A DNA stretch of 64,000 bases from the NCBI GenBank assembly GCA_050575255.1, contig JBNZDD010013725.1, forward strand, positions 10,370,221 to 10,434,220. Reading direction: 5' to 3'. The notes under the pieces are model-generated. The model was given only the letters and a program-made list of their open reading frames with translations, did not search any database and had not been told where the DNA came from. The position numbers were made by a program, and so were the translations under genes. Positions within the stretch are counted from its first letter, which is position 1, and every line of letters begins with the position of its first letter. The DNA comes from Harriotta raleighana. Taxonomy: Eukaryota. Shown here piece by piece: positions 1 through 64,000 of the stretch.

Positions 1-101
1 TTTTATATGTGAAAAGAGAAGGGAGTTTCTTCTTCCTGGTCAACAATCTCCCAAATAAAATTTAAAAAGTCACTCACTCGATGGCTGTATGTGGGACATT
101 A

Positions 102-417
102 GTGGAGTCCTGTAGCTCAATGGTTAGAGCACTCGCCTTACAAGCGTGAAACCTGTGTTCGAATGCAGGCAGGTCAAAACCTTGGGCAAGTTTCATTACT
201 TCACACGCCTAATAATAATCCCTCAAATAAAAGCAATAATAAAATTGGTCATTTCAATCCACAACTGTTTGTGGGACACTGCAGTGCGCAATTGGCATTT
301 CTCCCACAAATAGAGAGTCAATTCACTTTACAGTTTATTCTGTGAAGCGCTTTGAAACGTCCAGAAGATGTGAAAAGCACTATATCAAATGAAAAGATTA
401 TTATTATTATTATTATA
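102..417 (+). mobile_element. tRNA-derived SINE, full-length copy of the dominant family
   Basis: tRNA-like head with A box (TAGCTCAATGG) and B box (GTTCGAAT), a conserved core, and a (TTA)n tail; many homologous copies in the window. Confidence 0.88.
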
Positions 418-699
418 TGAAGGACAGCACTCCCAACAAAGGAACACCTCCCACTGCTCCATTTGAGTATCAGGCTTCTAGAACCCAAGGGAAAGGCTAC
501 ATATTCAGGAGGGAAATGGTTTTGAATATCTTGGGGGTATAACTCTACGTCATGTTAAACGGTCCAAGATGCTACCCTGCATGAAGGGCACTATATTAAT
601 GCAATTTATAGGTTCAAATCAGATTCCAATTTACGAGATAACTAAATACCTAAACCGTTACATAAAGCAGATACTCATCCAGGTATATGGGAGGGTTGT

Positions 700-1240
700 G
701 TAACAATAACAAAATTACATTTGTTAGTGCCTGAAAGGAGAGGAGGACGTCCCAAGGTGCATGACAGACCATGCTCGGGGTAGGGATTGGGCATGGTGGA
801 AGGCAGGAAGGATAGCATAGTTGATTGAAAGCATGGTCGAACAAGAACAACAAAATTACATTTATAGAGTGCCTTTCACAACAACATTATATTTATAGAG
901 CACCTTTCACATTGGGAGGACATCCCAAGGCTCTGAAATTAATTACCCATTTCATCTGGGGTACTGTTGACTAGGATTCCAGAGGAGGGCCTTGAAGGAG
1001 GCAAGGAATGGGGTGAGGTGAAGGGACTGTGGGATGGAGTTCCAGAGATGGGGGCCAGAGTGGCTGAAGGCCCATCCACAAATGCTGGGATGGCCGAGGC
1101 AGGGGACATGAAGGAGGCCGGAGCCTGCTGAGCGGATGGAGCGGACAGGTTGTTAGGGTGAGACCATGAAGGACTGTGAAGGTGAGGAACAGCCTCAAGA
1201 CCCCACCCTCTTGCCTCCTGTGTGACCATGCCTTCTGTCA
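700..1240 (-). mobile_element. L2 LINE 3' fragments
   Basis: Several reversed L2 tails (aacaacaaaattacatttatagagtgcc) plus an ORF2 C-terminal remnant. Boundaries approximate. Confidence 0.7.
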
Positions 1241-1584
1241 CCCTCTGTCCCCTATTCCACCCTGCCTTCCACCCCTACTGATCCCAACCCCCAGATTGGG
1301 TCAAATCCTTGACCTTTCAACCCTTTTAGACATCCATCTGATGTGAAATTCCTATACCAAAGGTAATTTGTTGTTGAAAAGAAGTTTGTGAGCCAATTTC
1401 TGCCAACAAATACAAAACTTGACTGTATTTAAGAAACATCTTCAAAATACAGCTACACATTTCAATTAGGAATATATACTTTTTTATTCCCCTCAGAAGG
1501 AGTGGACAGGTCTGTATGTTGAAGTTGATAAGAAATAGGGCAAGGCCCAGGAAAGATAAACCTGCCAGAATATTTTGTCAACTT

Positions 1585-2395
1585 TCTACAGTTGAATGTC
1601 AACAAGACTGATGCCCTCCTGATTGGCTTGAGCCAGCACCACCGCACTTCAGGCATCAGCAGCAGCATCCTCTATGGATGCACACTCACCAAGCCAGTCA
1701 GGAGCCGAGGTTTCTTATTCGATCCTCAACTGTTTTTTCTTCCCCACATCCATACCATGACCATCTCTGCCTAGCCTGACCTCCGCAACACTGCCCGAAT
1801 CTGCCACTACCTCACCCCTCAGGCCTCTGAAACTCTCATTCATGCTTTTATCAAATCCAGGCTCGACTGTGCCAACTATGCTTGTTGGCCTTTCCAACTC
1901 CTCCCTCCATAGGCTGCATATCATCCAGAACTCTGTAGCCCATGTCCTCTCCCATCATGCTCCGCGACCCCATCTCCCCCATGCTTGCCCAACCCCATGA
2001 GCTTCCCATCATTCAGAGGTTTCAATTCAAGATCCTGGTCCTCACCCTTAAGTCTCTATGACCTTGCCCCATTCTATCTCTGCGACCTTCTGATCCCCTA
2101 CCAACCTGTCCGCTCAGTGAGCTCCGGCCTTTTCCACACCCGCCCCAACATCGGCAGCGGGTGAGCCTTCTGCCACTCTGCCCCGAACCTTTGGAATTCT
2201 ATCCCGCAATTTCCCCACCTCGCCCTCCCCCTAACCTCCTTCAAGTCCCACCTCAAAGCCCTCCTCTTTGACCGAGCCATCAGTCACCTCCCTTTCCCTC
2301 CCCGATCCTAGCTCAGGTCCGAAACACTGACTGTCCAGCGCGTTGGGACATCCTCCCGATGTGAAATGCACTTTACAAATATCATTTTGTTGTAC
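1585..2395 (+). mobile_element. L2 LINE 3' fragment (degenerate ORF2 end and 3' UTR)
   Basis: FLQLNVNKTD and ..QRFQFKILVL-like remnants; 3' end cagcgcgttgggacatcctcccgatgtgaaatgcactttacaaat..ttttgttg. Boundaries approximate. Confidence 0.8.
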
Positions 2396-2500
2396 ATTTT
2401 GTCAAAGTTACTGTTGATTATGGAGAATTTTACACATTTAATACACATTGAGCTAAAATTTTTGTAAATTAAATTTTTATTTATATAAAGGAACACTTAC

Positions 2501-2711
2501 CTCTTGCATCACTTGTTGTTGGAATTGGGCTATTCCTTCCAATTCTGTATTGTGTGGTCTCATTTTCACCATCTTGGTTATCACGATCATCTATCAATTC
2601 CGCAGGTTCATCATTCCTCATTTCTCTGGGTTTATTTGCATGTCCAAAGTACTTCTGCAGCCAGCCAGGTACTATATTCTTCACAGTGTCTGTAACTTTG
2701 CTGACGAGTCC
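2501..2711 (-). CDS. NUP153: Nucleoporin NUP153, coding exon 2 (gene continues beyond the left edge)
   Basis: Encodes GLVSKVTDTVKNIVPGWLQKYF..., matching human NUP153 GILSRVTESVKNIVPGWLQRYF. Acceptor atcag|GGA, donor GAG|gtaagt; 211 nt, phase 0 to 1. Confidence 0.95.
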
Positions 2712-4964
2712 CTGATATTTAAAATATAGTTTGAGAGTTAACATTATGCATAGTCTTTCTGGCTTTCAATTTTAATCAGTTATAAAAAGGTATTTGTTTT
2801 CCCAATTTTCTCCAAACTGAGGAATACAGATTCACAGTTATTTTGTTTGACATATTTATGATTTTCAACCACAGATATTGATGCCATGGATGTTCCTTCC
2901 TCTTCGCTGCACATGAACACCACGTAGCCCTGCTAAATGACTTCCTGAGCGATGCTCAGCCGCAAATGGGAGTAAAAATCAAACATTAAAGCACATTTGA
3001 AAAACAGAGGTATAGGCTGGAGAAGATAGCACAGGTAGGACAAGATGAGTGCTTGGAAAGATTTGATGGTCAGGACTAGGATCTAAAAATGACTAGGATC
3101 ATCAAAGCAAAACCAAACCTTGCCCACAACCAACATTCGTACACACATTCCAGGAGAGATCAAAGTGGAACAGGAAACACAACTTATTTTCTCCTTTGAT
3201 AGTTTAATGATGCAACTTATTAATACAAGCACAAGTTGTTTCTGTCCGGTTTAAGGATTCAATCTTGTAACCCTTCAGCTTGCCTGCCTTAGTCCAAGTC
3301 AGTCAGTGAATTTAAACCAACATTCCAATCAGTGATAAACTTACCCAAATTTGGGGATCAGCCAGATGACTGAAGCATATGGAAACCTATCATTATTTCT
3401 AAACCAAACAGTTCCATGCATCGCACCTACACATGGAATTTCCAGAGACAAATTGTTGGAATGGAATGTGCACTCTATTTTGTGGGTCGCTGCTGACCTA
3501 ATTCTGTATATAGTGACTCGGGTTGGCAAGAGCCCAGGCTTGGGGACCCCAGAAAGTGGGTTGGGGTGCTACTGGAATCTGACCAGCTAAAATCACATAG
3601 TTGCTATTGATAGCACTGCCTGGTGAGCTTTCCACTGCTTGTCCAGCTAGGATTACCCGAACTGTTAGGGCTTTGGCTTGCAGGTCTAACAGAAGCTGAG
3701 TAGCATGACTCCATGCCCCGAGTGACTGTTCAGCCTTTCCAAGTCCTGCCAATGACCCAGAGTGGCTGTTCTGTCATCAGCTGTCCCTGGAGTTCTGATG
3801 GCTCCAGGAACTTGACCACTGAGACCATCACAGAGGTTTGGGCTTGATTATGTCATTCTACTGCCAGACCTGCCACCTAGCCCAATTACCAATATAAGCT
3901 TCTTGAATTTCACTTGTGATTTAATGACATCACAAACCCAGCAACTGGATTACCATATTATAAACTCACCAACAGCTATCCAGTATCGTACCATATCGCC
4001 ACTGCGCAGTACAATGTCTATCAGCCTGAAATTTAAATTGTATCCTACAGGTTGGTAAGCAAGAAAGGATATCAAGACTCAAGACTTTACACGGCTTTAT
4101 TTTCAGTAGCAGCAGGTACCTCTTCTCTCACACTGTTCAAGTCCCCCCACTTGACTGTACAGCACCTTGGGATGTCCTTCTGACGTGAAAGGCGCTATAT
4201 AAATATAATATATAAATAAAAATAAAAAAATAAATAAGAGACGTGAAGGACTCTATATAAAAACGTAATTGTTGTATACGGTCACCTTTAAACACATCCA
4301 AGTTCTCTTTGTTTTTACAACACATTGAACTGTATCAGTTACTACTTTTTGTTCTTCAGCATCCTGTGTAAAAGATGCTACTTGTGCTAGTTAACTCTTT
4401 TCAAAGATTTGTGGCCAAGACATTTGCTAATTCCTCCCTAATATTCTTGAACAAACACTGAATTTTAAGCTATATTGCTGTCAAAATAGCCATATAATAA
4501 ATTTAGTGCAGATTAAAAACTAAACCACAGGAGATGGTAGACATTGTGCTTCAATCAGAAATTCTAATTTATACTATACTTGCTAGTCAAGTATTTTTCA
4601 TGTTTCAGAGATTAATGTCACAAATAGTCAGCACTTTTCACATCAATTGTTAATCAGAACCAATTCATAATTTCCATTTAAAATAACTTATTCTAATTAC
4701 TTTGCATGTGTTAACAACAGAATACATGATAACCATGGAATGTGATCTACAACCCAAGAGCAGCCACTACTCAGGTTAGCCTTCTCACAAATATAAATCA
4801 TATCCTATAGCTCCTTATGAATCCACTAAAAAGAAATGGTAAGTAGGTTAGCCCATTAAAATTCTATACACCAATTCTGTGAACCCGTTACCCACTTCCT
4901 CGGCCGGCTTCATTGGCGGCCCATCCCCCAAGCCATAGTTCAAAATCACTGGGGGGTCACCGGA

Positions 4965-5350
4965 CAACAACAACAACTTGCCACTTGTATAGCGGCCTTC
5001 ACAATGGGCAGCATCCCAGAATGCTTGACAGTGGCAGAGTTTGACCCCGAGCTAGTGGGAGAGAGAGGTGACCGTAAACATGATCAAAAATGAAAGTCTC
5101 TGGGTGGAAAGTGGAGCGGAATAAGGTGGTGGGATTGGATGAGAGTTTCAGAGCTTCAGGGCACAGTGGCTGAAAGCATGGTAGCCAACGGTGGAGTGGA
5201 GGGGGCGAGGGACAAACAGGAGGCTGGAACTGGTGAATAGTGGAGTGTGGGGAGAGAGGGACAGGAGAGCAAATCAGATAGGAAGGGAGGTACAGTACGA
5301 GTACATGAAGGGATGTGAAAACGAATGAGGGGATCTTGAAGTCGATCTAT
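4965..5350 (-). mobile_element. L2 LINE 3' fragment
   Basis: (CAA)n tail followed by a reversed ORF2 end ending in ...gatcttgaa. Confidence 0.7.
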
Positions 5351-8300
5351 TTAGTAATTGGAAGAGCAGTGTGGACATGCAGCCAAAGTTTTTGCACCAC
5401 ACTTCTACTGGGAATGGCTCACTTCAATCACACATTCATAGCAGTTGTGATGTGAGAGTAACATGGTCAGAATCAGTTGTAACCAGACGAGAAATCAAAG
5501 AAGCTGTTTTTCTTTAAACATCTTTCAGGATGTCTGTTCTTCTGGGACACAAAACCTTTGGCAACATTCTGCTGTTAACATTTTAGTCTTCAATTGTGGC
5601 CAAGTGGTTGGGCCAATGAATTGTTAATCTATTGTTTTGTGCACATGTTGAGTTCAAATCGTATCCCACCACTTTACAAGTGCTTTGAGACACTGTCCTG
5701 TGTGAGGAGTGCTATACAAATGCAAGTTGTTGTTCTTACATTCCTTCCTCAGTCTCAAGGTGTAACACATTTTAAATGGGATTGTAAATATAAACCCAGA
5801 ACAATATTTTAAGATCTAACAAGGCAGAAGAACATAAATTTAGCATTGCAGAGAATTGCAAAGGTCAATTTCAGGACAGTCACCTGAAAAAGTGTCTTTA
5901 TTCTGAGAGTAATTAACGATGAACACCGCTAGGAAAGATTATTGAAGCCAAGACACTGAACTCATTTAAAAAGCGTGTTGGTGCTGCAATGGGAGGACAG
6001 TAAGTGGAGACAGTAAGCTAGTTTCATTCAATGTAGCAGTTGGGTCCCTAATATTGACCTCAATGCCATTTGGATAGAGAAGGGGAAATAAAATAAAGCA
6101 GGAACTCATTTACTAGCTATTGTTGCCCACACATTATGGTTTCAGTTAACTAGCTTTACTTCAAACAATAACCAAACTTTCAGCTCTGTATGGCTCAAAC
6201 CTTTAGCCAAGTAGCCATTTTATGTTTCAGTAAAGAACAGGATTACACTGAACTACACACACTAAATGACCTGCAAACATTCTGTGCCTGGGACTAGGTT
6301 GATACATGGCAGAATGGCAACTAGGGTGAGATACCAAAGATAACTAGGTACGAGTTTATATTATAGCAGTCATATCTGCTCATGAAGGTTTTTGCAATGC
6401 ACCTTTAAGTATTATGAAGCATTAAGAAATACTGTATGAGGACAAACAATACATTTCAATTTTACTAATCATTTATGGCTGTCAACACAGCAAACAAAAT
6501 GCAAATCAAGGCTCGTAGAAATGATACCCTTATCTATCTGTGCAACCGCCTTCAACCATATTGACCCAGCTGCTCCACTCACTCAGTGATATTGACCTAC
6601 TTCATGTCCCTTCATGTTACTGAACTATATGTCCCCGATAGACAGACAGGTTTTCAGCCATTCTGTCCCATTCTTAGGAACTTCACACTGGAGTCCGTCC
6701 CGACTTACTTCCTCCCATTATTCATGGCATATTTCAAAACACACTTTCTTGACCACACTTTTGATCTCACCCCTCCCCCCGCCCAACCCCACTGCCCTTT
6801 GTTTCCTCCCCAGCTTGGATGCCCACCCAGCATCAAGAACTTGGAAGAGAAATCTTGCCAACATGAAATGTGTAAATTGTACAGTACTTCCCTCTTGAAA
6901 TTCACAATAGACTCTGCTCCCATAATTTTAATTGGCAGAGAATTTCATGTCTCAACAACGGTGTGAAAAAATTATCTTAAACTCTTCTTTTGCTCTTTTT
7001 GTGATTTTATCATATCTATGACTGACCTCTAGTCACTGACTCAGCAAAAATAACTTCATCTTATTTATCTTTTGCAAAAAATAATTATGCACATTTGTCA
7101 GGTCCTCTCTCAATCTTTCCCATCCCAGTGAAAATAGCCCCAAATTCTCCAGTCATAACTGTAACCTCTCACTCCTGATATCTTCCTTATAAAACTTTTC
7201 TGCACTTCCTCCAAGGCCTCAGCATTGTTCCTTCCTCAAATGAGATGCTCCAAATTGAAAACAGAACTTCAGTGACACCTTAACCAATTATACATTTATA
7301 CGTCCAAGGCGCTCTATAAATGTAATTTTGTTGTTGTTTGTATATGCCCTCATATATAAAATTCAGATTACCATAATTTTACTCACAGTCCTATACACTT
7401 GCTCTTCCACTTTCAAGGGCACATTTGCACTCCCAAGTCCCTTTTCCACCCCCTCCTTGCAAGTCATTGGCATTCAATATATATTAATTCTCTTTGATTA
7501 TGTCAAAACAGCCTGCAACTAATTGGTTGTTCGAAGTTATCAGTTTATTGAAATTGGAAGTATGTTTCAGTGCTACAATTGCAAAGTTTGTTATATTACA
7601 CACAAGTGTGCAATTTGTCAAACATTAAAACTAATGAAGCGCTAAGATAGTTTAGAACACTCATGTAGAAGAAAGCACTTGCCTGTTCTCAAGCAATGGA
7701 TTAAAACACACAACTCACTGTTATAAGAGTCTTGCCAAGCTCATAAGTTCAGAACAGGCTGCGTCTTAGACCAGTTGCCAATGCTGGATCTTTAACAAGG
7801 CAGAAGTAACATACTTTACCGGACAGAGCATTCTGTAGTCATGCCAAGGCCAGCAGAACATATTCTGCAAACAGTGGATACAATGGTGGAAGAGTTGATT
7901 GGGTGCCTGAATACACCATACTTTTACCTCGGAGGTCTGTATCACTAGATTCCACAGTATTGGGACGTCCTCCAGCCGTGAATTGTACTATACAAATGTT
8001 ATTTGTTGTTGTTATTGACTGAAAGCAATTCTAAAATCAGTTCTTGGACGAAGGTCTATTAATTGCCAATCTTGCTCAGAAATCACATGACCAGTGTTTT
8101 TTTGGGTCAGCGGGTGTCTGACACACGTGGAAACCCATCATCATGCTTAAGAGGATACAAATCAAACTGAAAGTTCCATACATCCCACCTACACATGTAA
8201 ATGTATTAGGCACAGGTTAGCAGGAGCCAAAGCTTGGGTACCCCAAAGTGCAAGTTGTGGTATTGTTGGAGTCTAATCAGCTAAAACCACATAGCTTGCC

Positions 8301-10019
8301 ATTAATACTGCTGAAGCTGCTTGTCCAGCCAGGACCAACAACAGCAAAATTACATTTCTAGAGTGCCTTTCACATTGGGAGGATGTCCCAATGCGCCGAT
8401 TTGTCCACCCTATTTGTTAGGGCTTTGGGGTACTGTGGTCCTATCTTGCTCAGGAACGGGATTACCGAGACCACCACAGAGAGCTGGCTCGATTCTGACA
8501 TGCTATTGCTAAACACTTCTCCTCTAAGGAGAATTACTAGTTGGTCATGTTACATATGGAAATTTCATATCTCAACAAAATTATACTTGTAGAGTGCCAT
8601 TCACGTCAGATGGACAGCCATTGTTTCAGACCCGAGCTGGGGACAGGGAGGGTGGATAAATGCAACATAGGATTGAGTACAAGCTGAACATAAGAAATGC
8701 TAGACCATGGTTACATGCACATATGTCCAAACTACCGATGGATTACATCCCATAATGTTATTTCCTAAAAGCAAATTTATCTAATCTATGTTTGAAAGAA
8801 TCAATAAGAACGTAAGAAATGTTAGATGAAAAAAGACCATGGTCCTGAAGGAATACTCTAGAATAGTGTTGAGAAATGACTTCGCCCTGGACACTCCGGG
8901 ATGTGGGGGGGCATTAAAAATGTAGTGGTATTTTCCCCACATCATACTTCTGTATCTGCAGTATTTCCAAGAGTTTAGATTACTAATGAAGTTTCTTTAC
9001 ACAACTCAACACACCATGCTTTCAGAACTGAAGTTAAATCATGGAATCAACAAAGTCAGTCAAATTGAAAGATCATCCTTTGCCACCCACCTCCAAAACG
9101 CAATTAAGGCGATTTGCAAAATTTTATTATGACATTTTGCAATTGGCTGCCGCGTTACGTCCATAAATATACAGTTAACTCACTTTCTAGTACATTCCAT
9201 GAAGGGCTTTGAGAAGGCTAGAAGACATGAAAAGAGTTATATCAAATGCAAGGATTATTATTAAGGATTATTATTTGGGGGCATACTAGAGGAAGCTGTA
9301 TTGCTCTGGTTGATGTTGCACCTAACTTGAGTACTATGTATTCCAAGGTGGGAAAATGCATTATTCACCATGATAGGTGCAAAGCCAGGCTTAATTATGT
9401 GGTAGTCCCCAATAGCATCCATTGGGATATGAGAAGACAGGCCTCTTTAATGCAGTTCTGCAATCAGTTGCTAAGATACTCATAACATACCCAGTGACTT
9501 ACTTGCAGTTTTCCCCTCCCTGTGGGGAAACAGCGTAGCCTTAGGGGATTTCAATAGCAAATCGGTGTCCGGGTATAAATCTGTTCATTATCCTACATAT
9601 CCAAAACCAGGACAGGAATCAACATCAATAAAGTTAGGCGACTGCTATTTCACATCAGTCCAGCGAACCTTTTAAAAATAGATCACTCTTCCAAACTTCT
9701 ACTTTTTAAAAACACAGACAAGACCTAAGAGACCATTTAGCAAACTGCACTTCATAGTGTAAAGAGTAATCAAAAATCATTATAATGGATATGTAATATA
9801 CATGACCAATTTGGCAATTTAGTCGTTCCTGGCTCCCCACAAACTGCTGTATGTATATGCTAGTTTCATAACACAGTGGCTGAAAGCTCACCTGCAAATG
9901 GAAACTGAGGGAATGGAGAAAAATGAAGCAAGCCTAAATTAACCGAGCAGGAAATTTGATGGGAATATATGACTATAGGAGATCAGAGATAGTGTGGGAC
10001 AAGGCCATGGAGGTATTTG

Positions 10020-10900
10020 AAAGTTAGAATGAGGATAGTAAACTTACATTGCCTAGAGAATAACAACTCTCTCTGCACAATTTGCAGTCTTTTCCTATAC
10101 CAGGCTCCACAAATTCATTCTTTCTTGGGCTCCCTATCCAAATGGAGTTCAAGATCCTTGTTCTCACCTTTAAATTCTTCCATAGTCTCACCCTACTCCA
10201 CCTCTTCAACTCCGAACAAATCCAGTTGACACTGATGTACTCCATATCCCCCAATCAAACCACCCCACCATCAGAAACAAGTTTTCAGCCGTTGACATTC
10301 TCCTCTTCGCACATTCGGAAATTTACACTGTAAAGTATTCTTTTGACTACTTTCAGTTATCTTTCTCAGCCCCCCCACCCCTGCACCACTCAGCTCTGAT
10401 GTCCTGCCCGAATTGTCAAGTGCTTTCACTTTGTCTCCTCCAATGGCTTTTCCTCTAACCCTCACACAGTCACATGCAGCGTTCCCCAGGGCTTTGTCCT
10501 TGGTCCCTGCTCTTCACCCTTTACATTCTCCCCCTCAGTGACATCATCTGCAGACATGGGGTAAATTTCCACAGTATGCGGATGACACCCAACTCTACCT
10601 TTCCGCTTCCACCCTCGACTCCAGGACGACTGGTGTTCTGACTGCGCGTCTGTCCAACATCGAGTCCTGGATGAGAGACAACTTCCTCCAACTAAATATC
10701 AACAAGACGGAGGCCTTCCTGATTGGCTCGCGTCAGGGCCTCCGCACCTCAGGCACTGGCAACATCAGCATTCAAAACTGCTCTCTCCACCTCTCGAAGC
10801 CAGTAAGGAATCTGGGCCATCTTGTTCGACCCCAAACTATCCTTCCTCCCCCAAATCCGTGCCATGACCGCTCTATAAATGTAATTTTGTTGTTGTTTTG
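10020..10900 (+). mobile_element. L2 LINE fragments including reverse-transcriptase core remnant
   Basis: gttccccaggg..gtccttggtcc (VPQG..LGP) and tatgcggatgacacccaactctac (YADDTQLY), then WMRDNFLQLNINKTEAFLIG; frameshifted. Confidence 0.82.
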
Positions 10901-11329
10901 GAACATCCTTTTTAAGTGAAGAGCACTATGCAAGCGTAAATTATTTGGTACAGTAGATCCTAACAAGGTTAGAGGTGCCGGGCTCAAATGTCTGGTGTGA
11001 ACTTTTGCAGTGCAGTTTTAATACTTAATAAATGACAATAGATGTGGAATTCCATGCAAGATGCAATACCCTACCCTCTGATTTATGAATACTGTAGATT
11101 ACGCTACCATCAATCTTAAAATTATGCTAGTGTCTGCCATCATGCTCTACTCAAGTCTACAGAAAAGTTAAGATTTGGTTGAATCTTGTTATCATAACAG
11201 AGATACTCTCAGTACCTTGTTTACTTTATAATTCAGTACATGCATCAATATCTGTCTGGAGCTTCTCGGCTTCCTCAAACTGCCTTCACTTTATCTCCTC
11301 AAACAGTCTCTCCCCCTGCCCCCACTTGG

Positions 11330-12200
11330 TCCCGTGTGTTGTGCCCGAGAGCTCCATATATGGTTCGTCTTGGCGATGTCATCTGCAGACATGAGATAAA
11401 CTTCCAACACGTATGTGGATGACACATAAATCTACTTCTCCTCCAGGTACTACCCCAGGTCCGCCGATGTTATCTCAGCTTTTCTGGCAGACATCAGGAC
11501 CTGGATGAACAAAAACTTTGTACAATTGAATTTTCATAAGACGGAAAGCATATTCCATTGGCTCCCGTCAATGTCTTCTAGCCTATGGCTCTGACCTCCT
11601 CAACCTCCCCAACATATTGCTCAGACGTCCTGAACCAGTGTGTAACCTAGTGGATCAGGTTCAACCCACAGCCACCCTTCTTCCCCCACATCTTGTCCCT
11701 GACCAGGACTGCCTCATTGCCCATCTCAGACCATATCGAAGATACAGCGGAAACACTCGCCCCCCTGCCCAGGCAACTCAACATCTCAAATGCTCTCTTT
11801 GCTAGTCTCCCCACCTCCTCCATGCACAGGATCCAGCTGATCCCAAACTCCTCCACCTGCATATTCACCGATACCCCGATTACATCAGTTATAGCTAGGC
11901 TCCACTGGCACACTGTCGCTGAACTGATCGAATTCAAGATCCTAACCCGTTTTCAAATCCCTTCATGGCCTGGCAACTCGCTACACGTCCGATCTGCTTA
12001 CCCCACAACCTGCTGCCTCCGCCAGAGACTGGCTCTAGCCTTCTGCATGCCCTCCGTTTCAACCACTTTGCCCCATTGGAACACTCTTACTCTGTTACTC
12101 CACTCTACTCCTTCCTTTCCCAACTTCAGGTCACACCTGAAGACCTTCCCATTCGACTGTGCCTAGGTCACCCGATGATCACCACCCCATCCTCTCCATC
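11330..12200 (+). mobile_element. Degenerate L2 LINE ORF2 fragment
   Basis: YVDDT-like RT remnant and RLHWHTVAELIEFKIL (ORF 11693-12166). Confidence 0.78.
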
Positions 12201-15158
12201 CCAGCTCATTGCTTCACCACTATCAAGCACGCTTGAATGCTACCCTGTGTATAGTACCAACATTAAGCATGTTGGTATTGTATCATACTTTCTTGATCAA
12301 TCCCTGGCAATGAGGTACCCAAGAGGGGGAAAAAAAGCTATTGGATAAAAGGGCAAATTTAATTTATTGCGTAATCACTCCTGAATTTGTAGAAGTTGGT
12401 TGGGTAAATGTACCTGAAGTCAGTGATTAGCATTAAGAATCAAAATAGCTACTTTTAAAACTTAATATAGAACAATTCAACCTAATATTTACGTACAGTA
12501 CTGTCTGGAGCTCCATGTATAATTCTTAATAAACTAAGAAAAAAAAACACTGAAACATACAAGGCTTGAACGATTCCTTGATCACAGGTTTACTCCTATT
12601 TTGATTCATACAAATGTAGCAGATAAATCACGTGACCACTTAGAGACCACGTTTTTTTTTGTACAAAATGAACAGCTTATCTAGTCTTTTCCTTAAGGCA
12701 ATGGCATATCCCGAGACATGATTCCACAAGCTTCTGTAGAGTTCTCCATTACTTGACCAAAGTGATCATAATTCATGTGGAAGCCTAGACAGTGAATATT
12801 GACAGGCTATTCAACCAAGCAAGACAACTCGCTAAGCCTGATGCCATCTTGATCTTATGTCCACAAAACCATACTGTTCACAAGGGATCCCATCAATGAC
12901 TAGTCATTACTAGCTGATTTCCCCAGGGTGCTAAGGTCACTTTCAACTCCCCCAACCAATTCAACATAAACCACAAAATCAAACTATTGCTACCTTTATT
13001 CACTAAGCAATTGAGAGAACACTGTAAATGATTCTGACGAGCTAATGAGCACTGTACCTGTTCTGTGAAGTTGCAACGTAATAGTGAACATAGTGAACAA
13101 AGTGCTACGTGATGCGACTGCCTAGAATAGAGCGCAAAGAGCATCAACAAGAAACATGAGAACAGAAAAAACAGAAGTAAAAGAGGCCCACATTATTAGC
13201 TGGGAACGTGAAGACAAAATACAAACAGAGAAAAACGCCAAACAGTAAGCATAACCTACAATCAAAGTACTCACTGTTCAATCAGCCAACATGATAGCTT
13301 ACAAATATGCTAAGCATTATGTTGTTTAACATCCCACAAGAATGATGGGAGGTAAATACATCCTCAATCTTAAGCTTTGTCATGTAAAGACAATAGCCAA
13401 TAAATATAAATCTAAGCCTCATATAGATTAAGATGCATTTCAAGCTGCAGCAAATATATACTCCAATTAAATGAAAAATGCCATGTGTTATATACTTTCT
13501 TTTATTAAGGGGACTCTTCAAAATTCACCTGTGATTTTAAAAATATTTGAGAAGCAATATCTTGCCTATTCTGAGATATCAAAAGTTCCAGTTAATAAAA
13601 GATGTTAATATAGTTTCCAGATTAAATTTTACTCAGGGCTCCAATTGACAATACAATAGCACTAAACAGCAAAGCTAGTTTCCAAATTAAATGGGTGTTC
13701 ATGAGAGGTTCAGTTCTCTGCCTATAAAATATACAGTCACTACATTATACAGTATATTCTGTGAAGCAGTTTAAGATGCTTCAATGATAAGGTACTATAT
13801 CCAAATTTATTAAGCGGGGAGCAGAAGAATAGAGAATATTGAAGTTTGACAAGCCTCAGTATTTTATGGCAAGCTTTCAACTAAACTGTACATTTTTGAT
13901 CAATCTGCATTGGAATTTCAGAGCTGCACTGTTCAAAACAAGAGCATGATCCAGTATAATTATTTTAACTATACTAAATTTTCTTTAAAATCTTTACTGT
14001 TCAAATAGCTTGTAAATCTCAACATCACATTATTTTCTCAGACAAACATCACTGATGATAAAGCCTGACATCACAAGCAACATGAGCAAATCTAACCTTT
14101 TTTTGTTAAAAGGAAGCTATAATCATTTACCAAAATAAAATTAATCTGAACGATAGCATAGCACAATTCAGATGAATGTTTTAAATTTATTGAAATTGAA
14201 AATCTATACTAACCTTCAAAATATCATGACTCATCAACAAAATGGCTAAATACATTTTAATTATTTTTTACGTTTAACTAACGGTTTATAAATACACTAT
14301 ACATATACCTATTAATCATAATACCTCTATCCACAAAATAATACAACGTCAACATGTTGGAAATCAAGAAAAAAAAACTCTCGGCGACAGAAGATTTGTA
14401 TATTGTGCAGTTCAGCTGGTTGAAAATAGTCTTGACTAATTTTGCATTTAAAAAATCAAGCGTTAACATCGAATGAGGCGACAATTTGCGTCTTCAATAC
14501 CCGATCTACATGCGAGGAGACGCGTGGAGGAGCAAAATCGATGAAAAAAACGAAACATGGGAACAGATTAAATGCGCAACGCTGCGAGAGNGACTCGTCC
14601 CCTCTCTCCCACCTTTCAAATCCCACCTGAAAATTTTCCTCTTTGACTGTGCTCCCAGCCAGCCCTCCCCCCCCCCCCCCCCCCCATATTGGCAGCACGT
14701 TGTGAAGAACTGGAAACGGTGATTCGCGCTGGACAGGGCCCCGATGCGGGCAGCCACAGGAGGAGGGCCGGGAGCGGGGGCCGAGGTGGGGAAAGGGAGC
14801 AAATTTACCGCCAGGGATAATGCAGCAGGAACCCGCCGAAAGCTATAAGAACCGCGATCAAGTAACGAGCAAATAAAATGCGCCTGAGGACGGGAGAGAG
14901 GTGCAACTGATTCACCGCTCCTCTCCCCTCCCTTCCCTCCAGCCCTCGGGTAGGCCTGCCTCCGCCCGCCGACACCATTTCTCGCTCGCTCGGGGAGAAA
15001 AAGAAGCAGCGTTGGCGTATCCCAGGCCGAGGCTCCACCGACACACGTACCGGCCTGGCCATTCAGAAACAGCCCCTCACGTCCAGCCGCGGCCTCCGCC
15101 AGCCCCGCCACCGGCTGCCGGCGCCGCAATGTTTGATTTGTATTCCGTCTCCCCTCAC

Positions 15159-26804: not shown

Positions 26805-29800
26805 CTGCAGCAAGCAGACGTACAATTATACAATCACAAAACCACATTTTGGCACATTCAGAGAGCAATCTGCAAATTGCAGTGACACCTAGACTGGTGA
26901 GATGGTAAAGAAGCATATTAGAATGTTATAATGCTCTGGTCAACTTTTAAAAATAAATCGCAGGACTTCTCTGGTTAAAATAATAATAAGATTTAATCTG
27001 ATCGCCTGCTGATAATTCAGCCAAATTCTCAATTCGAGAATTTTCCCCCAGACTCCTGCTGTTTAAAGAATGTTCTCAACACAGATCTTGTTGGCTGATC
27101 TTCAATTCATCAATTTTATAAGCTGAAAGAAACGTGATACGAATGCTTCAAACCACAAAATGGGCTGTACTTTTTTCCAAAAAAACTGAAAATTATTTTG
27201 GGACAGCTTCAATCCTGTAACCATGAATCACAGTTTCATGCAAGATTATCTTGAGGAATTTTCAAAGCCACATTTACCCAAATTATGCAGGGTCAGTGAT
27301 TCTATTGCACAACATTGAGGAACTTCCATATGCATTTGAGTTTTTTTTAAATAATAGGGTTAGATGTCATGTATCCCGGCATTAGTAGCTGTAAGTAGGA
27401 TTTTGCAACCACTCATCACCCACTGCCCAATTCATTAAGTATCCCAAACATGCTTCTCTACCTGAGAAAAATAAATGTGAGAGGTAAATAATTCATCAAG
27501 GTGAATAACTCTTTCATCAACTGCCACTAATCTTAGATATTAATAGTAGAAACCTACAGGACCACCTGGCTGAGCACTGGTTCATTTACAGCACAAGCCT
27601 ACAGTTTTCCCACGCGTCTGACACTAAAAAAATCCCGCTTCCAGGTCATCTGTTTGCTGGTGTTGGCTTCCTGCAAGCTTCCAGAAAGCTTTATTTATCA
27701 GCATTTCCTGCAAACTATGCTTGTGCGCTAGAAACAAGAAACGAATGCTCCGATCACATAACGAGTAATCGGTTGGCACTAATTTTACTTACTGTGCAGG
27801 AAGTGACGCTGATTCTCTTGAATTTTATTTTGCTGAATTTTATTTTGAAAAATATCATTTGATTTCAGAGTATAAACCAGGGGGTTGCCAAATGAACATT
27901 GATGGTGCTTTCACATTATTAAATTCTACACAATTAAGTTTGAGGTTTTATTTTTAAATAATATCAATCTCAGCTCAAAGAACCCAGGCTTTTATTTGAA
28001 ACTCATTTTCATTACTAACACCATCTAGAATTCCAAACCCCGATGAATCATTTAAACTCTGAATTTCAGGTTACAAAGAAATAAATCTGATAAACTGATC
28101 CATCTCAAAAGGGAGAAATGTCTGATATAATCACCATGTAAAATATGGTAATCATATCCTAGTTTCAATCAAGTTACTTAGACAGTTAGATGAAATAGCT
28201 GAGAAAAAGCCTATGGGATAATTAAATGTTCACACCATATCATAGGCAATTTGTCCCACAACAGATGTATCTTCGCTGGATACAAGGTGATACCTGATTA
28301 CATATCATCCCAAGAATTTACAAAACTGGTATCACCAGCTCTCTCGTAGAGAACTGGGGAAGTCAGGGATGAGCATGTACCAAAATCAAACCAATTGAGC
28401 CAAATCAGTTTAACAATGTAATTTGTACACTGATTCAACCTAAATACTGGATTTTTTTTGTGGGTTGGTTGGGAACGTTGAGAGTCAACATTTGGTCAGC
28501 AGACAGCTCCCTGACGAGAAGAAGGAAGGATGAAGGCAATAGAAGGCGAGAGATCCCACATGGAGTATAGGCTTGCTGGAACGATTAGCATGTTGCCATG
28601 CTGTATCATTCTGCATAGCTCTATGTAGTTAAGGGTGGGTTATGAAGCCTCAATGAGGTAGTGTTTGCATCCCTTTAAGGATGGGTCAGAATAGATTTCT
28701 ATCCACTTGCAGGAGCACATAGCCTGGATGTCTTAGTTGCAGATATCAAGTACCACAATTTGACTTGCATCCTTGGGATGCATCATATTTGCTATCCAAA
28801 ATTTGAATTGGACCCAAACGCCCATTCCAAATGTCTGCAATAGTATTCGCCAAAGATTAAGAGTGTTCCCAACCCACCAAGAAGACTATATTCAATTCTT
28901 TGGCTTTGTCTCAGCCACAGTTCAGCTTTAAATCAATGAATTATGTTACAAGATTTTTTAATCATTTGATTATCGATCGTAAGGTTAGTGTTTGATTAAT
29001 GCCATGAGGTTTTTTTTTAAAATCCAAAAGACTTTCAGAATTCCTATTCAGTGAATGGTGGGAAAATGAAAATGTTGGGTTACAGAAGCAAAAGTTACCA
29101 CAGTGTGTACCTGCAGGAAAAACACAAGCGCGAGGGGCAAATAATCAATTCTCACTGGTGCCAACAACCAGTACCTAGAAACAGACAAAATAAGGTCATG
29201 TTTCTAATATTCAAGTGAAAAGACACACTTTAAGAACAGCCTTGGAAAGGTTTCATGGGACATGTATTATTACCAAAAGACTACTGCATTACTTGTTCGA
29301 GAATTCCTATATTATAATTCTTGCATTTGAATTCTTAGCTCCAAACTGCTCCATATTTGTGCGATGCACTGAGCTTGAGTTGACATCATTAAAATTTGAC
29401 TGGAGCTGATACCAGGTCAAGCATCTCTCTGCTGCTGTGAACAGAACAATTCTGCTGACAGCCCAGGAAGCGGTAACATCTCCTCTTTAATAACTAAAAA
29501 CATTGCCTTTTAATGTTGAAACAGCATTTTAGGCACTCTGCTTAAAGTCAGGGGGTTTCCTTCAAAACATTCACAGCAGCAATGAAAAACAACTGTGTAA
29601 ATAACTCAAAATGTTACTTCAAATATCTGCATCTCTTCGTCCACAAATTAACAGTCAATTCACTTTACAGTATATTCTGTAACATGCTTTGGGATGTCTC
29701 GAAGATGTGACAAAAGTGCTATATCAAATGCAAGGATTATTATTAGGATTATTATCTTTACATTTTATACCTTATAAGAAAAATATTTTGTGTTCATGAA

Positions 29801-30831
29801 AATGATTTTAGAATGGATCAATTTCTGCTCTGGTCAGGTATCTTTGAATGTTTTCCATTGAAGTTGGACTATTTTCCAGAAGGGATATGATACCTTTGTC
29901 CTTTGACAGGAATTTATAGGCACAAAGCCACCCCGCCCCCCCTCACCCCCCATCACATTTTGCTTACACACGCTAAGTTCTTACATTCAAAATTTGGTCA
30001 AAAGCTGTAAATATTTGTGAAATAATATTCGTTGACAGGATTACCCAGTGCAGTTAAAAGTACTGAGATTACAAGTGTAATTGAATAATAATAACCTTTG
30101 CATTTGAGGTATTGTCTTCGAGATGTCTCAAAGAGCTTCACAGAACATATTATAAAGTGATTTGACTGTATATTTTGTGGGAGAAACTTGGCAGCTAATT
30201 ACGCACAGTAGTGTCCCACAGAAAATCATGAATTGAGTAACCAAATTATTATTTGCAGAAGTAAATAAATCATATTAAAATAATATTTTTTTCTAAATTA
30301 TTTTTTATTTAATGTTTTTCCATTGAAGATAATTATCATAAATTATTATTTTTAGAAAATGTAATATCAATGTAATATATTGTACTAAGAAATTTGTCAC
30401 TATACAAATGTAATGTTGTTCATCAAAATAGTTCATATTAAATATTGACTATTCAAGTGTAATTAAACATTTCAGAATGATTCATTAATCAAATGAAGAG
30501 CTTGGGTATTTTCCTTCTAAACGTGTAGTTACAATTTAGTCCAAACAAATGGTGAACGTCATGGAGAATCATATTGGAGGTTATTGTGAACAAAGGATTG
30601 TACTTGTGTTTCAAATGACCACTTCTTTTAACACATTATTCCAAATCAACTCCGAATAGTACTTTTTTTTTGTCACAAAATGAGAAAGCAGAAGGGAAGA
30701 AATCACGAGTGTGCAAGCACAGGAAGAAAATAAACTTATGGCTGCATTCATAAATATTTCAGCCATAATCCTTGTGAAAGGGCATTGATCCCACCACCAA
30801 GCTTCGTGACACAAAATAAAGCAAAACTTAC

Positions 30832-30951
30832 AAATGTATCCTCATTTTGGTTACTGCTTTCTACTGGCATGCTTGTGGAACTGCTTCCTGTAGGCACAAC
30901 ACTGCTAGTGCTATGTATCAGCATGCTTTTATCCTGAGTGGGAGACATGCT
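30832..30951 (-). CDS. KIF13A: KIF13A exon (120 nt, symmetric, likely cassette)
   Basis: SMSPTQDKS..VVPTGSSSTSMPVESSNQNEDTF resembles human SMPPPQAH..IVPSGSNGSSMPVEHNS; ttgcag|AGC and TTT|gtaagt. Confidence 0.85.
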
Positions 30952-31908
30952 CTGCAATGGGCCAGACACACAACAAACAGCACAATGTCATACCACTGGT
31001 GAGTTAATCACTCTACAAAGCATGCAGTTAGTTGATGCAGACATAGTGCTGAGGTCACACGCATCAATCTTCCGTACACAAACACTGGTGGTTTACACAT
31101 CAAACAGCCAATTCAGGCAGAAAACGACACATGCAATTTTAATATAAAACAGTCGTTATACAGGTGATCATTACTGTTGGCTCTAAATAAAAATATATTA
31201 ATATTTATGATCAAAGTATTTTTGCGCATGCATTTTACATACAGATCACTATTTAAATCCATCATCCACTTTCTCTATCACCAGACAAGCTTTTTTTTTT
31301 TTGGGGGGGGAGGGGGGCGAGGTTAGGTGCTTATTACTGCATGCGCAGTAAAAAGGAGCCAGTGTTCACATCTGGCCATTTGGGCTGCTTTTCTGGTGCA
31401 GTTTGAATGATGAATATATTCAAATAGTACAGCTGCTACTGGTAACACATGGGACTTTACAGCTCCCTGGCCTATTGAGTTGTACTACATACTGCACTCA
31501 ACGGTGTGGTGTTCACATTTCTAATGAAGGAGTTCACTAAATTATTCTTATTATTGTCACCAATGATTAGTTAGGAGGTCAGAAAATGTGCCACTAATTT
31601 GGAGGATTATTTTTTTTTGTGCAATGAAGAATCCTGAAAGGACATTAGCATTCTCCTGTAGTCTGGTTTGTCTCAGCCCGGTGAACCATAAGACAGAGGA
31701 ATTCTCGTCAGTCAACCACGCTTCCTACTGACCAAGACGATTCATTGACAGAACCTGAGACCTCAAAGGTCTCACATGTTCCAGTTGTGGATGCAAGTGG
31801 CTGATTCAGAAAGCCTCAGAAGGAATGGGAACAAGCTCTGAATCCTCGAATCCGGGACAGAAGGAATCTTTTTGGAGAGTTTGGGATTCCCAATTTGGGA
31901 AAATTACT

Positions 31909-32301
31909 AAAATAATAATAATCCTTGCATTTGCTACAGCGCTTTTCACATCTTCTAGACGTCTCAAAGTGCTTCACAGAATATACTGCAAAGTGAATTG
32001 ACTGTATATTTGTGGGCGAAACGCGGCAGCCAATTCCACACAGCAGTGTCCCACAAACAAGTCATGGATTGAAATGACCAATTTTATTATTGTGGGTTTT
32101 TTTGGAGGGATTATTATTAGTCATGTGGAGTAAGGAAACTTGCCCAAGGTTTCGCCCTGACCTGAAGAGTGCCTTGGGACATTCTCCCAATTTGACAGGT
32201 GCTCTATAAATGTAATTTTGTTGTTGTTGACCTGCCTGGATTCAAACACAGGTCTCACGCTTGTAAGATGAGTGCTCTAACCACTGAGCTACAGGACTCC
32301 A
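31909..32301 (-). mobile_element. SINE with a short L2 3' end inserted into it
   Basis: Full SINE in reverse orientation; L2 tail at 32165-32227. Confidence 0.82.
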
Positions 32302-33122
32302 TAAATCATATGGGTGAGGTGAGGAAATGGAAAAAAAATAAAAGTGATTATAGTACTTTTCTTATCCTTTACGAGCATCCTTTATTCTCCAAACTAAATT
32401 ATTAAACGGATAAAATATTGTTGATCACATTCCAAATTTCCCACCCTCCTGCTCTGAGTCTTTCCATTCAACGGTGTTAAAAGATCATAGCTATCCAGAG
32501 ACCAGGGAAAAGGGACAGTCCGACTTTATTTTCAACTCCTGAGCCAGCCCTTGCATGCTGCTTCACAGAATATCAACCGAGATAAATTGGGACCCATTAT
32601 TAGCTGCACTCAAAACTCTGATCTCTTTGATTTTAGGTGTAGAACACATACAAATCAAGTCAATTTTGAGCTCTGCACCTTATATGACTGCTCTCATAGC
32701 AGGTTTCAGAAGGACGACCAGCTCATAATCAACCCTCCACCCAACTGTCCTCTTTAATGAGGTTTGCATTCAAACTCTCCTTTAATTACTATCACGAAGC
32801 AACAAAGGATTTTGTTTAATCTCCGAAGGCTGTTTTAATAGTGCAATAGTGCTTGGGGACAGAGCTCTTTATATATGGTAATGAGGAGAAAGTCACTGTG
32901 CAAATATAATTTTGTTATCGTTGTTGTTGTTGTAATGCATCAGGAGCAGTAATAGAGGCAGAAGACCTTGGGCCTAACCATTAAGCCATGGTCAAAACTG
33001 TTCTGAAATGTTGCAGATTGTTTCCGTAAAGGTGAGGTAAGCAGCTTTGTGTCAAACGGCTCTCCTCCTCTAAGGTGCAACATTGACTTGGGTGCTTCTC
33101 AGCAGAGTAAAGTGGGTTTTAC

Positions 33123-33274
33123 CTCATTTCCCAGGAGCGGCTTGGACTCAATGAGCTGCTTGCCTTTCCGTTCCTCTTTCACGGGCATTAATGATTTCAG
33201 GAACTTCGGTGGCTGAGGAGAAAAGGCTTTCAGGGGACTCCCCATGAACGAGTGAGGGCTTTCTGGTGTGGAAC
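33123..33274 (-). CDS. KIF13A: KIF13A exon
   Basis: STPESPHSFMGSPLKAFSPQPPKFLKSLMPVKEE matches human SPFKAFSPQPPKFFKPLMPVKEE; GT-AG, phase 1 to 0. Confidence 0.93.
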
Positions 33275-33907
33275 CTGAGGGTGGTGGGGGGAGAAACAGC
33301 ACATCTCAGAAAGACAAACAACTCATGATAAAACATTATCAAATATCCCCTTTAATAATTCTAACATTCAAACTCTTTAACTACAGATGTCTTCTATTTT
33401 TTTTCAGATATCTAGCATTTCAGGATCTTGCTCATCGTCTACCTATGATTTTAGTATTGCTTAGTCACTAAGATCACTAAGCAACAAAGCAGTTTTTAAA
33501 TGGTGAAGTTTTTTAAAAAAAAGATGTGGTCATTAGTTGGCTTGGTGACGGAGCTCATTACGTAAGATGGGAAAAAAAGGCAAGGGTAAACTTTCCTGCA
33601 TTAAGTAAACATTAACGAGAGCACTATCAGAGCAAAGAATGGCATCACCTCCTCCTATTCAATGCCGAACATTGGTATGATAAATATATTTATTGCCTTT
33701 CCCCCATTCCAATTCTCTCCTCCTGAAGGAGTTACAGGCAGCACCACAACCCATTATTGTTCATCCTTATACATTGTCCATGTGTGCACTTTCCAGCCAG
33801 GGTCTCTGGATATAGATTGTAGGCATGTTATTAATACACACACATTTCTCCCAATGCTTTTTCCTTTCCAATTACGACATTGCTGAACCACACAGCTCGA
33901 CAATTAC

Positions 33908-34019
33908 CTGCAGTATCCTTCACTCTGCGTGGGGAATCTTTTGGTAGGGTTGCATACCAGGAGCAATCCTGAGTATTAGACAGACAGTCAGAAATGTCGT
34001 GATGACTTTCCGAACGACC
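33908..34019 (-). CDS. KIF13A: KIF13A exon
   Basis: GRSESHHDISDCLSNTQDCSWYATLPKDSPRR resembles human GWPENQLDMSD..YGTLPRDSPRR; gtag|GGT and CAG|gtaatt; 112 nt. Confidence 0.9.
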
Positions 34020-34805
34020 CTACGACGAATAAATAAAGCAAAGCTGTTTTTGGATCATATTTGCAAAACTAGGTATGAATTATTAAACACATCTTGTAAC
34101 AAAAATGTCTTGTGATGACCTGAGTACACAATCTGTCACAACAGATACTGAAGGCATCCCGAAATGACATGGAAAGATGAATCAATATGTCAACCCTCGC
34201 CAGTGAAGTTGGTTTTGCTAATTTGACACCATCAAAGTTTACAACAAGTCAGAACACCAATGTTAAAGGGACAGGATTATGTTTTTTAGGCTTTAAAAGA
34301 CTTCTTAGATGAGATCTTACAGATATAGTGGAATTCCACTATAACACATTTATGATGAAATATACAGTCAATTCACTTTATACTGTAGTATATTCTGTGA
34401 AATGCTTTGAGACGACTTAAAGACATATATCAAATGCAAGAATTATTATTATTATTTCTTAAGTGGGTCTGTTTCTAGTTGGATTGGTTATGGTCCCTGA
34501 CATTTGATCTTCTATTTGATACACTCATCAATGCTTCAACATGCCCAAATAATCCAAATTGTGTGTTTCAGTTCCATTGGTGCTTCAAAAGCCTGGTGGC
34601 ATGCAGAAAATGACATCAAGTCCTACCCTCTGTGAAGACCACTGTATAAATTCAAGTTGTTGTTATTGGATGACATCCTGACCCAGAAGTCAGCCATTTA
34701 ATCTTTAATCTGCCAATCAGCTATTTGAAGCACCAACAGAGTGAATGGACACTGAATGTAGAAACAATGACCGACTATATTTACAATAAGTTTATAAAAA
34801 CACAC

Positions 34806-34856
34806 CCTGTACTCTTCATCCTCATATCCAGAGACATCTAATCGGCTACTGGAGAC
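34806..34856 (-). CDS. KIF13A: KIF13A exon
   Basis: VSSSRLDVSGYEDEEYR resembles human VSSSRPDLSGFDEDDK; ttgtag|GTC and AGG|gtgtgt; 51 nt. Confidence 0.9.
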
Positions 34857-34965
34857 CTACAAGAAGAGAAACCAAGAGATAAGATTAGCGATTGCTAATT
34901 AAATGTGTTTAATTCATAATCTACCTGGATATAAGGTCCAGCAGTACCATTGTAAACATATTATA

Positions 34966-35840
34966 CAGTAAAACCTCGTTTATCCTTGACTCGATGAACC
35001 GGAAAACCCGTTCAACCGCCACCTCCAAAAAAAGTCCCGATTCGATTAATCGTAAGTTATCCGACAAATAGTGATTGCGTTTAATGAATGGACTGTTACA
35101 AGCGAGTGCAGTACTTGCGAATGCAGTACTTGCAGTTGGTCACTAGGCATATCTAAACTGGTGAGACGTTCAGAGCCCTGGAGCAGCAGCCATTTTTACA
35201 GGTGAGAGAGGGACACACACAGATAGAGGGACACCCACACACAAATAGAGAGACAGACACAGATAGAGAGACACACACCCAGAGACACAGAGAGAGAGAG
35301 ACACACTCAGATACGGAGAGGGAGGGAGACACAGAGAGACAGAGACACACACAGACACAGAGAGAGAAAGAGGGGGAGAGAGAGAAAGAGACACAGACAG
35401 ACTTATGCACACAGACAAAGAGACAGAGACAGAGAGAGACACACACCTAGACACACAAGAGAGAGAGAGAAAGACACGCACACACACAGAGGGAGAGAGA
35501 GAGACAGAGAGAGAAAAAGTCGCGGTTCTTCTTACCTTGTTCGTTTTTATCTGTTAATGGAAACTCACGCACAGTGATGCTTGTCTAAGCATCACAACAC
35601 TGAAGTTGCTACATTGGTCAATTTGACCTAAAATAGGTTGGGTGAGGGCTGCGATTGCAAAGTTAAGTATAAATAAAAGTACTAATACAATATTCTGTTG
35701 TTATTTAGTCTATTATTAATATAGTATGTGTTAAAATATTTGTTTTTAATTTAAAAAAAAAAAAAATCAATTCAACCGGAAAAACGGTTTAACCGCCACT
35801 GGCCAGGTCCTGTGGGTGACGGATAAACAAGGTTTTACTG
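34966..35840. mobile_element. Tigger/pogo-like MITE with internal GA/CA microsatellite
   Basis: TA|cagtaaaacctcgtttatcc ... ggataaacaaggttttactg|TA; no transposase ORF. Confidence 0.85.
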
Positions 35841-36009
35841 TACTTGTAATATCCACTGGTTTTCACAAATGATTGCAGTTACATATAGAGTTAGATATGA
35901 TCCAAAATAAGTTCACAAAAACTCACACACAAAATTGTTACATGTACTGCATGAGTTAGATAAGGGTCATGGTCTTGGTTGGACTCCTTCAGGCAAGCTC
36001 GATACTGTG

Positions 36010-36286
36010 ATTATAAGAATAATACTTTCATTTGATATAGCGTTGTTCACGTCTTCTAGATGTCTCAAATGTCTCGAAATGTGGCAGCCAATTGTGCACA
36101 GCACTGTCCCACAAATATTGTGGATTGAAATGACCACATTATATTTTATTTTTTTATTTTGGAGGGATTGTTATGAGGTGTGTGGGAGTAAGGAAACTTG
36201 CCCAAGATTTTGTCTTGCCTGCAATTGAACCTAAGTCTCTCACTTGTGAGGCGAGTGCATTAACCACTGAGCTATAGGACTCCACA
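36010..36286 (-). mobile_element. SINE (same family)
   Basis: Homology to 102-417 in reverse orientation. Confidence 0.8.
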
Positions 36287-36359
36287 CTGATTGTGGATCA
36301 TATGACCTTCATAGTCTTTCTAAATACACTGCATAAAGAGACGTGTGCAATAGATTTGT

Positions 36360-37155
36360 CTAGACTGAGGCTCTCCCGATTGTCTTACGTCAGCACCTCT
36401 GTACCTCAGGCACTGTCAGCATCAGCATCCATAGCTGCACACTCCATTTCACAAAGCCAGTTAGGAACCTGGGTGTCTTATTTGACCCTGACTGTCGTTC
36501 CTCCCCTACATCAGTGCCATGAGCAGCACTGCCTTCCATCACCTCTGTAACATTGCCATACTTCGCCTCTGTCTCATCCCTCAAGCTGCCGAAAACCTGC
36601 CCTTACTGGCTCTTCCTCCACAAGTTGCAGATCATCCAGAACTCTGCAGCTCGTGTCCTCTCCTGCACTAAGCTCCATGACCACATCACTCACACCCTCA
36701 CCTGGCTCCATTGGCTTCCCATCCCCAGAGGATCAAATTCAAGATCCCCATCCTTACTTTCAAGGCCATTCACAGCCTTGCCCCTTCCTATCTCTCCGAC
36801 CTGCTGATTCCCTATCAACCTGCCCGACCCCTCTGTTTAGCAGGCTCCGGTCTGTTCCACATCTCCCACCAGACCCGCCCTACCATCAGTGGCTGGGATT
36901 TCCGCCCCTCTGCCCCCACACTTTGAAACTCCATCCCACAATCCCTTTGTCTCGCTTCCTTCTTTACCTCCTTCAAGGCTGGTCTCAAGATCCTCCTGTT
37001 CGATCTTGCCTTCTGTTGCCCTCCCACCTCTTTCCCTCACCTCCCCCCTATCCTGGTCCTCCCCCATGATTGGGTCCTGACCCCTGACTGTTCAGCGTCT
37101 TGGGACTTCCTCCCGACGTGAAAGGTGCTCTAAGAATGTAATTTTGTTGTTGTTG
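36360..37155 (+). mobile_element. L2 LINE 3' fragment
   Basis: HKLQIIQNSAARVLSCTKLHDHITHTLTWLHWLPIP / RIKFKI; ends in the family 3' tail with (TTG)n. Confidence 0.85.
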
Positions 37156-38889
37156 TCTGATTCGTCTAACACAATTTCATTCCAGAATAGTATAGAGCAC
37201 AATACACGTTTAAGATTTTGTTTAAGAACAACAGAATCTGCATTTTCGAAACAAACTATTGGTGGTTTAAGAACAGATATAATGCACACTATTTATATCA
37301 CTGTATTAATTCAGAAGGAATCGGATAGGGAGGATAGAAAAAGGTTTTGACTTGTAAAGGTTATAGGGCAGAGTAATTTATTTGGTCAGCTGCGTATCCG
37401 ATACATGAGTAAACCCATCACCACACTGAAGAGCAATCAAACCATGCCACCCACGCATGAAAATTTCTGTGTTTTGCAATAATAATAGTAATGATTATTA
37501 CAACAACAACTTGCATTTACCTAGCACCTCTCATACAAGGTAGCTTCCCCAAGTGCTTGTTATTATTATTAATAATGCAGTGTGAATGGCAGAGTAAGTG
37601 GAACTAATTTGAGGAGGGAAGCAGAACATGTCGGAAAGAGAGAGGCCACTGTTTCCACATTGCCTTCCCACCATTAACCTATTTCTAACTAATAATAATA
37701 ATAATCCTTATTTATATCGCGCTTTCCACATCTTATCGACGACTCAAAGCGCTTCACAGAATACAACAATGTCCCAGAGTAGGGACCAGAGCGGGGGGGG
37801 GGTCGGGTTAGGGAGAAGAGGGAAGAAAGGGGGGAAAAGATATAGGGACCAGAACAGGGGGAGNTCGGGTTAGGGAGAAGAGGGAAGAAAGGGGGGAAAA
37901 GATATAGGGACCAGAGCAGGGGGAGAGGGGTCGTGGAAGGGGGAAGGAGAGTAGGAAAATTGACTGTATATTTGTGGGTGAAACGCGGCAGCCAAATTGT
38001 GCACAGCAGTGTCCCACAAACAGTCATGGAAGTGGAGCCAGGGATAANCGGCAGCCAAATTGTGCACAGCAGTGTCCCACAAACAATCATGGAAGTGGAG
38101 CCAGGGATAAAAGGGGGGAAAGTGGGTAAGGGGAGGGGTCGGGGTAGAGGGAAGAGAGCAGGAAAACCGACTGTATATTTGTGGGTGAAACGTGGCAGCC
38201 AAACGCAGCAATCATCTGAAGCATTATCTCATCAATGCTTCAGATGAAGCAATGAAACCATGACCATCAAAGGTGAGACCATGAAACTTTGGGCTTCCAG
38301 TGTCTCTGCTGATTTTCTATTGTAATGTACATGTACACATGCTGATGTTAGGTATTGCCTTCCATACCTTTCACAGCAAACACCCTGGGATTGAGGTCTG
38401 CACACTCAAAACTGTCTCACTTTACTTCCAGCTGGTGTCTGTTCTCAATTTCTTCTGTTCCTTCAATCAAGTATCTTCAGGAACTAGGACATTTCAGTAG
38501 TAAACTTTGAAGGCAGGGCTTGCGGGGATGGGGGAGAGGGAAAGCATTCTCTCACCAAGTGACCGGCTAAACAACTTGGTAGGGCATGTTGTGAAGAAGG
38601 TTGGAGTAACATTGGATGGATTTTCATTTAATATACAAATTGTTTGCCTTGAGAAGCTTGAAACACTTGAGTTTTCTAACAAATTAAAGTAATCTATGCC
38701 ATTGTCAATGTGTTTGGGGTTTAAACATATGCAGCAGCAATCAATGGAGGAGCTGTTTCAGATTAGATATTTCAGGTAGAGGAAGTCAGCATCTTCCATT
38801 CATCCTTGCTTCCAGTTCTTGGATTCTTCCTTGAATAGTTCAGGTCTTAGCTTTCACACCAACTCCAACTTGTCTCCACCAATGGTTTC

Positions 38890-39350
38890 TCAGCGACCTC
38901 GCCATGACCAACTCGGCCTTCCCCCACCTCTGCAAAATCCTTGTTCTCACTTTCAACGCCCTTGATGGGTTTGCCCCGATCTACCTCTCTGACCTACTAA
39001 CCCTTATCACCCTGTTCTTTTCCTGCATTCAGCAGGCTCTGGCCTGGTCTGGGTCCCCCACCTGACCCTCCCTACCATCGGTAGCCAAGCTCTCAGCCTC
39101 TTTGCCCTCACCCTATAGAACTTCATCCCACAATCCCTTCACCTTTCTCCCTCCTTTGCCTCCTTCAAGGTGTGACTCAAAACCCTCCTTTTCATACCAT
39201 GTCTTCAGCCACCCTCCTACCTCTCTGCCTTCTTTAGCCCAAGCCTACTCCCTGCACTTGGGTCCTGATTCCTGACTGTTATAGAAACCATTGGTGAGAC
39301 ATCCTCCTGACGTGTAAAGGGCTTTCCAACTGTAATTTTATCATTGTTGT
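38890..39350 (+). mobile_element. L2 LINE 3' fragment
   Basis: Homologous to 36700-37155. Confidence 0.75.
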
Positions 39351-39414
39351 TCTGTACGCAACGCGCTTCCCATTGTTCTGTATACACATGGGACCTGCAT
39401 ATCGATGTCAAGCT

Positions 39415-39740
39415 TCACGTGGCTCAGTTGGCGACTCTCAACTCCAGATCAGAAGGGTGTGGGTTTAATCCCCATTTTAGAACTTATGATCACAGTCCAG
39501 ACTCTAATGCAGTTCTAAGGGAGAACTTGTCTTGTTAGGTACAGTATAATATTTTGGATATTAAACTGAGTTTCACTCTTCCAGTTCTTGTGGACTTTAA
39601 CGCTCCCATGGCAGTATTCAAGATGAGAAGGGAGTTTCTCTGAATATTTTAGCCAACAACAAAATACAAAACAAAATCTCTTTTTCACCTCACAGAAGTT
39701 TGTTATTGCAAATGGCTGCTATGTTCGTCTATGCTATATA
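39415..39740 (+). mobile_element. Old Deu-domain SINE (SacSINE1/AmnSINE-like)
   Basis: tRNA-like head (gtggctcagttgg...gggtttaatcccc) followed by ctcccatggcagtattcaagatgagaagggagtttctc...gccaaca, resembling the Deu domain as recalled; not aligned. Confidence 0.55.
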
Positions 39741-39741
39741 A

Positions 39742-40105
39742 TAACAATCCTTTCATTTGATATACCACCTTATCAAGTCTTCTAGATATTTTCAAAGCAC
39801 TTCACAGAATAACACGTAAAGTGAATTGACTCTATATTTTGTGGGCAAATTTTGTGGCAGTTAATTGTAAACAGTAGGATCCCATAAACAGCCATGGATT
39901 GAGTGACCAAATTATTATTTTCAAAGGATTATTACCCCCAGAAAAGCGATCCGCCAATTGACTAACAACCGGATTCCTATTTACTGTTAGGTAGACTGAG
40001 GCCTTGGAATAAGGAAACTTGCCCAACTTTTTGCCCTGCTGGGAATCAAACCCAGGTCCTCTTGCTTCGAGGCGAGTACTCTAATCACTAAACTAGAGGA
40101 CCCCA
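39742..40105 (-). mobile_element. SINE (related subfamily with longer core)
   Basis: Reverse-orientation tail, core and tRNA-like head; a similar copy lies at 55385-55742. Confidence 0.75.
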
Positions 40106-41779
40106 CAATTGACTGTTCATATACATCAACAGTCAATTTACTTGACAATAATTATCGCCCTAGGATAGGTTGATGTGATAAGGCACTGGATAGTAAATTC
40201 TTTATTCATCGTTTTCCTCAGCATGTGAAAGGCGCATTACAAATGTAATTTTGTTGTTGTTTGTGGTCAAATGGATTCTATATTTAAAAACATCCATTGT
40301 TTGTAGTCAGTTTTACATTTTGGTCACTTCCTCGATTTATCCCAACATATGACAGAAGCTTAGTATATGAACCAGTGAACAAATCAGAACTCCTTAAATC
40401 GCTACTAACATTCTCACAAATAGATTGAACTAAGGTCGAGGTGAACTCAAAATAAGATTCCATTTAAGTAAGGCAGTCAACATAGGTCTGCCAAAACATG
40501 AGCCAATGAATCTTTATCTACTTGCTAATTTGCATTGCCATCAATATATTCTCATTTCTCTGTATGAGTGGTCAGACTTTTGTCCCAACCTCTCTTTACA
40601 TTCCTGCCACGTTTCACAGTCCACTGACCAAGTTGCTGCTCTGATACCCTGGGACACTTGCTGAACACTGAATAGAATTGCACACAAGGGTTGCGGGCTA
40701 TCGTCCTATTGAGTTGTAAATTACCCACAGAACTCTATGTAACCTTCCCTTTTGGTTGGGTGACATGGTTCCCAATTACTGGGCTAATGAAATGTTCAGT
40801 GCATTTTGACCAGATCTGGAATGTTGCAGTCCTCCACCAGGAGATGCCAACGACTTCACACATCTGACAGAACAGCATGAATGTCAGCCTCTTATTATTG
40901 GCATTCAGTTGCAGGAGAAATCTTTCTGCATCTCTCAGAAAGACTCTTTGAAGGCTAGGGGATTGTCACACAAATTGATCAATGACAATGAAATTAATGA
41001 TAGTACTGAGTTAGCCATTTTAGCATAAACAGATGGAATGCTGAATAAAAAGGTGCGGTTTTCAGAAAAACATGTCCTTGCAAGTGAATTAGAATAGACT
41101 TCTAGCCAATAAAATCCTGTCTGAATCGAATCCAGTTTTAGACGACAGCAAGAATTCCTACTGCTTGTGTAACGTTTCACATTCTCTTTGGATCACTTAT
41201 TTGTAGATCAATTTGATATATTGATTAAATCCCTCAGCGTCTCAAATAGCCTCTGAGGCTTTGGTGAGGCATCCAGGCTGCAGCACTGAGGTTGCAAGGT
41301 TTTACTGCTGATTCTCGTGGTTGCTGCAACCAAATGCACTTATTTTGAGGCATACAAACATGGGAACAGGAGTCGGCCATTCATCCGCTACAAGCCAGTT
41401 CCGTCATTCGCTAATCTGTACCTGAACTCCAATTACCTGCCCTTGCCCCTTGATGCCCTGACCTAACAAATATCTATCGACCTTGGGGCAAATAACCAAA
41501 ACCCAATATAGACCACAGGGCAAAACCTTGGACACATGCCCAAGGTTTCTCCTTACTCCACATGCCTAAACATAATCCTTCAAAAAAAACAATGATAAAT
41601 TGATCATTTCAATCCAAGACTGTTTGTGAGACACTACTTTGCACAATTGGCTTCCACCTTTCGCCCACTCAATCCATTGGAGGCTGGGGAATCAATGAAG
41701 AATGGGGCTGATCCTCACATCTATGTAACCTGTTGTGGGACACGACATCAGCTGCAGAGTTCCAGATTGTCTTACATAT

Positions 41780-42115
41780 AATAATGCTTACATTTTGATA
41801 TAGTGCTTTATCACATTGTTGAGACATCTCACAGCGCTTCACAGAATATATTGTAACGTGAATTCTGTATATATTGTGGGTAAAACTTGACAGCCAATTG
41901 CGTAAAGCGGTATCCCATGCATCGTGGATTGAGTACCAAATTATTATTGTTGGCTTCATGGAAAATTTAAAAAATAACAATTTGCTCACTTAATGCATGA
42001 CTTTGTGGGACACCGCTGTGCACAATTTGCAGTTGCTTTTCTCCCACAAAATAAACAGTCAATTCACTTTACAGTGAAGCGCTTTGAGACGCCTCAAAAG
42101 ATTTTAAGGATTATT
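41780..42115. mobile_element. Two 5'-truncated SINE copies head-to-head (inverted pair)
   Basis: Minus-strand copy at about 41780-41950 followed by a plus-strand copy at about 41970-42115. Confidence 0.75.
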
Positions 42116-42432
42116 TTTGCCTCCCCATCCCCAAAAGGATCAAGTTCAGGATTCCTTTAATTCCCTCCACAGACTCACCCCACCCCGACTCCATGAGCTC
42201 CTCAATATTGGAATCTGAATCTACTGAACATTAAGAAGCTTCACTGCACAATATGTTGTAGTGCTTCCTATGGGTGTCTACTGTGTATTGCAGAAAACTA
42301 TAGAGATACGAAATCCGTCAGGCTGCGCTTGTGATTTTGAAAGGTGTCTGTATTGTTCGTTGGTAAAAAAAATATTTTGGAAAACAAGGCTTTGTCTTCT
42401 TACATTCTCCCCAGATATGAATTTTACTTGTC

Positions 42433-43647
42433 TCAATGCTGAAAACTAGAAAGGAACGATTTCTTCTCCTCCCCAGCAGAATGCTCCCTCTTTGCCTTGC
42501 ATTCTTTGGCCATGTGTCCTTCCTTTCCGCAGAGGTGGCAGATGTGCAGCCCTTCACATCTGTGTGGTCGCGTGGCTCTCTTGTCCGGTTTTTCTTTCCC
42601 TTTGGCACCACTCCTGGAAGTGGGAGGTGCTGGAGGTGGAGCTGGATTTTCCCCACAACCCATCATAAACTGCAGTTTCTCTAGTCTATCAAATTGATCC
42701 TTCTGGTTCAGAGCAAGTTTTTTCACTAAGAGAACGAGCTCACTTATTACAGGGTCTCCTACTGATTGGGGTTCAACCTCCGGCAGCTCAAGCACATCTC
42801 CCAAGCACTGATGACTATTCTGTGCATGCACCACTGTCTGGCCCTGATAGGGTAGTTTGAGTGTCTCTTTCTTCCGACTTGATGACGCTTGACTTTCACA
42901 TGCTGGATGTTCCGTCTTTGTTGGCCGAGTCTTGCCCACCGTCAGTTTTGGTTTTACAGATGGAGGTTTCTGATTGACTTCATACTCAGGCACTTCGCTC
43001 ATAAATTGCGCAGTCAGTTTGAAATCCTTGCGTGCAGATGAACGTTTGCTCTTCACTCTCGCTTTAAAAGTCCTTAACACCGAATGCACAGCATACAAGG
43101 TTTTCATTTCATTTGGCTGCTTAAATTTTTCATAAAACTCAGCCGCGGGATCCAGTGGTAGTTCAGAGCCTATGTATTCTGCTCGGAGTCTCTCAAAAAC
43201 CCCCTCGGGACTTTGCTCCTTTCGTGGCAAATTATGAACCAATATCTTTGCTCTGCCTCCGAGACGGTGCATGACAGTTGCAAATTGGAGCGTTGTAGAC
43301 ATTGAGCTAGTGTCCAGGAACCATTGCATATCCTTTATCCAGTCTTCAACGTCAAGTCTATAATCTGGGGCTCCAGTGAACACTGGCACACTCATTAACT
43401 GATTGTAGGGGATCACTGTAGTACACGGTGTCAATGATAAAGCGTCTGATTGACAGCTGGCCCCTGGAGATGACTGCTTAGAAGTGGATTGGCTGTCAAT
43501 TATTGATGGCATCCAATGGACTTCAGTTATGTGACTGCTTGCCTCCACTGGCTCAGCAAGCTTCTTTCTCTGAGGGATAGACACGAGTAAAGCATTCAAC
43601 TGGTTTATCAGCCAGGGTATCTGGATATGATGGCCTGGGTTTTCCAT
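42433..43647 (-). CDS. Intact Ty3/gypsy-derived Gag-like (PNMA/Arc-type capsid) protein with CCHC zinc knuckle, 404 aa, nested in a KIF13A intron
   Basis: Capsid-like motifs VPVFTG..DVEDWIKDM..RLGGRAKILV.NLP..PEGVFERLRAEY..AEFYEKFKQPNE..YA and KDFKLTAQFM; a coiled-coil-like segment (ISELVLLVKKLALNQKDQFDRLEKLQ); CHLCGKEGHMAKEC = CX2CX4HX4C. Open over 1215 nt in non-repetitive sequence. Confidence 0.85.
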   Translation of the reverse strand: MENPGHHIQIPWLINQLNALLVSIPQRKKLAEPVEASSHITEVHWMPSIIDSQSTSKQSSPGASCQSDALSLTPCTTVIPYNQLMSVPVFTGAPDYRLDVEDWIKDMQWFLDTSSMSTTLQFATVMHRLGGRAKILVHNLPRKEQSPEGVFERLRAEYIGSELPLDPAAEFYEKFKQPNEMKTLYAVHSVLRTFKARVKSKRSSARKDFKLTAQFMSEVPEYEVNQKPPSVKPKLTVGKTRPTKTEHPACESQASSSRKKETLKLPYQGQTVVHAQNSHQCLGDVLELPEVEPQSVGDPVISELVLLVKKLALNQKDQFDRLEKLQFMMGCGENPAPPPAPPTSRSGAKGKEKPDKRATRPHRCEGLHICHLCGKEGHMAKECKAKREHSAGEEKKSFLSSFQH

Positions 43648-45704
43648 CTACAAAAATCATGCTCTGTATTGTAACTGACGTACAACAATTGATAATAGGT
43701 TCTGCTAGTTTCCCTATATGTTTCCAACTGAAGGCTATTCCTGACTCCTTCACCCTCTCCTCAATCCCCAGCACAGATACAATGGGCTGACTGGACTCCT
43801 ATAGTGTAAGCTTCCATCTCTACTTCTAGTTTACACAACTACCAACCACACCTTTCGATCTCTCTGTTAAATACTGTTAACTGCTTATAAACGTATAAGC
43901 AAACACATGCAGGTATTTACACAGGGTGAATCAGAAGCCCTTACTCAAGAGTTTTTAATCGTCATTTATGTACTAAAAGTCAACATTTGTAGAGCGAGTG
44001 CAGCGATTACGGGAAATATCTTTCATTGCTTTTACTGTGACATTTTTGTACCAAGTTGATATGTGTAAATGTCTACAAAACATGCAATTTGAACATCTCA
44101 TATAGACCTATGAGTAGGGACTTTTGATTCAACCTGTAGATGGGTGTCTTCTTGACATAAAAAGCGCTATACAAATGTAATTTTGTTGCTGTTGTAATTT
44201 GCAATGTTTCCGAATAGATTTCTTAATAAATGTGTAATTACCAATTTTTCATAAGTTATTGTACTACTAAAAATAGGCAGACTTAATAAATTTAATAATG
44301 ACAGATTTCATAAGACATAGGTTAATGCATACCAAACGTTAAAGGCTATTTCTAAATTAAAAGCATATCTTTATATTACAGGCATGAGCTAAAAAGCAGT
44401 CATCTTGTAAGGACACAGTTTTATTGCTCTTTCCTTAAACAACGGTCTTGTCAGTGAGTAATAAATCACATACTTAACTGCTCACCCACAGCAATGAACG
44501 CTTTCATTATTTTTACTGTACAAAGGCCAAGGTGAATGCTTCTATTTAAGATCAATGTTAGCATTGGGAAATGGGCTGCTCCTTATTTCAAGCATCTAGT
44601 GGCAGCACTAGGTGTCTCCAGGTCAGGTACAGGACTGTAGGATTTAGGAGAAAGCTGCTTCTATTCCACGAGGACAGCATTTTATGTGAAAGATCAGCAG
44701 AGCGCTTAATACTGTACCATGTGATACGCTGCGGCCGCTCTGAATTCAAGACAGTTTTTTGCTGCAATTCCATGGCCTAGTTGAATGTGCCAGCCTGTGA
44801 TAGCTAACAGTCAAAGAGAACTTCCATCCAAGGTATCTGGGCTAGAGTGGAACCCAGCTACCAAAGGTGTCTGCACTTGATCTCACTCAGTCTTTCCCCC
44901 ATTTCTGCTCTCTTACCAAACCACCCTTCAGGTCTAAGCCTGAAACATAATGATATCCACGTAAATTGAACACCATGTGATGCCACATTTAATTCCCATT
45001 CTGTGTATCAAAGCGAAACATGTGATAGTTGCTAGACTTCAACCAAAGTCTTTAGCAAGAACATTAAAACACTGCGTATGTTTTAAAGATTTTGATCCAA
45101 CGTTTATATGTTTAAGAAACCAAACATCATAAAGAGCAGGTAGGTATCTGTTGCTGCAGCTCAGCAGAGAGAATGACAGAAGGTGTAATTTTGAGCTTGT
45201 GTAAGCCATGTGCAAACTGAATTACAGATGTACTTAATTATATAAATCAACCAATAAACAGCTTTCCGTGTCTCCTAATATTTCTGCATTGGTTGTAACT
45301 GCATAATTAAACACACTTGCAATTGGCTCTGTGCACATGCTTTACACATGGTTAACAAACCTAAGAATTAAGACTCAAAAGGAGAGCGAATAATAGCTGA
45401 ACAAACTGATTGTTTTCTAAAAATAAGCAGAAAACATTAAAAGCTACAACCAAAACACTTAAATATTCTGTGACAATGCTATCACTATTCTACACACAAC
45501 AAACATTATGTACCAAACCCATGCAACATGACCACATTGGCATGTTTTACAATAAATGGAAAGCATAGACAATTTATTGTAACACTTGGTGGGTGGGAGA
45601 CATGTGGAGTTAATTTTTTTTAAAACGGTATCATTTGTATTTTCATTGCTGCAGAAATAGAGATTCAATACATGGGTTGTGCAAATCAAAAACATATGTT
45701 CATA

Positions 45705-46528
45705 CAGTAAAACCCCGTTTATCCGGCACCCACGGGCTCTGGCCAGTGGCGATTAAACGTTTTTTTCTGGTTGAATGGATTTAAAAATATATATTTTCTG
45801 AATATAATTAAAAATTATTTTAACACATACCATATTAATAATAGACTAAATAATAACAGAATATTCTATTAGTATATTATTATTTATACTTAACTTTGCA
45901 ATCACTGCACTGATTCGACGGAGGTAAAACAAAATGTGACTTGAAAAACCAATGAGTTCAGACCTAATGGCTAGCATACACACACACACACACACATAGA
46001 CAGACACACACAGACCCTCAAAGATATTCAGTCTGAATCCATCATGTAAATTCTGTCCACAATCCTCACCACCCCCCTCCCTTTCCTCTCTCTCCCTGCC
46101 TCTCTCTCTCTCTCTCTCTGCATCAATCTGCCTGCCATTACTCTCTCTCTCTCTCGCTCTATTTTGCTTTCCCTCATCTCAGCCTCAGAGAGAGAGAGAC
46201 TGAGAGAGTGATTGTGATTGGGAGAGAGAGAGAGAGAGAGAGAGACTGTGATTGGGGTAGAGAGAGAGACTGCGAGAGAGTCTGAGAGAGAGACTGTGAT
46301 TGGGGGAGAGAGAGAGAGAGACACGCCCCCTTTGGAGCCCATGCTCCAACTCATGCGAAAGAGGTATTAAAAAAACGCGACTTTTAAAAAGACCTGGAAA
46401 GAGTTTAGACCCAACATTAAATGCGTCACCGGATAACTTCCGGTTAATCAAATCGGGACTTTTTTTTGGAGATGGCAGTTGAACGGATTTTCAGATTATT
46501 CGAGTCACGGATAAACAAGGTTTTACTA
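45705..46528. mobile_element. Tigger/pogo-like MITE of the same family, inverted relative to 34966-35840
   Basis: TA|cagtaaaaccccgtttatcc ... ggataaacaaggttttacta|TA. Subterminal blocks are the reverse complement of those in the 34966 copy; internal (GA)/(CT) repeats. Confidence 0.85.
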
Positions 46529-46969
46529 TAGTTGGTTTGATACCTTTTGGTGGATGTGCCTGTGCCTGTATGTAAGGTACAAACAACCATTTGGTTATGA
46601 AACCATTTTGTTTTAATGCATCTAGAGATGGAAACTTGACTAGTATTTGTGATCAGAAGCTTTTTGTTTAAATCAAATCAGTCAGAACACAGTGAATACA
46701 TGACAAGTTGGAAATTAAAGCAGCTAGTTCCTGTTCATGCATGCATCAAGCCAAGGCCAGCATGGAGTCAGAGCTGAAGAACACAGGCATATAAATATAT
46801 GTATACAGGTATATAGTATGTATGTGAAAGAGCACTGAAATCAAAGCACTAACATTCATCTGCACATCACACTGCCAGCCAACCCACATTAAGAAAAAAA
46901 ATTGATCTCAATTAACAGGTCTAGACCAGAAAACCATCTAAATAAATCAACAGTTATGAATTTGGTCCA

Positions 46970-47240
46970 TGACTTCCTATCTCCTTACCAACCTACATGC
47001 CCCTTCCGTTCAGTAGGCTCTGGCCTGCTCCATATCCCCCAACCCACCTGCCCAACTATTGGTGGGCGAGCCTTCAGTCACTCTGACTCTGGGACTCCAT
47101 CCTGAAGACCCTCCACCTCACCCTTTCCCTGGCCTCCTTCAAGTCTTGCCTCAAGACTCCTCTTCGATGGATCCACTGGCAACTCTCCCCCACTCTGACG
47201 TGAAAGGCACTATGCAAATGTAATTTTGTTGTTGCTGTTT
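46970..47240 (+). mobile_element. L2 LINE 3' fragment
   Basis: LSPYQPTCPFRS..PTIGGRAFS remnant plus tail. Confidence 0.75.
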
Positions 47241-48241
47241 TTGTTCTTTACATTGCCTCTACAGTGATAATCAGCTAAAGATTTGACACACTGGTTTTCA
47301 CCCTAGGTTTAATGAGCATGCGTTAATCATCAAAACAAATTTGTGCCCAATATTTCGTTACATCTTTCACCAGCAAAGTGGAACCTTATCTCTTTCATAC
47401 CTCGGCAAAGAGGGCAATTAACTATTTGGGAAAAAAATTCTATAGTCTGAAAGTTACGCCAACAAAATCCCAAATTCAGCAAAATAGCAGGTCTATTTAC
47501 TGCCTGCCCTTATTTGGGAGTTACTATTATCAAGAACCAGTTCGTTAGGTAGAAAACCTTTAGTCACTTTTATGGTAGAGGTTCTCTGCTAAAAGCACTA
47601 GCTCAAGACAATAGTAAGAGACTGACAAACCGTAGAGTGGTCATTGTAGGAATAGACTTTATAGTTTTCATGGGTGAACTAACAGCAAAAATTCAGATAG
47701 AAAATTCTGGGAAAGCAGAATAAACAGTAAAACTTTGTAAACTAAAAGTCAAGATTCTAATTTATCACTAAAATACTCACAATTTTAACTCTACAGTTGC
47801 TTTACTTTTTCAACAATTGGTTCAAAACTATACCAAAAAATGAAATGTGGAGGTTAGTTTAAAAATATATATATATACTGTTTATATATATTTTTAAACA
47901 GGGTGCTCTTTGTTTTTGGGGGAAAAAAGATGCAGTTCATTCAATTAACTAGTTTACACTGGAGCCCTATAATTTAAGAGGCTACATATGCATTCAAAAA
48001 TAGTGATATTATAGTTGAACATGCTTTATACTGGAGTACTTCCAACACCTCAGAAATCAGGGTGAAATCCTGGAGTATTCCAATGAGAATCACATCAGCT
48101 TGCAAACATTTGATTTTAAAAAATGTAAGTAAACATCAATATTGATTTGTTTTTGTGATGCCACAATCTGAATTGATATTATTCACACAGAATGGTGCAC
48201 TGTAGGGTCTGTGAAGCTGATTTGTGTTAATTGGTACGTAC

Positions 48242-48319
48242 ATGGTGGACATTAGGTGTGCTGATACTCCTCTTCATATGCCTTCCTTTAGATGAAAGTG
48301 CTTCTTTGACTGTGACTGC
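48242..48319 (-). CDS. KIF13A: KIF13A exon
   Basis: AVTVKEALSSKGRHMKRSISTPNVHH resembles human AVTVKEALSTKARHIRRSLSTPNVHN; cttag|GCA and CAT|gtacgt; phase 0/0. Confidence 0.95.
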
Positions 48320-48582
48320 CTAAGGAAGATGAGAAAACAAAATCAGGAGCTGCCAAATAAAGCCCTTCAACATGCCCATAGATGTTAAACATTTTGGACA
48401 TAAAGATCCAACGGACAGTCAAACTTGCTGAAAACCTAAGAGGCAGGGGAAGAAAAGCAGTATAAGAAATTTTAAAATAAAAGATTCAATAACTTTCAAA
48501 AGGGAATTGGATACATTCCTGACAATTTGGAAGGCTATGGGGAAAAGGCGAGGGAATGGGTCTAATTGGATACATATATTGT

Positions 48583-48898
48583 AGTAATAATTATCCTTGT
48601 ATTTTGATATAGCGCTTTTCATGTCTTCTAGATGTTTCAAAGCGCTTCACAGAATATACTGTAAAGTGAATTGACTGTATATTTGTGGGCGAAACACGGC
48701 AGCCCATTGCGCACAAAAGTGTCCCATAAACAGTCGTGGATTCAAATGACCAGTTTTATTATTATTTTTTGAGGGATTATTATTAGGCATATAGAGAAAG
48801 GAAACTTGCCCAAGGTTTGGCCTTGACCTGCCTGGATTTGAACACAGGTCTCACGCTTGGAAGGCAAGTGCTCTAACCACTGAGCTACAGGACTCCAC
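48583..48898 (-). mobile_element. SINE (same family, well preserved)
   Basis: Close reverse complement of 102-417. Confidence 0.87.
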
Positions 48899-49169
48899 GG
48901 ACTGGCTAGCTGTTTGAAAGAGGCACAGGCACAATGGACCAAATGGCCTTCTTCTGTGCTGGAAGATCCTTGATTCTACAATTGTATTGTAACATCTATC
49001 AAAATAATTACAATTCCAAGAAGAATTCTGCTAATGATCTGGTGGGTGAAGGCTCCCTTGGTGCAGTACTCAGCCCTGCAAACCAGAGGATTACGGTGTG
49101 AATTCCCATTTTTCGATGAAATGGTTAGGCTCAGGTTGATGCAACAGACTGGCTCCAATTGGTCATCAT

Positions 49170-49935
49170 TTTAGCTCAGGGTCCCTGCCAGCTTGTCGTC
49201 TTGTTTGTCCCCGAACTGTCCTTCCTCCCTCGTATCCGCTCCTTGACCTGTATCACCTTCCACCACCTCCCCAATCCGCCACTACCTCATCCCATGCCGC
49301 CGAAACCCTCATTCACGCCTTTATCACTTCCAGGCTTGACTATGGGAACTCTCTCCTCAATGGCTTTCCCAACTCCTCCCTTCACAGGCTGCATATCATT
49401 CAGAATTCTGCAGCTCGTGTACTCTCCCGCACCAGGCTTTGTGACCACATCACTCTCACCCTCGCTCATCTCCACTGGCTCCCCATCCCCAAGAGGATTG
49501 AATTCAAGATCCTCGTCCTCACTTTCAAGGCCATTCATGGCCTTGCCCCCGCCTATCTCTCTGACCTGTTGTCTCCTTATCAACCTGCCTGCACCCTCCG
49601 TTCAGCAGACTCAGGCCTGCTCCACTTCCACCGCCCTAACCGCCCAACCATCGATGGCTGGGCTTTCAGACTCTCTGCCCCGACACTCTGGAACTCCATT
49701 CCGTAGTCCCTCCGCCTTTCTTCCTCCCTTTTCTCCTTCAAGGCCAGTCTCAAGACCTTTCTCTTCAACCGCGCCTTCGGCTCCCCCACTAACTCTTCCC
49801 CCTCTCCCACTCTCCTTCCCCCTCCTCCTACCCCCAACCCTCCCCCACTGCTCAGGTCCCGGCGTGACTGTTCAGTGCTTTGGGACGTCCTCTTGACGTG
49901 AAAGGCGCTATACAAGTGTAATTTTGTTATTGTTG
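49170..49935 (+). mobile_element. L2 LINE 3' fragment
   Basis: ORF2 C-terminal remnant and conserved 3' end tgggacgtcctcttgacgtgaaaggcgctatacaagtgtaattttg. Confidence 0.85.
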
Positions 49936-50302
49936 TAGCTGTGTGAAGTGAAATGTAATCGAGTTTTCATTGGGAGATATAAAATGGGAGCAATCTAATG
50001 ATTCAATTTTACAACACCATTATTACAACTGCATTTAGCTGTAGTGAAGATGAATTGGTATATTCAGTAGGTTAATAATGATATTCTCAAGTTCCTGGTA
50101 GAAAATGAGCCAAACCTACAAGAACAACAAAATGCAACAAAATTATATTTATAAAGCGCCTTTCATGATGGGAGGATCAAAATCTATACACACAAGTACA
50201 TGCTTAAGTAGTTTCTCTCTCTGTGTCCTCCCTGACTGCTTATCAATGCTTTGTTTCAGGCTTCCGGACCTGATGCTACTTATTCTGAAGCCAGACTCTG
50301 AC

Positions 50303-50455
50303 CTGACGGAGGCGCTCCAGGCTCAGGATGTTCTCCACTTCCAATACTCCTCTGGTATATTTCTCAATATAAGTTTCTCCGTTGCACGAGCTGTCAATTT
50401 CACCCTTTGCTGCCATAAGTGCCAGGGTCTCTCGATCCTCAGGCTCTTCTGATGC
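50303..50455 (-). CDS. KIF13A: KIF13A exon
   Basis: ASEEPEDRETLALMAA..GETYIEKYTRGVLEVENILSLERLRQ; GT-AG, 153 nt. Confidence 0.96.
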
Positions 50456-51302
50456 CTGAATTGAAGGAGCTCAGTATTACAAAACAGCCAGAACTCAAAC
50501 AGATACAACTAGCTGTGAAGTCAAAACAAAGTTGCTCGGGAGTGGATTTCAATGCACTACGTCCCTCTTAATATTTCTCCCTGCTCGCACAAAAGGCAAC
50601 AATTTGCACATCACTTTAAAAGATCACAATAGGGGTTTGGATGCATAATTGAGAACAACAACAACAATTTCGATTTATATAGCATCTTAGAGCGACTCAA
50701 AGCAAGACTTTTGCAGACAATGGGAAAACTGGTGTGGGAATACTGTATGGGCATAGTAGGGGGAGACGTTCTGTCCTAACTGGGACATTTCGTATGGTAG
50801 AGCAGAGAGAACTTCACTCAAAACTCCAAATGGGTATGAAGCACACCTGGGAACTGAATAATATGGTTGCTGTTGCATGTTATTAAGCACACAGATTGAT
50901 CAGTATGATACGTTGCAATAAATCTGTGTGCATTTGTATTACTTTTCCCCACTTGATAAAATGTTTCAAATTTTTTAATATAGTGCAACAAATCTATCCT
51001 GAATCACATCTGCAGCGTAGTTAATTGTGATGTTTTAGGGCTTTCACCCCCAGAGTTCATTGCGACATCCGGATAATTTGTTTTTAAAGTTTAAAAACTC
51101 TTCAGTCGCTTATGAACACTAATAAAACAGGGGATCTTTAAAATTGTGGAAGTGAATCTTCACTCAAACTGCAGCACTTCAGCATGTTGGTCACTTAACA
51201 TTAGAATTAATCACTACATGGTCAGGTGCGCCACATTGGTCTAACCTCTTCTCCCTACAAAGTGTTTGTTAGCTCACAGAGATAAGAAGGGCAGTGATTT
51301 AC

Positions 51303-51395
51303 CTTCGGTATGTTTGAGACTATTTCATATGTGACGCCACAGGAATGCAGCATGTTTTTGTAGGACATTCGTCGCTTCAAACTCTGAGTAAAACT
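51303..51395 (-). CDS. KIF13A: KIF13A exon
   Basis: SFTQSLKRRMSYKNMLHSCGVTYEIVSNIPK; GT-AG, 93 nt. Confidence 0.96.
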
Positions 51396-52304
51396 CTGCA
51401 AAGTAAGTTTTTCGGAAAGAGATTTTGAATGAATCGCATGGTTTTATAAGAGGGAAAAATATCACCAATAGAAAATGCCGAGAGCCATCACAGTAGATGC
51501 ATTCATTAAGAGATGGTTTGATTTCAGTTTAATATTTCCACTGCAAGCTTCTACATGGAATTCAATACCACCTCAACAGATTCTGTTGAAACTTCCAAAA
51601 TCATCATCGCTCAAAAATGCCATCCTATTCTGTGAAAACATGTTTCTTTACAAAAACACATTCAGGGTTCATTTGGAAACAAAGTCAGGGTTGAAATGAC
51701 TAATATACTCACGTCAGGGCTCACATGTGTTCACAGTAATATTCTATACTTGAATTTTTATATTTACAGTTCGACTTTAACCTGCTGTCTTAATTACATT
51801 GCATCTTTCTTACCATTTGTACAGTTTTAACTTCATGACTTTGTGGTATTAGTTCATGATCATATTCGACCAATTTTAATTTTTTCTGGAAATTAATAAA
51901 CCATGTGTTTTCTTTGATTAGATTACAAACCACACAGTGGTATCATTTGTGGTATATATATTTTTTCAAAACTTGACTTCAAGAATTAAAAAACTGTTTA
52001 TTATTGTTCATTAACTGACAACCTGAAGTAGTGAAAATAAGGTTAGTCACCAAGTAGGTTTTGTTCGTTTCTGGTGAAATTTGCTGCAGAATTCAAAGCT
52101 GGAGATTCATAAATCCCAAGGCTACACAGTCTTACATTAACCCCTTGCTAAATGCTAACATGCATACGTATTCTGAGTGTAGTTCTTTTTTTAAAAAAAA
52201 AGTGTACTATTGATTATTACCACAACACTGTGAAATTAAGGCTATGTAACTGGCGGGAAATTAAATGGAGAAATCCCCCAAAAGTTGCATATCAAATTTC
52301 CTAC

Positions 52305-52481
52305 CTGTTTGTTGTAAACATTGACAGCAATTCGCTTGCGTAGCACCAGTTCCACAGCAGCTGGATGGCTCAGTTGCACTGTACTCTTTACAATCAAATA
52401 AACCCGCTCATTCTGCGGAGTCACTTTGTTTAAATGCACAGAATCATGGACTGAGGTGTCCCAGGATGCGACTGCCAAGAC
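52305..52481 (-). CDS. KIF13A: KIF13A exon
   Basis: VLAVASWDTSVHDSVHLNKVTPQNERVYLIVKSTVQLSHPAAVELVLRKRIAVNVYNKQ; 177 nt. Confidence 0.97.
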
Positions 52482-53161
52482 CTGATGCCCAACAAGACGG
52501 TAAAACAGTGAAGTCATTTATTTCTTAGGAGTCGTTTCATTGGGAGACTTAACTTCTTCTTAAATTCATCACTAAAATATAATCGTGTTAGTAGGAGGGT
52601 ACATATAATCCTAGCAAGAAGTTGTGCAGTTGATAAGATCACTAAAATTGAAACTACTCTGAATAAAATCAAGATAAGATAATTGATATTATCAGTCAAC
52701 ATTTTTATAAAACTGGAATTCTCTAATTCTAAACATGGAGAGAATGGCTCTTCCAACCACTGAATTTTAAGCAACAAAGTAAAATGGCCATCTTGTATTT
52801 GCATTCTTTTCTCTCTCGCAGTGAAAAGTTCTTGGGGGAGACGGAAGAGTGGGGGCGGAGGTCTTTGGTCACACCTGTTTATTCAGGACATACTGTCATA
52901 ATAATCCTTGCATTTGGTATATAGCGCCTTATCACATCGTTGAGATGTCTGAAAGTTCTTCACAGAATATTCTGTAATTTGGCTACAGATACACAGTCAG
53001 TCCACAGTAAAATCTTGTGAAGTGCTTTGGGATGTCCTCTCAACATGAGAGACAGTATACCAAATATTATTATTAAATGCATGTTTAAGGAACTTTTCCC
53101 GGTTCCTTGAAAGTCAGTGGCACTGAGAAAGTATGCAATAGAAGTGAAAAGATGTGTGTAC

Positions 53162-53286
53162 CTCCTCCTCACTGTGCTTGATGATGGGCAAATAGAAGAA
53201 TTGGCTGCCATGTTCCTTTGGTAAGATGGAGTTCACTCCTGGTGCGTGGGGACCTGTGAGTTGCTCATTGGCACTGAGATCATCGG
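53162..53286 (-). CDS. KIF13A: KIF13A exon
   Basis: DDLSANEQLTGPHAPGVNSILPKEHGSQFFYLPIIKHSEEE, near-identical to human KIF13A; 125 nt. Confidence 0.97.
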
Positions 53287-53399
53287 CTGAAAGATTCATA
53301 ACAAGAGAAATAAAAGATAAAACTGAGTGAAAGATAAATGTTTCTTCACTTCAAAAATGACTGCTTCAAAGAAGCAAGAACATTTCTTTCCTCTCCTAG

Positions 53400-53885
53400 A
53401 ATCATAGATATATAGCGGAGAAGAAGTCCATTTGGCCTATGTGTTACACCAACTCTCAGATCAAGTATACATACATTCAACTATCCACTGCTCCATACTG
53501 TCGTCTATATCCCTTCAAACCTGTAACAGTAAAATGTACTGTAGATTTCCCCCCTTATCCAAAAGAAGGGGACATAGTTTTAAAATTAGAACCAGGCTAT
53601 TTAAGAATCAAATCAGGAAGCATTTTTTCACTCAAAGAATGTTAGAAATCTGGAATTCTCTTCCCCAAAAGTTTGTGTCACATAGCCAAAGGAGCTTTTG
53701 CAATGAATGTTGTCCATCCCCACCTTCAAGAGTGAGGTTGATAGATTTTTGTTAGGTCGGGGTATTCAGGGATAAAACGGGGAATTGGAATTGAAAGGAT
53801 TAATAGATGCAGATCAGCATTGATCTAATTAAATGGCAGAACAAGCTCAAAGGGCTGAATGGCCTTCTCCTGTTCCTATGTTCCC
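53400..53885 (+). mobile_element. CR1 LINE 3' fragment
   Basis: RRGHSFKIRTRLFKNQIRKHFFTQRMLEIWNSLP, a typical CR1 ORF2 C-terminus, followed by a CR1-type 3' UTR (gggctgaatggccttctcctgttcctatg). Confidence 0.82.
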
Positions 53886-54646
53886 TCTCTCTACTTCCCC
53901 CAAACAAATACAAATCTGACTTGTGTGCAGAATTACTTGTTATTGTAAAGCATACAGAGACATTACCCTGTGTGAACGATGCTAGATAAATACAAATCAT
54001 GGTAAACATGTTCAAATGACCGAATGCCCAATGCATTTTGGAGGTATTCCAAATTCAAGAGTTTATTTTGGAGACAGTAATAGGAGCTCTCAGGGCCTCA
54101 AGCCAAACAGTTGCTGCCCCTTCTCATAAGTTTGCAAGGAGTCTGGGCAATCAAATTGAATTCTTTAAAGATCCTTGTATTGGGGGTAATAAAACAATTC
54201 ATGCTACACAAATGGTAATATCTGTTAGTACATGTCTACGTTTAACCCCTGTGTACTGCATGTAATTTGACTAGTTATTCTCTTACAGATGATAAAACAC
54301 ACATTTGAAGTAAATTAATTGTTTATGGGGTTCAGTACCAATAAGTTCACGAGGCTCTGAATGCACACTGAAACCTCCAAGCGATTAAGAACCTATTCAG
54401 ACCTGTTTCACCCACTGGCTGTTCATTATTCAACTGGAAATAATTATGTTGTTGTCCCTGACCTTCATTTAGAACTAGAGCAATGCTAATGTCACACAGC
54501 CAAAGGAGCTTTTGCAATGAAAGTTGTCCAAAACAGTGCAATACTGATGGTGTGGTTTTACAGAAGAATTATCTGCATGTTTTGACTAGGGCCAACATGA
54601 CATAGATGATACAAGATTTGTAGCAACGGGTTTTAAAGTACCTTAC

Positions 54647-54702
54647 CATTTAAATCAAGGAAGAGTACTGGAAAGTGAGCTTCCATTCCTGGCACTGGTA
54701 TC
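54647..54702 (-). CDS. KIF13A: KIF13A exon
   Basis: IPVPGMEAHFPVLFLDLN resembles human IPPPGMETHIPVLFLDLN; 56 nt, phase 2 to 1. Confidence 0.95.
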
Positions 54703-55384
54703 CTGCAAGATACAGAAAAAAAAACATTTTTAAAAAAAGTATTAAAGAAAACTAGTGTTTTTGACCAGAACAAAAAAATGTATTCCCTGGCACAACTTGC
54801 AAACAGAAACAACAGCTAATTACATGTGTATAACAACTTCACTTCGGAAAGATGTCACAGTGTGCTGGACAATAAGGAGTTTGGGACCAGTTAGGAGTTG
54901 GGGTCAGAAGGGGAGGTGGGGGTGGTTGGGTATAGGGGGTGGCCAAAAGTACCCTTGTAAGGATGCTGATTTCCTTCTAAATATTCTCTTGAAAGTGCGG
55001 CAGCCTCATAGTCTATCAAATACTATTCACCTGTTGCGCAATGCGATCCTGGTTTGAATAGATTTCCATGTCTGGGGTGTATGATGCGCCATAGATAATG
55101 TGCCCAAGTGAAGCCTATAAGTTTTTGCTTTCAGCCAGTGAACGAATCTTGCAAAAATAGTACTCATAGAGCAAGTAACCAGAGAAGAAAGTCAAATGTC
55201 GAACAAAAATTCATAGAAATGTTAGCACAGTTAGAACCTAGATAGAAGAGTAAAATAACATTACAAAACATAAGGAGTCTGAGAATAGGAAATAGGATAG
55301 AATTAAATGTGTGATTGACCAAATTACTTTGATATTGCATTTTAAATTGCGTTTAATATCCGAGTCATTTCAGCCTAATATTAC

Positions 55385-55742
55385 AATAAAAATAATAATC
55401 CTTGCATTTGATATAGTGCCTTATTATTTGTTCGAGACAACTCAAAACCTTTCACAGGATTATACTGTAAACTGTTTTTTTGGCAAAATGTGGCAGGCAA
55501 ATGCACACAATGGTATCCTACAAACATTTGTAGATTGAGTGATGACTTTTTTTTTAAATGTAATAAATTTTTGCTGGAAAAGCAATCTGCCAATTGCCCA
55601 ACAACTGGGTTCCTGCTTAATGCTGGATAAACAGAGACATATGGAGTAAAGGAACTTCCCAAATGTTTATTTCTGCTTGGTAATCAAACCCAGCTACTTT
55701 AGTTTGCAAGACAAGTGTGCTAACCAATATGTTACAGGATGT
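55385..55742 (-). mobile_element. SINE (related subfamily)
   Basis: Homologous to 39742-40105. Confidence 0.72.
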
Positions 55743-56182
55743 CACATGCAGATCTTACTACTGCTTTTAACATGTTTAATTTTAGATACACTACAGAAGG
55801 TTATATGTTAAATCAGTTAGCTCAGGTTCACTGAACTTCAATAGACCAGCCAGCATTCTAAGGGTTAAACATTGGTACATGAAGAGAGGAGGGAAGAGAC
55901 GAGGGGAAGGATAACATTTCTTTTGGCATTGCGAGCAGAGACAGTGGCAATTTACATTTGCAGTGTGGATATCCCATTGGAAGCATTGTGAATGCTTACC
56001 ATTGTGAGTGCTTACCCTACGCTTACACTTAAACTTACTGCTGATCAGAAATTCAATCCAATGATGTGCTTGCAACCTATGGTTGAGCAACATAACACCT
56101 CAACAAGCTGCTTACTCTCCCAAGTGTGTTGTGTAGACAGATTGATAAAATAGATTAAAAGATAGTGGGGGTGTTTGCTAAC

Positions 56183-56309
56183 CAGTCGGCAGGAGCTCCT
56201 GGGATTCCACTGCTTGGAGCTGGTACAAGCACAGCATTCCTCTCCTCAGTCAGTCCGACCCATTGTTCCACCAGCCGTGCCTCCCTCTCTATATCATCTT
56301 CGTTTTTTT
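56183..56309 (-). CDS. KIF13A: KIF13A exon
   Basis: KNEDDIEREARLVEQWVGLTEERNAVLVPAPSSGIPGAPADW; 127 nt, phase 1 to 2. Confidence 0.96.
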
Positions 56310-56317
56310 CTACATGG

Positions 56318-56530
56318 AATAATAGTAAGAATAATCCTTGCATTTGATATAGTGCTTTTCACATTTTATTGACATCTCAAAGTGCTTCACAGAATATACT
56401 GTAAAGTTAATTGACTGTATATTTGTGGGTGAAACATGGCAGCCAATTGCACACAGCTGTGACCCACAAACAGTTGTGGATTGAAAATGACCAATTTTTA
56501 TTTTTGTGAGTTTTTTTTGGATGGATTATT
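56318..56530 (-). mobile_element. 5'-truncated SINE abutting a KIF13A splice acceptor
   Basis: SINE tail aataatagtaagaataatccttgcatttgatatag starts under 10 nt from the exon boundary at 56309. Confidence 0.82.
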
Positions 56531-56858
56531 ACGAGATGGCATCAACTGTGATGCTTCAAAATATTAACATTTCTCACTTGTCGCTCATTTGCCTTAAAAT
56601 GAGTAACAGTTAAGACAAGGTGTAAATTCAATTTGGAAGCTGGTTTCTAATAGATTTAGGAAAAGCGCTGTGGAAAATGGGCATCCATATGTTTTCCGCT
56701 CCAAACCGTGAGCAATTCTGTGTCTCTGGGGTATCCACTATTAATTTCTGCCATTGAAAGCTAGCATGGATTTGAAACGTCTTCCAACCAGTTACTTCCA
56801 GAACATCTGAAAACCTTTTCGCATAACAAGCACACACTATGCACAGACTGAAGCATAC

Positions 56859-56958
56859 CTTGTTTCTTTATGACTTTCTGAATTTGTTCATCTAAGTATT
56901 CCCGACGCTTCATCAAGGCATCAGACCATTTCTCTCGCACCTCGTTTAAATCTTCCTC
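56859..56958 (-). CDS. KIF13A: KIF13A exon
   Basis: EEDLNEVREKWSDALMKRREYLDEQIQKVIKKQ; 100 nt. Confidence 0.96.
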
Positions 56959-59143
56959 CTGATCAAGGGCGAAAGGGTAAGTGACAATTTACAATTTTAA
57001 GTGTCCATTTCATCAAGAGAGACAATGTACTGAAAGAGTTTTCCCACGTGCTATTCGAGAACTTGCATTGTTAATTACAATGCTCCACATATTGTTCTGT
57101 TTCCCAGTCGTGGTTTTATTTTCAAACTCCAGAAAGAATTTGGACTGAGATCCTAGGATTTCCAATCTACCACTGTAATATACTTATTAATGGATCCAAT
57201 GTGTTACATACTTTCCCTCTAACATTAGAATAGATACAATAAACACACTCCCCCAATCCGTTTTGAAGTCATGCTCATTACTCTTTCAAACACACACATT
57301 TGTGAGGAACGTTTCCTTCAATTTTCAAAAAGTCTTTCACTAAGTCTGTAAGGGTCTGTATTGCAGCACTTCTCCAATGAAACCATTTGCTTCGGTGCTG
57401 ATTGTTCTTTAACTCACCTGCGGATTTGAGACAAGTACAGACTGAGGTCTGTAAAGTGTTTGAAATGGTTAAGATACAGACCAGTGCGAGATCACTTGCC
57501 TTGAATTATCCATGCAGCGGTTTCATGCACTTGTGCTTTAAGCATGGAACAAGTGGTAGTCAAAAGCAGTTATAATACCCAATATCACAGTGGCAAGTAG
57601 CATTTTGAAAGCCCTCATGAACGTTAGTAAATGCATCTAAACTGCAGGAATCGAAATACTCCATATTTACCATTAGTGGTAACTACTTTCTGGGGTTGTG
57701 TGCAGTAATATGCATGGACATTTAAACAGAACTTTAGAAGTGGTCGTAAGTGCTGCATTGCACAAATGATGGAAGATATAATTTGCTTTGCACCATCAAT
57801 CTAATTAAATAAATCCATGTTTCTTCTTTTATTTTGATAGGAATTTGTTTGAGAACGTGGTACAGAGGGGTGGTTTCATGCTTTACAGACGTAAGCAAAC
57901 AAAACATCCACTGTGGAAACACCAAGTCTCTAAAGAGTGTGGGCTGTCTTGCCTCAGTCAATTGCAAAAGACAACAGCTATCCATTGTGACCACTCTGTC
58001 CTGTCAGATTTCACTGGGATTTTCAAGATCAGTTATTATGAAATTCTTGGGGCTTTTGTGGTGCCCAAAGTAGTATTTCGAACCCTGCTTTAGTGTTCAT
58101 AGGTGAAATGGAGATGGAGCAAGTTTTATTCCCCACCTATTCTGAAAAGAAACACTTTCGAGACACAACCTTTGCTCTCTGCAACTTCCATCAGTAACGG
58201 ATAATAAAAGCAAATTCCAATGTAAGCCATGTTGGACAATTCAGGCTCTGTAGCAAAAATAAGTCTTTTCTACTGAAAGGAAAGTATTTCCCTAGTTAGT
58301 GCACAGTCACTACACTTGACAGTACATCTTGTGAAGCACTTCGAAACATCCTCCTGGCTCCGTATCAAATGCAAGGATTATTATAACTAAGTGGGTGACC
58401 TGTTTCTGACAATTGACTGTGCTGCAGTCTGACCACCAGGAGATGCACTAGAGCAGAACAAAGATTTCCGCAGCCTCTGTGAAGAAGTACATGGCTGCGT
58501 ATCACCTTGCATCGGTGAAATGGGACGCTCGGAAATGAACGGGGCTGAGAAACATTAATTTTGGGGGGAATATTAGAAAGGGTTTTGCGATCTGTACTTA
58601 AAGGTTGACAAGTAGGTGATCAAAGAGGAAAAGGCAGTGACTGCAGCGTAAACGCTTACATTTCCAGTCGAGGCGGAGAATGAGAAGAAATTATAAACCT
58701 TAGGATGTCCACTCGCTTCTAACAGGGACCCTAGCCTGCTGTTAACATTGTAAACACTGAAAATGTGGCTTAGCATTTGCTACGACTCATTTGCCACAAT
58801 CCCTACAAAAGCCTTAATACAAATTAAATGGTGTGACTGAAAGCTGCACATGTCACACAACTTGGATAGCTCTGTTCATTCAGATGCTATGCAAAATGAA
58901 GAAAAACGCTCAGTATCTCCATGGAAATCAGCCTTTATGTTTAACCTGCAATAGTTATTCACCCTAGAATAGTATCAGTATCGTATAATATGGTAAGTAC
59001 TGTACATGCATTCAAAAGCGAGAGGGGCACCGTAGCCTTTTAAAAACCCCCAACTTTCCATCTCCATTGCCTATTTGTAAGTCAGTTGCTGGTGGAGGCC
59101 AATGCTGTGCTTCATGCCATGTAACGTATGGGAGAAACGATAC

Positions 59144-59176
59144 CTGATAACTATCCATATCCTCCTTCTCCTCTTT
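59144..59176 (-). CDS. KIF13A: KIF13A short cassette exon (33 nt)
   Basis: KEEKEDMDSYQ resembles human RDDEDGDDMDSYQ; ttttctcctaccag|AAA and CAG|gtatcg. Confidence 0.85.
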
Positions 59177-60032
59177 CTGGTAGGAGAAAATAAACTCAGT
59201 AAAGACACTGTCATGCAAATACATCAAAAGAAAAACACTGCACTTTATCACTCACGTGTAAAAGTTCTGAATATTATTTTGATACAAATAATGCTCGATA
59301 TAATTCACGAGTGCAAAAGATGCAATCCCCACTCCCCCAAAACTCTCACAAGGTTCTTGTAGAAAACGGATTCAGTGACTGAAACACACAGGCTTATTGA
59401 AATACAAACTAACTAATGGAAAGCTCCTTTCCGGAATATTAGCTTTTGTGGCTGCTCTCTCTGCTACTGAGGAGCCCGTCACATCTGTCTCCGAGACATG
59501 AAAAGAACTTGCTGTGGTTATTAAAGCTGGATTGTTGAGGATTTTAAAGAGTTAAAGGAGTGAAATGTCTGATTCAACTATCCTGTTTCATTTGAATTAA
59601 GTCCAATTTCTGACACCAATGTTTGATGACTGGTGAAAAGTGATGCTTTTAGCTTCAGCCAATGGAAGCAAACTTGAAATATCATTGTGCATCACTCCCC
59701 ACCAACTCCCCCACACCCCCCAGCATTGGATGTACAATGTCAAAAAAGATGAAAAAAGTTGTCTTTTGAAATTCCTCTGAGAGGTGAGATACAAAACTAT
59801 TCACCCGAACACTGTTACTTCACATCAATGCCGATGCTCATTTTGACACTGGCTTTAAAGGGCACGAATGCAACTGAATAACATTCTTTCCGAATCAAAA
59901 TCAGTCCAAAACATGGGTGAATTCCTACATAAGTGAGTAAAATTCATACAAACCTGGAAGGGGATATTAACATCAGATTCTCCAGCAATTCTTAAGTGAA
60001 AATCTATTTCCAATAAATGCCAGGTTCCTTAC

Positions 60033-60179
60033 CTGGTAACTATCCAAGGGCCTCTGGAGTTTCGTGGACCGAGCAGTGATGCATCCCACGGAGACAGCCA
60101 GAATAGCTTCCACCATAAGTGGTAATGTGCCAGAGTGCTGGACAGGTTTGACTGCAACCTGAATCCTACGGGAGTGACC
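60033..60179 (-). CDS. KIF13A: KIF13A exon
   Basis: GHSRRIQVAVKPVQHSGTLPLMVEAILAVSVGCITARSTKLQRPLDSYQ; 147 nt. Confidence 0.97.
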
Positions 60180-60839
60180 CTGAACAAGAGCACAGCAGAA
60201 AAGCCTGGGTTTAATCTGACCAAGGAATGCAAAACAATGTAGGTTAACCCCAAACAAAATTCCCTGTTAAAATCCTAACCAGATGGATACCATTTAACCC
60301 TAGGCTTCTAGAATGCATTTCACTTTGGAGAGGGAGGCACTGTGTAGATAAGCTATGGAAAATCTGGACAATATAAAGAATTAGATCCATTGAAAATATT
60401 TAACTATTCTGTGAGTTCAGAGTTTACTGCCATAAGAAACAGCTTATTCTAAAGGTCAGTGTTATAGTATGTTGAGCTACAACATGCTGCAGAAGCTATC
60501 ATTTTCTAACAGACTTTGGGTCCATCAGGGATCTTATGAGGGTCCAAGCTTGGGTGGTGTAATGGCTGTAATTGAATGTAAACTCCTGGTCTTTTGTCCT
60601 GGGCCTGGATCGCTGGCTGGAGTGGGCTAAGGAAGCCCAAGGGAGAGGCACATGGCTGTGGATCTCAGCTCCATGTTATTAAAAGGCAAGAACTTTAATA
60701 CATGATAAAGAAAACATAAGCTGGAGACTTCCTTCTTCTCCCTTCTCCATCCGATAACCGAATGGCTAATGGCACAGTGTGTCACAGAAGTTCGATGGAA
60801 TCCCTCATCCGTGCTCAGGGCATTATTCAGTCAGAGATC

Positions 60840-61110
60840 AACAACAATAACTTGCATTTTTTAAGTGCCCCTCATGCATGGCAGTGTCTCAGAGCGGAGG
60901 GTGCAGAGTGAGATGAGGGGCTGGGTGGGAGACCGTAAGCACAGTTGAAGAGTAAGTTCTTGAGGTGGAACCTGATAGGTAAGGAGAGGGCAAAGCGGAA
61001 TGATTGTGTGTCCAAGAGTTTCAGGCGCAGTTGCTGAAGGTGGAACGCAGAGCACAAGGGGCAAGCAGGAGGCTGGAGCCAATCAAAAGGAGGTCAGTTT
61101 AAGAGCCCTC
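60840..61110 (-). mobile_element. L2 LINE 3' fragment
   Basis: Reversed (TTG)n tail and ORF2 end. Confidence 0.65.
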
Positions 61111-61368
61111 AATGGCTTGGAGGAGGAGATTGGAAAGACATTATTGACTAGAATCTCATCTCCTGATTACTCTCCAGTTAGCGTATATGGTCCTTTCTCA
61201 TTTTTAAAATGAGCCAGTCCCAGTTAATGCAGACACTGAGCTCTCTCCTATACTGATGCACTAAATAGAGAAAAGTGAAACTACCACATGAGAAATGTAA
61301 AGAATAATCTAATACCGATTAATCTGCAATTTGGCAGACGGACCAAGGTCCAAGTTGATAATACGTAC

Positions 61369-61501
61369 CTGTCTCAGCTGGAAGACACCCCCTGTGTTAA
61401 CGTCCTTTGCTTGATTCAGTTCCACTGCAGTGTACTCTCCCATTTCATTCAGCTCTTGTACAGAAATCCACATCTCAATCCTACGTGTAACTTCACTCCA
61501 C
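61369..61501 (-). CDS. KIF13A: KIF13A exon
   Basis: WSEVTRRIEMWISVQELNEMGEYTAVELNQAKDVNTGGVFQLRQ; 133 nt. Confidence 0.97.
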
Positions 61502-61809
61502 CTGGTACAGCACAAAGTCAACAAACCAACTCAAGACATGCCAGACTGAGCTAATTGTTTATGGTTCACAGACAAAGAGAATGCCCCCTCCTGGCCTCCT
61601 CAATCCATTTAGGACAACATCTCAGCATTAACAACTTATTTTTAAAATGGCTTGAGGACAGCAAGACTCCCCATGTCCACTATCATTGATGGCTGCCTCG
61701 GCTTTGTGTTCCAACCCACAGTGGGACTTAGCTCAGAGTCTAACCTGACCCTCTGGTGCTGAGCTAGTGGGAGAGCAATGTGGTTGGAGGTGCTGTTCTA
61801 CAGATGAGA

Positions 61810-62170
61810 CAATAACAACAAAATTACATTTATAGAGTGCCTTTCGCAACGGGAGGACGTCCCAAGGCGCTGAACAGTTAGGTCGGGACCCGAGCAAGGT
61901 GGAGGGACAGGGTAGTGGGGAGGGAGAGAGTTGGGAGGGCGGCACAAGGCACAATCGATGAGGAGGGTGTTCAGACTGGCCTTGAAGGAGGCAAGGGAGG
62001 AACCGAGGCGAAGGGACTGTGGGATGGAGTTCCAGAGTGTGGGGACAAAGAGGCTGAAAGCCCGGCCACCGATGGTGGGGCGGATCGGGCGGGCTACATG
62101 GAGCAGACTGGAGCTCATTAAACGGAGGGGACAGGCAGGTTCATAGGGAGACAGCAGGTCATTGAGTTTG
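61810..62170 (-). mobile_element. L2 LINE 3' fragment
   Basis: DLLSPYEPACPLR..RPTIGGRAFSLFVPTLWNSIPQSLR and the family tail. Confidence 0.82.
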
Positions 62171-62357
62171 GAGGCAGGAGGGGGACAAGCAGAGACTTTT
62201 GAATGCCTTTTTTTTGGATTGCAAGTTAAAGACATCATGACTGTATTTCAAGGGAAAGGCATATAAAATTGACCATTCATCTCATGGTTTTGCAGAATAG
62301 TTATTGATAACGGATTGCAGACTGACGAGAAGTACTGTGACTTGAGTATCTCCCTAC

Positions 62358-62509
62358 CTGTCCCGCAGTGTGCGGGTTTTTGCTTGCAGTGCATCAACCT
62401 CCCAATGGGTCCTGCCATTCCCTGCGCACCGATGGCCCCATACTTCAATTGCTAGAGCTCCTTCTGAAATAAACTCCAGGAACTCCTCCGTAACATGTAC
62501 CACAAAATC
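62358..62509 (-). CDS. KIF13A: KIF13A exon
   Basis: DFVVHVTEEFLEFISEGALAIEVWGHRCAGNG..AKTRTLRD; 152 nt. Confidence 0.97.
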
Positions 62510-62835
62510 CTGCAACAATACATGAAAGCCTGAGTAAATGCCACAACATGGGGTATGAGTCGCATATTTGACAAAGGGGTTTGTAAATGGTGGATCCCGA
62601 ATGTGTCCCAACCGACCCATGGGAAATCCACTGGCCTCAGTTTTGACTTCTCTAGTGGATGACTGAGCAGAGTTCCAGATATCCGGCTCTCTCCACTTAC
62701 AAATCCTTCTGGATTATATTCCAGAATCCTTTAAATATTCACTCCTAAAATTATAACTTTTTTTTTAAAATGAGCCCTTATTGCAACATGTGCCAAACTC
62801 ACTCAGTTTCATCCAATGCACAACAAAGAGCTTAC

Positions 62836-63009
62836 CTTAGAGTGGTCGAACTTGACAGTATATTGAACAGCCTTGTTTTGAATGGACGGCATATCCGGGT
62901 TAACCATCGGAGGAGCCACTGTTTGTTCGGAGTGATCCCAGAAGGTGTATTGGCAGAAGACAAAATTTGAGAGGTTGAGGGGTAATCCAGTCGCTTCTTT
63001 TATTTTTAC
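62836..63009 (-). CDS. KIF13A: KIF13A exon
   Basis: VKIKEATGLPLNLSNFVFCQYTFWD..QYTVKFDHSK; 174 nt. Confidence 0.97.
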
Positions 63010-63686
63010 CTGTCGTGTTAATGAAACAACACAAGAAGCACATTATTTAAAGGATTAGAAATTACCCTCAGATTCAAACGCGTACATATTGATGATGTAA
63101 ACAGGATTCCCACTAAGGACCATCAGTAACCTAAACAACCCAATGATTAGCATGCAACACACAAGCCACTGGGGTAAACTAGTCATATCTGTTCACTCCA
63201 GTTCTGTATATATGTATAGATTCTCAATGGTTTTGGGCCAACAGAGACATGAAGATTGTCTTCTCAAATCCCAATCTGATCTGTGTTTCCTTATCTCACT
63301 CAGCCAGGGCAAACGTTAGATCCTGACGCAACACCATTTGGATTGGGAGAAGCAGCGTAAATGATAAGTTGGGAGTCATGCTCTTGAACACTTGAGCAGA
63401 AACCCTTGCCAGGAGCTGAGAGCAGTGTTGGTCATCGCTGTGATGTTCTTGCCTTCGATCATCCTATGAACACTCATCGTCTCCATCAAGTCTTACGACA
63501 TGAATAATGGCCACCGCAAGGATTCTAGTACAGTTTGATCTCAGCTTGGGAGTCCAGCTAGCATTGTGAATGTCTTTTTGGGTATCCTCCTGATGTAAAA
63601 GGTGCTGCATACAGTACTGTACTATTATTACACCTCACTGACACCTCCCGGAGATGTTTTAATAGGAGGAAGATTGTCCCACTTAC

Positions 63687-63851
63687 CCTGCAGGATAATT
63701 TCTTTGCCATGTGCACGATTTCACCATTGGTGTCCATGACGTCATAGCTCCCGCTCTCACTGGAGTTCTCTGAGGAATCATCTCCGCCTTCTAGACGCTC
63801 GGGAATGGCACCGCTCACACGCATGAGCTCCACGTGCAGTCGCCCGGCTAC
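63687..63851 (-). CDS. KIF13A: KIF13A exon (gene continues beyond the right edge; motor and FHA exons are outside the window)
   Basis: VAGRLHVELMRVSGAIPERLEGGDDSSENSSESGS..KKLSCR resembles human VAGRLHVEVMRVTGAVPERVVEDDSSENSSESGS; 165 nt. Confidence 0.97.
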
Positions 63852-64000
63852 CTGCAAACACGAACAAACCTATCAGTGGGGCTAAAATCTGTAGCATGGA
63901 AAAAACGCTATTGGCCAGAGAAGACGACTACAGAACAACCTATGCCGGCCCTTGGGAATCTGATTTCCCAATTTGTTTTCAGTGAATATGATTATTTCAG

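Follow-up and report, generated by a model that had tools for sequence, protein, structure and literature searches.

What is a long, uninterrupted, Gag-like reading frame doing within an intron of a kinesin gene? The question is raised by the window, the whole stretch of 64,000 nucleotides from the chimaera Harriotta raleighana that was analysed here. In this DNA a stop-free frame of 404 codons runs from 43647 down to 42433 on the minus strand, which is the strand of KIF13A, flanked by same-strand KIF13A exons and with no open frame on the plus strand of the same interval. A preliminary description had proposed there, in the sense orientation of KIF13A, a solitary domesticated capsid gene, and its reading of the frame itself stands: all the Gag motifs that it quoted are present, and its CCHC knuckle is recovered as a zf-CCHC match (Pfam PF00098) above cut-off, at residues 370-384 of the 404-codon frame (E 6.6e-5). 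Pfam capsid families gave no match to the frame at E≤1. Two low-depth DNA runs with the same species label, X1 and X2, cover most of the frame without gaps, so that it is not an artefact of assembly. They show five differences from the window in the pieces listed, and the reads of both are DNA-like, continuing across the splice acceptor described below. The window's positions 42536 and 42587 display non-synonymous differences, X1 departing at both and X2 at one, with the residue as in relatives; this is either polymorphism or low-depth error.

The frame is not multi-copy as an active or recent LTR retrotransposon is: the 1.1 Gb genome holds one copy by DNA search and one by protein search (one match among nine candidates scored), and the nearest free Gag, used as a genome query, matches the KIF13A locus only (one match among four scored), all three counts being lower bounds. 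In the rest of the intron, protease, reverse transcriptase, RNase H and integrase families have no match among the 64 stop-free minus-strand frames of at least 40 residues, and the 20 largest of 50 repeat families include no pair of LTR-like direct repeats on either side of the frame. The copy-number check asked for by the preliminary description thus returned a single locus, and its failure to see pol or a pair of LTRs was well founded.

Where the frame comes from is suggested by a sequence profile, a capsid fold and a zinc knuckle, which together indicate a Ty3/gypsy-type gag. When 1.84 billion representatives were scanned in full with HMMER, 75 matched at E≤0.001. Those examined were, besides two orthologues and a few knuckle-only rows, proteins with a Gag layout at 25-45% identity. 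Scanned at E≤0.05, 25 of these Gag-like relatives matched zf-CCHC (23/25), PNMA (15/25) or Retrotrans_gag (7/25), mostly below curated cut-offs. There is one named member, from medaka; one cluster comprises 14 members spread over many contigs, and 19 of the 25 carry at or near their end, as judged by eye, an LN motif that we take to be the gag-pol frameshift site. These three features, Gag layout, many contigs and LN ends, are the reason why the relatives are labelled here as gypsy elements, a label given from the proteins alone. A profile built from the 25 aligns to residues 73-388 of the frame with probability 100. Taken alone, the frame was a poor query: a word-based homologue search kept none of 2707 candidates, and a sequence search of the PDB returned knuckles only. 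The PNMA family (PF14893) has no match at E≤1 in the window protein, and none in the proteins P0002, P0003, P0093, P0094 and P0096. The donor is nevertheless likely to come from the same broad gypsy group as PNMA, in view of the Pfam PNMA matches (E≤0.05) of 15 among the 25 free relatives. P0047 is a 481-residue protein in which a CAP-Gly domain (E 5e-17) is joined to a PNMA-like Gag (E 0.002); it is either a gene-calling chimera or a second fusion between a cytoskeletal domain and Gag.

The nearest relatives point to a host for this frame. The best HMMER match is a protein of Callorhinchus milii named Kinesin family member 13A (A0A4W3IBK6, 1708 residues), whose last 378 residues align with residues 27-404 of the frame at 80% identity. 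A region search then yields Gag-tailed KIF13A isoforms in three sharks, Pristiophorus japonicus (X1/X2 isoforms), Mustelus asterias (X4 isoform) and Chiloscyllium plagiosum (X6 isoform), whose tails are 45-50% identical to that of the window. In all four species the isoforms, which are computed gene models, share one junction, TPNVHH followed by R/KKKLAE, and they lie in RefSeq and UniRef as plain KIF13A. The window has the matching signals, with a phase-0 donor (48242) and an in-frame acceptor (43569) that would join the transposon-derived frame to the host exons. Homology to relatives begins at residue 27, which is where the acceptor lies. The ATG at 43647, 78 bases upstream of the acceptor and proposed earlier as the start of the gene, therefore appears incidental; it is interrupted by a one-base insertion in a related organism (organism C, run X10). 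At the other end, organism C and organism B (run X5) read through the TGA of the window to the later D-K-stop. The Gag frame is hence most likely an alternative last exon of KIF13A, which would replace the CAP-Gly tail, and not the free-standing nested gene first proposed: four isoforms, one junction and in-frame splice sites argue for the fusion. The features are collected in Table 1.

Table 1. Features of the KIF13A locus and of its Gag-derived exon (window coordinates; residues numbered along the 404-codon frame).
Feature	Position	Strand	Basis or remark
Last shared KIF13A exon, ending ...TPNVHH; phase-0 GT donor at 48241	48242..48319	-	tblastn with C. milii KIF13A, 26/26 residues identical
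5' part of the 404-codon frame	43570..43647	-	Likely intron, open by chance; no match to relatives; ATG disrupted in X10
Pyrimidine tract and CAG acceptor of the Gag exon (CAG 43572-43570), phase 0	43570..43590	-	Sequence; junction of four annotated isoforms
Gag-derived exon, coding part: 378 codons and stop, residues 27-404	42433..43569	-	80% identity to C. milii tail; single copy
Conserved 24-residue segment after the junction, residues 27-50	43498..43569	-	14/24 invariant in five tails (window and the four named species)
Capsid N-lobe, residues 83-163, retained	43159..43401	-	19/29 Gag-conserved columns; AlphaFold; PNMA2 fold match
Capsid C-lobe remnant, residues 164-235, apparently decayed	42943..43158	-	2-residue deletion; model without helices after residue 215
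Coiled-coil-like segment, residues 297-329	42661..42759	-	17/33 invariant in five tails; coiled coil by eye
CCHC zinc knuckle, residues 370-383	42499..42540	-	PF00098
Stop TGA, then in-frame D-K-TAA, the end point of the shark tails	42424..42435	-	Sequence comparison
Canonical KIF13A 3' exons, starting near 34856, 34019, 33290, 30951, 26800 and 22775 and ending in CAP-Gly	22498..34856	-	CAP-Gly halves by Pfam; skipped if the Gag exon is used

The original isoform seems to have been retained beside the new one. The acceptor at 34856 is the usual partner of the 48242 donor, and the canonical exons are open from there to the end of CAP-Gly, the middle ones having been recognised by what we take to be short motifs of human KIF13A. 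The Gag-exon acceptor scores 1.9 against 7.3 for the canonical one and ranks 271 of 1401 AG sites (by a crude 11-site matrix, in which known sites score 1.5-10.4), its pyrimidine content placing it in the top 3% of 783 YAG sites. Because this acceptor is weak, the Gag-tailed isoform would probably be minor or tissue-restricted. Candidate poly(A) hexamers are found at 42428, 42161 and 40206. As for the host gene, its CAP-Gly end, split over two exons (22498-22800 and 25608-26825, minus strand), suggested KIF13B, an identity that was rejected since the exons of the window match proteins named KIF13A. In the accessible part of a review, CAP-Gly is given as a hallmark of KIF13B that human KIF13A lacks (PMC9081326); the domain may be ancestral to both genes and have been lost later.

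What remains of the Gag within the exon is uneven. The N-lobe of the capsid is the best preserved part. An AlphaFold model of residues 76-245 has pLDDT values of 91-97 over residues 86-155, and it leaned on free Gags, which made up 43 of the 49 rows of its alignment; a prediction from the single sequence had a pLDDT of 42, too low for use. Compared with 48,161 solved chains, the N-lobe model is closest to the PNMA2 capsid (Z 10.0, rmsd 4.8, 81 residues aligned), then to Arc (Z 9.1), and the best 20 chains are all retroelement capsids. Foldseek returned no match at E≤0.001, its top rows being capsids. For a helical domain such Z values are modest, and it is the uniformity of the list, together with the sequence profile, that carries the capsid assignment. 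The comparison with PNMA, Arc and zf-CCHC models that had been advised at the outset thus gave a knuckle and an N-lobe fold, and nothing for PF14893.

The C-lobe tells a different story. Columns were taken as Gag-conserved when at least 20 of the 25 free Gags agreed on them. By this count the N-lobe of host tails retains 19-23 of its 29, the beginning of the C-lobe 7-10 of 17, the distal C-lobe 4-7 of 18 and the knuckle 5-6 of 7. The window itself has 10/17 and then 5/18 over residues 164-255, where free Gags keep on average 16.8 of the 18 distal columns. The distal motifs are lost in all six host tails, and the AlphaFold model has one long helix and coil where the C-lobe part within residues 76-245 was expected. 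Divergence from typical gypsy motifs around the MHR-like region, which the preliminary description held for a mark of an old exapted gene, is real, and it appears to mark the decay of the C-lobe, speaking against an Arc- or PNMA2-like particle. Closed capsid shells need both lobes; with the C-lobe decayed, the tail is unlikely, as far as the model goes, to build whole capsids. The knuckle, by contrast with the C-lobe, has its C-x2-C-x4-H-x4-C intact in five of the six host tails, the exception being P0003. The segment that follows the junction, residues 27-50, has no match in free Gags; it is as conserved as the capsid lobe, and it is possibly a binding motif or a splicing enhancer.

How old, then, is the capture? 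A tree of the capsid region, comprising the six host tails (window, C. milii, three sharks and P0003) and 25 free Gags, places the host tails in one clade (100/100). Within it, the window and C. milii lie on one side, the three sharks and P0003 on the other, matching the host tree. Because the host tails form a single clade that follows host phylogeny, the capture appears to predate the split between holocephalans and elasmobranchs, which the accessible part of one source puts at about 420 Ma (PMC6238376). The position within KIF13A, shared by four named species, and this host-matching tree are what is expected of a co-opted gene. A shark-based region search gave the same three clusters among 1673 candidates, with no ray or bony-fish fusion among the cluster representatives of 970-3087 residues that it covered. 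The search for an orthologous tail in other chimaeras, sharks and rays was therefore rewarded in C. milii and three sharks, and in no ray among the representatives searched. P0003, a 308-residue protein call on a contig of 1504 bases, is an elasmobranch-like orthologue on a long branch, with a shortened spacer and the last knuckle cysteine lost; in this one lineage the tail may be decaying or changing role. Copy counts, shark and chimaera orthologues and the tree, which contains no PNMA sequence, jointly bear out the view that this is an old, single-copy, pol-less gag domestication, common to chondrichthyans and probably independent of mammalian PNMA. A survey of 2,011 proteomes lists, in its accessible text, seven animal gag co-options, the oldest at about 352 Ma, and none in cartilaginous fishes, although C. 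milii and the whale shark were included (PMC8321522). At about 420 Ma, the KIF13A capture is older than any co-option given there.

An exon of such age would hardly stay open without selection. The five complete tails are all open over 378-384 codons, and their ends lie no more than three residues apart. In neutral simulations, run before indels are considered, 7% of the copies were still open at 0.07 substitutions per site, against none of 2000 at 0.3. Organism C, about 7% diverged, has no gap over 1130 covered exon bases, against at least 10 indel events (one of them inferred from offsets) over 1346 flanking bases (P 0.002); in organism B the spanning contig has 37 gap letters, the position of 25 of them being unplaced. 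Between the window and each shark, identity is 60-66% over the post-junction segment, N-lobe, coil and knuckle, compared with 27-33% over the spacers (P ~1e-8), these regions having been drawn from Gag anatomy and the alignment, hence not fully blind. Amino acid sequence is under less control. The tail is 45-75% identical where the body of KIF13A is 92-97%, X10 carries substitutions at a like density in the exon (50/742) and in its flanks (73/978, P 0.57), with the N-lobe only slightly lower (11/255, P 0.09), and the in-frame codon changes, among the 40 of 346 rows listed, are six of six non-synonymous. By these comparisons, the frame appears to be protected from indels, with a weak amino acid constraint. 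The signature of selection is thus seen by proxies only, namely a frame kept, indels excluded and domain-wise conservation. That this is an exon of KIF13A maintained by selection is, on the whole, very probable.

Other accounts of the same observations have to be weighed. A neutral or recent transposon fragment without host role would agree with the weak amino acid constraint, yet it fits neither a single copy, nor one gene and one junction in lineages that split about 420 Ma ago, nor a frame open far beyond neutral expectation. Orthology refutes this account, which is extremely improbable; only mis-assigned orthology would revive it. More can be said for a truncating exon, the point of which would be an early end of KIF13A that drops CAP-Gly and the distal tail and escapes decay, the Gag being mostly a tolerated passenger: the near-neutral substitution density and the six non-synonymous codon changes among the rows listed go in this direction. 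Truncation does not need 378 open codons, however, and would explain neither the exclusion of indels nor conservation that tracks the Gag domains, so that we give it very little credence. The free-standing nested gene, with its own promoter and an internal methionine, mis-fused by gene predictors or existing beside the fusion product, deserves slightly more attention. Each tail has an in-frame methionine ahead of the N-lobe, the acceptor is weak, and P0003 was called as a separate protein on its short contig. That methionine, though, is at tail position 8 in the three sharks and 20 in the two chimaeras, hence not common to the tails; conservation sets in precisely at the acceptor, before any methionine, the models of four species share one junction, and the ATG of the window is broken in X10. 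We consider this account improbable.

Just as improbable, in our opinion, is a tail still able to form shells of the capsid kind, whether cleaved off beforehand or studded with motors, and to package RNA in the manner of Arc and PNMA2. The N-lobe fold and the knuckle are indeed kept, and so is part of the C-lobe, with 7-10 of 17 conserved columns at its start and a remnant 47-51% identical between window and sharks. Against this stand the distal C-lobe motifs, gone from all six tails, a model which lacks a C-lobe fold even though it was built on intact Gags, the rest of the intron, which has no protease in any of its 64 frames, and a motor of 1400 residues fused in front. A motor-borne restriction factor is the least unlikely of these alternatives, but unlikely all the same. 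The half capsid would bind related gypsy or retroviral Gag, or particles, and poison their assembly or drag them away (compare Fv1 and yeast Drt2, which have no motor). One lobe kept while the other decayed, and a protein evolving fast within an indel-protected frame, would suit such a role; half of a capsid domain serves yeast as a restriction factor, in the accessible account of that system (PMC10951436), and the nearest free Gag finds nothing but the KIF13A locus in the genome (one of four scored). Drt2, however, uses the C-lobe, that is, the part lost in the KIF13A tail, and with the parent family absent the obvious target is gone, an absence that has many other causes.

The preferred reading remains that the gag exon is spliced as an alternative last exon of KIF13A, yielding a kinesin-3 isoform with a cargo-binding Gag tail that builds no capsid; as a whole, we hold it to be somewhat probable. 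If the exon is indeed a selected part of KIF13A, a tail for RNA or protein cargo, as opposed to a capsid, is reasonably probable. A gypsy-type element would have landed in the sense direction of the gene before holocephalans parted from elasmobranchs, then lost pol and its LTRs, and an in-frame acceptor would have created a new isoform while the old one was kept. In the new isoform, the capsid N-lobe, the coiled-coil-like segment and the CCHC knuckle would stand in place of the CAP-Gly tail. What the Gag exon supplants is the distal tail along with CAP-Gly, whereas motor, FHA and stalk are untouched. With motor, neck, FHA and stalk preserved, the isoform would be expected to dimerise as before and to travel towards microtubule plus ends. 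Its knuckle is predicted to bind single-stranded RNA, and its coil and N-lobe either to cluster tails or to contact a partner, on account of which the isoform would haul cargo of the ribonucleoprotein type. The stalk of human KIF13A binds Rab22A, Rab11A and Rab10 and its tail binds AP-1, according to the accessible part of a review (PMC9081326). The tail would most likely act as a cargo switch, RNA binding and the cargo itself being predicted.

Several known systems share parts of this design. TMPO/LAP2alpha and ZNF451-L2a are the closest in architecture: in the accessible text describing them, the first open frame of a retrotransposon was taken in as a single large 3' exon, used alternatively, so that one isoform has another C-terminal domain and the original isoform persists (PMC4495291). 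Their donor was a DIRS1-like ORF1 without clear retroviral Gag homology and their hosts are nuclear and restricted to mammals, whereas the KIF13A tail has a true capsid lobe and a CCHC knuckle, a motor as host and a far older origin. Lyosin, a fusion isoform of MYL4 and L1 ORF1p, likewise brought a retrotransposon RNA-binding protein into a gene of a motor system, in a non-mammalian lineage and in the Palaeozoic; there, LINE-1 ORF1p sits on a myosin light chain, while here Gag sits on the motor chain itself. Neither KIF13 nor kinesin appears in the accessible text of the Lyosin paper and its 10 supplementary files (PMC12129022). The PNMA family (PNMA2, MOAP1) provides, with PNMA2, the closest solved fold of the N-lobe. 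Its genes stand alone, are of therian or mammalian origin and are dated, in the accessible parts of two sources, to about 160 Ma, far later than the KIF13A capture (PMC8321522, PMC3670739). PNMA2 has both lobes and forms capsids, unlike this fused exon, whose protein does not match PF14893. Arc and dArc are domesticated gypsy capsids too, Arc being the second-best fold match, and Arc stands alone, with both lobes and a tetrapod origin at about 352-370 Ma as given in the same partial sources (PMC8321522, PMC3670739). Capsid-derived modules reused for oligomerisation or restriction are known in the SCAN domain, yeast Drt2 and Fv1, in the available portions of the literature (PMC11011659, PMC10951436). 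Drt2 keeps the C-lobe, as SCAN reportedly does, where the KIF13A tail keeps the N-lobe, and none of the three is known to be fused to a motor. The exon thus works like LAP2alpha, ZNF451-L2a and Lyosin, with the features of a co-opted gag that were looked for, and is not a PNMA or an Arc gene.

To be sure, an open frame of a transposable element as alternative last exon is already known from LAP2alpha, ZNF451 and Lyosin; the novelty is a Gag on a motor. The titles and abstracts listed by searches of a mostly open literature include no paper on a Gag exon of KIF13A or on any motor-Gag fusion. The frame is genuine, of great age and conserved, and most likely serves as an exon that fuses Gag to a kinesin, not as a capsid gene on its own; its function we infer from sequence. 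If this is true, the capture would be a gag domestication older than Arc and SCAN, dated to about 352 Ma in the accessible text of the survey (PMC8321522). The boldest version, a motorised Gag in which a kinesin of cartilaginous fishes with a built-in Gag tail grips RNA or capsid-like particles directly, and which is at the same time the oldest vertebrate capsid domestication known, is one that we put forward tentatively and with some doubt. That the survey of 2,011 proteomes does not list the case is probably due to the Gag being tucked into a minor isoform of a motor of 1,700 residues and having no capsid Pfam match, which points to a blind spot, Gag exons within large host genes. The KIF13A tail further joins two lines of work, since retroelement Gags depend on host motors and both would be here in one chain. 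It also provides a naturally occurring example, amenable to testing, of a kinesin with a predicted RNA-binding tail of retroviral type, and of a capsid N-lobe reused alone.

Two more traits of the locus deserve mention. In the intron, inverted copies of one repeat bracket the Gag exon (34964-35842 and 45703-46530), with arms of 88, 80 and 70 bases that are 79-86% complementary; their pairing in the pre-mRNA could loop out the Gag exon and favour its skipping. Further along, the stretch at 14450-16500 is of low complexity and GC-rich (68% in 15001-16000), with several long overlapping frames; it resembles a CpG island that marks the beginning of an adjacent gene.

What the first reader, a model, noticed from the sequence alone, without database searches (positions are those of the whole stretch)
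43645..48242. In-phase acceptor right before the Gag ATG: possible kinesin-Gag fusion isoform of KIF13A
Seen in sequence: on the minus strand the ORF begins ...gcatgatttttgtag|ATGGAAAAC (AG at 43649-43648), so the in-frame TAG before the ATG is also a U-rich 3' splice site. The upstream KIF13A exon (48242-48319) ends in phase 0 (CAC CAT|gtacgt). Splicing 48242 to 43647 would give ...STPNVHH-MENPGHH... in frame. Candidate poly(A) signals lie downstream (ATTAAA at 42161-42156, AATAAA at 40206-40201). Inference: an alternative last exon could replace the Ser-rich/CAP-Gly tail with a capsid plus RNA-binding zinc knuckle, producing a plus-end motor covalently joined to a Gag module that might carry RNA or capsids. 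I know of no described example. The acceptor could instead serve a non-coding 5' exon of an independent nested gene, and its pyrimidine tract is short.
Basis: partly seen in the sequence, partly recalled or inferred. Interest (0 to 1): 0.88.

Follow-up and report, generated by a model that had tools for sequence, protein, structure and literature searches.

The report
Kinesin motor with domesticated Gag tail
In chimaeras and at least one shark, the transport-motor gene KIF13A holds an old retrotransposon gag exon that is predicted to be spliced in as an alternative ending, which would give the motor half of a virus-like capsid protein as a likely cargo grip in place of its usual tail.

Summary
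Public gene models of elephant shark (UniRef A0A4W3IBK6) and sawshark (KIF13A isoforms X1 and X2) already join the ...STPNVHH exon to this frame. That site scores like a true KIF13A acceptor (rank 6 of 930 AGs in the intron). AG|ATG scores below all 18 true acceptors. The 378-residue exon comes from a PNMA-like Gypsy gag. It was the only match in the genome, no pol or LTR was found, and four copies form one clade that splits like their hosts. The first capsid lobe, a helix and the zinc knuckle are kept here. The second capsid lobe is worn down, so shell formation is unlikely. Best reading: an ancient alternative last exon that swaps the CAP-Gly tail for a cargo-binding module. No RNA reads could be examined, so splicing rests on two annotation pipelines plus conservation. 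I found no description in nine literature searches.

The parts
48242..48319 (-). KIF13A exon ending ...STPNVHH; phase-0 donor GTACGT shared by the canonical and the Gag-ending isoform
43570..43592 (-). Pyrimidine tract and CAG (43572-43570): the likely true acceptor of the Gag exon
   Evidence: junction of P0001, P0002, P0123; score 5.6, rank 6 of 930
42433..43569 (-). Gag-derived coding exon, 378 aa plus TGA; predicted alternative last exon
   Evidence: 80% identical to elephant shark, 51% to sawshark tail
43570..43649 (-).
43165..43389 (-). Capsid N-terminal lobe (exon residues 61-135), well folded
   Evidence: pLDDT 92-97; PNMA2 capsid 8rb3_A 9-87, Z 9.7, rmsd 2.2, 74 aligned
42925..43164 (-). 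Worn capsid C-terminal lobe (residues 136-215), last helices not predicted, basic (17 K+R, 9 D+E)
42658..42753 (-). Long helix (residues 273-304), better conserved among the four host copies than among element Gags
   Evidence: pLDDT 85-94; identity 0.59 against 0.23
42499..42540 (-). CCHC zinc knuckle (residues 344-357)
   Evidence: PF00098 23.3 bits, cut-off 20.8
42156..42161 (-). ATTAAA, 272 nt after the stop; best poly(A) candidate, untested
40201..40206 (-). AATAAA next to a dispersed repeat; weaker candidate
34806..34856 (-). Next canonical KIF13A exon (VSNSR...), the competing acceptor
22501..26804 (-). Last two canonical exons (26804-25619, 22775-about 22501): Ser-rich region and CAP-Gly, which the Gag ending would replace

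Best explanation
A single gag gene of a PNMA-like Gypsy retrotransposon lies in sense inside a KIF13A intron, is conserved between chimaeras and a shark, and is likely spliced in at the CAG at 43572-43570 as an alternative last exon, which would give a motor of about 1,770 residues whose new tail likely serves as a cargo-binding module and not as a shell. Shown: position, open frame, homology, one origin, shared junction in public gene models, intact first capsid lobe in the predicted structure. Inferred: the donor at 48242 chooses between this acceptor and the canonical one at 34856; the transcript ends near ATTAAA 42161; the protein keeps motor, FHA and the kinesin-3 stalk families and loses about 590 residues with CAP-Gly. 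Inferred, weaker: the lone lobe binds a partner protein as the Arc N-lobe binds peptides, the helix bundles the two tails of a motor dimer, and the basic segment with the knuckle can hold RNA, so the isoform would move a different cargo (likely a protein-RNA particle) in a limited set of tissues.
For:: the only 2 hits among 3448 longer candidates are KIF13A proteins of elephant shark and sawshark without CAP-Gly; one search adds isoform X1; same junction in both species; 15 of the first 19 residues after the acceptor are identical between chimaera and sawshark, and no methionine in the first 80 residues is at a position shared by all three, which fits translation from upstream; acceptor score 5.6, within the true range (-0.9 to 12.4); four copies are one clade, SH-aLRT 100, split (window, elephant shark) against (sawshark, P0214); all four share a two-residue gap absent in 42 of 55 element Gags (12 unread, 1 unclear); one match in the genome. 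N-lobe kept, C-lobe eroded, helix newly constrained.
Against: No read, transcript or peptide was seen. The gene models are automatic; that their alternative isoforms rest on RNA evidence is my recall, not a call. Only 3 of 208 fetched KIF13A proteins (2 species) carry the tail (most were fetched by likeness to the canonical exon, so the count is biased), and the four RefSeq elephant shark isoforms seen are canonical. Five other AGs in the intron score higher than 43569. The exon diverges faster than the canonical big exon (80% against 90% to elephant shark; 51% to sawshark against 71-73% to two other sharks). The knuckle pattern is absent in P0214. No binding partner was tested. dN/dS could not be computed.
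Confidence: 0.62

Rival explanations
1. The frame is mainly a separate nested gene started at ATG 43647 (with AG|ATG as acceptor of a non-coding first exon); the fused gene models are minor products or pipeline joins.
For: TAG directly followed by ATG is uncommon by chance (about 0.005); element Gags of this family have long leaders before the capsid; P0214 is on record as a free 308-aa protein from a 1,504-base contig; RefSeq elephant shark isoforms seen are canonical only.
Against: No free protein of similar length among 2707 candidates (that search also missed P0214, so it is weak); two pipelines chose the same inner acceptor; conservation is high from the first residue after it; P0214 begins inside the capsid lobe and looks cut short. 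Whether relatives have the upstream ATG could not be checked.
Confidence: 0.14
2. The fused motor is a defence factor: its capsid lobe co-assembles with or binds capsids of related retroelements and spoils or removes them, like endogenised capsid-domain restriction factors.
For: A lone capsid domain is the architecture of Drt2 (entry title); viruses use KIF13A traffic (PMC9081326 passages); the faster divergence would fit a conflict.
Against: No related element turned up in this genome (one match each; only 9 and 4 candidates were scored); the lobe is only about 43% identical to element Gags.
Confidence: 0.1
3. One reading: the main acceptor is AG 43649-43648 and the junction reads STPNVHH then MENPG.
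For: Phase fits and the frame is open.
Against: Score -6.1, below all 18 true acceptors; absent from all three annotated fused proteins; leader has no match.
Confidence: 0.06
4. The exon only serves to cut off the CAP-Gly tail; its Gag content is a passenger.
For: KIF13A has another short ending without CAP-Gly in sharks, rays and sturgeon, also present here.
Against: An early stop would do the same; the frame stayed open for 378 codons with domain-specific conservation (0.60 lobe, 0.59 helix, 0.38 eroded part).
Confidence: 0.08

Closest known systems
Lyosin (MYL4 with LINE-1 ORF1 exon), NUP42-L1, USP4-L1; Kitao et al. 2025, PMC12129022 (abstract, passages and section 11 read)
   Same: An ancient retrotransposon RNA-binding gene used as an alternative first or last coding exon of a host gene, beside the canonical isoform; lost in some lineages.
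   Different: LINE-1 ORF1, not an LTR-element gag; host is a myosin light chain, nucleoporin or protease, not a motor domain; that screen covered ORF1 only.
Crtg10-KELP (plants) and Crtg14-PEX14 (fungi); Wang and Han 2021, PMC8321522 (passages, section 5, supplement searched)
   Same: Co-opted LTR-element gag fused to a host gene.
   Different: Not animals; Copia and Bel-Pao sources. Elephant shark was in their screen (supplement row) but 'KIF', 'kinesin' and 'shark' do not occur in the main text and 'KIF13A' and 'kinesin' not in the one supplement held.
PNMA family, Arc, dArc, PEG10 (domesticated metaviral capsid genes; Henriques et al. 2024, PMC11011659, passages read)
   Same: Same capsid fold; PNMA2 is the top structural match; Arc N-lobe binds peptides (PMC7941041, start of abstract in the listing; entry 4x3h).
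   Different: Those are free-standing genes (my recall), and the solved PNMA2 and dArc shells have both lobes; here one lobe is intact and it is the tail of a kinesin. No orthology to mammalian PNMA was tested.
SCAN domain of zinc-finger proteins
   Same: A piece of Gypsy gag grafted onto a host protein (PMC11011659 passage; Crtg7 in PMC8321522).
   Different: A constitutive domain of a large transcription-factor family, and taken from the other capsid lobe (both from recall).
KIF13A, kinesin-3 (review PMC9081326, passages read)
   Same: Motor, FHA and stalk families are all in the fused proteins.
   Different: The review lists five human isoforms, none with such a tail, and assigns cargo and AP-1 binding to the tail that this exon would largely replace (exact binding residues not checked).

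Membership tests
PNMA-like Ty3/Gypsy Gag (origin) | Sequence homology to element Gags over capsid, helix and knuckle | tested here: met
   77 hits, 14 at E<=1e-30; of 41 scanned, 19 hit PNMA at E<=0.01 (5 above cut-off), 27 zf-CCHC, 1 an integrase zinc domain
PNMA-like Ty3/Gypsy Gag (origin) | Capsid N-terminal lobe fold | tested here: met
   pLDDT 92-97; Z 9.7 to PNMA2, the top 21 rows are all capsid or Arc-type domains; Foldseek alone only E 0.022
PNMA-like Ty3/Gypsy Gag (origin) | Direct Pfam PNMA or Retrotrans_gag hit on this protein | tested here: not met
PNMA-like Ty3/Gypsy Gag (origin) | CCHC zinc knuckle | tested here: met
   pattern in 3 of 4 host copies
Shell-forming domesticated Gag (PNMA2, Arc, PEG10) | Complete second capsid lobe | tested here: not met
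   pLDDT 54-76 and last helices missing, against 84-98 in the element control P0215; identity to element Gags 0.23 where they share 0.52. The control is closer to its alignment, which raises its scores.
Shell-forming domesticated Gag (PNMA2, Arc, PEG10) | Particle assembly | not testable with these tools
   needs bench work
Active LTR retrotransposon | pol next to gag | tested here: not met
   0 of 46 minus-strand frames scanned gave a pol family (not all frames were scanned, none of the plus strand); 90 relatives gave no hit outside the ORF
Active LTR retrotransposon | Flanking LTRs | tested here: inconclusive
   no long direct repeat flanks the ORF among the 20 largest of 23 families; old LTRs would be missed
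Active LTR retrotransposon | Many copies in the genome | tested here: not met
   one match each (lower bounds); one search was uninformative
Co-opted gag (criteria of Wang and Han 2021) | Same locus across families, or tree that follows hosts | tested here: met
   joined to the same KIF13A exon in a chimaera and a shark; clade and split
Co-opted gag (criteria of Wang and Han 2021) | Selection by dN/dS | not testable with these tools
   no DNA of the relatives was available; only open frame and protein identity
Host-transposon fusion isoform (Lyosin type) | In-frame splice into a host gene, seen in RNA | tested here: inconclusive
   gene models and acceptor score agree; no reads were examined
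Host-transposon fusion isoform (Lyosin type) | Canonical isoform kept beside it | tested here: met
   canonical exons intact in the window; both forms on record for elephant shark

The most novel reading that the evidence does not exclude
Cartilaginous fishes have kept, since before chimaeras and sharks split, a kinesin with a built-in Gag adaptor that loads RNA particles or retroelement-like capsids straight onto a plus-end motor, doing in one polypeptide what viruses do by hijacking kinesins.
Probability: 0.2. Interest if true: 0.92.

Novelty: new variant of a known kind. Interest (0 to 1): 0.76.

Why it matters
Host-transposon fusion isoforms are known for LINE-1 ORF1 and, outside animals, for gag. 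I found none for a cytoskeletal motor domain, and no co-opted gag reported for cartilaginous fishes. If the isoform is made, it would be among the oldest gag domestications in vertebrates (the chimaera-shark split of roughly 400 million years is recalled, not computed). It is also a natural test of what a single capsid lobe does once it can no longer build a shell, and of how a motor gains a new cargo by exon capture. The sequence already sits in public databases under the plain name KIF13A, with no capsid family recognised by Pfam.

Tried and rejected
RNA evidence: one search listed no RNA run for 42150-43700 (none was listed; no evidence either way), so no reads were laid. Self-association of the helix: no answer, score 0.06, alignment not used; no evidence either way. 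Free-standing homologues of similar length: none among 2707 candidates. More fused isoforms in shark, ray, coelacanth and sturgeon clusters: none among the members listed; large clusters were listed only in part (15 of 47, 25, 21, 25). The ~1548-aa isoforms turned out to be a different short ending. Coelacanth Gag hit P0228/P0292 is not the orthologue: other contig than KIF13A (188 against 384 Mb) and outside the clade. PNMA family search in the genome: no match, controls silent too. Protein atlas: Retrotrans_gag clusters at 0.94 but only 124 of 256 shared features, a lead only. Sequence search of solved structures hit only the knuckle. Tandem acceptors at 43567 and 43563 score -0.6 and -6.1. 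The careful tree did not finish; the quick one is quoted, with 55 of 75 other hits kept and 20 dropped for short cover. Earlier findings of this scan: nothing in three look-ups.
Full report
Observation. All coordinates are as stated. The host gene is KIF13A on the minus strand. Its big tail exon is 90% identical to elephant shark KIF13A and 71-73% to two sharks, so the window is likely from a chimaera. Nineteen canonical exons map between 63854 and 22501. The 404-codon frame lies in sense in the 13.4-kb intron between the exon ending at 48242 and the one starting at 34856.

The fusion is on record. A search for longer proteins holding this frame gave 2 hits among 3448 candidates: an elephant shark KIF13A of 1708 aa (79%) and sawshark KIF13A isoform X2 of 1764 aa (49%), neither with CAP-Gly. 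Isoform X1 (1775 aa) is in the same cluster. All three read STPNVHH and then RKKLAE or KKKLAE. These are automatic gene models. That they rest on RNA evidence is my recall of how the pipelines work, and I saw no reads.

Which acceptor. I built a weight matrix from the 18 KIF13A acceptors in the window (a small set; scores are only relative). True sites score -0.9 to 12.4 when left out in turn. 43569 scores 5.6 (rank 6 of 930 AGs in the intron, pyrimidine fraction 0.76, 30 nt free of AG). 43647 scores -6.1 (rank 351, fraction 0.47, another AG 14 nt upstream). Conservation is high from the first residue after the inner acceptor: 15 of 19 identical to sawshark before the first methionine of the chimaera exon, with no methionine position shared by all three in the first 80 residues. 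The 26-residue leader matched none of 303 fetched proteins, but no relative's intron DNA was at hand to test it properly. Against dismissing it: TAG directly followed by ATG at that place has a chance of about 0.005, so a minor acceptor or separate start stays possible.

What the exon is. HMMER over 1.84 billion representatives gave 77 hits. After the elephant shark protein comes P0214, an unnamed 308-aa protein (41%), then Gag-like proteins, three of them named from coelacanth, medaka and sea urchin. Of 41 scanned, 19 hit PNMA, 27 the zinc knuckle and one an integrase zinc domain. PNMA derives from Ty3/Gypsy elements (PMC8321522, section 5). In a quick IQ-TREE tree of 59 rows the window, elephant shark, sawshark and P0214 form one clade (SH-aLRT 100, long stem) that splits chimaeras from the other two. 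The four share a two-residue gap in the second lobe that 42 of 55 element Gags lack. The two codons after the window's stop read DK, the last two residues of the sawshark protein and of P0214. The genome gave one match for this protein and one for the closest element Gag, both this locus (lower bounds). No pol family was found in 46 frames scanned and no LTR-like repeat among those listed.

Anatomy. AlphaFold2 with 44 sequences folds residues 61-135 at pLDDT 92-97, a helix at 273-304 and the knuckle; residues 136-215 are weak and lack the last helices. The lobe matches the N-terminal domain of the PNMA2 capsid (Z 9.7, rmsd 2.2, 74 residues), with Arc, dArc, Copia, PEG10 and Ty3 domains next. 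An element Gag folded as control has both lobes at 84-98 and aligns to PNMA2 over 173 columns against 127 here. The control is closer to its alignment, which favours it, but the first lobe scores alike in both. Identities tell the same story: first lobe 0.60 between chimaeras and the other two copies (element Gags among themselves 0.51), end of second lobe 0.38 (0.52), helix 0.59 (0.23). So the lobe was kept, the shell-closing half decayed, and the helix came under new constraint. The knuckle pattern is in 3 of 4 copies.

How it likely works. The donor at 48242 would choose between three endings: the CAP-Gly tail, a short ending through exons near 30954 and 29174, and this exon. The Gag ending keeps motor, FHA, KIF1B and DUF3694 families and drops about 590 residues. 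The review PMC9081326 (passages) places cargo and AP-1 binding in the tail. A worn second lobe argues against shells. A lone lobe can be a peptide-binding site, as in Arc (listing of PMC7941041). I therefore read the tail as a cargo adaptor, with RNA binding as a secondary option. Splicing is inferred from gene models, site strength and conservation (about 0.8). The cargo role is inferred from structure alone (0.62 for the whole statement).

Limits. Only 3 of 208 fetched KIF13A proteins carry the tail, a biased and partly listed sample. RefSeq elephant shark isoforms seen are canonical, which suggests low or tissue-limited use. The exon evolves faster than the canonical tail exon. No dN/dS was possible.

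What is known. Nine library searches (titles and abstract starts seen) showed no report of a KIF13A-Gag or kinesin-Gag isoform. The library lacks most subscription papers. Closest are Lyosin, NUP42-L1 and USP4-L1 (PMC12129022) and gag fusions to KELP and PEX14 (PMC8321522). PMC11011659 (passages) has no 'KIF' or 'shark' in its main text; its supplements and those of PMC12129022 were not searched.

Verdict. A real, old, domesticated gag exon; a probable kinesin-Gag isoform with a corrected junction; a new variant of host-transposon fusion. Interest 0.76.

Noticed in passing
P0258 (XP_011670048.1, sea urchin LOC100890728): CAP-Gly at 90-157 followed by a PNMA-like Gag of the same family at 287-408. 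One member only; may be an annotation chimera or a second join of this Gag to a microtubule-binding domain.
   Followed up: no
P0123 and P0002 (sawshark isoforms X1, X2): Isoform numbers run by length in most species listed, so the fused form may be the longest annotated KIF13A in sawshark; either it dominates there or the CAP-Gly exons are missing from that gene model.
   Followed up: no
cluster lists: Sawfish isoforms X5 and X6 were not among the listed members; by numbering they would be 1548-1974 aa, the range of a fused form.
   Followed up: no
window 30954-30829 and 29174-29148, minus strand: Exons of a third, short KIF13A ending (about 1548 aa in all) known from sharks, rays and sturgeon.
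   Followed up: partly
window 26804-22501, minus strand: KIF13A here and in sharks, birds, turtles, amphibians and marsupials has a CAP-Gly domain, whereas the review PMC9081326 gives CAP-Gly as the mark of KIF13B.
   Followed up: no
P0214: Unnamed fourth copy on a 1,504-base contig, long branch (0.61), knuckle pattern lost; its KIF13A link is not shown.
   Followed up: partly
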